DNA of 64,000 bases from Lophium mytilinum (Eukaryota). The position numbers and the translations under genes were made by a program. This document shows positions 1-64,000 of this stretch, in pieces. Under the pieces are notes generated by a model that was not told where the DNA came from, did not search any database, and saw nothing but the letters and a program-made list of their open reading frames with translations. Positions within the stretch are counted from its first letter, which is position 1. Each line of letters begins with the position of its first letter. The stretch is taken from positions 1,674,001 through 1,738,000 of the forward strand of contig MU004181.1 in assembly GCA_010093605.1 (NCBI GenBank). Reading direction: 5' to 3'.

Positions 1-236
1 CATCTTAAAAACGCATGCTCGGCAGCCTCTGTGCCTTTAGAGGTGTATTAGGAGCCTGGACGAGAACAAATGCTTAGGAGTGTCGGGATCACGTTCGCGA
101 TAGAGGCGCGTGTGAGGTTTGTGAGGTCTCGCCGAAGTGCGCGATGCGGGGTATGGTCACCCGTATGTTGCGGTAGACGAAGCGGGCGAATTAATTCTCC
201 CCCAGCTCTCCTCCACTACAACCTACAATCGCAGTC

Positions 237-1263
237 ATGCCTCGAAAACGAAAGCTCCCCGAACTCAGTGAAGATGTCACGGCGACCGTGCCCTCTTTAT
301 CCGACCCTGTCAAGAAGCAGAAGAGGCCTGCCCTGCCTGACCCTCCTGTGCAGGTCTCCAACTCAAAACCACGACCTCGACCATCCTACAAGCCGAACTC
401 AAAACCCTCCGGCCCGCCAACATCGAATCCAAATTCCCTCAATTCCCTGAAGACTCGGATCCGAAACCTCAAACGCCTCCTCGAACACACTGATCATGAC
501 AGAGGCTACAAAATGCCAGCTGGCGTGCGCATTGTCCGTGAGCGCGAGCTAGCGACCTGCGAGCACGATCTAGAGGAGAAGACAAGCGCTGCAAAGGACT
601 CAAAACACAGGCAGAAATTGATCGGTAGATATCACCAGGTGCGGTTCTTTGGTAAGTACACCTTTTGCATTGGTATTATGAAGGGAAAGCCTTGTCTAAT
701 GCTACCTAGAACGTCAAAAGGCTACCCGTGTACTGAAGAAGATTCGTCGCGAACTCGAAGCTGCGACTAATCCGGCAGAGAAAGAAGAGGTGCTCCGCAG
801 AGTGCATGTCGCTGAAGTGGATCTGAACTACACGATGTACTACCCTCTTGTGCGACCCTACTCTGCACTATTTCCAAAGAACCAAGGCGACGGACCTACG
901 ACGCGGTCATATCCCACACCGGATGTCGAAGAAGACAGCGCAGGGGGCCAGGATGCGAGGACTTTTGAAGATCGAAAGGCGGCACCGAGTACCAAAGGTG
1001 ACCCCACCATGTGGAAGGCGGTAGAGCGAGCAATGGAAGAAGGCACTTTAGATGCCCTTCGGAATAGCAAGCCCCTAGAACGGGTTTCTCAAGCGACAAA
1101 ACAGCTACAAATTGCAAAGAAGGAAAGCGATCCGAGGCGGAAGCATAGTCAAAAGGAGAAAGGACGGGATCCACGAGGGACCTACACGAAGCCCGGTACC
1201 GGGCGTACCACTGATGATCTTATTAGCGAGAATGAAGACAGCGATGGCGGGTTTTTCGAGTAG
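237..1263 (+). CDS. EFG1: rRNA-processing protein Efg1 (2 exons; intron 652-709)
   Basis: Motifs LKTRIRNLKRLL, YHQVRFF|ERQKATR and HVAEVDLNYTMYYPL; a GTAAGT...CTAAT...TAG intron joins ORFs 237-770 and 790-1263 in frame; acidic C-terminus ending DGGFFE. Confidence 0.9.
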
Positions 1264-2638
1264 AGCGTGCGTGCCTTCATCAACGGTACAAAGAGAGCGG
1301 GTCGGCGCGAGCTGTTCTGGTCGGCGGAGAACTACTGCGGATTCGGATTGAGCGTACAGCACGCGGAACCAAGATCCACGGCATTCAGGCCTTAGTGGCT
1401 CTACGAGGGTTCGGGAAGATGCTGGGCTTCCTGGGCCCGCATGTTACTTGGTACTCTTCAGAGATGGTAGAACCTCAAACAGACAGGCTTCGATACCAAC
1501 ATCCATGAAAGCCAGAAAACAAACAATCCATAATTTGTTCATCAACATTGACAGCACGTGACCTTTTCCAATCGTCACGCTCTTCGATACATGAATGAGG
1601 AGACCTCGGGAGATGATAACCTGTGTAGTGAATGGTAGCAGAGCTCCCGTCTATTTATTGATATATGGGGACGTAGGATTACGGAGCACGCTTGCAGGGA
1701 GCCCATCATGTCACCGGCATTCTGAGGCCATGGTAATTAGGATATTCTCGTGGGAGTTGAGGCAGTGCAGCATGCATGGAAATTGTCTCATCATCAGCAA
1801 AGGAAACTGAGGCTGTGGAACGAGGATCTGGTCAGGGAGCGGGTGGCTTGGAGAATCGGAGCTACCTATCACAAACCCCAGCACCACCCCGGAATGTTTC
1901 ATCGCCAAGCTGCAAGCACAATCCTCGTCGGCGATGCTGCTTGTACCCTGAACTCCTACCTCCTACCGGCTCAGATGAGCACAGCAGCTTTCAGGGTCGC
2001 CATCCTTCGCCCTTCATCCTTCTCTTCACCATCAGCATCGTCATCGTCCCCTCTCCACTGCACTTTCGGACGACCTTGTGCCGACCTAACTAATTTGGAC
2101 TGCCCGCTGACTCCCGGGGAGCATAGGGCGAGTGATGATCTCAATCTAAGTGCTAGCATGGGCCGAGAATCGTGGAGTAGCGCGTGCTCCTCAACCCGGA
2201 AGCATGCCCAAGGCCGAGCGACGTCGCGCTGCGACCTGCGATGATGTGACAGCATCATGCGCCCCACACCCACCGCACCCCAGAAGCGCTGCCGCTGTTA
2301 AGGACGCCGTGCGGGGCCTGCCACTAGGACCACCGTCAGCGCGAGACACTAGTAAGTAGTTCAGGTGCAGATTTAAGGGTGGTTGCCCTGAATGCCGTCG
2401 TTGGAGTAGGCGTGGCTGTATATATTAGAAAGCTCGAACGTCCAACTTCATCTTAATACTTCGAGCCCCTCTCCCAGTGTACCGTTTCGTGTAACCTCGT
2501 ACTCTTCCACCCAACTCCATTCCGCCGCGACGTGAATCACCTGTTCCTATAAGACCGTCTCTCAGCCTCAAATCCCCTACGCGCCACTCTACATGCTAGG
2601 AGTTTGAGCTCGCCGTTCCGTTCCTTCTGTTCTGCATC

Positions 2639-4303
2639 ATGGGCTGGTTAAAGCTCGCCGTTGTTGGAGCGTTGCTGCCTGCTGCGTTTGCGGCCCCTCA
2701 AAGGAAGATCCGTCAGAGTTATGACGACGAGGCGAAACGAGCACAGGCAGTGAAGGACGCGTTCACATTCTCTTGGAATGGCTACAAGACCTACGCATTT
2801 CCTCATGATGAGCTCTACCCGGTCAGCAACAAGTTCGGCGATTCAAGGTGAGCAATACGCCAAACATAGTACAGGGGACGGGATACTCATAGCATCTAGA
2901 AACGGCTGGGGTGCCTCCGCCGTGGATGCTCTCAGCACAGCTTTGGTCATGGAGCTTTCTGATGTCGTGAACGAGATCATCGAGTACGTCCCGACCATAG
3001 ACTTTTCCAAGACTAGTACCGAGGTCAGCCTATTCGAGACCACCATCCGCTATCTTGGGGGCATGCTGGCTGGATATGATTTCCTGAAAGGCCCACTATC
3101 GGGCATAGCAAAAAATGTGAGCTGCATTGTTGATGTTTCCATTTTCAGAACTCATCCGATAGTAGGAAAGCAACGTCGATGCATTGCTTGCTCAAGCCAA
3201 GAATCTTGCTAATGTTCTGTCATTCGCATTCGATACTCCAACAGGAATCCCGTTCAACGATCTCTACCTTGGAAATCGCTCGCATATTGATTCATTCCAA
3301 GGACTGGCAACCACTGGAACTCTCATCCTCGAATGGACCCGTCTTTCCGATCTCACTGGAAATCAGACTTATGCAGAGTTGAGCCAAAAGGCGGAATCCT
3401 ATCTACTTAATCCCCAGCCAGCTTCCAGCTCGCCATGGCCGGGCCTTCTGGGTTACAGCATCAATGTCACCACAGGACAGTTCCAGGACGACTTTGGTGG
3501 CTGGATCGGCGGGGCTGATTCGTACTACGAGTACCTAATCAAAATGTTTGTCTACGATCCCACTCGATTCAAGGAATACAGTACCTAGTAAGTGTCACCT
3601 GATTGCTCATTCTACCATCCAGTTCTGACCTCACTATAGCTGGTCTACCGTTGCCGACTCTACGATAGCACACCTAACGACTCATCCCAAGACGCGACCA
3701 GACATCACTTTTGTTGCTGAATATAACGGAAAGACCTTGATAGAGAGCTCTCAGCACCTTGCATGCTTTCATGGCGGTAACTTCCTGCTCGGTGGAACGG
3801 TCCTGAAGGAGCAAAAGTATATTAACTACGGCCTTGACTTAGTCGACGGCTGCCGTGCTACCTACGCCTCAACAGCCACCGGCATTGGCCCCGAAGTTTT
3901 CGGGTGGAATGCTTCCGCTGTTCCCACCGGCCAAAAAGACTTCTTCCAGAAGAACGGATTCTACATTACTACCGCAAGCTACGATTTGCGCCCGGAGGTC
4001 ATCGAATCTTACTATTACGCTTACCGTGTCACTGGAGACACCAAGTACCAGGACTGGGCCTGGGAAGCCTTCTTGGCCATCAATTCTACTTGCGCGGCGA
4101 ACTCGGGCTATTCGGCCGTGGAGAACGTGAACGTCGTAGGAGGCGGGGCAAAGCTAGACTTCCAGGAGAGCTTTTGGTACGCGGAGGTCATGAAGTATGC
4201 GTACTTGATACATGCACCGGAGGCAGAGTGGCAGGTAGATGGCAACGGGAACAACAAGTGGGTGTTCAACACTGAAGCACATCCATTCAAGGTTGTGGGT
4301 TAG
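2639..4303 (+). CDS. Secreted class I alpha-1,2-mannosidase, GH47 (msdS/mns1B-like; 4 exons)
   Basis: Signal peptide [20 protein letters not shown]47 motifs [73 protein letters not shown]. Confidence 0.95.
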
Positions 4304-5032
4304 CTCGTTCCAAAGAATATTATTAGTAGCTGAGTGCAGAAGACAGTGGGTTCCATTCAAAAGCCCTGATGCAAACAAGACAAGTCAAACTTCACAGGCC
4401 CGGCAGATACGTTATGATCCGACAGCACTTTTTCAAGGGTTAGGATTTCTCATGCTGAACGCTATGTTATAGACGTCGTCGAAGATCACGTGTTTTGTAC
4501 AACCCGAAATGTTAGACTAATGTGTTGTCTCGTACCAAGCCTAATTCTATAGTGTAATGAAATAACGAAGCTTCGCAATGTGCATGCTTGTAGTGCCAAG
4601 ATACACACCATCTGGGCCGATTCTATATATTTGCTTTCGGCAAACATGGACCCAATATTCTCCATGAACATGGGGCATGGGGATTGTCGGAACTCCGATC
4701 GTGCTGTATGCAGTACTACCGACTTCAGCCCTAGTACCTAATCTCACTCAACTCAACCTGACAACGACGTCAAACCCGCAAAAAAGCGCTTCCGTAGGAC
4801 ATCAGCGCCGCAAAACAAATCAAAGGACCAAGCAAAGTTCCGTCAATCTTACACCACCCGGCAAAAACAATTCGATCACCACAATCCCCCCCTCAAACCG
4901 GCCACTCTTCCACTTTTCCCCTCCGCAAACGCCCTTCGAAATTTAGACACCCCATCCCATATCAAGAAAGAATTCACACCCCCAGCGCCCACCCCACCAT
5001 TTTCCCCGCAAAATATCCCGCCGCCGCCCACC

Positions 5033-5788
5033 ATGAGTGCCCAGCCCCCGAAACCCACCATCCTCTGCTTCCACGGCTCCGGCTCCAACGCCATGATCTT
5101 CAACGTGCAGCTCGCGCGTCTCGCACGCCTACTCCGGCCGACGTTTGACCTCGTCATCCTCGACGGACCGTTCGTCGGCGCGTCTGGCCCCGGAATTCTG
5201 CCGTTTTTCGAGGACTGCGGGCCCTACACTTACTGGACGCACCCGGCACGCAACGGCACTACCGGCTCCGACAAAGGCACCGGGATTGAGGGCGTCATGT
5301 TGCCGGAAGTCGCGGACGTGATTATGAAGGCGGTGAGGGAGGTGGAGGCGAAGGGGGGAGAGGTGGTTGGGGCGTGTGGGTTTAGTCAGGGGAGTCGGGT
5401 GGTGGCTGGGTTGTTGAAGGCACAGGAGGAGGTGGAGAGGCGGGGGAAAGGGGGTGGTGAAGCGGTGGGAGGGTTGAAGACGAGGTTGAGGTTTGGGGTT
5501 AGTTTCATGGGGTCGTATCCGCCGCCGCTGGTGCCAGCTGAGCTGCAGACGAAGAAGGATGGGAACGCGGATGTGGTGGGGGAAGAGAGGATTAAGACGC
5601 CAACGCTACATGTTGTAGGCGAGAACGATAAGTGGAATTATGTTGGGAAGAAGATGGTTGATGAGTGCTTTGATGCAAGCACGGCGAAGATAATCAGCGT
5701 TGAGACCGAACACCATATGCCTATCAGCGTAGAAGAGAACGAGATGGTTAAGGAGGAGATCATGAGACTATGGAAGGAGGGTAAATAG
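5033..5788 (+). CDS. FSH1-family serine hydrolase/esterase
   Basis: ILCFHGSGSN N-terminus, GFSQG nucleophile elbow, PTLHVVGEND and HHMP (Asp/His of the triad); single exon, 251 aa. Confidence 0.88.
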   Translation: MSAQPPKPTILCFHGSGSNAMIFNVQLARLARLLRPTFDLVILDGPFVGASGPGILPFFEDCGPYTYWTHPARNGTTGSDKGTGIEGVMLPEVADVIMKAVREVEAKGGEVVGACGFSQGSRVVAGLLKAQEEVERRGKGGGEAVGGLKTRLRFGVSFMGSYPPPLVPAELQTKKDGNADVVGEERIKTPTLHVVGENDKWNYVGKKMVDECFDASTAKIISVETEHHMPISVEENEMVKEEIMRLWKEGK

Positions 5789-5847
5789 GAGGTTCATCGG
5801 TAGCTTGTTGCGCACATTAGTACTAGAGGGTTGCTAGAGGGGCGTCA

Positions 5848-5879
5848 TTACGAGTTCAGGTAGTTACGAGTTCAGGTAG
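5848..5879. repeat. 16-bp perfect tandem duplication (TTACGAGTTCAGGTAG x2)
   Basis: Read directly, in the convergent 3' region between the FSH1 gene and APL4. Confidence 0.85.
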
Positions 5880-6031
5880 ATTGACAGCATTGTTTCATGA
5901 AGCACGTTGAACCGCCAATGCATATGTATGCCTTGTCGCTATCATTTCTATGCCTCTGCAATCCGTATACATCGTCTCTTCCTCATAGCCCAATCAATGG
6001 CTAACTCAGACAACCCGCCGGCTGCCGGCTC

Positions 6032-8913
6032 TCAGGCCGGTTCCGACCAGTCCACTTGTTCATGGACAGTACCAGCGCTACTACTCGAATAACTTATCTT
6101 CAGCCTCAATCTGAGCCTCGCAGGTGGTGTCTGAAACATAAGTTAGCTACATATAATACACTGCAAGTGATGTACTTACCCCATTTACGGCTGTTACCCT
6201 CATCTGCTGAGTTGCTTCTTGCCCACCGTCCAGTTCAGCTTGACTGATGGGTTGTAGTTGCAGCTTCTGGCTCTTTGGTACTGCTGCTTGAAGGGACACG
6301 CCTCCAAGATGATCGAAAGCGCCAGTGTTTCGGAAACGGGCCAAAACTTGTACTGCAGTGGCGTTGCGCTGAAGTTGGAAGGTGATTTGGAGATCGTTTT
6401 TGTTGTAGGCAGGATGCGCTGGTGGACCCGAGACTGGAGGAGGCGAGGCCTGTGGCGGAGGCGTGGACATGCTACTGAAAAGATCCACATTTGATGATGG
6501 TGGTTGTTGCATTGTAGGTTGTGGCGTAGTGGTGGAAGGCGTGTCGAAGAGATCCATTATTGAGCTGACGTTGGACTTCGGCGGCTGTGATGTCGTCTGT
6601 CCTCCAGGTGACGAGAGTGATGAGCCACCAAGAATATCCGCGAGAAGATCTGCGTTATTCTGAGAGCCGTTCGTTGGGGCATTGAGCTCTGATGGCATAT
6701 CAGATCCACCCATGAGATCGAGCAGCATGTCTTCGCCAGTTATTTGGGAGGGCTTCTTCTTGGCGACCTTTGAATGGCGCTTCTTCGTAGCTTCCCCGAG
6801 AACTCGCTGTTCTTCGCGTATCTCTGGAGCGGGCATCTTCTCTAGCACGCCCCTCCTGACTTGGTCATAGCCGAACAAGTTGACATACTCCACTGACCGT
6901 TGCTGGATCTCAACGTCAAGATTGGTTTGGTTTCGTAGAAGCAGTCGTCTTAGTCTTTCGATTTGCGCAGCGTCAGTCATACGCGTGGTGAGCTTCATTG
7001 CCGCCGTGATGATGTACTCGGTAACGATCTGGCCAGCGTAGCTGCTGTTGAGAATGGTCTCAAATAGGTCCACAAGATCATGTTCTTTGACCTCTTTGAC
7101 AAGTTCTTCTTCTTCGTATTGCCCTCCTCTTAACAGTGCATCACCATACTCTCCGATTACCCATGAGCCAGCGAGGGTTAGACCATCCTGGGTGATGTCG
7201 TCCTTAAGTGCTGCATATAGTTTTTGTACCGAGTAGGTTTGCAGTTCAGGGGTCGTTGCGATGAGTCTGACAAAGGATGAAAGGATTTGTTCCTTGACGT
7301 AGTTGCCGGCCTAAAGGACGCTATCAGTACCATCCCAGAAAGTCAAAAGTAGAGAGAATTGAGAACCGACTTACCAGTTTCAGAACTCTTAGCATCGTAT
7401 CAACATGCCATCTTTTATTTGGCGCAAATCGATCCGCTGCAATGCCAATTTGGGAGGTCATTATAGGCTTGAACTCATTGTCTGCGACTTCGAGGAAAGC
7501 AAGCAATTCTCTGATCAGTACCCGTACGTTGCTCTCGTTGATCAACGTGAAGCTCAGATCGAGCGCTCTTCTTCGGATACTGATGTCGGGGTCTCGTAGA
7601 CAATCCAGAATGGTATTTCGATGTCTCTGGACCGCATTGGGTTCCACAGCTACGACCTTGATGAGAGTGTTCAATGCAACGTAGCGGATATTATTGTCCC
7701 GATTGGAGAGAAATTTTCCGAGAATATTAACACCCAGCACCCGAAGGCCTGAATCGGCTTCGATGTCAAGAATAGTCAAGACTGCTTCGTATAGAATCGA
7801 GTTGCCGACGTTCTTCGAAGCTTCAGTGTTTGTCGCAACCTATTGGGGGTTAGCTGAGTTTCCTATTTGTGTTCCTTCTAAGTTTGGAGCTGAAAACATT
7901 CAACCTACCTGTGCAAGAATGTCGTTAATCTGTTCGCTTGTCTGAGTGTCCCCTCGACCGAGTACACGCAGCAACTGAAGGATCTTGACTTGAAGAAAGG
8001 GGTCCGTAATTCCGGTGACATCGTGTTCCGGAGCATATCCCGAGCTCGATAGCTGCTTCAGTAGCTTGACCAAGCTTGGCACAAGCGGCCGGAATTTGTC
8101 CACTATGTCATTCTCTCCATCCTCGAGTTCGTCGGCCTCACACATGCTTGTAACTAGTGTCAAGCCACATAGCAGCACGCCATGGTTTCGATCTTGAAGC
8201 AATAGCTTTGACTTTTCCAAAAAGTGTTCTTGCAGATCTGGGACTTTGCGACATATCCGCATCGCACAGAGGGCAGCTTTCCGGCGTATGTATGGATTTG
8301 CACTTGATATTATCGTCTCGACTTCCGGGAAAAGGTCTCGGGACATTTCAACGGAGGCGATGTTTGCAAGAGTGCACAAAGCGAGACCAACGATATACTG
8401 GTTCGGGTGGTTAAGATCACTGATGACCCGTATCGTTAGCACAAGTGGCTAGTCTAATCACAACAAAGCTGGTCTTACTTTTTCAGAGAATTTGTGACCA
8501 AAGTAAGGACTTCTTGGTTCTCATCGAGTAGCAGCATGGTCCCCAAATATCCCAATCGCTTGTCCGCAAACCGCGGGGATGCTAGCAGCTTCAGACATTC
8601 TATTTGCCCAAAGTGTGTTCGTTCTCCCAGGGTGAATAGGTAGAGGAGCTTCGCGACATTGTTTCTCCTGCTGTTTTCTCAGCAACTCCATACAAGCATG
8701 GTCAGGGCAGCATACGCACCGAACATTATGGTCGCCGCTCTCTTCCCTGAAGCTTGCCCGGATCGCAGCACTCTCTTTCTGCACGACGGCGCGCTCGTCC
8801 GCAATTGTCTTTGCCGCGCGCACATTCCGGATGAACTGCTTTACTAGTACATGTCAGTACTGCGGTGCGAACAGCATTCGGTGAAGGGATGCCTAGAGCG
8901 TACGGGAACTCAT
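6032..8913 (-). CDS. APL4: AP-1 adaptor complex gamma subunit (multi-exon)
   Basis: [58 protein letters not shown], gamma-ear motif [14 protein letters not shown]-terminus [12 protein letters not shown] at 8913 with a tiny first exon. Confidence 0.95.
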
Positions 8914-9542
8914 TGTGGTGGCCTCATAGACCCCGCCTCGGGCGGCGGAAGGTGTGTGATGGAGTCTGTGGTTCGAGAGGAAGGCTAGGCGTATAGAATG
9001 TAGTGAGCAGGGTAACCGTGTGAGGAGGACGCCTTCATGGTATTTCTGCTCCCCTGTCTGCAATACTTGTGAGCGTAGCACGACGGTGAGAGACAACTTT
9101 GGCTATGTCGCGTTGGGTAAGCGCGCCCAGAGATCCTAATCAGATAAGATTGGCCGTGCCCAGAGCTACTGCCAGACGTGCTCGAACTTACGCATAGTCT
9201 TTCGTCTATTTTTGACCTCTGATGTCAGCTGCAGCTCAATATCCCGAGGCTTCTCGACGCTTGGTGTTGGCCCCGAAGCAACACTCTGCCACGGTATACG
9301 AAGGGCCTCTTTGAGTCTACAAGTCTCCTCGATCGCCCTCCAAAAGCCTATGTTGCTGAGCCATCAGCTTTCAGCCTTGGTCTAAATTCAAACAGTATAT
9401 CCGCCGGGACACTGCCACATCTGACACCACGCCGTCCGGACACGGTGTTGATCTTCGTGTGAGATACCATCCCAAGGATTATTTAACCCTCCACACTTCT
9501 CTCTTACTGGCCTCGTTCTCTAAGTATGCTATCGTAACCAAC

Positions 9543-11508
9543 ATGAATGAATCCAGCTCAATTGATCCACGAAATCTGGACGGCCATCTGGAGGTAATCC
9601 AGCCACGCGCAAGGAAGCCAGGAAATCCCCAGATACTCCGCGCGCAGTTTGATGATGGTGGTTTGAGGCCAAATGGCGCTTTGCAGTCGAGCTCCAACGT
9701 GTCGAGGTAGATGGTTCTCAATATTCTACTTAAAGTGCCTCAGAGCTAATAGAAGCAGCCGGAGTTCGACACCGATACCCCCAGATGCCCCACCCTCCGT
9801 GCATGCGACTTCTTCTGCGCGCAAGCAAATTCGGGCTGAGCAGAAGCAGCGACTCTTTCCCACAGTAGAGTATGCTGCTCGGGTCTCACATTTTGATCCG
9901 AAGAGCGATTATAGGGACTTCAGGGGATTTTTCGTGCTCTTTTGGATAGGCCTAGCGATCATGGTCATAAGCACGATGCTGCGGAATCTGAAAGAGACTG
10001 GCTACCCGTTATCCATAAGGCAATGGGGGTTATTCACCGAAAACGTTTGGGAGCTAGGACTCAGTGACGGCGCCATGGTCGGCAGCACAGCTTTGATCTT
10101 ACCCATGCACAGAATGTATAGTCGGAATGACGGAATTTTCCGATGGACCAAACTCGGCATGGCTATCCAGAGCATCTTCCAAATATTTTGGTTAGCTTTC
10201 TGGGTCGAGTAAGTTGATGCGATCCCAGTGTAGGGATGCAATTGCTGATGTGCTGCAAAGTTGGCCATTTCTACGGAACTGGACATGGACAGCTCAGGTG
10301 TTCTTTACTTTGCATCTTCTCGCCATTTTCATGAAGATGCACTCATACGCGTAGGGAACTCTTCTACTTTGACAGTCCGTCCGTGTGCTAAGTTGGATGC
10401 AGTTTTTATAATGGACATCTCAGCGAAACGCGACGCCGCTTGAATGATTTAGATCACCCGGATTCTGCGTCCAAAGCAGCTGCATACAAATATCCACGTC
10501 CGAAAGCGCACCTTCAAGATTCTTCACAGGTCGACCATGCTGAAAGAGAACGAGAAAACGGGGAAAACCTCCTTAAGCTTCGTGAGGATCTCGCCTACGA
10601 GTTAACTTCTCCGCTCGGTCATGTAAGCTACCCCCAAAACCTCACATGGGGCAACTACGTGGATTACATATTTTGCCCGACCTTATGCTACGAGCTCGAG
10701 TATCCCAGGACCCCTAATACTCAATGGCTCGAGTTATTCTACAAGACGCTGGCCGTTTTTGGATGTATCTTCCTAATGACGGTTGCGAGTGAAGAATTCG
10801 TCATTCCAGTTTTGGACGAGTCTGCCATCAGGTTACAGAGCTCTCGCAGTATATCCGACTTTACCTTGATCATGGCGGAGACTATAAGTACACTCCTGTT
10901 CCCATTCATGGTCATCTTCTTGCTTGTATTCTTGGTCATCTTTGAGTATATTCTTGGAGCTTTTGCGGAAATAACTAGTAGGTTCATTTCTCGGCGTAAA
11001 CCCATACATCAAATCCAGGTACTAAATGAATTATAGAATTCGCGGATCGCCAGTTCTACGCAGACTGGTGGAATAGTTGCGATTGGCTTGAATTCTCACG
11101 CGAGTGGAATAAGCCAGTTCACCATTTCTTCCGACGCCACGTCTATTCCGCGTCCCGTGGCCATCTTTCGCGACCGGTTGCGACTGTGATTACCTTCTTC
11201 ATCAGTGCCCTGGCACATGAGCTCGTCATGGGCTGTATCACCAAGAAACTGCGAGGGTATGGCTTCTTTGCCATGATGCTGCAGATGCCAATTGTCATGG
11301 TGCAGCGGTCAAGGTTTGTCAGGGGCCGAACGCTTCTCAATGTGAGTGTCGTTGTATCAAATAACTTCGATTGTGTACTGACAGCTATAGAATGTTCTCT
11401 TCTGGTGTTCCATGATCCTAGGGCTGTCTATGGTACGGTGACTCCCTCGTTACGTCCATTTATCAAGCTTACATGAATCAGATGTGCGCGCTCTACGTCC
11501 TCGTATGA
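9543..11508 (+). CDS. ARE2: Sterol O-acyltransferase (MBOAT; Are1/Are2/ACAT family; multi-exon)
   Basis: DFRGFFVLFW, MKMHSYA|FYNGH, YPQNLT, PTLCYELEYPRT, FADRQFYADWWNS, WNKPVHHF and catalytic SALAHELV; several TM segments. Confidence 0.92.
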
Positions 11509-12276
11509 ATACGTCCCAGTACAAAGTTTTGAATATATGAGAACATGTATAGATTGATGGTAGGCGGTGTATTGGATTGGAGATTGGGATTGCATTGGCC
11601 TCACGAGATACCCTTCTTTGCATACTGTGCATCATTATAGATTACTTTCTTAGCATTTTGGCACTTGACAGGACGTTCTTGCTCCTTCGTTTGCTCATTA
11701 TTCTTTAACACGCCCAATATACGAACACAAATGGAGGCTAAGCAGAAATCCGTGCAGCTTGCTCCATGATGACTTCCACTAACGACGGTGCTCAAATCAT
11801 CTATAGCAAATCCATTTTAAAACAGAGGAGACCCCACACTCGCCATAAAACACGAGCCATGCTGGGAATCTGCCTCTCCCATAGAAAACTCGCATGACGT
11901 TTGCTGAAGTGACTAGACTTAACCGGCTGTGAGCCTCGCATTGCCCTCACTAGGCCGTGCGCGGGCAGGGATGATCTCCATATGACGTGGGGTGAGCAAG
12001 CAAGAACCTCGATTGAGAGCCGCCCGCAACCATGTGAATACATATCACCAACATACAGGTACGGCCTTAAGTGACGCAGCATTGCCTCTCGCACGGCAAG
12101 CATATCCTGACCTTCACACGACCCTCTTTTGTTTCCCAAGCCTTACGTACGTAGCCTCTCATCTCTCCAGGTCCCGCCCCCGGAAACTGCGGAGAAGCCC
12201 CAGATATTAATAGCGCAATTGCAGTATATTCACACTCCTCAAGTAACGCAAACTGTCCCAATGACTGTACCTCGAA

Positions 12277-14473
12277 ATGTCAAAACTCCATAGCGCATTA
12301 GAAACGCTGCGGCCGAAGGAGTATTCGGATGTTCCTCTTGACGACCTGAAAGGCTTCCTCGCGGACATATTCTCCAGCGCAGAGGTGATAGCCAACTCTG
12401 TACCTCCCCTCCCAGGCGGATCCGACTTTGAATCTTCCCAACGCTCGCGATCCGATGTCAATGGCGCTACTTGCGCCGCCGAAGTCACCGTCTCGAAAGC
12501 CAGAGCCCCGCCGCCTGCGCCGGATCAAGCGGAATTGCAAAAGGGATGGGGGAAGCCACTGAAGCTGTCTGCAAAGGACACTGCTACTGGCATTACTGTG
12601 TTCAAAATGGCGGGCCATGATCGACACGGAGCTTGGTTTGCGAGGAAGAGCGTGCATGAGGGCCTGGGGTTTGAGAAGTGGAAGCGGGCGATGATGAGCG
12701 AGTTCCCGGAGAGCTTGGCTGTACAAGGAGGGCCCGGAGAAGGCAATATTAGAGGCATCGGGGGAGACAAGAGGCTGGAGAGCGAGGTTGCGGATGGTGT
12801 TGGTAAAATGGAAGGTATGTTCTCCTGCACTGCTCTAACGATATCTCTCATTGACTAATGTCTAAATAGTGTATCAGCTTTCTGCACAGTTCCCAGGACC
12901 AACGACACCTCGCGAGTTCATTACCCTCCTTCTCACATCCGATCATTGCCTGTCTGAGGCTTCGAAGATTGGCGATGTCATACCGCGTCACTTTATGGTC
13001 GTATCAATACCTGTGAATCATCCGGATGCGCCTCCACGCAATGGGCTGATACGAGGCTACTATGAATCTGTAGAAATGGTTAGGGAAATTCCGTTGGCAC
13101 GCCCACAACATTCGGCTTCCACCACAGACCTGCTCAAACCCGAGCGAAGTCCTTCAAGAGCGAGAGGTAGCACAATAGGGTTCGCAGAGTCTCGCGGCCC
13201 AAAAGCCAAAGGCGAGCGAATAGATCGGCAGGCTGAGGCCAGTGACGATGACCCAGAAACGAATCCTGTGGAATGGATCATGATAACACGAAGTGATCCA
13301 GGAGGCGGCATTCCACGTTTTATGGTTGAGCGAAATACACCGTCAAGCATCGTCACTGACGCTGGAAAATTCCTCGACTGGGCGTGCAGCAAAGACGAGT
13401 TCCCAGGTCAGGAAGAGAGAGAAGGCATCGTAGAGGAGGAGTCTACCAGGAAGAGCTTCGAGAGCGCTCGCAAGAGCTTTGACAGTACGCGCTCGTTCCC
13501 AGTCTCACAAGCAAACGGATACCTTGCGGGTGTAGGCACGAGCATTGCAGATCAGGCTGTTCAGCCTACACATAGGGACCGATCAGAGCATCGGCGACAA
13601 GAGGACCCGAATGTTGGCGTCATGGCATCAATCGCGAGCACTATGGAGTCCGCATATACCGACTACGCCCCCGATGCAGTTCAGCGCGCATTTCGCTCCG
13701 ATTCTGTCTCTTCGTCCTCTACTGAAGTATCTTCTCTCGATTCATTTGCTTCTGCCGAACAGTTCACTACAGCAGAGGAAGAGCAAGCTGTGAAAGCAGA
13801 TCCGGGCACCTCAGACAGCGGCAGCCAAGTCAACAAACTTCTACAACCCGGCTCCTCCGCCGATCCAAACGCGCCAACTCCGTCGTCAATTTCGACTAAA
13901 TCCCTTCCATTATCTCCGTCAACCTCTGCGACACCTGAGCAGACGACGAAAGAACTTCAGAAAATCGAGCAGAAACGCAAGGATCTTGAAGCAAAGATAG
14001 CTGAGGATCGTCAGAAGCAGACGCAACACCGCCGCGATGTATCTCAAAAGGAACTAGAGAAGGTTTCAGAGAGACATTCCCGAGACCGCAAAAAGCAGGA
14101 AGACAAGTATGCGAAAGAGGTTCGGAAGCTTGAGGAGAGACGCGAGCGCGAGACCAGGAAGCTGCTTGCTAAACAGCAGAAAGAAGAGGACAAAAACGAA
14201 CTACTAAAGACTCAAAAAGAGAGAGACGACTGGAAAGTCAAGGCGGAGGCGTCCGAAAAGGAGGTTGTGTTGCTGAGGGAGCAGATTGGGGAGTTGCAGC
14301 GCGAGAACACTGCAATTGTTGCAAAGATCGGACGGATGGAGGGGGGTATCGATGTGCTGCGTAAGGTCAAGGAAGACATGGAGGGCGGCAGGACGAGGGC
14401 AAGCAGCAGGGCGAGTGCTGGAAGCCGTGGGAGTAAGGAAAGTAAGAGAAATCATCTTGGCGATTCCCATTAG
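12277..14473 (+). CDS. DUF3074-like (START/SRPBCC-fold) protein with C-terminal coiled coil (2 exons)
   Basis: WFARKSVHEG, FPGPTTPREF, GYYESVEMVRE, VEWIMITRSDPGGGIPRF; intron about 12815-12869; long charged coiled-coil tail. Confidence 0.8.
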
Positions 14474-15327
14474 ATTGGCATCGTCTTAGGTGGCCCGGAG
14501 AGCTATCAAACCTGCCAAGACTGGCAGTTTACGAATTTGAATGACCTAGCAGAGGGCCTTGAGCGGTGCTAGACACGTATTCAAAGCCCAGAGTGAGTAT
14601 ATGTCTCACCACGGAGTCGTGGACTACCATTTGGTTCTTGGGTTCCTGGCGGATCATGTTGGGCTGGTTGAGCGTTCGTGCCAGGGATGAACCTGTTTTT
14701 GGTGTATGTATGTACGTTGTGTATGTCTTTATGAAATGGTGGCGCAGGATCAATTTGCTGCACATAGTTGGTATGCATTCAAGCATTGCGATTCTTTTTC
14801 TCGTCTCAGGTACTCGCTCGGCATTAGAGGTTGTTTATGTTGTTTGATGAAACCAACAATATAAAGATAGACCCATTTTAGCCCGTATCTCTACCCAGCT
14901 CTACTTTAGTTCGCGAATCTTAAGTAAAGCGAGCAAACTCATATGAAGGACTTCCAATACTGATCGCTGACTTCAATAGAGGCTATTGATTGACTTAAGT
15001 GTGGCTGCAAGCCTGCACGCATGGTCTATTTCTTCGAGTATCATCATCAGATATTCTGTCCGTGTAACCTTGGTTCGCTTAAAATGAACGTATCTATGTC
15101 TTGGGATCAGACCCGGTGACCTGGCCAAACTGGCGGGTTAGATTGCTTCTCATCTAAAAAAGGTACTAATCGTGCTTTAGGCTCCCTGGTATATTGAACG
15201 GCATCTAGATCCTGGTTCCATACTCATCTTTCCTATTCATCCACCAAGGATTATCCTATTTCCAATGCACTCCCACGTGGAATCCTAGCTTTGTCCAGGG
15301 GCCATGCATCACCTAGGCATATCTATC

Positions 15328-15334
15328 GGCTAAA
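15328..15334 (+). promoter_or_regulatory. Putative XlnR/Xyr1 site GGCTAAA upstream of the xylanase
   Basis: Exact GGCTAAA about 170 bp upstream of xylanase exon 1; a reverse GGCTAA (TTAGCC) lies at 14878-14883. Confidence 0.45.
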
Positions 15335-15788
15335 ACTGAAATAGGAAAACACGACGACCGGGAAGATGAACACTTCTAGCGGCATATGTAACATATATTC
15401 ATCTCCATACCCATTGTCTTACCTTGTGATTCAACTTACACTTCTCCGCGTTGCGCCTTGTCCTTCATTGCTCCCATTCTCTCTTTCAAAGCAGATCTGA
15501 AGTGAAGTCCCTTATTCTCTTTACAGCACTGGCTGCCGTGCACCTAGCTGCTGCAGCTCCTAGTGATATCGGCCGTCGACATGGAGGGTATAATAAAACT
15601 AGGCTAAATGACTTGGCTAAAGAAGCTGGGCTACTATACCTTAGCACTGCCACTGACTATCTAAGTTTAAACAATACCACGTACATGTCGATCGCCACAG
15701 ACTCACATGAGTTCGGACAAGTTACTCCCGCGAACGAGCAAAAGGTGTGTGATGGGGATACTTACGTTGAGTAAGGATAGCGGCCAAA

Positions 15789-15927
15789 CGTAGCATGATC
15801 CCGCAATGATACTGTACCCACGATGGCTAACATGAATGCGAATTCGTGGATGTACTATATATAGAGCCGTCCCCCAACGTCTTCGACTACACAGACGGTG
15901 ATGCGATCATTCGGCTCCGCTACCGCC
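15789..15927 (+). repeat. Left copy (A) of duplicated xylanase intron-end/exon-2 start; degenerate
   Basis: Aligns to 18195-18327; acceptor TAG reads TCG; carries a 5-nt TATAT insertion and a 1-nt insertion. Confidence 0.9.
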
Positions 15928-17302
15928 GGCACACGTTAACTCGATGCTAAAAGTGAATGACTTGTCGTTCTCTGTGGCCTTCAACGCTCATCGACGAGAC
16001 TCGTCCTGGTTGTCAAACAGCCAAGCCAATCGCACGGTGTCTCCGTTCTTCAGATTGGACTGCTGTACGAACGTCGCGGGAATCGTAACGCGCTCGCCTC
16101 CACCAATGCAGATATTGGCGGTATCCCCGTATCTCTAAGTACGGAATTCGCCATGGGTGCTCCCGCTTAGCTTAACTGTCCCGCTCTGCTCACGCCCCGT
16201 ATCGAATGTGAAGTCGTGGAGTGGCCATTTATCATTTAGTTGCGTCCATAACGGGGGGTCTAACTGCGCCACCCACTCAGGGCAGTCGGGGAGGGAGTAT
16301 GTAGATGGTATAAACAGTGAGCGCAACATTATCATCATCATCGTTTCCGCTATCAGTTGTACGATGTCGGATACCCGCTCGCCGTCAAAGACAACTAACT
16401 TAACGAGATATGGAGTAGCGGCGTGCCGTTCCCAGAATATATAGTGTCTGCATCTGCTGGAAGGCTGTTCTCGACAACTCGGATTCAGGTGCTCCTGTGA
16501 TCGCGCCCAGAATCCCTGGCCGGAAGACCTCGAAGATGAATTTCGTCCGGCGGACCCCGTGTAGAGTCCATCTCCTGTTTCTGAACTGAGCGCGTTTGCA
16601 TAAACAACTTGGCGTGGGTCCTTTCGTTCGCCGCCAATGGCCGCAATGTCTTGGATACTGACCGGCCGGCCATGAATTAGAGCCTGGATAATGTTGTTCG
16701 CCCCGTCTGTGATTGACGTTCTGATTGTGCGCAATGTTGCTCTATGGTCCAGATCTAAGTGCAATCTAAGCAGGGCGGCCGGTGGGGGAGAGCAGATTGA
16801 TCTAGAGGTCTTCTGATGTGCAACAGCTTAAGTACCAAGCAAATACTTGGTACAGTGCCGCCGTTGTAGAGTGTGCTGGATACCCTCGCATATCGTGTTG
16901 CACTTCGCGTAGTTTTGTACGCAAGTCAGACTGAGCAACCAAGAGTAGCGATTTGTCCGGTAGCGTTGTCTGAATGGGATTCCGTTCGGTCTTCGCTCGC
17001 TTCGTTTTCAGGGTCTGATGATCGGCCGCTGGACCATCGTTGACACTCTCGACCAATAGTAGAGAGTTGTCTGGCGGCGTCATCTACATGGGATTCCATT
17101 CGGTCTTCGTTCGCTTCGCTGGACCATCGTTGACACGGTCTTCTTCAACGATGGGTCTCTTCTTAATGATGTCGGCCCTTGCGTGGACATCGTCGGCTAG
17201 TAAGATATCCAATATTTCGAGGGATGTGAGATCGTTGTTGCTGAGAAGGTCGGCAACTTCCATCCTATCCACGGTGCCCCATCCGATCCCGGTTGATTCC
17301 AT
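15922..17302 (-). pseudogene. N-terminal part of a GIY-YIG-nuclease-like protein (4 in-frame stops, 1 frameshift)
   Basis: Consecutive minus ORFs 17302-17084, 17083-16802 and 16764-16135 plus continued frame to 15922. Stops are TAG 17086, TAG 16804, TAG 16137 and TGA 15990, with a +1 shift near 16772. Motif VVY-x12-YTGSA...GFWARSQEHL...RHY...IAETMM. Confidence 0.6.
16975..17146. repeat. Internal imperfect tandem repeat (period about 113 bp) in the insert gene
   Basis: ATGGGATTCCRTTCGGTCTTCGYTCGCTTCG at 16975 and 17088 and GCTGGACCATCGTTGACAC twice; peptides VNDGPA..KRTKTEWNPM*MTPPDNSLLL vs VNDGPA..KRAKTERNPIQTTLPDKSLLL. Confidence 0.85.
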
Positions 17303-17612
17303 CTGATAGCTTCTTGATAGGCGAGCTGAAGACGAAAGAGTGTGCGACGAGTGAGGCCGTGATGGTTGGAGTGTTTAAGCTGGACGAAATCATACCAAGT
17401 GGCCAGGTGTAGGAAAGAGGCAATGGGTAGCGCGCATTGCGTGGCAGGAACAGTAGACGCATTCGAATATTTAAAGCAGGAGAGTCTGGACAATCAAGCG
17501 GACTAAACACTATCAAACTGTACATGGGGTATGTCCTGCTGGATATTACCATGCGTAAACATACGTTTAGTAATCCAGGCTTCGTGAAGGTCCTCCTCTT
17601 CACCCAGCGAGT

Positions 17613-18194
17613 TCATTCTGTAAAAGTTGTCTTTAGCTTCTTGATGCCATCCGCGAAATGCCCAGTCTTCGTTGTTTTAGAACGCAGCCATGCGGTGCCT
17701 TTCGCGCCCTCCACTTTAATGCCGAGTGAGTATACATATCCATCAGCAGCGGTCGCGTGAGATGCAAAACGGTAGCCTGGTTCGTCAAGGTGGAAATGTA
17801 TTGTAATCTCACACTCGTCTTTGAAGCCGCATTTGGCCATATCCGCAACCAGGATGGGCAACACGACTAGGCCGAGTATGCTGGTGAGTTCTATTCGACC
17901 TCCATACAAGGGATTAAGCTGGCGCACGAAATGTTTATAAGTAACTACGCGGCAGGGTGGGCTGCTAGATGACTCTGGATATGGAGCCATGAACGAGACC
18001 GGTCTGACAAGGTGCCTCCCGTGACTAGAGATAGTATGATCATCCTCCGGGAAAGAGGGAGGAGGTGGTAGGCCGGAAGACTCGTCGCCAGCATCGTGGA
18101 ATGCCACAGCAACCGCTCGCTTAAGTGGAAGAGGCTTATCTAAATCGACATCATCTCGTCCGACGGTGGCAGAGTGGAATTGGATCCAATGACT
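17613..18194 (-). pseudogene. C-terminal part of the same insert gene (no start codon; may extend to about 17503 via a frameshift)
   Basis: Frame is open right up to the insert boundary (SHWIQFHSATVGRDDVDLDKPLPLKRAVAVAFHD...); contains a second copy of the FAxxATxxD...LGIxV...W module seen at the end of the N-terminal part. Confidence 0.6.
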
Positions 18195-18327
18195 CGTAGC
18201 ATGATCCCGCAGTGATACTGTACTTACGTTGGCTAAAATAACTGCAAATTAGTGGATGTACATCGAACCCTCTCCTAATGTCTTCAACTACACCAACGGC
18301 GATGCGATAATCCGGCCAGCAATAGCC
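18195..18327 (+). repeat. Right copy (B) of duplicated xylanase intron-end/exon-2 start; intact
   Basis: Retains a branch-like GCTAA and the TAG acceptor (18250-18252), and continues into the full exon 2. Confidence 0.9.
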
Positions 18328-20208
18328 CATCACCAGATCCGACGCTGTCATAACTTCGTATGGCACTCCCAGCTCCCAGAGTGGGTGACAGGCACGAGCC
18401 ACACCCGCTCCGCCTTGCTCTCTATCATGGAGAACCACATCGCCCACGTAATGAGCCACTATTCCAAACAATGTTACGCCTGGGATGTGGTCAACGAAGC
18501 TTTTAACGAGGACGGAACGCTCCGAAGCGCCGTCTGGCTCGACACCATCGGACCTGAGTACCTCGAGCTCGCCTTCAAGTTCGCCGCCAAGTACAATGAC
18601 GGCAAGGCGAAGCTCTACTACAACAACTACAATATCGAGACCGGGAATAACAAGTCACTCGCCGTAGCCGCCATGGTCAAAGACTTCCAAAGCAAGGGAA
18701 TCCAGATCGACGGCGTGTGCCTACAGTCGCACTTCACTGCCGGCAGCTCGCCCTCCTATGAGCAGCAGATGGAGAACATGGCGCAATTCGTAGCTTTAGG
18801 CGTGGAAACAGCTATCACAGAGCTCAACGTGCGGATTGAGCTGCCAACGTCGAAGGACAAGGAGGTGCAGCAGGCAACTAACTACGCGAACGCGGTGAAG
18901 GCGTGTAAAGATGCGGATGGATGTATTGGTGTGACGGTGTGGGATTTCTATGATCCGTATAGCTGGTGAGTAATTGTCCACGGGTGTTCATTGGTGGAAG
19001 TGATATGCGGCTAACCACGTGCCGAACAGGGTGCCGGCGGTCTTTGAGGGGCAGGGCGACGCCACGCTGTGGTGGGGAAACTTTACAAAGAAGGAGGCGT
19101 ATTATGCGGTTGCGGATGTGCTGAGAGAATAGAAGAGACCGAGTCGCGATTGGAGATGAGATGAAGATTACTCACTGAAGTCTTGGGGTGTGTATCACGT
19201 GATGTGTGTTTATATATTCAATGACCGACTTCATACCTTTGTAATTCTACTAATGAATACGCTTCACGCCCTACACGTACAGCGGCTAGCTAACGAGAAC
19301 TGTCATACGGACATGGCCTTCCGTGCAAGCCACAGTTGCTCAACTAATGCGTGGGTAGAGGATTCCGTGAATCCCACCGGCGTCGGCATCCCCAAGTAGC
19401 ATGGGACAAAGTCTATTTTGAGCGGGGAAAGATGCCCTTGTCGACGAAGGGAAGTGCCGAGGGATTTCTCATCCGCAGGAGGGTGTGGAGAAGTGATGTG
19501 CAAGCTCAAGGATAGCCAGTGAAGATCGGCAGGGCATCGTAATTTGGCCTCCCGACCTGGCTGTCAGGCTGGCAACAGCAGACTCTCGTGAGAGTACGAC
19601 ACCAGCGTGCTACCAACCCCGCTTCTCGTCCCGTCTGACATGCATTTTTCGTGAAGTGAGAGAGCGCCACGAACTGCTTTGAGGGGAAGCCGAGCCGCTA
19701 ATGCACTGCGCTGGGAGGCTGCGGGAGCGGCGTTCCTGGGGAAGCTTGGCCCGGATCACTCTTTGCAAATGCACGAGGTTGGGATCTGGCATGATGATGA
19801 CCGGCACGCAGGGAGAGGGATAGCCAGCTGACCTGCCCAACGCGCCCAAGTTCTTTGCTGAAGCCGGCGCGCACAGCATCGTGCAGCTCTTGGCACGCCG
19901 CGACCGCGATCGAGGGCGGCCCGGCGACTTGCACACGCGGTGGAAGCGGTGGAAACGATGGGCAACGCTGGAAACATTGCCGTTCTCGGCTGGCGGCGGG
20001 CCTGCGCATCGTGGTCTGTGGCGTCCGGGGTGCTTGCAGCTCGGTCGTGAGAGCGTCATGGCTTCCACCTTGCGCCGAGTATTAAATCACCAGCGCCCCT
20101 TACATCGCCCTCCGCTCCCCTCCACCACGCTGAGCATTCGTTCAATTCCTCGCCGTCGTTTCCACCTGCCTGCCTCTGCTGCTGGAACCCATTCTTACGC
20201 CACTCAAC

Positions 20209-23170
20209 ATGAAGTGGCTATCGGCTGCAATCTGCTTGCAGCTGCAGCTGGCCCATGCGTTGGCTGGAGCACCACCCGTAAGTCGTCTCGGGAATCCGTA
20301 AACAACTCCCAACACTGCACCTTAGCATCAGTATTCCCTATACCGCATGCATGAAGTCACAGACAGGTCTCCTAGGCTTCGTCGTGGGCTTGTTCCCTTT
20401 TCTCGACGTAAACATTGCGCCTGTTTCTTTTGTTGTTTTGCGCTAACTCGTGTAAACAGTACTCCAATGTCGCGCGACAATCACCCAACAACTCCACCCC
20501 ACCGCCCGATTCTAATCAGGCATTCTCTCCGCCGAAATATCCATCGCCATGGATGGACGGCTCGGGCGGTTGGGAGGCGGCTTACGCAAAGGCCCAGGCA
20601 TTTGTCAAGCAATTGACTCTGCTTGAGAAGGTCAATCTCACCACCGGAGTTGGGTAAGTTAATAGCACCGAACTTGGATGACGACATTCTGACAGTAAAC
20701 AGCTGGGAAGGAGAAGCCTGTGTTGGCAACGTCGGCGCTATTCCACGCCTCGGTTTCCCGGCCCTCTGCATGCAGGATTCTCCATTGGGAGTCCGGTTCG
20801 CTGATTTCGTCTCTGCATTCCCCGCTGGTGGCACTGTGGCTGCATCATGGGATCGCGGTGTCTGGTATGAGCGCGGTTACCAGATGGGCATGGAGGTAAC
20901 ATTTGGACTCCTACTCAAGTAAATTCGAGACTAACTGATATCTAGCACCGCGGCAAAGGAGTCGACGTCCAGCTAGGCCCAGTCGTAGGACCCCTAGGCC
21001 GCAGCCCCGAGGGCGGACGCAATTGGGAGGGCTTCAGTCCCGACCCTGTCTTATCTGGCATTGCCGTTGCCGAGACCGTCCGCGGTATTCAAGATGCGGG
21101 CGTCATTGCTTGCACCAAGCACTACATCCTGAACGAGCAAGAGCATTTCCGTCAACCCGCCACTGTGAATGGGACTTTCTTGGAAGCTATCAGCTCGAAT
21201 GTTGACGACAAGACACTCCATGAACTCTATCTGTGGCCATTTGCCGACGCGGTACGAGCTGGAACGGGCAGCATCATGTGCTCCTACAATCAAGTCAACA
21301 ACAGCTATGCTTGCCAAAACAGCTACCTCATGAACTACATCCTCAAGGGCGAGCTCGGTTTCCAGGGTTTCGTCATGAGCGATTGGTCTGCTCAACATGC
21401 CGGTGTCAGCAGTGCTCTTGCGGGGCTTGACATGACGATGCCAGGAGACACTGCGTTCGACACCGGCCTGTCGTTCTGGGTAAGCCTACATTCTTCTACA
21501 AGCTTGCTATTCTTGAATCTAACTTGGATTAGGGTACGAACTTGACTATCTCCGTCCTCAATGGCACCGTTCCGGAATGGAGACTCGATGACATGGCAAC
21601 TCGAATCATGGCTGCTTACTACTTAGTCGGCCGCGACACAGCATCAGTTCCCGTCAATTTCAACTCCTGGTCCCTCGACACCTTTGGCTATGAACATGCT
21701 TATGCCCTGTCATCATATGGCTTGATTAATCAGCACATCGATGTTCGAGCCGAGCATGCATTGGCCATTCGGTCTGCAGCTGCCCGTTCTACTGTTCTCC
21801 TGAAGAACACTGCGGGAACTCTGCCACTAAAAGGAACCGAAAAATTCACTGCGGTCTTTGGTGAAGATGCCGCTGACAACGCCTATGGACCAAATGGCTG
21901 CCCGGATCACGGTTGCGACAATGGCACCCTCGCTCAAGGTTGGGGTTCTGGGACGGCTAGCTTCCCCTACCTCGTCTCTCCTCTCACAGCAATCCAAAAC
22001 GAACTCCTGCAAAATGGCAAGGTTGTGCAGAGTGTGACGGATAACTGGGCCTACACTCAAGTTCAAACGCTTGCCAGACAAGCAAGCGTTTCCATCGTGT
22101 TTGTCAATGCCGACAGTGGTGAGCAGTACATCGTCGTCGACGGTAACGAGGGTGATCGCAACAACCTCACGCTATGGAAAGATGGTGACACATTGATCAA
22201 GAATGTCACGGCTAATTGCAACAATACGATTGTTGTTATTCACTCGGTGGGACCAGTTCTGGTAGATGCCTGGTATGACAATCCGAATGTCACTGCCATT
22301 CTCTGGGCAGGTTTGCCCGGAGAGCAATCTGGAAACTCCATCGTCGATGTTTTGTACGGCCGTGTCAACCCTGGAGGCAAACTGCCATTCACTATGGGTG
22401 CGACTCGGAAAGACTTCGGAACAGATCTGATATACACGCCGAATAATGGAGACAACGCGCCGCAGGACAACTTCGTGGAGGGTGTATTCATCGATTATCG
22501 TCATTTCGACAAGTATAACATCGCTCCAATCTATGAGTTCGGATATGGACTTAGCTACACTACCTTCAAATACTCGAGTATTAGCGTTTCGAAGGTTTAT
22601 AGCGGGCCTTACACTCCTAACGAAGGCACGACTGCGGCCGCTCCAACGCTCGGAAACTTTAGCACCGATCCTGCAGACTACCAATCCCCATCAAACTGGA
22701 CATTCGTACCTGCCTACTTATATCCTTGGCTCAATTCGACAGATCTCGAGAAGGCGTCTCAAGAGCCTGATTATGGTCAAGACGGGTGGATTCCTGACGG
22801 TGCATTGGATGGCTCGCCCCAGCCTCGCATCGCGGCTGGCGGAGGACCGGGTGGCAATCCTCAGCTTTGGGACACTCTCTTTACCGTCACTGCGACGATT
22901 ACGAACAACGGCACTATTGCGGGAGAGGAAGTAGTGCAGCTGTACGTCTCTTTGGGCGCGCCCGATGACCCGAAGGTCGTTCTCCGCAACTTCGAGCGTC
23001 TGAGCATTCAGCCCGGACAATCAGCGACGTTTACGGCGGACATCACGCGGAGAGACGTAAGCAATTGGGATACGGATAGCCAGAATTGGGTCATCTCGAA
23101 GTATCCGAAGAAGGTGTATGTGGGAAGCTCGTCGCGGAAGCTTCTGCTGAGCAGCGACCTCTCTTTCTAA
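20209..23170 (+). CDS. bglA: Secreted beta-glucosidase, GH3 (BglA/Cel3A-like; multi-exon)
   Basis: Signal peptide [76 protein letters not shown] (nucleophile), [10 protein letters not shown], FnIII-like tail. Confidence 0.95.
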
Positions 23171-23975
23171 GGGCTATCAAAAGCAATGGGCAACGGAGTA
23201 TTACTTGTCCCTGGCTAGGGGCACTGGGTCATGATAATGAATAGTGTATGATAAATAATGCAAGATGGCGGTCCCGTGACCGCAAGTGCTTTGTTGATTT
23301 CGACCATGGTAGCGCCAGCAGGTGACGTATGCTGCTTGCATCTAATTGATTATATTCAGTGTAGAACTCGACACGATTGCCATGAGAAACAAAGTAGAAT
23401 TGTCGTGAAATTCGAGTGCAAATTTCTCCCAGCGCTCGCAAACCGTGTCCTCAGCGAGCTTGATCGACGACACACGTGACGGCGCTGTTTGGCGGTGCAA
23501 ACGGCTGGGCTGCGTGATCGCTCGAGTTGGACGACACGGTGGTGGCAGCGTGATTCGCCGATTGCTCGGAGCCGTGGTTGATATATATATTATTGCCAGG
23601 TCGACTCTGCATCTGTGGCCCGTCGCTGTTTGGCCGTGGCACTCTGGAGACGAGTTCGCTGCCCACTGAAACCCAGCCTTCCCACGACGCGTTGTTTTCC
23701 AGCTTCTTTCTTTACCTGCCGCCGCTCGGCTCATCCCCTCATCTCAACACCACTCCTGCCTGCGACGCCCGACCCGCCGCCCAGCATCTCGCCAGCCTGC
23801 ATTGGCATCTGGCCCTCTCCGTGAGTCTCTTGTCCCATCCGGTCGCCTGATCCGCCGTGCGAAGACCGCGGCCGCCCGGCACAGTGCGCAAAAGTTTCAA
23901 CCTCCGCGCGCGCTCGACAACCCCCTCCGGCCTTGTCACTAACCTCTTCAAGCTGCACCGCAGTCTACATGCACG

Positions 23976-26614
23976 ATGCCGCCCTCTTCCAACAGAAAGT
24001 TGCGTTCCCGTAGGGAGCCTGACCCGCAACCGCCATCCGACGCCGACACGCCCGAGTCGATATCCACCCCCTCCAGGAAGCGCAGACGGGTATGTTTGAC
24101 GGCCGCCCTCTCCCATACACGCTGTAGACATGCCTCTGACCTGACTGCTAGTTGAACAACGGCGCCGATCGCACACCTGCCCTGGCTGAAGATGCCTCCC
24201 GCGCGCGCGTCACCGAATCCGCCCAGAGCGACGATTCCAACAGAACCCTCTCCAACGGACTCGATGCCGACCATCCAATGGACCCCATAGAGAAGCAGAA
24301 CACCTTGATCGCCCATCTCACCGTCCCAAAAGACTACCTGCCGCGCGCAGCTGTCGACTACAACAACGACTTGCAACAGCGCCGGAACCCAGGCACGACG
24401 CCCGCGTTTGCGAAAATCGCGGCCCGCGACTGGTGCTTCTTCGTCAATAAAATGTCAATCCTGATTGGAAGGGCAGACAACTCTCGGAATGCGGCCCCTG
24501 CCGGAGCGAAGGATGACCTGTCGGCGGCCCCTCCCAATGACGGCGCCGACCTATACGCGCAATGGGGGATTGACATCGACCTTGGTCCAGAGCGCCAGGT
24601 TTCCAGGGTGCACGCGCTCATCGACTACAGGTCAGAGATGCAGGCTTGGTACATTGCTGTGAACAGTCGGAATGGCCTCAAACTCGACGACAGGATGTTG
24701 GGTCGAGGGGAGTCGGCCATGCTTCACTCTGGCATCTGCATCTCCCTTATGGGCACCCAGATGCTGTTCCTCCTACCGGATGCCAAGGACGAGTTCCATC
24801 CAATGCTCCAGCGCCAGGCCAGGTTGGGACATGAGCACGAAGACTCTGATGGCGGCAGACGTGCGGCTCGTCGACAACAGCCACCCTCAAGTCATCACCC
24901 TTCTTCTCCAAAGCGGGAGCCCTTCAATCCGTTTCCGCCATCTTCTCATCCGCGCAACCAGCAGCACTCCTATCACAGCAGCCAGTTGACATCGACTCCA
25001 GGTCGTGGTCAACTAAGCACCCCAGTTGCCCCTCGCTCCGGAGGGAAGGAACCACGTAGCCGGCCATCCCCCTCCGGCTACCCGAAAGGCATACTGTTGG
25101 ATTCTATGGAAGAGATCGACTACAGCTTGGACTCGTCTAAGGATATCAAACCCCCTCACAGCTATGCGCAATTGATTGGACAGGCAATCTTGAATAGCCA
25201 GGAGGAAATGCTGACTCTAGCAAACATATATGCCTATATCAAAGAGAAATATGCTTTCTTCCGACATAGCACTGGTGGTTGGCAGGTTGGTCATACAAGC
25301 TGTCCCTGATATCACTCCATACTGACTCATTCATTAGAACTCTATCCGGCATAACCTATCTCTTGCCAAGTCTTTCGAGAAAGTGGCCCGACGAACCGAC
25401 GAGCCAGGGAAAGGCATGAAATGGCGTATCGCAGACGAATACCGTGACGACTTTGTCAAGAAGACTCTAATGAGTACCCGCAAGGGTCAGGCCCGGATGG
25501 ACTCTTCTGGGCCTAACTCTCCTGCGATCAAGGAAGCGGCTTCGACGCACGCAACAGAACGCCTGATGGGAGCCATCAACCAGAGCGACGGCATTAGCCC
25601 CTTCTCAAAGCATGGAATCAGCGCTGCTCGCGTGAAAACTCCTCAGAGATCACAGACTCCTCCGCTGGCTTCCTATCCCTCTACGAACGATGCATATACC
25701 CCTGATCGAGGACCTAATCTACAGCAATTCGGCGGGCATCACCCCAACACATCTAATGGAGCGCATATGCAGACCACACCTAACCCAAAGCGTGACCCTC
25801 CGGTGCTTGATCAAGATGCTCGAACGAAGAGTGGAGAGGGCAGCAAACCCTTGGAAAACCCAGCCTCTCGCCAAGATGCTTCCAGCAAAACACGGGGTTT
25901 GAACAATGCGGCTGCCAATTCGCCGCCCACGCTCTACTCCGATTCCGCAGCAAATGGCGGTGCGGATCTTGGCCGACCCGGCAATGCTGGGCTGGTTACC
26001 CCTCTAGTAGCACGCCATGCACCACGCCTAGCTCCTCCGAGCACAGCTCAAGTCCCCAGCCAATATATCAATTTCTCGAGTCCGGCCGCTTTCTGGAAGT
26101 ATATGCCCAGCACGCCCGCAGGAGCCCCTAACATCGATACCAGCCCTATCAAGATGAAGAAGCCCGATGAGGCTGCTGAGGGCGCAGACGAAGAATCTGC
26201 CCAACCGAGCTCGCCTCCCGTGATGTTTGACGATAAAGACAAAAACGACGAAGAGGATGAGGACGACAATGAAGCCGACGGTGACGATGGCGAAGACGAA
26301 ATCGAGATGAACAGCCCGAGTCGTACTTTGTCGAGACCAGTCAGCCGACGTGACGGAGCTCGGGATCGCATCTCGGAACCGATACCAGCTGTGCCGAATG
26401 GACTGCGTAGCTCGAATGGCATGGTTCGAGGCGCCAGTCTTGCGGTTCAGGACGACGATGACACGGAGGGCATCGACCTGACCAAGTGAGTTCACTATTT
26501 CCTTTCCTTTCTCCATAGTACAAGGGACCAACAAACTACAGAGGATTCCAAAAGATCGGCAGCTTCCATCGCAACATGGCGCAGCAGAACCAAGGCGTCG
26601 TTCGGGCTCCTTGA
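23976..26614 (+). CDS. FKH2: FHA-domain forkhead transcription factor (Fkh1/Fkh2/Sep1-like; 4 exons)
   Basis: FHA motifs AFAKIAARDWCFFV, IGR, DLGPERQVSRVHA, NSRNG; forkhead KPPHSYAQLIGQAI...WQ|NSIRHNLSL...RRTDEPGKGMKW. Confidence 0.9.
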
Positions 26615-27559
26615 AGAAAGATTACTGCCTTACCATTTCCGGATCTTGTTTTCTCTTAGCAGAGTTTACGACATGTCTTAATCTGGCCTGTATCCACTCC
26701 ACTCCGCTCGCTCGAATCTACACACTCCGCTCACTCTACGCGCGGGGGAGAACCAGGCTTGGAATCGGATCGGATCGGATAGGATAGACATTGGTGGACG
26801 CCATTCAGTGTCGCTAGATTGGGGAGACAACTAGAGCTTTAGTTGGGTACGGCATACCAGTAAAACGGGCTTCTCATAACTCGACAACCCTACCTTCCAC
26901 CAGTGTTAAAGTGTATTATCAGTTCTTGTTTCTTGCTTCTTTCTCTTCTGTTCTTCCCTATTTGTGGTTTTACGAGAGGTTGTCGCAGTCATGCTTTGCC
27001 CAATGTACGCTTCGCTCTCGCACTCTACGGGGTGGCGGCGTCATGGGTTGCATTTCTGGGAACTGACTTTTATTTTTCCTTCTTCGAGGGGTTCTATTTG
27101 CATTATCTGGATCGGTGGCTTACTTGCTCTTTGAGGGAATGGAGTTGAGGGATAGGGGGTTTGGGGAGTCTGGGTTTTATGTGTTATGTTATGCATTCAT
27201 GCCTCTCTTTCGTGGTGTCTTGATTCATTGTGAGTGGGTGTACTGCCGTAGTAGTAGTAAGTAAACGGGTAATCAGAATTGAATCTGCTTTCAAACCTCT
27301 TTGAGATTGCATGTGACGCGATGTGCTGAGTTACCATACAACACCACCTAGCATTTGAATTAACACCCAGCACGCTCCTATCCCTCTCCCTCTCAGCATA
27401 TCACATATCAATCTCCTCACTCACAGCCACCCATACTCGTGCCTGGTCATGTTATTGTGTTCAACCCGATGTCATTCTTCATTCCCTGCCTCGCATTCCT
27501 ACTCCGCTTATGATATATATATACACAACACCGGCCCCGCGCACACATCGATTCTCGAA

Positions 27560-28267
27560 TCAGTTGATCTCCTTATGCGGCAACCACTTCGGCTTCTTGA
27601 TATTCTTCTCCTCCATCGGCGCGTCCAGTAAGCCCAGCCGCCGGATCTGCGCCGCGCTCGGGGCGTCGTCGCGCGCTTGTGCGGCTTGCTGCTTGCGGTA
27701 GGCGGTTTGGATTGCTAGGGTGCGGGCGGCCTTACACAAAAACTCCTAATTAGCTTTCTTCTCTTTGTCAATTCGTATGGGGTGGGATTGTGGAATGTCC
27801 GGCCGCGTCGGCCTTTAGAGCATTTGTGTCTTTTGTAGAGAAAGGGTATGGTGGTGCATGTGTTTGGCCGAGTGTGGGTTAGGATGCGGAGAGAGGGATG
27901 GGAGGGTAGAGTGATGCGGGCGGCGTACCTCCTTCTTATGGTGCAAGCACTCGTAGTAGTCCTCGAGTGCGGGCGCGCATTTTGCTTTTCCAGAGTCGTC
28001 CGAGGGCGACGTGTTAGAGACGTAGCAGGCGAGGACTTCTTGCCAGAAGGGGAAACAGCGGGAGGGTCCTGTGGCCCCGAGAATTAGTTAGTACTGCTTC
28101 AATTGTATGCTGTTGGCGGGTGTATATGCGGGCATGGGAGCTCTCGGGTGAGTGGTAGATTCCGGGTTGGAGGGCCGGGATCTTGTTCAGGCGGGTGGTT
28201 TGAGGAAGGGGTGCGCAATTGGGAGGAGGAGGGACGTACCGCCTGCTAGACCGTATCCTGAAGCCAT
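27560..28267 (-). CDS. NDUFS5: Complex I accessory subunit NDUFS5-like (twin CX9C; 3 exons; not in the ORF track)
   Basis: Spliced translation MASGYGLAGGPSRCFPFWQEVLACYVSNTSPSDDSGKAKCAPALEDYYECLHHKKEAARTLAIQTAYRK...HKEIN*. Confidence 0.88.
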
Positions 28268-28590
28268 TGTGGGGTTGGTGGTTGTGGAGGGGGAGCTGTT
28301 GGAGGGAGAGGTGCGTAAGGTTGGAGGTTGAAAGTTTGGGTTACGTAAGGGGGCTTGGAGAGCTCTGATTGGAGGGGTTGTGTCTGCACATCTAACGTCA
28401 AAGTTACACGCCTAGGTAGGATAGTAGCAACTTAAAGGCATATTTGTAGTGAGAGCAGATCATGGATGTAGTCATCTTATTGCTTCATGTTCAGTGTCTA
28501 CTGCCTAGATCATTGGAAGATATCCAAACCTTTTGAGGTCATGAAGTAACTAGAGGTACCACAATTCCCATTCCATGCTTTCCTGTAATC

Positions 28591-30213
28591 TTACAAAAAC
28601 CATCGGAACTCATCAACGTTCGGTCCATCTTTCAACCTCTCGGTCGGCACATCACTTGCTGTTAACCTAACTCCCCCCTTCCTGTTTCTCCTTGCATTAT
28701 CAAAGATCATGTACGTGCCCAACAGCAGCGTTATGGCACAACCGCAAGCTCCAAAGGCCGCCGTGGTCCCCAATGCCGGAATATACTTGGGTGCATCCTG
28801 CGGACGGAAGATATTGCTGCTGACGACTCCCATGAGATTGGCCAGCGGAACACCAACACTAGTCAGGGTGACGCGGCGGCCCTCGTGGGCAACGTTGTTG
28901 TTATACCAGGTGGAGAGAAGGACAGACGGAGCTGAAGTGCCCCAGGTCATCATAAAACAGGCGAAGTAGGCCACATGGATGCTATGCTCGACATCGATGG
29001 TGGCGTAGATGATGAATCCCACGAAAGTGAACAGGAAACCCAGCGCAATGAACGGGAATCTGATCCTTGCAAAATCGCTCGAGAAGGCGAGGATGAGAAG
29101 CATAGCTGCGCCAGTAATGTTCGGAGCCACGGTATAGAGGTTGGTTTTGACTTTGCTGTACCCCAGCCGGGCGACGATTTGTGGCAGGAAGAGTGAAACG
29201 GATTGCAGCGGCACGCCGAGACAGATTTCGATAGCCAAGAAACCGTACGTTACGGGCATTTTGAAGATTTTGAGCGCCTCCTTCAAGTCGAATGGTTCGT
29301 TGACGATTGAAGAGCTGTCCATCTGGATGCGCATGTATGCGGTATGCTTCTCCTCCTCGGACAAAAATTTGGCCTCCGAGGCGGACTTAGGGAGATATAT
29401 GAAGGCTATGACGGAGACTGCAGCTTGTGTTAGATGGCGGTCTGTGATCCGGTCTTGTATATTGGGCGGTTAAACGGCTCAATTTTGCGAAGAGGAGGTA
29501 ATGGACATTTATGCATAGGGTGACACCAGGAGAATAACATGATACTTACAAAGGACCGTGAAAGCACCTTCAATGAGGAAGAGGTACCTCCAGCCATCAA
29601 GATGAGACTTGATCTGGAAGACACCAAACGCCAACAAACCACTGAAGGCGTTGGCGATGTTCGAAGCCGCGTAAAAGATGGCCAAGCGCCTGGCCAGTTC
29701 GCCTCTACGGTAGAACGTGGTCAAGTAATAAATGACCAACGGGAAGAAGGCAGATTCGGCCATGCCCAAAAACCACCTGAGGGTAATCATGCCCGCGAAG
29801 TTGCTGACCGACGCACCCAATAAGGTGAAGCTTCCAAAGCAGAACATCATAATAGGGAGTGCTCTATGCGCGCCAAATCTCTTCCCGGCCATGGCAAACG
29901 GTGGCGCAAAGATGACATAGGGGATATAGAAGATGGACAAAATCAAGTTGTACTGGTTACTCTTGAAATGTAGGTCCTTCTCGAAGCCATCCGTCTTTGC
30001 ATTGCCAAGATTGCCTTTGTCGAGAGCATTGCAGAGATACATCAGCGCCAACATAGGCAGGATGCGCAGATCGAACTTCAGCACTAGGGCCTTCTCATGC
30101 TCGTAGGTAGGGAGGTGATGCACCTCGCCTGACACTCCGGTTGCGTCCTTGAGAGAGGATTGGGTAGAGGAGACCTTGATGCCCTCCTTGGCGATTTCAG
30201 GGTCGGCGGCCAT
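28591..30213 (-). CDS. MFS transporter, anion:cation symporter (Dal5/Tna1-like) family
   Basis: KFDLRILP, LDKGNLGNAK, RWFLGMAES, FYRRGELARR, GWRYLFLIEG, APKY, C-terminal FRWFL; about 12 TM segments; one intron near 29422-29548. Confidence 0.92.
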
Positions 30214-31355
30214 GGTGATTGACGGAGGGGCTTGACGGAAGGGGAAAGCGAGTCCTGGAGACGAGGGGAGGAGGAGAGGAAAGGGAGGAAAAGCGGCCCA
30301 GATCAGGACATTTGTAAAGAGCAGCAGCAGACCTTATCAAGAAGACAAAGTGTTCAGTCAAAAGAAACACTCACAACAGTGGAGTATGGCACGCAGGATG
30401 CATGGCAGGATGACCTGCAACATGCTGAGGAGCAGTAAGGCCGGCTCTAAGTGATGCAACCCAAGGCGGTGGCCATTCGGATGGCGCATAGGTGGGAGAG
30501 GATCTCCACAGTCGACCCGGCAAAGGCTGGGCCAAGGCTGGGTCACGGGCGCCGGGCTCGCAAGATGGTGCCGAACATAGCGCTGATTGGGCGCAAAGCC
30601 GTCGGTTCTGGGTGAGAAACATGGGGGAAGCCGATAAGAGCTGGGTCGTCCCAGCGCCTCAAGCAAGGGTCAATTCTGGGGTCACGATCCGTTCGCCGTT
30701 ATGCCCGCCCGAAGAAGCGCGCAGCAGCACTGTGGCACCGCGACCATTGAATAGTGGCATGTTTCCTGTGAGTGCTCCCAGCCGCTGACGACGGCTGGCC
30801 AGATCGGCGGCAGCAGCAGGATAGAGGTTTGTGTATCTGTTCTGGCCATCTCTCAGGGTCCATGATTGGCATTGCTTGATTTCGCCGTTATCTCGACCCC
30901 ATGCAGCCGACGTCAACGGCTACCCGCCGAGCGCACATCAGGCACTCTCTATCAACATCACGCGTCTCCAATCAGCGCGGGGGCGAGATACGTGAAGTAT
31001 CAAATGTTTCAATTGGGAGCACCCCGTCTCTACCACTATATCCGACCCTCTATCTAACCGAGACCCTGCTATTCATACAGCCCAAGTACAGTAAAGGGAA
31101 TCTTTTGCGCGCAGCTGTCTCGCAGCTAGCTCTGGTAGGCTCCGGGCGATCGTCCATAATAGGGAACCCGACCATCTTTCTCCAAACGCCATGGGGTATC
31201 CAACCTGGGGGACCAATGGGCTTTTAAACGCCCGTGATTACATAGGAAATGACAATGAGTGTGGGCCGAAGAAGGCTCGCCTATCCATGAGGCTATTGAG
31301 GGCGTGGCGTGACGACTTGAACATGCTCTTCGAAGCAGTGAGAAGTGGCCTTCAC

Positions 31356-32993
31356 CTATTGTGTGTCGGTCGCCTTGTCCTTGCCGTTGTGTTGGTGCAA
31401 GAGGTTTGGCCTCCACTTGGCCACGTTGCTGACGTTGAAATGGAGAGGCTCTTTCGGGCCCTTCTCGCGCACTGTTATCTTCCTCTTCGATCTGCCCGAG
31501 ATGTACACGGGTGCCGATGACGAGCCCGAGCCGCTCAAGGACGGCATCGACGCCTTCTTGTGCATCCTTGGCTTCTTGTCTCGGTGCTCGTCATCGGAGC
31601 CCTCCGTCTCGAAGCTTCGGAGACTGCTGCGCTCCGACGAGTACGTTGTTGTTGCAGTGCTCGTCCGTTCCACTCGCGATAGCATCGACGCCGAGTCAGC
31701 CAGAACGTCTAGCTTGGACGGAGTTCTGTCGATGCTTGCGCGGCTGAGACGCGACGAGTACGGTGGAGGATCCTGCTGGTAGTCGTACATGAGCTCCGTG
31801 TCTAAGCTCTTGAAACCACTAATAGAGCCGTCAAGCTCTTCGTCGTGGTTCCAGCACTGCTCATCCGCGCCCAGAACAGCGGTAAGAAATCGGATCTCGT
31901 GCCATGTGGCGTCTTCAAACTGCAGTGCAATGTAGAGGACGTCACCCAGCATCTTGTCGTGTGCAATGCAGTGATCCTCCAAAAAGGGGTAATCCCACAC
32001 GTCCCTCATGCAGAATTCGCTGGGCAGCTGGCTCAAGGCCATGCGTCCGAAGGGTTCGTCGTCAGGGCGGTGTCCGGACATCGGCATCCATGAACGTCCT
32101 CGGAGAATGCCCTTGAATGAAGCCTCAATAACATTTACAAAAGTGCCGCTGTCTTGGCTGGAGAAGTCTAGGGTCTGCTGAAGATTTCGCGATTGACATC
32201 GCCGGTACCCGTTGCTATCGGGATCGTATGCGAATCGCTGTGTCCTCCGTGGCACAAATATGACACGAGTGCTCCACATCTGAGGGTACTTCTTCTCAGT
32301 CCGTATTGGCAGCTCGGAAATGGTCTGCATCTGCATCGGCTGAGGCAGTGGCGGAACGGGTGTTTGTGGTACTATGGGTGTCTGCTTCGGTGTCTGGGCA
32401 GGCTGGACCACTGGTGTCATGGATCTCGACATGCTGCCTCTTCCAAACTCTAGCCTCTCAACTCTGTCTTCCAGCGACATGGCTGACTCGTCCACTATTA
32501 TCAGCCTCTCCTGCACTGCCTTGATCTCGTTGTGGCATTCCTGCGTCTTGTCCACCACGGCTTCAACCTTGTCGTCGAGATGCACCTTGAGGAAACGCAT
32601 GTTGTTGTACAGCCTCTCCTCAATGCCCTTCCACATCCGCTCCCGGTCCTCTCGCATCATCTTCTCCCTGGCCAGCTCTTGTTCAATTACCCCGAATCTC
32701 TTCAACTCCTCTCGTAACCTCTTGACTTCCTCCACTACTTCAATGTGGTCCTGCAACGAGACGGAAGCCAGGGGCTGGGCCTCATGGCTCCATGCCTGAT
32801 GGCCGCATCCGCAGCGGGAGCGGACGACAGAGTCGGGATAGAAACTGCGGCACTGGCAGCGCTGGCGGCCTCCGTTGGCGTGGTCAGGCTCGGGCAGGAT
32901 GAAGCCACATTCTCCCCTGGGCAGCTGGGGCTCGTGGTCCTGCTGCGGCTTCCCAGGGAGGTGGACGAGGGATTGCGAATTGTTAGAGAACAT
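31356..32993 (-). CDS. Uncharacterised 545-aa protein: N-terminal Cys/His cluster, coiled coil, globular middle domain
   Basis: Long intronless ORF with protein-like composition; C-x15-CxCxxF-x8-CxCGHxxxxH motif followed by a heptad-rich segment. Confidence 0.8.
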   Translation of the reverse strand: MFSNNSQSLVHLPGKPQQDHEPQLPRGECGFILPEPDHANGGRQRCQCRSFYPDSVVRSRCGCGHQAWSHEAQPLASVSLQDHIEVVEEVKRLREELKRFGVIEQELAREKMMREDRERMWKGIEERLYNNMRFLKVHLDDKVEAVVDKTQECHNEIKAVQERLIIVDESAMSLEDRVERLEFGRGSMSRSMTPVVQPAQTPKQTPIVPQTPVPPLPQPMQMQTISELPIRTEKKYPQMWSTRVIFVPRRTQRFAYDPDSNGYRRCQSRNLQQTLDFSSQDSGTFVNVIEASFKGILRGRSWMPMSGHRPDDEPFGRMALSQLPSEFCMRDVWDYPFLEDHCIAHDKMLGDVLYIALQFEDATWHEIRFLTAVLGADEQCWNHDEELDGSISGFKSLDTELMYDYQQDPPPYSSRLSRASIDRTPSKLDVLADSASMLSRVERTSTATTTYSSERSSLRSFETEGSDDEHRDKKPRMHKKASMPSLSGSGSSSAPVYISGRSKRKITVREKGPKEPLHFNVSNVAKWRPNLLHQHNGKDKATDTQ

Positions 32994-35900
32994 CTATGGC
33001 AGCAGACCTCGGGGCGCGGTCTGAGGGTGGGTGCTGTGAAGCGGATGGGCGCATGAAGACCGACAAGATAGGCAGCGGGCTCGCAGCGTAGTGGAGGGCA
33101 GCAGAGGATGTAGGCGGCAGGGGTCGGGAAAAGATCCGCTGGTGCAGGTCAGTGGGGAGCGGGCTATATAGAAGAGGGACAAGCGGGAGCCATGAGGCTA
33201 GGAGATATTGTACGCACCAGATAAGGCAGCGGGCTCGCGAGGGGCCAAACAGGGACGGCAGGAGTGGGCGGGAGCATCCGCCGGGCGCAGATTGGCGTGG
33301 CCGCGTGCTGGAGGAAGCTGTCGGGGCCGCTGGGGGGGTTGTTGGGGAGAATGGGGGTTCGGTCACTGTGCTGTGGGCGCGAGAGGTTCTTTGGGTCTTC
33401 AACAACGACGCAGGGCTGGACAGGCACTGCGTTTCTTTTGAGCAGCGGGCTAGCTCCCGCGCTGGGGTGGGCGACGGGCAGCCCTGTCAGACGGGCGTGA
33501 GGGCATGGCAGCGCAGGTGGAGCAGGTGGAGCGTGTGGGAGTGCCGAAAGGGCTCCGACAGTCTGCCAAAAGATAAGGACTTGGGACGCTTGGGCGGCAG
33601 TTGAGCGCACAGCGGAGGCACGGCCATGGGAATGGTCGCGCAGGGCGTGGGGTGTTTGGCGCTTTGGCAAGGCACAGGCTGCGAAAAGAGGTGAGATTGC
33701 TCTGGGACTGGGCTGATCGCCGCCGCAGAGCAGCGCCTGGGGGCCTGCATGCGATTGAATCGAGCATCGCGGCTCCCTGTCGCAGTAGTCAGTCTGTCCT
33801 GTGTCCGTCTGTGGCCGTCTGCGGCCAGCTGGTGGTTCCGAATCCTCACATATCAAAGTGCCAGCATCGACGTCTGGCGCAACGACCCCACACGCCAATG
33901 AGGAGGGCGACGGAAGCTCCGGTGGTGCTTGGACCTATCGGGCCCGATGCGGCACAGGTCTCGGTGAGGATGCTGGAGTCCAGACTCTCGCGCTCTGGCT
34001 GTCGGCGATGGCGCTGTGGGAGGGCTGATGTTTGCGTGCGGTGCCGGGGCTGGCGGGCGCTGCGCCGTCGACGGTGCAGGTGGAATAAACCGCTTATCTG
34101 GCCGACCCCCCACACTTTGCAGGCGTTGCGCGCCCGGCCCTTCCCCTGACAAGCACTGGCCGGCGTCTCTCATTGGCTGCCGGGTTCGCGGTGCAAGTGT
34201 CTGCGGGACCGTGTGCGGCCATCAACCTTGGAATATGCCCATCAACCCGTGCTTCTGCTCACCAAGGGCCTTCACATGCGGGAGAGCAGCGGGGGTGGAG
34301 CGACGCGCCCGCGTCTGTGCGACGTTTGCCGGCACTGCTGTTGCGGAGGGCGGCAATACAATATTGATAGGGAGTGCGTGGTGGAGTGTCTGTATTTGAG
34401 GCTGGTGATATCTCCAGCCTCATCGCCGAGTCTTGCCCTCTCAGCCCCGACCTTCCGCCGACCACGACCAACTTTGGAACAGAGGCGGGCACGCTGTTGA
34501 CGATGAATTGAGAAATGGATTGCCGTGTTATGTGGAGAAGCCCAGCTGCTGGGCGGCGACAGCGCAGCGGACCGGCCTGTGTTGGTGATGGCTTGAGTCA
34601 TGCGGCTCTCGACAAGCACGCAACCGCTGCTTGGGCGCGCGTCATGAGTTGTTGAATCCCTCTGCAGATGATGCGAGAGAAGGGCCAGAGGCTGCAAAAC
34701 GTGGGAAATGCTTGGCGAGGGTTTCGCAGGGGGCCATTATCCACCAGCATTGCTCCGAACCATGGCCTGCCGGCACTGCAAAACCCAGAGGCGTCGTGAC
34801 CCTCGCCGCTGATTGACCAAAACCGCCACGCCCGGCTGCACTCGAAACCTGTGCTGCTGTGCACTTTGCAAACACCCTCCACGTCCTCGACCGCCCCTTT
34901 CGCTGCCCGATTCAGCCCGCTCCACACTCCCGGGCTCGTTCGTGATGCCGATGCGCACCCATCCCGCGCCCATGACTTTGGCCGAGTCACCCTTCTCCCA
35001 CGCAAGCACACCTCCCGTAACATCTCTGCGGCACCAATTTCTGCTCCGTCTCACCTCCGGCTGTCATCCGAAACCGTTATTCCAACAGTCTTCCCTCAAG
35101 GAGCGGATGAGCTATTGCATCTCGCAGATCCGTCGGGAGCATCTGTGGGGAACACGATCTCCACGCCTGGCGCCCGCTCGTCAGCTCTGCTTTCTTTTTT
35201 CTCTTCGCCCACCAGTGTGAGAAATCCTTCTCGAGGCCGTCCAATCACGCACATCGTAAGCCTCCTGTTAGCTTCCTCTGGCGTCAGGAACGTCCCGGTC
35301 CCACCCTAAACGCGGGAGAGGCGCCGTCACAGGAACCAGAGAAAAAGCAGACCCAGCCCAGCAGGGCGAGGGCGTGGAGATGCCCGCGCCAGTGCTATTC
35401 GGCCGCTGCAGCCAAAAGAACTGACAATCGTTCCGGCAGATCGTGGTGAAGCTTTCAAATCAACGAGGTGGATTTTCGAGATGAACATCTGCAATCAATA
35501 TCGATTTTGTCGTAAGTCCTCAAACGTCGGCACATCGACGACTATTGCCTCTTGACTTCAAGGTCGGGACCCTGCGTGGTCCAAACGTCAACAAAGTTTG
35601 CCTCCCGACCTTCACTTTTACGTTTTGGGTAAGATATGTGCCCCGTCCCCATCCTATGTTCTCACATTGGGGGGGGCCCAAGCAAGCTCTCACCAGCTTC
35701 CCTTCTAATGTTCCGCCAAGGTGAGCGTTCATGGGTGGTAGCAGAGGCCTCACAAGCATTGGTCTCATCTGCTCCTAGCTGTGCAATAGATGCAGGAAAG
35801 CCTCACACCCAACGACCTCCACGCTGATCTTATCTGTCTCTTAAACCGTTTGGGAAGCCGGCTACCTGAGCCTAAAAATACCGAGGCTCGTCTCGTTCTC

Positions 35901-36881
35901 GGATCTGATCCGACGGCATATCGCTGGTGCAAATCTCCCCCAAAAGGAAGGTCGTGTCGCGGTTAGCCACAGCTGGCTTGCGATAAAGCATCCAGCCTTC
36001 CTGCAGCCTCAGGCGCCACCAGTCTGGCCACACAGCCAAGCACTACATACCACCGTACAGGATGATCCCGACACCTTCGTCCCACGGCAGACATTAGCAT
36101 ATTTCCTTGGGTGCAGGTTGCACAGCGTGTTTTAAGATGGGTCAGAGCTGACCATAGCTGCCAAGAAGCACTGCAAAAAGAAAACATGGAGGAACCCCCA
36201 AGACTGCTGAGAACAACGGGAAGGAGGGCTGAAGTGGAATTACGTTCTCGACTTGCAAACTGCGACGATTGCCATATGGAGAGGTATGTCCGCATGCAGG
36301 CACCATCGCGGGTCGCCTGTTGCGCGTTTTCTTGTCTCATGTTTCCAGCGTGACGCAGCGTCCGCTATCTCTACGCCTAAGATCTTGATACGCAACGCCT
36401 ACTCATATTTCTATTGTCCTCCACGCCAAGGATGACCGTTCAGCTTATCCCATCCTGCCGGATGACAGAGAGTCTACTCAGTATGCGGGACCCCGCCGGA
36501 GCCATCGTCTGAACTCAGGAGACATGGCAGAATATGCCCTGATTACTATTCATCGCATTGCGTTAAGCCATCTGTAAAAAGAAACGAGCGGTAGGTTTCG
36601 TAGACTACATCTCTGTTCTCGCGGGTTATCTGATCCCCAACTCTCAGCATTTTGATCCTTACGTAAGTCTGCCGCAGTATTACTAGTAGCCGAATCGCGA
36701 TATCAATCCATCTTCAATCAGTAGTAACGGAGGGGTGTCACTTGCCAAGTGGCACTACTTTCGGTTTCTCAACTTAAACAAAGGTTCAGTCATCCGCCTC
36801 ATCTAGTCGTCTCTTCTAATCGGCATCACACGGTCAGTTCTGTAATCTCTTGCATTTACTTAGGACAGTACGTCCCAACGA

Positions 36882-36941
36882 CCTCTGCGTCTCCCTCTGC
36901 GTCTCCCTCTGCGTCTCCCTCTGTGTCCCCCTCTACGTCCT
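36882..36941. repeat. 12-bp minisatellite (CCTCTGCGTCTC x3 plus 2 degenerate copies)
   Basis: Read directly; the minus strand would encode EGDA repeats. Confidence 0.85.
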
Positions 36942-37907
36942 CATCTATGTCATCTAGACCAGTATCATGCGGTTGAATTTGTAAATACTTGCATAAAAGC
37001 AGACAATTGGGCCTGGAGCGCCCCTTATAAACCTCCTTCTCTGAATGCAACAGTTCCACTACGTGACTGACTAGCAGTCCTATGAGTGCCCCCCTCTACG
37101 GCCATCCAAATCAACTGTCACACCGTCAATAATGCTACAACATGTAGCCAAAGTACCCAGATATGCTTCAAAAATCTCCCCCCATCTACTACTATCTACG
37201 TTTGCATATATAGCTCCAACGACACAGTTAGCTAGCAGCCACCCTCTATGTCCCCCTCCGCGTCAATTGAACCAACATCACGTCATGAATCCCGAAGCTT
37301 CTTTCTATACGTTAGACAAGGAGTTCTCATAGGTCGCGATTCCTCAACCGCTCCCCCCTCGTACCTGCTAGCATGTCACGGTTACTTATGTAACTTTGTC
37401 TTACACCACACGACAACGCGTCCTAGTACTGGCCCCCCTAAATGGCTACCCCCGACGTTCCCCTTCTCACTATCAAAAGTTCGTAACTAGTACTTCCTCC
37501 AACAAAACCAGGCAATGCGTCCTTATGCAGGATGTCTAGTCATTAGCCCCCCACGTCTTTCTCTCTGCATCAGCCGTCACACAATCAATTCCGTACCTTC
37601 TTTAAAAAGTTCAGACCACGCGATGTCTAGACAGGCCACGGGTCGGCAGCCTTCCCACGTTTACGTTTGATAACATCAACATCCCCGCGACTCTTCTCTC
37701 TGCCCCGAAAGAGGCCTAGGGCCCACATCACGTAGCGCTCAGCGTGATGCTGTTTGTGAACTCTTGAACCGGAAGTCGGGCGAGGGAACCAGGGGGCACT
37801 ATAGGAACCCAGGGAGCTATTGCACGTGGGGTGGACGTCATGTGCGATTTGGAACAAAAAGGGAGGTTCGTGGGGGAGGATTTAGAGGACGCGTAGGAGT
37901 TGGTTGT

Positions 37908-37979
37908 GGGAGTAATGGGAGTAATGGGAGTAATGGGAGTAATGGGAGTAATGGGAGTAATGGGAGTAATAGGAGTAAA
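37908..37979. repeat. 9-bp tandem repeat (GGGAGTAAT x7 plus 1 degenerate copy)
   Basis: Read directly. Confidence 0.95.
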
Positions 37980-38180
37980 AGAAGGTAGACCTTAGGATAG
38001 CAAGCGGTTATATAAAGGGTCTCTCTCGCGCTGCTACCGCTGACTATGGGGACTGATCATCATTGCATCGCAAGGATCGAAGGCTCTTCCAATGCACGTC
38101 AAAGAACGACACCCACGTAAGTGAGACTGGCACTGAGTTATCATGTAGGGGAGAGATCTTGAAATGGCAAAAGAAAAGAA

Positions 38181-38294
38181 TGCTTCAACTGCGATTCGAA
38201 CCGAGATCCAAAAGAGAAAATAGGCAAAAGAAATTCAAATCCCATATCACGAAGGAGCTAGAGAGCTGCCCATGACCAACTGAGCCATGAGTGT
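38181..38294 (-). pseudogene. tRNA-like pseudogene (possible Ala-AGC origin, with an intron-sized insert)
   Basis: Minus strand shows A-box TGGCTCAGTTGG, D-arm GCTC..GGGC, CT-AGC at the anticodon position, B-box GGTTCGAATC and a downstream T-run. T-stem and acceptor stem pair poorly. Confidence 0.55.
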
Positions 38295-38645
38295 CTCATT
38301 GCACTTGTGAGGACGAGAATTTCTGAGAGACGGGCAAAATATTTTGAAATATATACCTTAAAAGAGTGTGCTCCAACGCCAAGGGCTTTTTTATTTAGCA
38401 GCACGCAACGAAGTGATGTCACCCTGGTTGTATGTTTCCTATTAGGCTATTTTCATTTCCACAGTTCACCATTTCCTTTCCAATGACTACTTCAACCAGC
38501 TAGTCAGAATCGATTCAGTTCTAGATATAATAGGTCTCAACATCCCCCTCCCCTTCCCTCCGAAGCCCAATGCGTATAAATATGCACACCGTCACCAAGA
38601 GTATATTTGTAACTTTCATCCGATTTATCCCCTCTCCTTTCCCTC

Positions 38646-39942
38646 CTACCTCCTCGCGGAATTCATTAACTCAATCAACCCGCTCGCCGCCCGCCCTTTC
38701 ACGACACTGCTCGTCAACTCCCCCTCCTCGAACCGCCGGTTCAGTCTCAGCCCAGTATTCACGCCTCCAACCCGCTCCGCACTCCCCGGCGGGCTGCTCA
38801 GTTGCTCGAACGCGCGACGCTGCGCGATGGGCGTCACGAAGGAGTGAGAGGGCGATAAGTCCGGGGGATGAATGTGGGTTTGCGAAGGCGAGATGGAGCC
38901 GGGTGGAGAGGAGGGAAAGATGCCGGCCTCGGTGATGAAGCGGGAGGAGTAGGCGGTGGGCAGGAGGATAGGCGCGGGAAGGAGCTGGAGTTTTGTGGGG
39001 GGTTTGGCGGCAGGGGAGGAGAGGGCGCGGGAGAAGGTTATGCTGGGGACTGTGGAGGTAGAGGTGAGGGAGCTGTCGGTGGTAGAGATGGAGGTTTCGG
39101 TCGTCAAGGTGGAGGGTTTTGGTGAATTCGCGGAGAGAGGCTTGGTGGTGGCGGAGGAGGCTGGGAGCTTGAGGTTCGCGAGGGGGATCTCGGTTTGGTT
39201 CGTCTGAACTTTGTACATGGCCATTCGAAGGCGGAGGCGGAGGGCTTCGGCCCGTTGTTTGCGTTCGGTAGGAGCGGCGGTGTTGGATGTATTTACAGGT
39301 GGTGATGGTTCTGGGACCTCCTGGGGCGGTGGTGATACGCGAGCTTGAGAAGAAGAGCCGTCAGGGTTGTAGTTGACCAGTGACGAGAAGGATACGTTTG
39401 TCTCTTGTGAGACTGGCGCTTCTGGTTCGGGGACGATCTCTTCAGAATCGTCTCCCTCGAAGCTGACAAGATATGTTGACTATATACAATTAGCCATTTG
39501 GGACGAACGCGGTGTGATACTGAACACATACCGGATCTTCGCGCATCCTCGCAATGACGCTTGGCCTAAAGGCTTGCTGTATTGAGCCGTCGCGTTCATC
39601 AAAGGGACGATACGTGTATCCCGAGCTTTCCTCGCGCGCGACCGCGCCGTCAACTTCAGTAATGGGCCGCTTCCGCCCAAAGCCTGGGTAATGAAGCTCT
39701 GACATGTTCTCGGTATCCATTTGGCGTGCTGGAGACAGTGTCTGGACCTGTTTAAGCGGACTACGGTTCTTCAATGTCTCGAGCTGTTCGACAGCCGTGT
39801 TGTTGGTTTTAGCAGCATTCAGGGCCTTGGGAGTGAGTTCCCCGAGGGTGCGTCGAGCGGGGCACTTGTTCGGAGTCCCAGTAGCTTCGCGGTCCCTGAA
39901 GGCGTTGTGGGGTGAGGCGGGAAGAGTTGTGGGTGCAGACAT
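38646..39942 (-). CDS. Whi5/Nrm1-family G1/S transcriptional repressor (2 exons)
   Basis: Whi5-like motif EALRLRLRMAMYKVQTNQT; C-terminal LTSSVVKGRAASGLIEL; N-terminal D-box-like RRTLGEL; many SP/TP sites; intron about 39480-39531. Confidence 0.8.
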
Positions 39943-40895
39943 GATGCCGATACGCGTGTGAAGGCGGTGGGTAGATCTTAGGACGAGAAGGGAACCAATT
40001 GGAGGGCAGTATTGGAATTGAGGCTGATGACCACGCACGACGAGCGAGCTCCCACGTCTTCAACGGAGAGAAGCAAGATCTGGAATGTTGGCGGGGATTT
40101 GGAGGTGTTGTTGATTGTAGATGCGAGGTGTCGCGCGTATTTATGAATGGACCCTGCACTACTGTCACTCTCCACCAATCATTTTCAAGTCCCACACAAC
40201 GCGGAACATGAGAGCAAAACACGGTTTTAGCACATGCAAAGGTCGCTTTGGTGGCCGAGTGCTAGTCAACAACGGCCCGTTTCCTGCCTGTGGACTGTTA
40301 TTGGCACTCCGCCAGAAAATCAAACGAACCCAAGACGATTTGGGCCAAGTGCCGATCTTTGTTTTGTAGACGTCCCATGTAGGTAGACTCATCATTTCTA
40401 TTGCCTGTAATTGGGGCAATGGCTCCCCACGCCGGCTGCTGGTTGGCATCTGTCCCAGCATCGCCGTCTATCAGTTGCGGGCTGCGCGTCCACGTCGATC
40501 CACATTTTGGACCAGTCACGGAGACGTAGGCCGCTGCCAGGGACTTTATAAAGTCCACTGCTTGTCCTTCAATGAATCTATGCCTAGATACTTGTCGACT
40601 AATCTACAAAGTGCCGGGATACACTTCCAGGATTCTGTTAAGGCCGCTTCCTAACCATCCGGAAACCTCCTGGGATACCTACCTAGGTATCTGGAGTCGT
40701 TCGGCCTACGTCACCAGAACTGTGTTGCGCCTGCTCTCATCTCGCACATGAGAAGGCGCAGCCCGATACTGAGTAAATAAGGCTTGTTCTGTCAGCTCTT
40801 TCACTTCTCTTTCTCAACCAACTTTTCTTGATCCAGCATCATCATAGCATCATTCACCCGCCCCCTTTTATCAAACATACCCTTCGATCATCATA

Positions 40896-42927
40896 ATGAA
40901 AGGCTTTTTCCATAAAGCAAAAGACCAGGTTACCTCCTCGCTGCAAAAAGACTCAAAAGACCCAAAAGACCCAAAAAGTCCACCGCCTGTTCCAGCAACG
41001 AGGCCGTCTATCTTCGGAGATGGGACCCAGAAAGACCTAAAAAGTCCACCGCCTATTCCAGCAAAGAAGCCGTCTATCTTCCAAAGAGATGCCCCCAAAA
41101 TACCCCAGCGTCCCATCACTATCAACCCAGATACACCCCAAGAAGACGGGCCTTCTCGCATCTATAATGCACAAGCACTGGATGTCGCACGCTACCGATA
41201 CCACCATGGAACCAATCTGGGCTCCATCTATGTGCTCGAAAAGTGGTTGCATGGGTCCATGTTTCCCCCGAACGCTGCACCAGGTCAAACGAGCGAGCTT
41301 GAAGCGGTGAAGTTATGGGTTAGTCAGATAGGACTGGACGCAACGTGTACAAAGTTCTGGAAACACTGGGGCAGTGCTGTGTCTGATTCTGATATGAGGT
41401 GGCTCTCAAGATCAGCAAATTGTAATAGACTCGTCCCCATCTTCTCCTGTTCACATCCATCCGCCAGCTCACTAATACATTGTTTTAGGCACCACCTTGC
41501 GTATCCCAATTGGCTACTTTACTCTCGGTCCCTATTTCTGTCAAGGAACCCCCTTTGAACCCTACGCGGAGGTCTACCGCGGGGCATGGGAGGAGATCCG
41601 CAGCTTCATCCTCCGCCTCTGGGCCTTCCGCATCGGCGTCGTCCTAGACCTCCACGCCTTACCCGGCGGCGCCAACGGCGGCGAGCACAGCGGCACTAAT
41701 TCTGGCAAAGCGGACCTCTGGACCTCGAGCTCGAACCTCGCCCTCGGTCAACGCTGTGCCGAATTCCTTGCCCAGGAGGTCCAAAACGGTCTCAAGGGCG
41801 TTGCCGGCATCCAGCTCTGCAACGAAGCAAACTGGGACGCGCCTGGCATGTACGCCTGGTACGACAAGTGCATCGCCAGCATCAGTGCCATTGACCCCAG
41901 CATTCCCATTATCATCTCCGACGGTTGGAACCTCTCCAAGGCTCTCGATTACGTCGGAAAGAAGAACGTCGCGTACCCTGACCGACCGACTTGCCCGGTG
42001 ATCATAGACACGCACTACTACTGGGCCTTCTCCGACGCTGACAAGAAGAAATCACCTCAAGCTATCATCGCCGAAGCCAAGACGAAGATGAGCGAGCTAG
42101 ATGGCAAGGAAGGCAACGTCCTTGAACGTGGTGCTTTCCAGATCATTGTAGGCGAATACAGCTGCGTCATGACCGAAGACTCCTGGGCAAAAAGCGGCGG
42201 CGTGCCAAAGTCGGACCTCGTGAAGCAATTCGGCCAGGCACAGTCCCAGCGATACCAGGAGCGCTCTGGTGGCAGTTATTTCTGGACATACAAGATGGTA
42301 AGTCTTCACACTTCTCAACGCCCTTTATACATCTATATGAGCTGTCCCGCTGCCCCACAGGCGGTCTCGACCCCTTTCCAGACCCAACTTCAGCAAGCCA
42401 CTCTAGTTTTACCCACCCAGCAACATTCCCTCCCCATCTCAGACAGCATCAATCCATTTCCCCTCTCAACCCGCTGACAACCCTCCCAGGATTGGCTCCC
42501 CGGCGGCGAATGGGGCTTCATCGCCCAAACCAACTCCTCCGCCATCACCCCTCCCCCTAGCCTCCTCATGAAGGATCCAAAATCACGTGTCTCCAATGCC
42601 AATGCCCAGCGCGACAAGCTCATGGAGGCCTGCGTCACCGCTCACAGCGACTACTGGAACCGCACAGCCCCCGGCAAGCCCTTCGAGCACTGGCGCTTCG
42701 AGAAGGGCTGGAAAACCGGCTGGGACGACGCCGTGGCATTCCTGGGCCAGAACAGTGTGATGGGCTACTCGGGGGAAACGGCGCCAGGGGGCGACAAGAT
42801 TGGTAATTTGGAACTGTGGGTGCTGAAAAGAATCAGGGACAGCGGGATGAGGGGCCCGTTTGTGTGGGAGTTTGAGCAGGGGCTCCGGAAGGGGATTTCG
42901 GAGTTCTATCGCACTTGCGGGCTGTGA
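40896..42927 (+). CDS. GH5 exo-1,3-beta-glucanase-like glycoside hydrolase, no signal peptide (3 exons)
   Basis: HGTNLGSIYVLEKWL, LRIPIGYF, DLHALPGGAN, QLCNEA (acid/base), DTHYY, VGEYS (nucleophile), GSYFWTYKM. Confidence 0.92.
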
Positions 42928-43270
42928 ATGTCTCGCGGATGCTCACGACTGTAAGTCCGAGAGCCAGATGGGTAGATGGCGGTGGATTGAGGGAGTCTTT
43001 GATGGTGTTGCTGCACGGTCTGGGTGCAGTTTAGTTTGGCATGATTAGACTGGCACGTCTTATAGAATGGGGTATTGGGAGTACAATGCGGGAACCGCTG
43101 AATCAGACAACCAGCGTTATGGTTATGCGCACAAAGACATCAGCGTGAGGAGCCCGTGGAGGGTTATAATTTCGTGTGACCAATGTTTGCGTACTTTCAT
43201 GAGTTATCCTGGGGGGTATCATTAACAAATCCCGTCTCTTCTCATCTCCTGCAACTCTAGCTCCTCTCCT

Positions 43271-45712
43271 CTACTGCATCTCCACCTCCATCTCCTCCCT
43301 CGACGGCCTCGGACTCCTCCCCCGCTGCGGACTCGGCTGCGGGCTCGATCCCCCCGATCCAATCCCCAAACTCGCAAACGCCTGCGCCATCGACGCCGCA
43401 GGCTTCGGCTGGGCCGCAACCCCCGTCGCATACTCCGACGTCTCCACGCCCGTCACAATCGGATCCGCCAAGACCGGGGTAGTCGCGCCACTCCTGCTCG
43501 GCGTCGCCAGCCCATTCGGATTGTTCGAGGAATTCGAGACCATTGACGACGAGGGGGAGAGCGCGGCAGGGGCGCCAGGCGGCGGGCCAGCCTTGCCGTT
43601 CATCTCCTCGTCGAGGCGGCCAAACAGCTCCGGCCACCAGCGTATCTTTCTGCTGTCGGGGAAGATCATGCGCTCTTTGCCGCGAATGCTGTCGTCGACG
43701 GTAGGGTCGTATTTTGGGTTTGTGAACTCGGGGCGGCGTGAGAGGAAGTAGTCCCATACGCTTCGCGTGCGCTGCGCGGCTTTGTTCTCGACGCGCTCCT
43801 TTTCGTTGTCGAAGAGGAAGGTGCCGTATTGGCAGGAGTAAAGGTGGTAGAGGAGACGGCGCAGGAAGCGCTCGTTGTATTCGAAGCGGTCGGGGTGCTG
43901 GTAGAGGAGCTGGTAGGTGCAGTCTAGGAACTGGTGGAAGACAGGAGAGATTTCGGACGGTTTTGTAACGCGCTGTTCTTCGGCGGCGCCGGACATGGAG
44001 CCTATGGGCGCGGGAGTCGAGACGGAGGCGGGAGTCGAGTCGGATGCGTTCTGCATCTCCGCGTCTGTGGTATCTGCGAGTGATTCGCGGCTTTCGTCCT
44101 TGCGATTGAAGAAGCCTTTTGCAAGTCGAGTGGCATTTTCGATAGGATTACCACTGGGAGAGCTGGTCCCGTTGACGCTGCTCTTTCCAGCTATGCGCTC
44201 GTTCTCGATCTCGAACCACTTCTCGTGGCTCAGAAACCCAGATCGTTGTCGGAACATGTGGCCAAACGACATCCAGTCTTTCTCTACTAGGACAATGAAG
44301 CCGTCTATTGTGCGATAGTACGGATCAAGGCATATTTGACTTAGTGCGCTCAGCTGACTCGTTCGGTCCCAACCGTCAGAGCAGTGTATCAGCACGTGTG
44401 AGTGCATGATGCCGACTGTTCGTGCTATGAGAGCTGATCCTTCTAGCACATTGCCTATGTGCTTCAACCAACCCGTTGCTGCGAGCTGCTCTGCATTAGG
44501 TGGAAATGCAGAGACATCTGAGTGACTGAGTGTATCGACGATTTTTTGGAGGGACCTGCGCATGACGTGAATGTTGTCGATACCTAGGTAGGCCTTTTGG
44601 GCGCCTTTGTATCCATCCATGTTCTCCGATCCCTTGCCGACTAACTGCATCGCCATAGCGTTAATTGTTGGCCGAGCGTCGACGATCATGTTTCTCTGTT
44701 GTGCTCCGTATACTTTTGGATGAATTGTATCGGACTCGTCAGGGTCCGAAAGGTCTTCCGTCTCAGGATCAACTACGGAAGAGCTATCAGCACCAGAAGA
44801 AATGAAGTTATCCACGCTAGATTCTGGACTTGAGCTAGTTGTGCTTGATGTCGGGGCTGTTTGTGGTTTCCACCCACTGTTAGTCGCAAATATAGCAGCC
44901 ACCAACTTCTCATCTTGGACGTTCCTAGAACCTCTAATGCCAGGTGTCGGTTGAGCGCTCCGAGTGATGGAGCAATTGTTTATGGGATGCCGGTAAACGA
45001 GTGCTGGTATCCGGGCTCGAGACCTGTACTTTCCCGCGTAGTTGAGGACGTTATCTGAGATTCGAGTGGGAACGACGATTAAGGCAGGGTATGTAGGGGA
45101 GTACTAATTTAGTTCTTAGCGACCTTCTTTCCAAAGGGAGACACTTAAGTGCTTGTTTACCTGGTAGTCGACATTTATTTCAGATATCCGCCAGCCCTTT
45201 TCGGAGTCCTTTGCGCTGATGCCTAGTCGCTTCCACTCACGCCTAGCATCATAGATATTCCAGCCATCAATAGGCTTTTCTGCAGGCGGTGGCTTATACG
45301 AGAACGCTAGCAACTTATCCAATCTTCCGATCTTACAGGACGAAGAGCGTATCCTCTCGTACGCCTCACGTGCCTTGTTCTCTCCGAGGAAGTGGAAAGC
45401 GAAGAACTTGAAGTCGCGACACTGTATGCGAATCGAGGGTTGCTGGTGGGACTGTGGAGGGGTAGGGCGGTAGACACAGTAAGATACCATAGGGAAAGTG
45501 ATCCATAGTTCTTTTTCTCGGGGTGGTCTCGCGGACTCGGGGGAGTCGGGCGGAGGAGGAGGATGCCAACTGAAGACCATATGGTGGGGCTTCAGATTGA
45601 GGGTGCCATCGTGCCGCGCCCCTCTCGTCCATAGTGTGACATCCTCTATCTAGGCATATATCAGTATCGGAGGGCTCGAATAGGCAGCACTTATATGCGC
45701 TCTCACCCGCAT
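43271..45712 (-). CDS. YMR1: Myotubularin-family phosphoinositide 3-phosphatase (multi-exon)
   Basis: Catalytic HCSDGWDRT; DPYYRTIDGF, EKDWMSFGH, SPVFHQFLDC, YSCQYGTFL; N-terminal PH-GRAM-like region. Start codon position is approximate. Confidence 0.93.
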
Positions 45713-46081
45713 CTTGTCTCGAGGTGCACTGCGGAAGAAGATGATGTACGGACGGCAAACTAGCGGTTGAAGAGAGAACGAGCTGTGACAGCAACAATGT
45801 TGGAGAAAGAATGGTTCGCAGCGACGTCTATGAGACTGTGTGTAGTAACAAGGTGAATGTCGGAGCTGGTGTTGACGTGTGATAGAGGCAAGCGTGGGTA
45901 GGTGACCGCATCCTTGCTGGCAGGCAGTGGGGTTCAAGAAGCACGAGCCAGCTGAAACTTATTTATACCCTTGAGTCGACCCTTCTACACAGCCTCCAGA
46001 AGCTCCCATGATGGTCTACACGAACCCTCCACGGCCTTTGCCTTTGCCTTGAATCGTAGAGACTCAAGGTGAACAATTTGT

Positions 46082-46825
46082 ATGATCAAAGAACCAACCA
46101 CAATGGCACCCCTCCCAACCGACCACCTTTCTCCCAGCGAACTGGGTACCAAGGACTACTGGGATAGCGCCTACAGTCTCGAACTGCAGAATCATGCCGC
46201 ACACCCCGACGATGAGGGCACCATTTGGTTCTCCGACGCCTCTGCAGAAGAGCGCGTACTCGCGCATCTGGAGACGCTGTCCGATGAAGGCATGCTCAGC
46301 AAGACCAGCACAACATTCCTAGATCTAGGCACAGGGAACGGCCATCTTCTTTTTGCACTTAGGGAAGATGAATGGGAGGGTAGTATGCTTGGGGTTGACT
46401 ACAGTGCTGCGAGTGTTGAGCTGGCACAACGAATAGGGGCAGGGAGAAAAGAGGAGGGCCAGGTCGAAGTGAGGTTTGAGGAATGGGACATCTTGAACGA
46501 GCAGGCTGGAGAGTGGCTGGGCGAGGGCTGGGACGTAGCATTGGACAAAGGCACATTCGATGCAATCAGTCTCAGCGGTCAAGTCGACGAGCAAGGGAGG
46601 AGGATATGCGAAGGCTATCGAGCTCGTGTCGAGCCACTCATAAAGATAGGAGGACGACTAATCATAACCAGCTGTAACTGGACTAGCGACGAACTAAGAG
46701 CATGGTTTGAGGTCGAAGGAGGACTGCTGGAGTACGAGGCCAGCGTCAAGTACCCCAGCTTCACATTTGGAGGCAAGACTGGACAGCAGGTTTGCACACT
46801 CAGCTTCATGAGGAAGAGCGGATAG
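46082..46825 (+). CDS. EFM4: Protein-lysine N-methyltransferase Efm4/See1 (METTL10-like, eEF1A)
   Basis: PSELGTKDYWD, GTIWF, LDLGTGNG, GVDYS, DKGTFDAISL, ITSCNWT, YPSFTFGGKTG. True start may be the Met at 46103. Confidence 0.92.
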   Translation: MIKEPTTMAPLPTDHLSPSELGTKDYWDSAYSLELQNHAAHPDDEGTIWFSDASAEERVLAHLETLSDEGMLSKTSTTFLDLGTGNGHLLFALREDEWEGSMLGVDYSAASVELAQRIGAGRKEEGQVEVRFEEWDILNEQAGEWLGEGWDVALDKGTFDAISLSGQVDEQGRRICEGYRARVEPLIKIGGRLIITSCNWTSDELRAWFEVEGGLLEYEASVKYPSFTFGGKTGQQVCTLSFMRKSG

Positions 46826-46832
46826 ACCCGTC

Positions 46833-47930
46833 TCACTGCTGTCGACGCCTCAGCCGACACACGACAAGCCACTTCTTCCGCTCTCCCATGTTCTCCAGAC
46901 CTCCGTCACGCTCGGGGCGCCACTCCCTACGCACACCATTTGCATCCATCTCGTATATCTCCTCAATCTCCAAGCCTTCCTCTCCCACAACCTCTTCGAA
47001 GAACGGAGCTAGCTTAGCCCGTCCAGTGTGAAATCCTGCAATCACGAAGACACGGGCGTCTGGAGAAGGCGAGAGAAAATGCAGCATCGAGCGAGCGAGG
47101 CTTTGATGTTCCCACGGCATCCAGAGACAATCGGCAGCTAGTATGCGAGTAAAGCATCCAGCCTTCTCTGTCGAAAACGGGGAATCGAGATCTCCCCACT
47201 CGTGGCCCCTGACAGAGAGGTGCGAGCGTAGATTGCATGGAACATTGCTCTCAACGTTCTTGGTAATATTTGCCAACAGTTCCGGCGCTGGATAGTCTGA
47301 GACGACCACCTATAGATCTAGATCAGTGACTTTGTTGAACAATACCACAAACTCTTAAAAATTAGCCTACCTCCTCAGCCCCGGCCAAAGCACTGATGAT
47401 CCCACCGAGTCCTACGCCTAGACGCTGAAAATATCAGCACCATACACCTTGCGCCCTCACCCCCCTAGGGCATCGAACCAACCTGCCCCAAGTTCAAGAA
47501 CTGTCTCTCCCTTTACCCCCCACAGCCTCTCCTCCTCGTTACTAACCCACCACCTCTCCGCGCCCCACCCATCAGGAGTCTCCTCCACTTCCTCTGCCTC
47601 CTCCTTATTTCCCTCCATCCGCACCCCAATACCTCTCCCATCCCCCTCATTTTCGCCCTTCCTTCCCGCAACCAGCTCTCCCATCAACACCCCCGCATTC
47701 CAAAGATAGTGTGCAAACTTCCTCCGCTCTTCCTCCCCACTCGGCTCGGCCACAGTTAGCTCCAGCTCCCCGAACCTCTTGTTCTTGTAAAGAATGACAG
47801 TGTCCGGGTCATCGCCATGCATGTTCTGACAGTCATCGGGGAAGAGCGTGCCCAGGGCGCTAGAAAGGAAGTCTTCGGGCCCAGGGACCGCGGTGGGCGG
47901 AGGGCGGAGGCGGATGAGGGAGGGAAGCAT
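46833..47930 (-). CDS. EFM7: Protein N-terminal/lysine methyltransferase Nnt1/Efm7-like (3 exons)
   Basis: FAHYLWNAG, VLELGAG, VVSDYP, GHEWG, ILAADCLW, GFHTGR (METTL21/family-16 type). Confidence 0.82.
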
Positions 47931-48258
47931 GGGGTATGGATGGGAGCGGATGGGCTAATTCAGAGGATGGGATGGGAGGTTGGTATGTGCAGAACTTTTT
48001 GGTTTGTTGTGGGATGGGATGGGATGTTTATGTGTGACGCGATGGAGCACGTGCCCCTCTGCGGGGTCAATGATTTCGTGTTTGGTTCTCTTTCTACGTA
48101 GTTACACGAACGTGAACATGGGACTTATGGCCTGAGGGTCGAGAGGAGTAACTATGAGAGGGTGTTTCTCAACTACCATGTCACGTGCATTGATCACGAC
48201 CAAAGACGGCGCTACGTGGAGAGCTTCAAGAGACGCGTCCGAAGACTCAACATTGTAT

Positions 48259-51200
48259 CTACACATCCCGTGTCCTGGAGCTAGATTTCCTGCCTATTCC
48301 AATCTCCGTCTCCACGAGCTCCAATCCCGAAAGGCTGGGATACCGTTTACTGAAATTGGCTTCCCAGTCATCTCCTTGAGGCGCTCCAGCGTCAGCCGGA
48401 CTGGGCAACGGTTTTCCAGTGAGAGCAGCCGGTTTTACTGGTGATGAGAGCGGTGCTTCATATTGGCCTCCCGTGCGTAAGGCCTTCGGCTTGGGCGGGG
48501 CGTTGGGCCGACTACCCGTTCTCAGCGCTGCAGAGGGCGCCGAAGACGACGATGGAATGAAAGAGGACGGGAGCGGTCCAGAGTCCTGGATTGGCATTGG
48601 TCTTGCTTTCGTATACGATGTATCGCTGGGCGGGATCCCAGTGGGCTTCCCAATCGGCTTTCGTAATATTAGAGGAGCTTTGGGTTTGGGGTCCTCTGAA
48701 GGCCTCGCCGGCAAGGCCTTCCCCGACTCAGTAAATCGCCCATACCCTTCGGCGGTTCGAGATGGCTGCACCTTGCTATCATCTAGCAGGGTCTTGACAC
48801 GATTCTGGATAGTTGAGGCACGCGTAAGGCCGCCCTTGCCTTTGCCACTGTCCCCTTGTTCAGCTAAACGCTGGCGATATTCGGCTGCGGCCTGCGCAAC
48901 GCGCTTCTCTTCTTGCGAAAGCCGTCTTCTTTCCAGCTCTCGTCGGACCTCGGGCGGAAGATCCTGCGTCTCATCTATGGCGTGTTCGTCGTCGCTGGTC
49001 CCTCCTGTAGCTTCAGAACCAGCAATAGGGGTTAAAGCATTGCCGTTGCGATCAATCAGTTGGTCGGTTGGGGTCCGAGGTTCTTGCGGTGCTGTATTAC
49101 TCTCAAATCGGCGGAAAGCATCTCCGAATCTACCAGCCAAAATGTTCTTCGTATTCGACAGAGATATCGACGGTAGGCTGGACCGCTTGCTGTGTTTGCT
49201 GTGACTACTACTACGCCGATGATCTTTCTTTTTCATGGAATCGTCACCTTCTATAGCACGCAAGAAATCTACGTTCGAAGTGATGTTCTTGTCTTCCATT
49301 TCTGAGTCCGACTCAGGGGCTGAGATTTTTACTATGTCCCCCTGTCCGCTTCCTCGACCTCGAAATTGTTCTCGGTCTCGTAGATAATCGAGATTAGACT
49401 CGACGTGAACGCTGGTGGGCCGTGGGCGCGCATTTGCTGACTTGGATCGACCAAGCGGATCGCCAATATCCTGGGCAGAGGGCCGTTGACCTTCCAGTGA
49501 AGGTCGAGAAGAAGCTGGCGATTTGGGTATTGTCAGACCGCTAGTTTGGGATCTCGATCGATTGACATCAAGCAATGAAGGGCGCGGAGGGAGCGCATAT
49601 TCAGGTCGAAGACTGGGCGCACTTGACCTTGCGCTGTCCATCGTTCGCGGCTGGCTCATAGTTCGATGGTGGTGGTCACTGGACAAATCTGTCGGAGGGA
49701 ATCGGTATATGGGACGTTTGTTCGCCTCTGGATATTGCTGGGGTGCTGGCGACGGTGCTGGAGACGTCATTGTACCCGTTGAAACCATACCAGGCCGCTG
49801 TGGTTCTGGTTGGTGTATGGTAGTAGTTGGTATTGGACGTGCAATCGGCTTTTGAGGGGCGGTTGGCTGGGGCTTCTTGACAGAAGCTGTCCGTGATACT
49901 GTTGAGGATATTGTCGACGAGGGTTTGATGTTCGGCGCAGAGTCTACCTTTGTGATTGGCGGCAAGGCGAAGGCGTCATCGGCCAAAGCTTCGGTCACTC
50001 GTTTGTTTAATGTCTCCTCCTTGGGGTCAACTGGAGAAGATGGGTTAAATTGAAATTTGGTCCCACGGTCATGCAGAATCGAGAATTCATCCAGCGAGGG
50101 AAAGCGTGCAGCAAGTTCATCAGCGGCTGCGCTCCTTACTTGAACTGACTGCGAGTCTAGGGCAGCAAACGGGTCACCGCCTCCCCTCAGAGGCGACGGG
50201 CTTGGCTTCGCGGAGGCATGGTGTTGGGTTGGACCCGTAGGGCGGCCTCGTCTCATAGGAGTGATATCTGGTATGGATTGTACTGTTTGTACTGGGAGCG
50301 CTTTTTGTATTCCAATCACAGGTGGGGATGAAGCGTCGAGTTCTGGGGATGGAAGTCTCTCATTCCGACGAGATTCTGATTGAGATCGATTCGCGTAGAT
50401 CTGATTCTGTTAGCTCAGTTGGTAGATGATGCTAAGGATGCGTACATCTTTAATCGGTAGTTCGGTATTCCGCATAGAGCAGACTTCTCGCAAGACTTGG
50501 TAAATGTTTGGCCGTAATTGAGGGCTCTCCCGTAGCATGGACGCTACATAAACCATAAGCATTCGTAGGAAGCGACTGTAATGCAGGTTCTTACCGATGA
50601 GTTTCTTAGTGCGATCTGAAAATGCTGGGTATGAAGGGAATTTGAAACTGGCATTCAAAATGGCCATCTGTCCCACTTCCTCAAAGGGCGTTGTATAGTA
50701 GCAGAGTTTGTACAGCAGCACACCTAACGCCCATATATCGCTTTTCTCGTCGATGGGCTGTTTACGGTAGACATCAATCATTTCCGGACTCCGGTATTGC
50801 AAGGTAGTATGCTTTTGAACATCGTCCTCAATTAATCTGCCTTCAGCAGCGGTTGTGGCAGCGGGGCGCGGAGGAGCTGTGGACCCAAAATCGCAGAGCT
50901 TGTATATCCTAGATGATCCAGAAGATGTGATGAGAACGTTCTCAACTTTCAGATCCCGATGTAGAAGTGGAGGCTTCAGGTAGTGCATTGTAGCAACGCC
51001 TTCGGATACATCCGAGAATATTTTGAGAATTTCCGGCTCCGTGAGACGATGCTGAAGCCGGGTGTTCATGAAATCGATCAAACCCCCTCCGCTGCAGAAT
51101 TCCATGAGCAGGAAGACCTCGTAGCCCCCGCCCTTCAGCTGGGAGGCATGTGAATCCATGTACGTCACGATATGCTTGTGGCCCTTCAATTTCTTCATGG

Positions 51201-51489
51201 TTTCCACCTCTGTTCTCATGTTTGCCAGAGAGTCTTTATCCGGAACTGCAACTCGTTTCAAGACCGCAACCTCGGTCTTGTCCACCGATTTGGGAACGCG
51301 CACCAGGTAGACATGGGCAAAGCCGCCCTCGGAAAGGTATTTCTCGATGACGACTCGGTGGTTTCCCACCTGGACTTTCGTGCCCGGTTGAAAAGTGCCT
51401 GGGGGTGCATTCGAGGCGGCCGCGGGAGCATGGTAGGCAGCGGGTCGGTGGGATGCAGCGGCAGAGCTGCTGAAGGGAGCGGAGGACAT
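48259..51489 (-). CDS. Ark1/Prk1/Akl1 (NAK-family) Ser/Thr kinase with long disordered C-terminus (3 exons)
   Basis: LSEGGFAHVY, AVLKRV, LLHRDLKVENVL, KLCDFGS, HTTLQYRSPEMID, DEKSDIWALG; repeated F..RFPSL / FSKRYPSL motifs in the tail. Confidence 0.93.
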
Positions 51490-53628
51490 TGTGGGCTCGG
51501 GGCGAGTTCCTGCGCAAGGCAGGGTTCTGACGCGCTTTAAGGAGGGTACATGAAGTGTATAGGCGTGTGGTGGAGGAGATCAGGCGCACGCAATGAGCGT
51601 ATGGGGTGGTTTCGAGGACTGGGGGCAGCTGTTGACGGTCATACGTAGGTAGTGTGGCCCGCCAAGCCACTCTCCCCCTGCGTCGGCGGTGTGGTATTTC
51701 TTGCAGGACTGCGTAATTCCGGATGTACTCAACAATTATTAACAGATAGTCTCTGATCTCCTCTATATTCGAGTCACTCTGGAATCTGAAGTTCCAGAGC
51801 GGAGAACTACAATGCCGAGCCCTCTCTGGGAACGTCCACGGGTCTGAAACGGCAAACCGTGAGATGCTATTGGTCAAACTTGGAACATTTTGGGCTGGTG
51901 ACAATATGTTCGCTCCGTCAATTCTATAAGGGCCCTAACCAATGCCCATAGCTCCGCGATTCTTGTTCTCGTTTCCGTTACAGTATTCACAATGATATAT
52001 ATTTCATTGGGGCCTATTGATGTCCTCTCTTGGACGACATCGAAGTTTCATCGTTCCCTGCCAAAATTGAAGCTAGAGAACCTAGCCGTCTACTATTCAA
52101 CCATGTCCTGCACTGTGTACCCGTGATCGAAAGCTGTGGAAACTAACGAAGCGTGGGGAAGTTTTTCGAGTATATATCTCTCGACAGCTTTGCTCTGCGA
52201 TCTATTATGACGGGCTACCGAAGGCGCGTTTGACCAGCCTGATAGGCATTTCGAAGAGATTCAACCAGAGGCCATTCATCAACACGTACGGATTCGCTCA
52301 ATCCACGGAGGGAAACCTTCGCACTTTGGTCGTTTCACTACTCATCATGTATGAGGTCTTCGGTGGGCTCTTAAATGAAATACACTGTGGCGGGTGAGGA
52401 GACCTTCGACCTGAGATCTGGCCTCCGATGCAACCCTTCAATCACCCGAGTTCGTGTGCTCCGAGATAACCATTTCGAGAACAGATCACTACATTGTTGA
52501 AAGACACGCAGTCCTTATGCTGACGGGTCTTGTTGACACGCGTCTCATGCTCCAAAGCGGCAGATATGTCATGTGCGTTTTCCAAGCCACGTTGGCCCCG
52601 TGTGACACGTAGAGGCCGTTTTCGTGACGATGAAAGGTGCCGAGACGAAGCAATCTAAACTTCTATAGCTTACTAGATTTGGAAGCGCAGGATTCGCTCA
52701 ATACTAGAGCGAAGCCAGGCTTTCGGCTCTCATGTAGGTCACGATGCACAGCGAGCCTGCAGAGTCGGCCGCCGTTGACCGACATTGAATGCACGTCGTC
52801 CCCCTTGGCGTGCGCCCAGCCTTAAGCAGGGCGTTTTGGACGCGAAGCCATGGTCGTGGCCTGTGGTGGCGGTGAGATCTGCGAAGGTCTTGCAGGTGCT
52901 CTGTTTCTGTCTGTAGCTATGGTAGCGGAATGTGAGGTTCCAGGTTCGAGAGCGTGTAACAGTCTGAGGTCCCGAGCAGAAGTAGCAGTGAATGAAGGAC
53001 CTTTCACCTAGCCAGCCAAGGAAACCTCGCTGTGATCGTCCATGTTCAGCCGGCGCTGGACTGGTCGATAACCTGTAGTGCTGTTGTTGACTCCATGGTT
53101 CCCAGCTCGGTACCTAGGTATGATGTCTCTTTGCCAAGCCTCGACGACCAACAGCTGACGTGCCGCTTCGCTCCTTATTGTTGAAGCGGACACTCCCCTC
53201 ACTCACACCTGCACTATCCAGAAGGCACTACATACGCTGTGTTGATTTATTCTCCATTCATTCACTTCTCTCCTACCATTTGCGCCCTTCTTCCTTACTA
53301 CCTGCCGCAGTCCTCGACCCTCTCCCGGCTCCTCCTCCGCGCTTCTTGCACAACCTTGGCCTTGCTCACTCTACCACAACAACAACCACCCTTCTCGGAT
53401 ACTGGCACTCGCCCGACACCTCCAGGCGCTCCTCACATATAAAATCCGGGCAGCACACCGCCTGTATCGCCGTCGCCTCGTACACCACCCCACCTTCGGG
53501 AATCAACACAACAAACCTCCATCGTGCAGTCGACACCATCCTCTTTCACAACCACCACCTTTATATGGTGCAGCCGGAACGGCAGATACCTTGTAGCTAC
53601 CGCGCTCTGCATTTACATACTACACGCC

Positions 53629-55581
53629 ATGGCTCGCTCCCGCCGACCGCAGAGATCACCCAGCGGTTCCCGGTCCGACACTTCCGCGTCCACATCCCCC
53701 GAACGAGGGGTCGACGATGACAATGATTCGTTCATGATGCAAGCAAACGACTCGGTTTCATCTCTGGCGCCCTCAATTCCCCCGGAGTTCGACACCGAAG
53801 CCGCGAGGCGGGAAATCGAAGAGCGATGCCGTGTATCACCAATCAGCCGACTCCCCGCCGAGCTTATGATCGCTATATTCGCGAAGCTGGGCTCCCCCGG
53901 GGATTTGAAGAATTGCATGCTGGTGTCGAGAGAATGGTCGAGGAACAGTGTTGGACTACTTTGGCACAGACCCCGAACCGACAAGTGGTCCAGTCTACAC
54001 AACGTGGTCAAGTCAGTCCGGACGGTGAACAGCTTTTTCGACTATCCCAGTCTTATAAAGCGACTCAATCTATCCACTCTGGCTGGCGATGTCAGTGATG
54101 GTACCCTGCAACCGCTTCGTGCTTGCAAGAGAGTGGAGCGTATGACACTTACGAATTGTTCGAAGCTTTCGGATCTGAGTCTGGTCGACATGATCCAGGG
54201 AAATCGTAGCCTTTTGGCTCTAGATGTGACGGGCCTAGAAAACATCACAGACAAGACCATGGAGGCCGTAGCAAACAACTGCATACGACTCCAAGGCTTG
54301 AACATTACGAATTGCAAAAAGATCACGGATAAATCCCTCGCAGAGGTCGCTCGACTTTGTCGGCATGTCAAGAGAGTAAGTCCCAAATTCATTCCGAATT
54401 CCTTTGCGCTTGGATTAACGTTCTCTTAGTTAAAATTCAACGGATGCTCTCAGCTCACGGACGCGTCTATCATGGCCTTTGCACTTAATTGCCGACATAT
54501 TTTGGAGATTGACCTCCACGATTGCAGACTTCTCGAAGACGAGTCAATAACGGCCTTGATTAGCGAGGGTCCGCATTTGAGAGAGCTCCGGCTGGCCCAC
54601 TGTTCCCGCATCACCGACAACGCGTTCCTCCGCCTGCCCCAAGAAGCTACATACGACAGTCTACGCATCTTGGATCTTACTGACTGCGGCGAACTTCAAG
54701 ATGCTGGCGTACAGAAGATAATCCAGGCTGCCCCCCGTCTCCGGAATCTGGTCCTTGCTAAGTGCCGACAATTGACAGACCGAGCGGTCTTAGCCATCAC
54801 CCGGCTTGGCAAAAACCTGCACTACATCCACCTAGGACACTGCTCACGCATAACGGATGCTGGTGTGATACAGCTTGTCAAGCTTTGCAATAGGATTAGA
54901 TACATCGACTTGGCTTGCTGCTCAAATCTCACCGATAATTCGGTTCACCAGCTTGCCACACTCCCAAAGTTGAAACGTATCGGACTAGTTAAATGCGGAA
55001 ATATCACAGATCGTAGCATCCTTGCTCTTGCGAAACCGAAGCAGGTTGGACACAACGGGCCAGTGGCGCCGAGCTCCCTTGAGAGGGTTCATTTGAGTTA
55101 CTGTACGAATTTGACGCTCGCGGTAAGCACAATGAATACCACTTTTCGAGATGATTGACTCTAACGCTGCCCAGGGCATTCACGCGTTGTTAAACAACTG
55201 CCCGCGACTGACGCATCTCAGTCTGACTGGCGTTATGGCCTTCCTCCGTGAAGACTTGGTTGTGTTCTGTCGAGAGGCCCCACAAGGTTCATAAACCCTT
55301 TCGCCCTTTTTGCATTTGATTGTAGCCTAACATTCGAAGCAGAATTCAACGACCACCAACGGGACGTCTTCTGCGTCTTCAGCAACCATGGCGTCACCCG
55401 GCTTCGGGCCTACCTCAACCAAGACTCGCGTATCTCAGCCTACGAGGCCGACGGCACGATGTACGACGAAACCGAGGAACCAGACGTTATCATGAATGTC
55501 ACTGCCCAAGCGAACATCATGGTCATTGACGAAATGGACGAGGATTTTGGAGAGAACAGCGAGGTAATGGGCCAGGACTGA
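53629..55581 (+). CDS. GRR1: SCF F-box/LRR protein Grr1 (GrrA; 4 exons)
   Basis: F-box ISRLPAELMIAIF...CMLVSREW; serial cysteine-containing LRRs; LGKNLHYIHLGHC, RIRYIDLACC, LERVHLSYC, CPRLTHLSLTGV, EFNDHQRDVFCVFS. Confidence 0.95.
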
Positions 55582-56581
55582 GCCCGTCGTTCCAAGTCTT
55601 GGACCCAGACCCATCAGAGGCCCTCAAACCGAATCCCTTCAGCTTCTTCCCCTGGACATCGGATCGCGATATTAGGGAGCTCTCGTGTTAGAGTACGTCG
55701 CTTATGAATTAACGGCAAAAGTCGCTGCATCTGCTCTTTGAGCGCGGGAGACACGGCAGGGCTTCGTCTTCCCTTTCGCCTTTCTTGTATTACATCTTTT
55801 AGCAACAGCCAGCATCATCTCCAGCCTTTTCCAGGGCCTCGGAACCGCAGCGGAGCGAGCTAGGCGCGGGAGAGCGGATTGCGAGATGGATAGAGTGGAG
55901 ATATACCCGGGGTTGGAGCATAGTCCTAATTCAGTCTAGTCTAATCAGCGTTTGAGCTTGGTTGGGCTTGTTTGTTTACACTGTGCGCATACACTTCCGG
56001 GGGTATGATAAGGGGGATTAGTACTCTGCTGTACCAGTGTAGTTTTGGCTAATTCGGATTACGTTGATGCGCCTTTGCGAGCTGCGGCTGTGGTGACGCG
56101 TGTTTTGTTAGACACGCCGAATCGTGTGAAGTGATTACGCCACGTGTACTCTAGCAGGTGTGCTGTAGATATTCGAATTCCAATCTTCGCGCACAAGTGT
56201 TGATCCGGGAGGTATGACGTTCCGGGCCGCTCCCTCTTCATAGCGAATCCACTGATCTACGTCGGTCGTTTCCTAGCGAGGCCCGTATAGAGTCGGGCCG
56301 TGGAGTTGGACGCGGATCCTTCGGAGCGGGAGTCGTAGGGTGCCCGACGGCGTGGGCTGGGACGTCAAGGCTGACGATGAGAGATGTGATGTTGATGGAG
56401 GCAAGAGTAGGAGAGGAGGTCGAAGGATCGAAGTTTATAGAGGGGTCGCTGCACGGATAGCGCCTGGTAGAGTTGTGAAGATATTGGATGGTGTGAGTTC
56501 GCATCATGTGCTCGTTGTGTATGTGTAGCCCTCAAAAGCATGTAATTAAGCATTTTGTGTGTCAGTAGAAGGGGGAGTAGT

Positions 56582-57178
56582 ATGGGCCCAATTTATCTGG
56601 GTAACCTCGATATGGCGAAGGACAAGTTCGTATGTCAAGTCTTGACGCTTAGCTAGGACGATGATATGGGCTTTTCTAGATATAGAGATGTCTTTAAAGG
56701 TACTGATATCAAGCAAGCTCGAAAGTATCTGATGTGTGTTCTGGAGAACGAGGGGTTTGATGCGGTGGTGTGAGAGATGCGTGAGAGGACCTCAGGGCTT
56801 ACTATCGTACGGGAAATCAACGACAAGCTAGGTGAATTTGACATGTAGAATGTAGGATATGGACCTGAGAAGCCCATTCTCACCAGGAATAGTGAAGTCC
56901 GCACAAGGACATATCGGAAAAGTGGTTGCGGTGCGACCTCGTACAACTTCATCTCCATGAAGGATGGATCTGGTCCACTTACTAGAACTGAAGTGGAAGT
57001 CGACTTGTGCAAGAAACGATGGTATCGACTTGAAGGATTTGGAACTGAAGGATATGAAGGGCTTACTTTAAGCACGACACTCATACATTCGCGTTCTAAC
57101 TGGACAACGCAAAGTGGTCTGAGGTTCTGCTTGGGTTTCTTCTTGAAACGAAGCGAATGCCTGATGCTCACACCATGA
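56582..57178 (+). pseudogene. Decayed ORF of unknown family
   Basis: One frame from ATG 56582 to TGA 57178 (about 199 codons) is broken only by TAG, TGA and TAG; the mirror antisense frame is open (ORF 56653-57171). Confidence 0.4.
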
Positions 57179-57554
57179 ACCCACTTCGCTTCTACGAGTG
57201 ATCGAACGCTACGCTGCCCCAGGACAGTTCATAGCTAGGCAGAGCCAGATTTGGCTGCGTAGAGCCGAGATCGAGGGGCAGACAGCGAGAAAGTGAGTTA
57301 TGTGTAAGCTTCAGATTCTTGATAAGAGCTTCAGTCATCTCAAATTATTTACGAACCATATGTTGCATAGAGTATACGGAATCCAAGTACACAAGCTAAT
57401 GAGTAGGGGTATAGACTCTGTCTGTAGGATTACCTTTGTAGTAGCTACAAACGTAGGCCCAGCAAATGAATACGATTACTACAGTCTCCTAAATATCTAT
57501 TGGTTCCTTTTCATCCATTTATACTCCTATAGCACATGATGTCCAAATGGTGGC

Positions 57555-59026
57555 CCTGGCCGATTGCGCTCAACTTGGCACGCCGGATGGTCTGGGCGAA
57601 CCAGCGGAAATCTTGGTGGGCGCTGACGGCTGAAGAGTGGGACTGATACCTCTTTTAGAGGCCTCTAAAGATGTGACAGGGATACAGACGGTCTGGACTT
57701 TCGACAACAAGAAGTACAATGTGCGTTGCAGCACAGTCAGCCATTCAAGTACAAACTTTCTCCTTCTCTTGCGGCGATATTGCCAAGGAGGAGGTAGCAC
57801 GCATGCAACATGGGACGCGAGGCTTCAATATTGACAAACCAGCATCTGCAGAGGCGCTGGACGCGCGATGGAGACGGATTGGTAGGCAAGGGAGTGTGTC
57901 TACATACCGTGTCCCGAGTGGGCACTCGGGCCGGCCAGTCGATTCGGGACGAATACGAGGCATGTGTTCGGCTCGGTAAGGACCGGGGCTGGAGCAGGCT
58001 AAATGTTGTATCTCTCATCATCCCTTCGCAGTTTGAACAGCTGCAGCTCTAGCAAACGGCTCTTCAATGGTTTTCCATACGCAAGCACGGTAGGACGAAA
58101 GAAAGTAGGGACCACACCATCAAAAGCACGTGATCAACCGACAGAGCCAGAGCATGGGTTATAGATGTGTCAAAGGCTCGTCGATAGAAGGCAGTCGGAC
58201 AGGGCAAGCCACTGTGAATGCGGCTTGGCCGAGGATTATGCCTACCGCGAGGGTGAGGGTCTGCAGCGCACTCGATTGGACGAGAGGGTCATACGATGTG
58301 AGGTAAGCGAGTTGCCCGTCCAGCAGAGCACAAGCTCAGCAAAGGAGGCTGGCGGACAACGAGGATGTCGATGGCCAAGCGGGGAGTCGTCGTAACAGTG
58401 AGCAGTCCGTTCGCACAGCGCTTGAAGATGAGATGAGAGGTGACGCACTCCGCCAGCGGAAGAGGCAAATCCAAGCACTCCGACCTTGGCTGACACTCTG
58501 GGCGCGCCGGCGATGCCCAGCCGCCCAGCGTGCGCTCGTTTTGGGCGAGCCGGGGTCGACCCACACCACCGGCCATGTTGCTGCACGGCTTTGCGAGGCT
58601 GGTGACGGTTGCCTCGGTGGCGCGGCCCCGCTCACACTGTGTGACATCAAGGAGCGAGCAGCAAGTTGGCAGCTTCGCAAGGTGAATTATGGAGGACACA
58701 CAGCTGCGAACGCGGCCCTTTCGGCATCCAGCAGCGCCAGCTCGGCGGCAGTGACAGCGGGCCAAGGCCGCCAAGCAGGAAGGCGCGCCCCAAGGGTCTA
58801 GTGCGAGGCGCAGCGCTTGCCTGGCTTGTCCCGCCGGCCGCCCAGAACCCGCCCTCTCCTCTCTTATTTCCTCCCGATGCCCTCCCCTAAGCCTTTCACT
58901 TTCTCGACTCTCGAAAGTGCTGCGCTGTGAATCCGCCCGTTGTGACTGACTCCCCAGCGCTTTTCCTGCGCCGTGCGCGACCCTCGCCGAACACCAAGCA
59001 TCTCCGCCTTGCTCCTCGCCGCCAAG
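57555..59026. promoter_or_regulatory. Cluster of PacC consensus sites (GCCARG) in the pacC upstream region
   Basis: Sites on either strand at 57555, 57574, 57782, 58224, 58374, 58485, 58761, 58770, 58820 and 59021. Confidence 0.75.
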
Positions 59027-59077
59027 CACCAAGCACCAAGCAATCCATCGCCAACCCAACCCACACCTCCTCTCGCC

Positions 59078-61182
59078 ATGTCCGAGAACGTGCCCACCGC
59101 CCAAGGCCCGCAGTCCGCCACGACACCGCAGCAGCAGCCTCAAGTCTTGCCCCAACCCCAGGGCCAGACATCGCCTGCCGTCGCCAGCGGTGCCGGCGAT
59201 CAGCTCGTGTGCCAGTGGCAGAACTGCGGTGAGCGCTGTCCGTCCGCCGAGCAGCTCTATGTAAGTAGATCCGTATATCTCGTCGCCTCTGCTCTCTTCT
59301 CTCTGCTCTTGATCGCGTCGCGACTCTTCTGTTTCTTCAACCAAGACGCGACTGTGTGATAGCATTGCCGAGCAACCGACCGCTGGAATGTGCCCGTCTT
59401 GCTCGCTTCGGCTCCTCGCGCAAACATTTACTAATCCTCGCAGGACCATGTTTGCGAGCGTCACGTTGGCCGCAAGAGCACCAACAACCTCAACTTGACC
59501 TGCCAATGGGGCAACTGCCGCACGACGACGGTGAAACGTGACCACATCACTTCTCACATCCGTGTGCACGTCCCGCTAAAGCCGCACAAATGCGACTTCT
59601 GCGGCAAGGCCTTCAAGCGCCCCCAGGACTTGAAGAAGCACGTCAAAACGCACGCCGACGACTCTGTGCTACTGCGCTCGCCCGAGCCAGGCCGCGCTGG
59701 CCACGGTGGCGGCAACTACCAGCAGAACAACGGAAAACGTAAGTCGCACCGCTCTCCGCTTTAGCAGCCAGACACCCGCCCAGAAGTCCCCCTTTTGTAT
59801 CTGCGCCATCGCCCCCCTTTCTTTTCCTCGACTCTAACGTGCGCGGAATAGTGGTCGCTGACTTGCAGGCTCTCGCTGCTACAGCGAGTGGTTACTACAA
59901 CCCCGAGAACCCTGGCTCGGGCAACTATGGCCAGCAGCATCCCGGAGGCCAGCCGCCCCAGGGATTCTACAGCGCCGCGCCACAGAGCACCGCATATGGC
60001 CCCGTCTACTATGCTGTTAACCAGCAACAGTCTATGAACAACGACTCATACGAGATACGCAAGCGCGCTGCCTACGACGCGCTCAACGAGTTCTTCGGTG
60101 ACGCCAAACGGAGGATTATTGACCCCACAACGTACTACGACGTCGGCCAGCGACTAATGGGACTTCAAGGCATCCAGCTCCCGGTTGCCGCGGGAGGAGG
60201 AGGGGGGTACCAGGGTGGCATGTCGGATTACGGTCAAGGCGGCCCTATGGTTGCACACGCACCTGCTCCAGTCTCAGGGCATCAATACTCACTCCCGTTG
60301 CCGAATATGCGGACCAAGAACGATCTTCTTAACATTGACCAGTTCCTCGAACAGCTGCAAACGACAGTCTACGAGAACTCCAACCACGCTGCCGCGGCCG
60401 GTGTAGCTCAACCGGGCTCGCATTATGTGCACCCAGGGGTCAATTACCGATCCAGCCATTCTCCACCAGGGATGCCCGCTGGCTCGCACCCGCAGTCGTC
60501 ACACGCTACGGCGGTTGCACCGATGTCGGCGGCTCCAGCCAGCGAGACTCCCGCTCTGACGCCTGCCTCAAGCGTCTTGTCGTACAACTCCGCGCACTCG
60601 CCAGGTTCGGGACACTCTGGAAGCACAGTCTCACCAACTTCCCGGGCCGGAATGAGCAGCATGTACCCAACCCTGCCTTCAGTCAGCACAATGTCGGACG
60701 CCTCGAACTACCCTGCGACCAGCGGTGCTCCTCCGTCTGCGCTCGGTGCATCTTTTGACGCAGATGGCCGTCGACGATACTCTGGCCATCTTCTCCAGAA
60801 AGCCGCCCCCGATCGTAGGTCTAGCGATGACATGGACATTTCCGAGGAAGGATCGCCAAAAGGCTCCCGGAGAGGTTCTGAACAAGATAGTCTCCGCCAC
60901 AACGTCAACCAACTGGCGATACAGTCTCCCAAGGTTGATCCAGCCCTCCGATCCCCCAGCCAAGCTTCGTCTGGAGAACATGTTGCTGACTCTCAAGAAA
61001 CTTGGGTCGAGAATATCCGCACTATCGAGAAGCTCAGGGGTTGGCTCAAAGAACGGCTCGAGCAGCATGACTACGTTGATGACGAAGACAGCACTCCTGA
61101 AGCGGACTCGAAGCCTTCGATGAGCGAGGATGCGCACAACCTGTACCCCGTGCTGAGGGCTGTCCGAGAAGGAAACGAGTAA
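59078..61182 (+). CDS. pacC: pH-response C2H2 transcription factor PacC/Rim101 (3 exons)
   Basis: Three zinc fingers (CQWQNC...[24 protein letters not shown]...[40 protein letters not shown]); YPTL and YPVL PalA-binding motifs; [15 protein letters not shown] box. Confidence 0.97.
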
Positions 61183-62131
61183 AGGATATTGGGTGGCTGG
61201 GCTATTGGTGTTAACGGTGACGTGTATGATGAGGTTCTTGGGACGAAAGGTATACTGCGGTCATCTGCATTTCTTTCTACGACGGGCCGGGACACTCGCT
61301 ACTTAAGCTGAGATCGGACGGACGAAGCCGCGCTTGTGGCTTCAGGGCTCTTGGTCCCTCTTACCAATATTGTTTGTTTTCCCTTTTAATTTGTGTTTTA
61401 GTGTGTTCTGTAACGATGACAGTCGTTCTGAGGGCTATCTGCCTGGCTCAATTTACTTTATAGGGATAAAGGACCGAGAGGGCAGGTAGCTATGTGACTA
61501 CAATGGACTTTTCATCGCTCTGCAACGGCTGGATATCAAAACACTGCTTGTTTCTCTTACTCTTTCGATTTCGTGTCCGTGATACTTTCCAATGTGTCCA
61601 ATGTGCCTTCGTCTACCGTGCCTCTATCACAGTAGCGGTATACCTTTCAATAGCTATAGTATCTCATAGTCGCTGAATTGTCGGGAAGGGATCTTAGATC
61701 AAGCTTTCTCTTGGCCCTCTGAGCCTCACGTGCCTGTGAACGTTCTGGCGGCGCCCGACTGACCCCCACTTAGGCCACGACGGCAGAAAATCCTGACGTT
61801 TAGCATCGCCAATCAAAATGACAACACCGAGCCCAATCCCCACGTTGCTTTTTGCGCTCCAGTTTTTCCACAGAAGGGTCCAGGCAGGGTGGCCCCCGTG
61901 TGGATCTCCCACGCTAAGGATTGCCTGACCTGCGCGGGGACGCCAAAGGAGCATTGCGCAACTGATTTCTAGCTGTCTTCAAAGCTTTTAAACACGCGAC
62001 CACGCTGCGTACATATATTTAACGAATACACTTTTGAGAACATCTTCGACTATCACTTTCCACTTCCTACATACTATATACCTCCCAACCAACCCACGCC
62101 CAGGAACCTAACCCAATTCAACCCGCCCACC

Positions 62132-62747
62132 ATGCCAACCTGGGGCCGCGGCGGCGCTGGCAATATTGTCAGCGATGAGCAGGTGCAAGAAACCACACGT
62201 CGAGTAGCTGAGGTTCGCTTCACCCCATACCTACTGGCCTAAACCATACTAAGAACCCAATCATCTAACCTATCACCCTACTTTCTAGGACCTCGAAGCC
62301 AACCAACCCACCTCCATTCCCACCACAACCACCGCCGCACCCCCCTCCTACACAACCCAAGACTACGCCCATATGGGCCGCGGCGGCGCAGGCAACTGGT
62401 TCGTCCCCGCCGACGAGCCCGCCGCCCCTCCCCCCTCGGAGACCGCCGATCCCACCCCCGCGCCGCAGACGACGGCGAAGCCGCAGGTCTCGAAGCCGTG
62501 GACGCCGCCGAACACGGAGCTGCCGATCGCACGGGGCGGTAGGGGCGGCGCGGGGAATTTCGTGTGGGAGAGCGAGGAAGAGAAGCGGCGGAAGGCGGAG
62601 GCAGAGGCGCGGCGGCGCGAGGGGGTGGAGCGGCGAGTGGTTGCGGATGTAGAGAAGGGGTTGAAGATGCCGGAGAGGGCGCGGTTAGGGGGTGGTGGGA
62701 GTAGAAGTGGGGGAGAGCTTGAGGCGTCGGGGGTTTTGGGGTTGTGA
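62132..62747 (+). CDS. Small GRGGAGN-repeat protein (DUF3602/Par32-like; 2 exons, intron 62213-62288)
   Basis: Three GRGGAGN motifs (MPTWGRGGAGNI, HMGRGGAGNW, GGRGGAGNF). Confidence 0.8.
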
Positions 62748-62857
62748 GTTTGGGGACATCAAGACTGGAGGGTTACACCACCCCAATGTGCACCTTACCC
62801 AACCCAACCTGCGCACATCATCCGGCGCCGCTGTGGCTGAGTTCGGCCTAAGTCCCC

Positions 62858-63268
62858 TCAGGTCTGCTCACCCTTGCTCTCCCACAATCGCAACACCATG
62901 ATGTCCCCCTCCTCTATTGATACCACCACGGCTAGTCCCCATCCTTCTTTCCCTCCAATCCAATTTTTCTTTTTCCCGACCTTCTCAATCACGCCTACAA
63001 CACTCTGGATAGTCTCCTTCAGCTTCAGCGGATCATTTCTCTTCTTTTGAATAAAAATTATCAACTTTATTCCCGTGATACTACTCTTATTCCCAAATTC
63101 CGTATCCCACTGAGCGAATAGTTGAACTCTAGGTTTCATTTCGTCGACAAAGCCAGACGGATAGATTCGACGGAGCAGGAGCGCAACTTTACCATACATC
63201 CTTAGCCACCAGGATTTATTGCAGATAGGACTTGAACCTGGCCTCTCGTGGAGGAAGCTCACCCCCAT
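62858..63268 (-). other. Possible orphan or decayed ORF (136 aa)
   Basis: Open frame in a lower-GC region, with a branch/acceptor-like signal just upstream (about 63310-63340); no recognisable motif. Confidence 0.25.
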
Positions 63269-64000
63269 AGCTTTCCGCGAGCATCAGCGCGAGTAGAGCG
63301 CGGTCCGTTGCTTGAAGAATAAGCGAAACGTTAGTTACTCCCCAGAAAGTTCTGTAAGGTAACAACGAAAGCAGTCTTTATACACCTGCCCATGTCAACT
63401 ACTGCCCGCAAGTACTGTGCGTTATTCTGAGAATTCCGGCGGGGATCATCAGACGCATAACCCAATTGCGTCTGATGCTTGGGGAAGTCGTAGGCACCAC
63501 CCATCGTGAAGAAGATGAAAGTTTAGAGCTTGAATCAACGAGAGCGTAAGGTCGAACCTTAGTCTTAAACTTTCACCTGCTTTCCATCATAGATTCTCAG
63601 TCGGGGATGGAGCGTTTGTTACTATGCACTAAGGTGGGCTAGGTCATGTTCTTGACCGCAGCTCATCACCAGGTGCATTAAATTCTTACAAAGCTATTTG
63701 CATGAATATTTCTGCGGGCGACGGGAGCGTTCTAGGCTCATGATAGCTTTTCTGGGCTTGGAAAGGGGACAATGGTGAGGCAATGCATTGGAGGAGGCTT
63801 TTTAGCTGCATTAGGAAATGCGTAGACACAAACTCGGCTATATTGATTCGCGAAAGCTAAGCGTTGCTATTCATACTTCGCCTCCGCGCAGCGCCAAGTC
63901 AATCCATGATAGGTTATAGGAATTGATCCGATTCGCCTTCTTATGATTGCGTTAGTTAAGGTTCCAGAGTGCGGGGTACATACAAGTAGGGACGCAGAAT

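Follow-up and report, generated by a model that had tools for sequence, protein, structure and literature searches.

A fungal xylanase gene that is interrupted by a segment carrying the two ends of another gene in reversed order raises the question of how that segment was made and how it came to lie there. The locus is found in a 64,000-nucleotide stretch of the Lophium mytilinum genome (the window; assembly GCA_010093605.1, contig MU004181.1), to which all positions below refer. The explanation that we favour, with about even confidence, is that a DNA circle of the size of one gene was opened at a single position and end-joined into a staggered break in the xylanase gene.

The host of the insert is a GH10 xylanase gene on the plus strand (15502-19132). 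Its product matches Pfam family PF00331 with an E-value of 3.6e-75 (253.5 bits), which confirms the original prediction of a foreign segment within a xylanase. The motifs WDVVNEA and ITELN are both present, WDVVNE and TEL being those that we take to carry the GH10 catalytic glutamates; the residue after TEL is N in the window xylanase and D in 31 of 31 aligned homologues. The first codon of exon 1 is GTG, where homologues have Met. A comparison with a GH10 protein from Glonium stellatum (P0003) revealed identity at 47 of 78 residues of exon 1 (60%, counting the full length with the signal peptide), at 36 of the 48 residues of its mature part by manual count, and 74% identity in exon 2. A public protein model of the xylanase (P0002) begins within exon 1 and joins ...ANEQK at 15744 directly to WMYIEP... 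at 18253. The body of the gene (18253-19132) has an intact frame and is 100% identical to P0002. The features of the locus, in which the inserted gene is called G, are as follows.

15502-15744, plus strand: xylanase exon 1, with the signal peptide and N-terminus (from translation)
15745-15788, plus strand: single-copy 5' part of xylanase intron 1, with a GTGTGT donor at its start (from the sequence)
15789-15915, plus strand: L, the left target copy, with 58 nt from the 3' part of the intron and 21 codons from the start of exon 2
15916-18194, minus strand: the insert, one apparent period of a rotated single-gene unit, G (from the duplication ends and the start of the match to a second copy)
15916-17302, minus strand: N-terminal portion of G (N-piece), with ATG at 17302, open at the left end, about 460 codons (from ORF reading)
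16938-17136, minus strand: internal tandem duplication in the N-terminal part of G (114-nt spacing, 67 nt at 82% identity and an exact 20-mer)
17303-17612, minus strand: spacer of 310 bp between the C-piece stop and the N-piece ATG (from ORF reading)
17613-18194, minus strand: C-terminal portion of G (C-piece), 193 open codons and TGA, beginning SHWIQ... at the right end of the insert (from ORF reading)
18195-18316, plus strand: R, the right target copy, with the 3' part of the intron, an intact AATTAG acceptor and the start of exon 2 (from alignment)
18253-18966, plus strand: xylanase exon 2 (from Pfam GH10 and translation)
18967-19030, plus strand: xylanase intron 2 (from translation)
19031-19132, plus strand: xylanase exon 3, with TAG at its end (from translation)

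The insert is bordered by a direct duplication of xylanase intron 1/exon 2 sequence (15789-15915 and 18195-18316), the copies of which align over 127 nt with 79.5% identity (E 1.6e-26). The intron parts of L and R are 84% identical; L contains an additional 5-nt TATAT and has CG in place of the acceptor AG. This duplication is absent from the text of the original prediction. Because the flanking xylanase copy ends at 15915 and a second genomic copy of G aligns from exactly 15916, the left end of the insert is placed at 15916 and the insert is therefore 2279 bp long, six bases longer than first reported. The right end at 18194 and the order of C-piece (18194-17613), spacer and N-piece from 17302 stand as originally described, whereas the left end is 15916 and not 15922, the length is 2279 and not 2273 bp, and the spacer measures 310 bp. 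Self-comparison of the 64-kb window yielded no other copy of the insert.

Read on the minus strand, the insert runs from an open tail with a stop codon through the spacer to an ATG-led head, and it is or was coding. Its two longest minus-strand frames (230 and 193 aa) are reached by only 9 and 1 of 1000 Markov-simulated sequences, respectively, and these longer-than-chance frames, together with a third-position bias between the two copies, indicate that G is or was a real gene. The N-piece is interrupted by TAG at 17086, 16804 and 16137, by TGA at 15990, and by one frameshift in the interval from about 16830 to 16770. The frames would also be reconciled by a 34-nt intron instead of a frameshift, but this was rejected as too short for fungal introns; we know of none as short as 34 nt. 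A mitochondrial code was likewise set aside, since the internal stops are mostly TAG. Repeat-induced point mutation (RIP) was rejected as the cause of decay because the indices of the insert (TpA/ApT 0.72; (CpA+TpG)/(ApC+GpT) 1.11) are similar to those of the remaining window and 8 of the 21 substitutions between the flanking copies are transversions. The duplicated N-terminal part of G is probably disordered, and the 310-bp spacer is presumed to be the complete intergenic or regulatory part of the unit.

A diverged second copy of G is present on another contig of the same genome, 15,095 bases in length. It matches 15916-16564 in four pieces, with 49 differing letters over 273 aligned bases, and 13 of the 24 differences listed for 15949-16031 fall at third codon positions (P 0.028). 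Both known copies are decayed. The second copy runs past 15916, through the break point, into sequence unlike xylanase, and its continuation in the frame of G reads WLHTMSRKIE, where the head of the C-piece has WIQFHSATVG (BLOSUM62 score 12; per-position null fraction 0.0028). At the DNA level, the 30 bases of this continuation do not significantly resemble the right end of the insert (null fractions from 0.06 to 0.61). A search at 80% likeness, which leaves room for more copies of G, a tandem arrangement of them or another xylanase, found no contigs beyond those of the window itself covering 16565-18194 or parts of the xylanase.

The original prediction that the outer ends of the insert join exactly in frame was confirmed, an agreement that by itself has a 1-in-3 chance. 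The joined peptide had also been said to match an internal repeat of the same protein. With the join at the true end, 15916, the match to the repeat in the C-piece scores 47 over about 70 residues, which is reached by 1 of 1000 shuffles; at 15922, as first proposed, the match is marginal (score 36, reached by 78 of 1000 shuffles). The N-piece alone, compared with the C-piece, gives a score of 31 that is not significant (218 of 500 shuffles). When the join was slid through 117 positions, the exact-end join was the best at 47 and the next scored 38, and 3 of 367 unrelated 40-residue heads used as controls reached 47. The register of the join, the shuffle test and the second-copy peptide indirectly support the original description of a rotated gene with its spacer, corresponding to one period of a circle or a tandem array, while the 30-base DNA comparison does not. 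We infer that the insert is exactly one period and that its ends abutted in the source, by a test that is indirect because it depends on the internal repeat. Support for the join comes from that repeat, which is weak, and from ten residues of the second copy. A short terminal redundancy of the circle was considered and rejected, the terminal hexamers being the same at just two of six positions. The dinucleotide CT at both junctions, originally offered as microhomology, carries no weight for the same reason. Similarly, CTACCGCC, proposed as microhomology at the left end, lies within the insert (15916 onward) and is thus insert sequence rather than shared xylanase sequence.

In the explanation that we favour, a double-stranded circle of ~2.28 kb would have contained one complete copy of G (about 650 codons) and the spacer of about 310 bp, its most likely origin being an extrachromosomal circle from the home locus of G. 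The circle would have been opened once, inside the reading frame of G, and joined without homology into a break in the xylanase gene, the strands of which were cut 127 bases apart. Filling in of the overhangs would then have duplicated the 127-bp target, which covers the 3' part of intron 1 together with 21 codons at the start of exon 2. Since the right copy kept an intact acceptor and exon 2, the insert may be removed as part of the intron, and the whole of it would be spliced out within a 2.5-kb intron, as in the public gene model. The inserted gene itself would have been passive, split at the opening point and decayed since. A Campbell-type crossover, as initially suggested, does not fit this structure. 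The frame runs straight across the insert ends, which leaves the circle no space for a xylanase segment of 127 bp, a length that is also not divisible by three; further, the junctions are without homology and no recombinase domain was found.

A linear piece of chromosome, cut from G-like genes arranged head to tail as a pair or an array, could have been inserted with no circle involved, the near-exact period being due to chance or to cuts at the same phase of a repeated domain. The order of tail, spacer and head is what any segment across a tandem pair would give, and the genome contains G at least twice. The consensus of the internal repeat (G-S/T-x-W-I/L) alone would also explain the likeness of the second copy to the head of the C-piece, and the repeat would allow both ends to lie at the same phase of repeated domain copies in two neighbouring paralogous genes. 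However, such an origin would require two independent cuts to agree in phase, to about one codon, over a period of 2279 bp; no other slid join scores as well as the exact-end join, and the contig of the second copy has single-copy depth (132-161, compared with 164-172 for the contigs of the window). On balance, a linear origin is considered rather unlikely.

The flanking copies raise another explanation. In the 21 codons shared by L and R, 10 of 12 differences are synonymous third-position changes (P 5e-4), and third positions are more diverged (10 of 21) than the intron part (9 of 58; Fisher p 0.006). With this synonymous excess and the greater divergence of third positions, L and R do not resemble a target duplication that has simply decayed, and the anomaly counts against insertion of a circle into a staggered break. 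Both features would be expected if L and R were remnants of two separately evolving functional xylanases, derived from an old duplication (tandem or ectopic) and brought together afterwards by deletions or rearrangement around G. In addition, the body of the gene on the R side is stop-free over 272 codons, an outcome that neutral drift at 8.5% permits in about 7% of simulations. Nevertheless, L and R overlap by just 127 bp, ending exactly at the ends of an insert of unit length, which two independent truncations do not predict. The derived sequence EPSPNVF is common to L and R, whereas the five nearest homologues have ER, QR, SR or AR, and the intron parts have the identity of 84% given above. 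The exon 1 and exon 2 sides also look equally close to P0003, given the values of 60% (36 of 48 in the mature part) and 74%. Two separate xylanases are thus regarded as an improbable source of the duplication.

The label 'nuclease-like' given to G originally is unsupported, as no family, structure or homologue matched. No family match above cut-off was obtained in Pfam, NCBIfam or PHROGs, and PDB sequences contained no match to the G pieces. Word-index searches of longer and near-length proteins with the N-piece (302 aa, stops read as X) returned nothing, the N-terminal 166 residues of G having been searched against family libraries only. An exhaustive HMMER search of 1.84 billion representative proteins with the C-piece found no credible relative; the lone match at E up to 0.001, a repetitive 1559-residue protein (E 4e-6), was judged spurious. 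Two scans of metagenome DNA, one querying the C-piece and the other the 230-aa frame, revealed no relative. In Atlas, the best score was 0.76 for one G piece and the other had no usable match; Rfam and tRNA scans were empty. Single-sequence AlphaFold models of the pieces (pLDDT 40 and 34) were too poor for a fold search. A SpoVT/AbrB (MazE-antitoxin-like) match, PF04014, to residues 246-267 of the N-piece scores 18.1 bits (E 0.0026), below the gathering cut-off of 24.7, and may serve as a lead only. In the searches made, no unpermuted full-length copy, intact copy or outside homologue of G was found. G is best read as a putative lineage-specific gene of about 650 codons.

Known element classes were compared with the insert in the same way. 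The original observation that TIRs, LTRs, reverse transcriptase and transposase are lacking holds in repeat and Pfam searches: neither terminal inverted nor terminal direct repeats were found at the insert, and no transposase, reverse transcriptase, integrase or Rep domain was found in it by Pfam at E up to 1. Retrocopies, whether LINE-mediated or derived from circular RNA, should carry poly(A) either 3'-terminally or at an internal tail-to-head joint, and no run of A or T occurs at either end of the insert or in the 310-bp spacer. Helitrons have 5'-TC...CTRR-3' ends, insert between A and T without target duplication and encode a Rep/helicase; the insert ends in ...GACT, sits between C and C and is flanked by the 127-bp duplication, and no Rep or helicase domain was found in it. 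A Crypton-like tyrosine-recombinase domain was also not found (Pfam, E up to 1), in a test whose power is lowered by the decay of the gene. Cryptons and other tyrosine-recombinase elements, as well as Helitrons, are thought to move via circular or rolling-circle intermediates and lack terminal inverted repeats; to our knowledge, neither Cryptons nor Helitrons make a 127-bp target duplication. The insert is like both in having no terminal inverted repeats and, if the favoured explanation holds, in a circular intermediate; it is unlike them in its 127-bp target duplication, in the negative Pfam result for tyrosine-recombinase and Rep/helicase domains and in having ends that are not of Helitron form.

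It is very improbable that G is the remnant of an autonomous single-gene circle element that integrated by its own enzyme, of the tyrosine-recombinase, Crypton-like or an unknown kind. One gene with a short spacer, more than one copy per genome, the absence of classical transposon ends and the permuted layout would all suit such an element. In contrast, no recombinase, Rep or other catalytic domain was recognized, the protein searches with the C-piece and N-piece described above gave no credible relative, and the two copies seen are both decayed. Opening inside its own frame and a 127-bp target duplication also fit random breakage better than a site-specific reaction. Similarly slight is the chance that G is the fossil of eukaryotic mobile DNA of a new kind, in which a circle with one gene has a whole frame only in circular form, is opened within that frame on entry and regains the gene by excision and re-circularization.

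An assembly or haplotype-collapse artefact is hardly credible: although all runs are from the probable source sample of the window and no independent specimen is included, the separate Logan build reproduces the whole stretch without difference, and the flanking copies, about 80% identical, differ far too much to be collapsed alleles. A single Logan contig covers 15400-19100, and each junction is also crossed by separate contigs from a second run. Both junctions, questioned at the outset as possible artefacts, are thus real, lying inside independently built contigs at an even depth of about 164-172.

In yeast, and lately also in mammals, extrachromosomal circles that re-enter the chromosomes are an accepted cause of structural change. 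Reinsertion of extrachromosomal circular DNA (eccDNA) is an event of a known kind that is hardly documented in filamentous fungi. If the favoured explanation is true, a fixed, old and gene-sized case would show that the circle route operates in filamentous ascomycetes and can disperse a whole gene. It would also show that the long duplication from a staggered break can rescue the host gene, the acceptor being regenerated and the insert becoming a 2.5-kb intron. The case is concrete and cheaply testable, with a second copy of G already located in the same genome.

A circle-derived insertion has an accepted footprint, a cyclic change from AB to BA in the order of its blocks (bioRxiv 10.64898/2026.09.03.749254; PMC3053389). 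By this order, eccDNA insertions were recognized in the human and mouse germline, in 82 of 327 filtered insertions (bioRxiv 10.64898/2026.09.03.749254). The present insert, the order of which would likewise be a cyclic shift of a contiguous source, resembles them in being non-repetitive, not a transposon, of kilobase size and attributable to end joining or microhomology. Their source locus is known and unique, whereas here the shift is deduced from the frame, the internal repeat and ten residues of the second copy; the 127-bp target duplication and the lack of terminal microhomology also set the present insert apart. For the duplication, the account of Drosophila inversion breakpoints provides a parallel, in which staggered single-strand breaks repaired by end joining duplicate single-copy DNA (PMC3355041). 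A direct duplication of a single-copy target fits the same process, and in both systems a once single-copy target is found on both sides of a rearranged segment with no transposon. The Drosophila duplications are inverted, of 1 to 7 kb, and flank inversions, whereas that described here is direct, of 127 bp, and flanks an insertion (PMC3355041).

Among fungi, a close likeness is to Region B of wine yeast, a 17-kb segment whose insertions at several loci are circularly permuted (Galeote et al. 2011, PMC3053389). There, one gene is 'broken in two' where the unit was opened, and the breakpoints have little or no similarity, so that integration was nonhomologous (PMC3053389); the insert would likewise be a circular permutation of one unit, with its gene split at the opening and no homology at the junctions. 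Region B has five genes, a tested replication origin and several forms across strains (PMC3053389), whereas the insert is a 2.28-kb one-gene unit, inserted once, of great age and with no sign of autonomous replication. In Magnaporthe oryzae, also a filamentous ascomycete, the same footprint of adjacent blocks reversed in a foreign context was sought in 306 genomes, and no eccDNA-mediated translocations were found (Joubert and Krasileva 2022, PMC9694575). If confirmed, the insert described here would be a positive example of eccDNA reinsertion from an ascomycete class other than that of Magnaporthe oryzae.

Apart from the self-match, a blastn comparison of 15700-18400 with the whole window yielded only a short internal tandem duplication (16938-17136) and a direct repeat of 127 nt. 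The latter pairs 15789-15915 with 18195-18316 (79.5% identity, E 1.6e-26) and consists of the final 58 nt of xylanase intron 1 and codons 1-21 of exon 2. This flanking duplication is an addition to the original prediction, which had described a circularly permuted nuclease-like gene lying in a xylanase gene and derived from a circle of about 2.3 kb or from a tandem array. That description was largely right, apart from its left end, its nuclease label and its junction microhomology. The left end had been set at 15922; the xylanase copy stops at 15915, and a diverged relative of the inserted gene on another contig of the same genome (the second copy) aligns from exactly 15916, so that the six bases 15916-15921 belong to the insert. 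No bases are common to both sides at either junction, and microhomology is accordingly dropped. No terminal inverted or direct repeats and no RNA family match were found in the insert, and no tRNA was found in the window. The features are as follows.

15502-19132, plus strand: family-10 glycoside hydrolase (GH10 xylanase) gene, Pfam PF00331
15789-15915: left copy of the xylanase duplication (L)
15916-18194: foreign segment of 2279 bp, the DNA between L and R
17302 (ATG) to the extreme left end, minus strand: N-piece of the inserted gene (G), about 460 codons, interrupted
17612-17303, minus strand: spacer of 310 bp between the pieces, without a long frame
18194-17613, minus strand: C-piece of G, 193 open codons ending in TGA
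18195-18316: right copy of the xylanase duplication (R)

Public runs containing the stretch come only from a sample that may be the window's own source. In the independent Logan contig build of those reads, 15400-19100 lies in a single contig with zero differences, and in a second run each junction is spanned by separate contigs, whose word depth is even (about 164-172). Further, L and R are far too diverged to be a collapsed haplotype. We take the structure to be real and not an artefact, the reads including no independent specimen.

The xylanase frame at 18253-18969 matches Pfam PF00331 (E 3.6e-75) and is 100% identical to P0002 (319 residues), the database protein of this gene, titled 'glycoside hydrolase, partial [Lophium mytilinum]' at NCBI; the second-best protein match, from Glonium stellatum, has 74% identity. 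P0002 starts inside exon 1 and joins ...PANEQK straight to WMYIEPSPNVFNYTNGD..., and the public gene model thus takes 15745-18252 as a single intron of about 2.5 kb. In R the acceptor AATTAG is preserved ahead of exon 2; L has AATTCG at the acceptor position and a frame-breaking 5-nt insertion. A splice from 15744 to 18253 would take out all intervening DNA. Downstream of the insert the xylanase body runs uninterrupted through 271 sense codons and a stop, with no internal stop; neutral drift of 8.5% (half of the flank divergence) left it stop-free in only about 7% of simulations, a hint of continued selection on the gene following the insertion. Signs of present relaxation are the first codon (15502-15504), which is GTG where homologues have Met, and departures at 6 of the 94 columns in which at least 30 of 31 homologues share one residue (F14L, G15S, G46E, D173N, G204C and D240N, including TELD to TELN), against 0-4 in 28 closer homologues when the same test was applied leave-one-out. 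The xylanase may be at an early stage of decay. Its surroundings are ordinary gene-dense DNA (GH47, FSH1 hydrolase, adaptin, DUF3074, GH3 enzyme, forkhead protein, MFS transporter, kinase and others), and no transposon domain was found in 23 long frames scanned around it. The GH3 enzyme (20946-23170; N- and C-terminal domains and an Fn3-like domain) lies on the same strand 1.8 kb 3' of the xylanase, with which it may form a small xylan-degrading gene pair. Among the 2-kb stretches sampled, the sole one with RIP-like dinucleotide indices is 36001-38000 (TpA/ApT 1.01, (CpA+TpG)/(ApC+GpT) 1.04).

Reading frames confirmed the minus-strand order of C-terminal half, spacer and N-terminal half. The N-piece is interrupted by TAG at 17086, 16804 and 16137, TGA at 15990 and a single frameshift near 16800. 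Frames of 230 and 193 aa are the longest in the insert, and both lie on the minus strand; 9 and 1, respectively, of 1000 Markov-simulated sequences reach these lengths. Of the 24 differences listed between the second copy and the window over 15949-16031, 13 affect the third codon position (P 0.028 for at least 13), 7 the first and 4 the second. G is or was a real gene. The TGA at 15990 is TGG in the second copy, which has two stops of its own; thus, both copies have decayed. The N-terminal part of G also contains the tandem duplication at 16938-17136 (114-nt spacing, 67 nt at 82% identity and an exact 20-mer), near which the second-copy contig seems to stop, as expected of a contig at a repeat.

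The nuclease-like label found no support in any family, PDB sequence, Atlas or homologue lead. The sole Pfam match, SpoVT/AbrB-like, was sub-threshold (18.1 bits; cut-off 24.7). NCBIfam and PHROGs had no match to the C-piece or a 304-residue N-piece; for the N-terminal 166 residues, an amidase model far under its cut-off (E 0.033) was the only result. PDB sequences had no match to the pieces and the Atlas no usable lead. An exhaustive HMMER search of 1.84 billion representatives with the C-piece returned a single match, a repetitive 1559-residue protein judged spurious; a word-index search with the N-piece at near and longer protein lengths and two metagenome scans returned none. Single-sequence structure models of the pieces (pLDDT 40 and 34) were too poor for searching. 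G is an orphan gene, of which this genome carries at least two copies. The weak SpoVT/AbrB (MazE-antitoxin) match (16090-16160, minus strand; N-piece residues 246-267; E 0.0026) coincides with the beginning of the first copy of G's internal repeat, and a similar V-V-L-P stretch opens the second; together these may hint at two swapped-hairpin-like domains.

The outer ends of the insert were predicted to join in frame, and they do so at the exact ends 15916 and 18194 (chance 1 in 3). The predicted likeness of the joined peptide to the internal repeat stood at 15916 (score 47, reached by 1 of 1000 shuffles) and was only marginal at 15922 (score 36, 78 of 1000). An alignment of the final 59 residues of the N-piece to C-piece residues 109-166 is not significant by itself (score 31, 218 of 500 shuffles); once the C-piece head is added at the true left end, the alignment crosses the join and covers about 70 residues. 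When the join was slid by up to 8 residues on one side and up to 12 on the other, the untrimmed join was uniquely best among the 117 variants (runner-up 38), and 3 of 367 unrelated 40-residue heads scored as high. The contig with the second copy is 15,095 bases long and has single-copy depth; four separate pieces of it match 15916-16564, and past 15916 it goes on for at least 255 letters that do not resemble the xylanase. Thirty shown letters of this continuation read WLHTMSRKIE in the G frame, and the C-piece opens SH-WIQFHSATVG. Their ungapped BLOSUM62 score of 12 is reached by 0.28% of six-frame 10-mers of the window, or about 1-2% with a handful of offsets allowed; likeness at the DNA level was not significant (null fraction 0.06 to 0.61). 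Taken together, the indirect tests on the frame, the internal repeat and the second copy make rotation of G by one period the most likely reading, and a fairly probable one, though short of proof. The internal repeat itself leaves a loophole: a pair of adjacent paralogues, both cut in the same phase of a domain that they share, would mimic rotation.

Provided that the insert spans exactly one period, its simplest source is a once-opened circle. A circle carrying G would have opened once and entered the xylanase gene, where staggered single-strand breaks, fill-in and end joining would have duplicated single-copy target DNA directly; such breaks and repair have been described at Drosophila inversion breakpoints (PMC3355041). 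This circle-derived, one-period insertion is the best explanation, at roughly even confidence. The main rival is a linear piece of a tandem array; this would require that the 2279-bp period was cut twice in the same phase, and it is rather improbable.

A further rival arises from the divergence of L and R. Their 21 shared codons carry 12 differences, of which 10 are third-position and all 10 synonymous (P 5e-4 against an even spread), and 10 of the 21 third positions differ, compared with 9 of 58 sites in the intron part (Fisher p 0.006). With 13 transitions and 8 transversions, the mix of substitutions is normal, and the RIP indices of the insert resemble the rest of the window. Selection on R with G/C-to-A/T mutation bias softened the anomaly to p of about 0.01-0.02 and did not remove it. 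From these counts, L and R do not look like a duplication with one copy simply decaying; a plain target duplication with neutral decay would predict otherwise. Remnants of two separately evolving xylanase copies could account for the synonymous excess, but would leave unexplained the overlap of no more than 127 bp at the two ends of an insert of unit length, as well as the derived EPSPNVF common to L and R; this origin is quite unlikely. Campbell-type crossover, suggested in the original prediction, does not fit: there is no junction homology or recombinase domain, and the G frame is continuous from insert end to insert end, so that the circle could not have carried the 127-bp xylanase segment. 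As predicted, no standard transposon class is visible. Retro-copying was rejected on finding no A or T run at the insert ends or in the spacer, and a tyrosine-recombinase element on finding no such domain. Helitrons have defining end and target features and are not known to make a target duplication; here the ends and target are wrong and a target duplication is present.

Circle reinsertion is an event type already known from the published accounts available. The footprint described in wine yeast comprises cyclic block order, genes 'broken in two' and nonhomologous junctions (PMC3053389), and it is also described in the human and mouse germline (bioRxiv 10.64898/2026.09.03.749254). For filamentous fungi, the available part of one study reports that circle reinsertion was sought in 306 M. 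oryzae genomes and none found (PMC9694575). Thus, if confirmed, the L. mytilinum insert would be a useful filamentous-fungal addition to a known type of event rather than a new kind.

Follow-up and report, generated by a model that had tools for sequence, protein, structure and literature searches.

A broken GIY-YIG-like gene between divergent duplicates of a GH10 xylanase segment in Lophium mytilinum, a possible remnant of a nuclear homing cassette

A GH10 xylanase gene of Lophium mytilinum is found split on contig MU004181.1, inside a window of 64,000 nucleotides (the whole stretch of DNA that was analysed; positions are counted from its first letter). Local alignment shows that a 139-nt piece of the gene is present twice, at 15789-15927 (copy A) and 18195-18327 (copy B), and that the two copies are separated by an insert of 2,267 nt. 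The duplicated piece consists of the 3' part of intron 1 and codons 1-25 of exon 2. A repeat search recovers its left portion as 15789-15855 and 18195-18261, with 87% identity and a spacing of 2406. The features of the locus are as follows.

15502-15746, plus strand: GH10 exon 1 (tblastn of P0001/P0002, sequence reading)
15747-15788, plus strand: 5' part of intron 1, donor GTGTGT, single copy
15789-15927, plus strand: copy A, with the intron 1 3' part at 15789-15846 and exon-2 codons 1-25 (alignment, repeat search)
15988-17083, minus strand: broken nuclease-like gene (phmmer, tblastn, frames, conserved residues, atlas search)
17084-18194, minus strand: rest of the insert, with open frames, the largest at 17613-18248 (211 aa)
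18195-18327, plus strand: copy B, intron 3' part and exon-2 codons 1-25, continuous with the remaining gene (alignment, public gene model)
18253-18966, plus strand: GH10 exon 2, 238 codons (Pfam Glyco_hydro_10, 3.6e-75)
18967-19030, plus strand: second intron, normal, 64 nt
19031-19132, plus strand: GH10 exon 3 and stop (tblastn, sequence reading)

Copy B has an intact splice acceptor (TAG/TGG), and in the public gene model P0001 its exon part (WMYIEP...) directly follows exon 1 (...ANEQK). In copy A, a CTAAC in the intron part resembles a branch site and the 3' splice site is destroyed, the acceptor AG being changed to CG. Extra letters are also observed in A, namely TATAT at 15856-15860 (+5 nt) and T at 15916 (+1 nt). 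With these two frameshifting insertions copy A is out of frame as read and is thus a dead fragment. The first-pass annotation had aligned A and B over 25 codons without mention of the insertions; the alignment does hold, once both have been taken out of A. In this form copy A reads WMYIEPSPNVFDYTDGDAIIRPATA, and copy B over the same 25 codons reads WMYIEPSPNVFNYTNGDAIIRPAIA.

The structure is found entire in one contig of a second, independent assembly with zero differences, although that assembly may be from the same data. It belongs to one of two sequencing runs that show no difference from the window and from which the window may have been derived. A third run, of low depth, gives four short contigs identical to the window (15181-15344, 16929-17080, 17991-18207, 18615-18956); the joint of exon 1 to B is in none of these four, which says nothing on expression. 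The three runs listed include no RNA.

The exon parts of A and B differ by 16 substitutions, of which 2, 1, and 13 fall at codon positions 1, 2, and 3. By the Nei-Gojobori method these are 13 synonymous and 3 non-synonymous changes on 16.8 synonymous and 58.2 non-synonymous sites. A synonymous share of at least 13 of 16 has a chance probability of 1.0e-6 (binomial), and the comparison of codon positions 1 and 2 with position 3 gives p = 1.3e-5. All these statistics on A and B describe one pair of sequences at one locus in one strain. The earlier count of 12 synonymous and 3 amino-acid changes is right in the latter number and one short in the former. Its further points, that the third position is changed in all of codons 4-9 (IEPSPN) and that the 58-bp intron part differs at about 9 sites, are borne out by our codon alignment and recount (9/58). 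Since the divergence is almost purely synonymous, both copies diverged under coding constraint, and a fresh duplication in neutral decay can be excluded. The first-pass annotation had drawn the same conclusion, and the ratio of 13 to 3 upholds it.

Synonymous sites are near saturation over the 25 codons (pS 0.77) versus 0.155 in the intron part, which aligns without gaps at 84% identity. Third positions (13/25) differ more often than the whole intron part (9/58, p = 0.001), and with synonymous sites as denominator (13/17) the contrast becomes p = 5e-6. However, the intron differences are uneven, with 1 in the first 29 nt and 8 in the last 29 nt. When the exon-proximal half alone (8/29) serves as reference, the excess of synonymous change over the intron is weaker; third positions then give p = 0.095 and synonymous sites p = 0.002. 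At the protein level, the 'SP' of EPSPNVF is common to A and B, while four other species have EPER, EPQR, EPSR, and EPER. A and B are thus closest relatives of one another at this level, despite their saturated silent sites. GC3 is 0.76 in A, 0.64 in B, and 0.74 over the remaining exon 2. Neither copy stands out as foreign by its codon usage, the stretch of B ranking 65 of 214.

Such a synonymous pattern could also be plain divergence between two functional genes. A serious rival reading is therefore an ordinary rearrangement, in which foreign DNA that happened to carry a gene of the nuclease family was captured in the mending of a double-strand break of exon 2, together with a short patch copied from a lost or unannotated functional GH10 gene (a paralogue, an old allele, or an introgressed orthologue). 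We consider it less likely than not, but well worth weighing. Two functional lineages suffice for synonymous-only divergence, but lineages saturated at silent sites should not retain a gap-free intron of 84% identity. The 120 best GH10 matches include one protein from this species, the next being 74% identical and from another genus, which speaks against this reading.

An older history is conceivable too, in which tandem GH10 paralogues with a gene between them were trimmed by deletions and gene conversion later homogenised the left end of the repeat. It is compatible with divergence under constraint, and the step from 1 to 8 differences between adjacent 29-nt blocks of the intron is as expected from a short conversion tract. 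But two independent deletions would be required that left exactly complementary pieces with an overlap of 139 nt. Furthermore, DNA homology stops at both ends of the repeat (scores 7 and 8 versus shuffle means of 8.1 and 8.0), and tblastn over the full 64 kb window, insert included, finds no other GH10-like DNA. With these observations we regard tandem paralogues as improbable. A tblastn hint that copy A reaches to about 15995 was rejected, since the DNA score of 7 was at least reached by 479 of 500 shuffles (mean 8.1).

RIP, a transposon target-site duplication, a mitochondrial insertion, and an assembly artefact were also weighed, and together they have hardly any likelihood. For RIP, the composite index of exon 1 and the intron start is elevated (+0.49; window mean -0.54, sd 0.47). 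However, the 25 differences between A and B are 14 transitions and 11 transversions, by which RIP is rejected, and the insert has no RIP signature (TA/AT 0.69-0.74; copy A 0.73). The repeat search finds no inverted repeats at the insert ends; lacking terminal inverted repeats and with a duplication of 139 nt at 84% identity, the locus does not fit a DNA transposon with target-site duplication. The insert is not mitochondrial in appearance, because its GC content is 0.50-0.53 and the relatives of its gene lie on contigs of 390-590 kb. Within 14500-19500 no Rfam family is found beyond a chance-level riboswitch match (E 0.33), thus no group I intron. The identical structure in the second assembly, with the reservation on its data given above, argues against an artefact.

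The broken gene of the insert runs on the minus strand from an ATG at 17081-17083 to the end of its frame at 15988-15990, with a GIY-YIG-like core at about 16234-16611. Two lesions are observed, a frame change near 16802-16827, for which a healing canonical intron was looked for and none was found, and an in-frame TAG at 16135-16137. Upstream of this gene, the remaining insert may be its promoter or leader, or a second dead gene; the 211-aa frame has no relatives among longer proteins, no usable atlas match, no Pfam match, and no PDB relative. A 184-nt contig of the third run matches the core at 16377-16420 (8 letters differ) and 16537-16564 (2 differ), with 79 letters between the two matches versus 116 in the window, which points to a second, diverged copy of the nuclease-like gene.

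A phmmer search of 1.84 billion representatives gives four usable relatives (five matches with E at most 0.001), among them P0121 (8.9e-24) and P0122 (9.4e-10); P0126 is a further one. They form a tiny, unnamed Dothideomycete family, the best match being in Mytilinidion resinicola (accessions XP_033570191.1 of M. resinicola and KAL1635372.1 of Neofusicoccum ribis), and tblastn matches lie in the insert at 16740-16216 and 16725-15958. Both the broken gene and this family are new here. The GIY-YIG motif has GIY and, some 10 residues on, YxG, after which come R, H, E, and N. In each of the five family sequences Y, G-x3-G, G, R-x3/4-H, RE, Y, E, and N follow one another in this order, with Y160, G171, G175, G192, R196, H200 (R-x3-H), R206, E207, Y217, E248, and N284 (P0121 numbering) invariant in 5/5. 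In the window copy, Y is encoded at 16600-16602, R at 16501-16503, H at 16489-16491, E at 16345-16347, and N at 16234-16236. The I-TevI sequence shows the identical residue order, and the spacer from YxG to R is 10-13 residues longer in the family than in I-TevI.

Residues 95-275 of P0122 were also compared with the atlas. By features, the best named clusters listed are all GIY-YIG or T5orf172 (0.85-0.87), which is no more than a lead. In the structural comparison, GIY-YIG-named clusters make up 8 of 10 rows, with TM 0.47-0.52, under the naming bar of the tool, and the top rows are two unnamed Ascomycota clusters (TM 0.80; 82 and 50 members); the atlas's own model of P0122 has a pLDDT of 0.64. 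From conserved residues and atlas search, the family looks GIY-YIG-like. HMMER gives no match to Pfam GIY-YIG (PF01541 or clan members), at E up to 0.1 for the window ORF and up to 10 for the five family members. PHROGs holds no GIY-YIG match, and a family profile search finds no nuclease among PDB sequences. With hhalign, the core of the five sequences compared with seven T4 proteins (SegA, D, E, F, G, I-TevI, and I-TevII) gives a probability of 0.2% and E 0.36, and the HNH control 0.1%; the two alignments are very shallow, and this negative outcome therefore has little weight. From 5-sequence alignments, AlphaFold gave models with pLDDT 38 for P0121 and 34 for P0124, which are unusable for fold search. 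No relatives are found in metagenome contigs, in which two pattern scans matched 174 and 115 stretches. The missing confirmation by Pfam HMMER and hhalign favours the ordinary rearrangement. On the other hand, that reading has to accept as coincidence that a nuclease-like gene is placed exactly between the duplicates.

The xylanase gene itself seems to be decaying. Exon 1 has GTG at 15502-15504, where the orthologues start with Met, and no in-frame ATG is present upstream; the annotated protein P0001 is 'partial' and begins with RLNDLAKE. Five unique changes are found at columns conserved to at least 95%, the second highest number among 110 sequences (median 1). D173N, G204C, and D240N in exon 2 affect positions that are invariant in 109/109 other homologues. 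In copy B, acceptor and reading frame are intact after the insertion, yet without an ATG and with five near-invariant residues altered, the host function was probably not preserved, or was lost later. This state suits the ordinary rearrangement, in that with both genes dead no function needs preserving, and the GC3 of exon 1 (0.42 versus 0.74) hints at a mosaic history of the locus. Less expected from such a rearrangement is that A and B overlap just enough to yield one complete gene.

The locus has a homing-type layout, in that the nuclease-like gene adjoins a part of the host gene of which a divergent duplicate is present. Our preferred reading, held tentatively and at a little under an even chance, is that a selfish homing-type cassette, similar to the WHO elements or to mitochondrial mobile endonuclease ORFs (mORFs), once entered this nuclear protein-coding gene and has left its decayed remnant at the locus. 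The parts of the cassette would have been a free-standing nuclease gene of the GIY-YIG-like family on the minus strand, a leader of about 1.1 kb, and copy B, a private version of the intron 1 3' end, acceptor included, followed by an exon 2 start recoded at synonymous positions. The nuclease would cut cassette-free alleles near exon-2 codons 1-26, and the chromosome bearing the cassette would act as repair template, so that the cassette is copied into the cut allele. The resident segment A would then be displaced upstream, B being the incoming copy, and the recoding at silent sites would shield B from the nuclease. The nuclease gene and A would be enclosed by an enlarged intron (15747-18252), across which exon 1 could still be spliced to B. 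The decay of the nuclease gene and the xylanase gene probably came afterwards. To be noted, a 2.5-kb intron is very long for a gene whose other intron has 64 nt. The broken state of the nuclease-like gene, the dying host gene, and the missing profile or fold confirmation count against the homing reading as well. The suggestion of the first-pass annotation that a nuclear homing or drive-like system targeted this xylanase thus gains from the layout, the coding constraint, and the GIY-YIG-like residues, but it finds no backing in a curated model, a profile, or a confident fold.

WHO elements at FBA1 in Torulaspora and Lachancea yeasts were reportedly the subject of a study in eLife in 2020. As described in the available text of one preprint (bioRxiv 10.64898/2026.08.13.744650), they place an endonuclease gene beside a divergent duplicated part of the interrupted host gene. 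The likeness to that description lies in the nuclear protein-coding host with an adjoining free-standing endonuclease gene (nuclease-like here), and in the element's own version of a host gene part with the older copy left as a fragment; it may extend to the strong sequence diversification of the target region. In contrast, the WHO nucleases are described as LAGLIDADG with a zinc finger, while that of the xylanase insert is GIY-YIG-like at best. WHO elements are further described as replacing the 3' half of their host gene, which is essential and has no introns; the xylanase duplicate is internal (intron 3' end and exon start), and function would therefore require splicing across the cassette. 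The xylanase host is also a dispensable secreted enzyme that looks dead, and a single cassette is present instead of a cluster.

Mitochondrial mORFs form hybrid genes in Allomyces macrogynus (atp6) and Glomus (atp6/atp9/cox2/nad3), according to the available text of PMC3630166. There, a GIY-YIG or LAGLIDADG ORF comes with a divergent inserted copy of the adjoining gene end, the native copy is displaced, and the nucleotides are highly diverged with the protein nearly unchanged; the xylanase locus, with its GIY-YIG-like gene, would share this layout. The mORFs are described as mitochondrial, co-transcribed, and replacing a C-terminus in frame, whereas the xylanase insert is nuclear, antisense to its host, and in a spliceosomal intron context. 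The earlier proposal of a likeness to WHO and mitochondrial homing layouts agrees with what the preprint and PMC3630166 describe in these parts. In Ustilago maydis, a mitochondrial GIY-YIG gene was accidentally inserted in the nucleus (PMC7593156, available text); that case resembles the xylanase locus in having a dead GIY-YIG gene within a nuclear gene, and a lost start codon, but has mitochondrial codon usage and origin, and its description there includes no duplicated recoded host fragment. The GC content of the xylanase insert is nuclear-like and its relatives are nuclear genes of other Dothideomycetes.

In eukaryotes, homing endonucleases are described mostly from organelles and from the rDNA of the nucleus. 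For nuclear protein-coding genes, the known homing elements are inteins and, since 2020, the yeast WHO elements. In the literature we found no nuclear GIY-YIG homing gene of a filamentous ascomycete; the GIY-YIG reports listed are mitochondrial save for one accidental nuclear insertion. A broader and rather speculative extension of the preferred reading, which we think unlikely at present, is that Dothideomycete nuclei harbour an unnamed free-standing GIY-YIG homing family that invades exons beside spliceosomal introns, its cassettes bringing a branch site, a 3' splice site, and an exon start recoded at silent positions, so that the enlarged intron takes in the old exon start with the nuclease gene and leaves the host gene expressible. 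Such a family would parallel, in spliceosomal introns, the homing genes borne by introns and inteins, and would be for GIY-YIG nucleases what the WHO elements are in yeasts. If the homing reading is untrue, the locus is merely a dead xylanase gene bearing an unusual scar. If it is true, the strategy of bringing one's own copy of the target would have arisen independently with another nuclease fold, and a spliceosomal intron would be able to conceal such a cassette. An unannotated Ascomycota protein family would then be a nuclease, and a possible natural source of long-site nucleases.

The first-pass annotation described two copies, A and B, of one GH10 xylanase gene piece around an insert. Both are confirmed, and each consists of 58 nt of the 3′ end of an intron followed by codons 1–25 of exon 2. 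The features of the locus are as follows.

15502–15746: exon 1 of the xylanase gene
15759–15774, 15815–15830 and 18221–18236: small internal repeat of intron 1 (repeat search)
15789–15927: copy A
15928–18194: insert of 2,267 nt
15988–17083, minus strand: broken nuclease-like gene
18195–18327: copy B
18253–18969: exon 2, translation matching Pfam Glyco_hydro_10 (3.6e-75)
20400–23170: GH3 glycosidase gene (Glyco_hydro_3 N- and C-terminal domains, Fn3-like domain), 1.3 kb downstream of the xylanase gene

The codon match with mostly silent differences (13 of 16) also stands, while two insertions in copy A had been missed, TATAT at 15856–15860 and T at 15916. The splice acceptor of copy A is TCG in place of TAG; with two insertions and a lost acceptor, copy A is a dead fragment. 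Once these indels are taken out, the 16 differing exon sites fall on codon positions 1, 2 and 3 as 2, 1 and 13, giving 13 synonymous changes on 16.8 sites and 3 non-synonymous changes on 58.2 sites. At least 13 synonymous changes of 16 would arise from a random fall with p = 1.0e-6, and pS of the exon part is saturated at 0.77. Neutral decay of a fresh duplication is excluded, as had been claimed (3/50 at positions 1 and 2 versus 13/25 at third positions, p = 1.3e-5). The count of about nine intron differences is likewise correct (9 of 58 sites). Compared with the whole intron part, the silent excess is significant for third positions (p = 0.001) and when counted per synonymous site (p = 5e-6). 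The intron differences are unevenly placed, one falling within the first 29 nt and the other eight within the last 29, and against the proximal intron half alone the values are p = 0.095 and p = 0.002, respectively. Repeat-induced point mutation (RIP) is rejected, since 11 of the 25 A/B differences are transversions and the insert lacks RIP composition.

The SP of EPSPNVF is common to A and B, and four other species have ER, QR, SR and ER at this place. At the protein level A and B are mutual nearest relatives, their saturated silent sites notwithstanding. No DNA similarity is found past either end of the A/B repeat. A trimmed tandem pair of GH10 copies is an improbable source of this arrangement. 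The main rival to the homing origin that we favour is a one-off rearrangement that took up a short piece of a GH10 copy since lost, which we hold to be less likely but a serious alternative. In the assembly of sequencing run X1, independent but possibly of the same data, the entire structure lies in one contig with zero differences. A weak tblastn extension of A is observed over 15928–15995 (RRHTLTRC...LWPSTLID against ...RRCHNLLWHSQLPD of the orthologues, two stops). Its DNA alignment is at shuffle level, so that A may or may not go past 15927. Besides, intron 1 has in its unduplicated 5′ part the 16-nt stretch TACTTACGTTGAGTAA, to which a segment of copy B is 88% similar.

All long frames of the insert are on the minus strand. 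With the 230-aa frame at 16135–16827 (−) as query, five proteins are found at E ≤0.001 among 1.84 billion representatives. Usable relatives are P0121 (8.9e-24, 37% identity), P0122 (9.4e-10) and P0124 (6.3e-5); P0123 and P0125 match in 5 and 8 short stretches of ~20–25 residues and are left out of the family alignment, to which a profile search adds P0126. P0121 and P0122 are uncharacterised proteins of Mytilinidion resinicola and Neofusicoccum ribis, each a one-member cluster. By tblastn the relatives cover 16740–15958, crossing an in-frame TAG at 16135–16137. The ATG at 17081–17083 and ~85 N-terminal codons are in a different frame from the rest; these codons align with P0121 weakly and collinearly (score 48, shuffle mean 26, tied with the best of 300 shuffles). 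No intron restoring the frame is found, so the gene is broken at least twice. Its N-terminal part holds a tandem duplication of 114-nt period at 16938–17136 (67 nt, 82% identity) and, within that region, an exact 20-nt repeat (17027–17046 and 17117–17136). A 184-nt contig of sequencing run X3 matches the nuclease core (16377–16594) with ~15% differences and is 37 nt shorter in the middle (79 versus 116 letters). It suggests that the genome behind that run has another copy of the core elsewhere, frame-shifted as well. Pfam, protein, atlas and PDB searches reveal no recognisable content in the other 1.1 kb (17084–18194). A 211-aa open frame (17613–18248, −; first Met ~17990) reaches 54 nt into the intron part of copy B, and no relatives of it are found. 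A transposon is rejected as terminal inverted repeats are absent, a catalytic intron as no Rfam family matches, and a mitochondrial origin by the insert GC of 0.50–0.53 and by relatives lying on contigs of 390–590 kb.

The family gives no Pfam, PHROG or PDB-sequence match to a nuclease, hhalign against seven T4 GIY-YIG proteins returns a probability of 0.2%, similar to the HNH control, and two AlphaFold predictions show no confident fold. Invariant in 5/5 family sequences are Y, then G-L-[YH]-x-G, G-x3-R-x3(4)-H, RE, Y, E and N. This is the residue order of the GIY-YIG motif. The order is the same in the I-TevI sequence, with a longer loop ahead of the Arg in the family. For residues 95–275 of P0122, the best named matches listed in the atlas feature search are GIY-YIG or T5orf172 clusters (0.85–0.87). 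The structure search gives two unnamed Ascomycota clusters (TM 0.80), then eight GIY-YIG-named ones (TM 0.47–0.52); atlas values of this size are leads by the search's own grading. The family is probably GIY-YIG.

The window is nuclear Dothideomycete DNA with ordinary neighbouring genes (DUF3074 protein, GH3 glycosidase, forkhead/FHA protein, MFS transporters, adaptin); the GH3 and xylanase genes may be a small xylan-utilisation pair. The database protein P0001 ('glycoside hydrolase, partial [Lophium mytilinum]', 319 aa) is 100% identical to the exon 2 translation, and the next-best GH10 match among those listed, from Glonium stellatum, is 74% identical. P0001 joins ...ANEQK (exon 1, end 15746) straight to WMYIEP... 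(18253), so the public model makes 15747–18252 (2,506 nt) a single intron. The second intron is 64 nt. At the position of the orthologues' start Met the window has GTG (15502–15504), and no in-frame ATG is found upstream. In an alignment of 110 of 120 listed homologues (kept if 300–420 aa), the window xylanase has five private changes at columns at least 95% conserved: F14L, G15S, D173N, G204C and D240N. The positions of the last three are invariant in 109/109 other sequences, and D240 follows the TEL of the GH10 nucleophile motif. The median count is 1, and one sequence alone (9) exceeds the window xylanase. No stop codons occur across the 319 codons. Judged from these sequence comparisons, the host gene is decaying. 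On the coding strand, G>A accounts for three of the five private substitutions and for the two Asp>Asn changes specific to B, at codons 12 and 15. GC3 is 0.42 (33/79) in exon 1, 0.76 in copy A, 0.74 in the remaining exon 2 and 0.70 in exon 3 (compared region 18253–19129); values as low as that of exon 1 are shared by only 1% of 79-codon windows taken from frames of this 64-kb stretch that are rich in GC3. For exon 1 together with the start of the intron, the composite index is RIP-like, at +0.49. One possibility is that the locus is mosaic, its break lying within intron 1.

For this one locus in one strain, our tentative reading, held at slightly less than even, is the remnant of a homing nuclease gene carrying a private cleavage-resistant host-gene copy. 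Silent changes crowded into 25 codons beside a far less diverged intron are the expectation of a nuclease–target arms race. WHO elements show a diversified target sequence, similar to the concentration of silent changes at the A/B exon start (bioRxiv 10.64898/2026.08.13.744650). Likewise, mitochondrial endonuclease ORFs show duplicated gene ends of low nucleotide and high protein identity, to which the A/B duplicate can be likened (PMC3630166). A free-standing nuclease gene would have moved with its private copy of the stretch beside the target. This stretch would take in the 3′ end of the intron, and by that the resident A and the nuclease gene would have become intron sequence at insertion. 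Splicing of exon 1 to exon 2 would have stayed possible. Once fixation was reached or targets were lost, the nuclease gene would have decayed; the xylanase gene would have decayed as well, and the causes may be unrelated.
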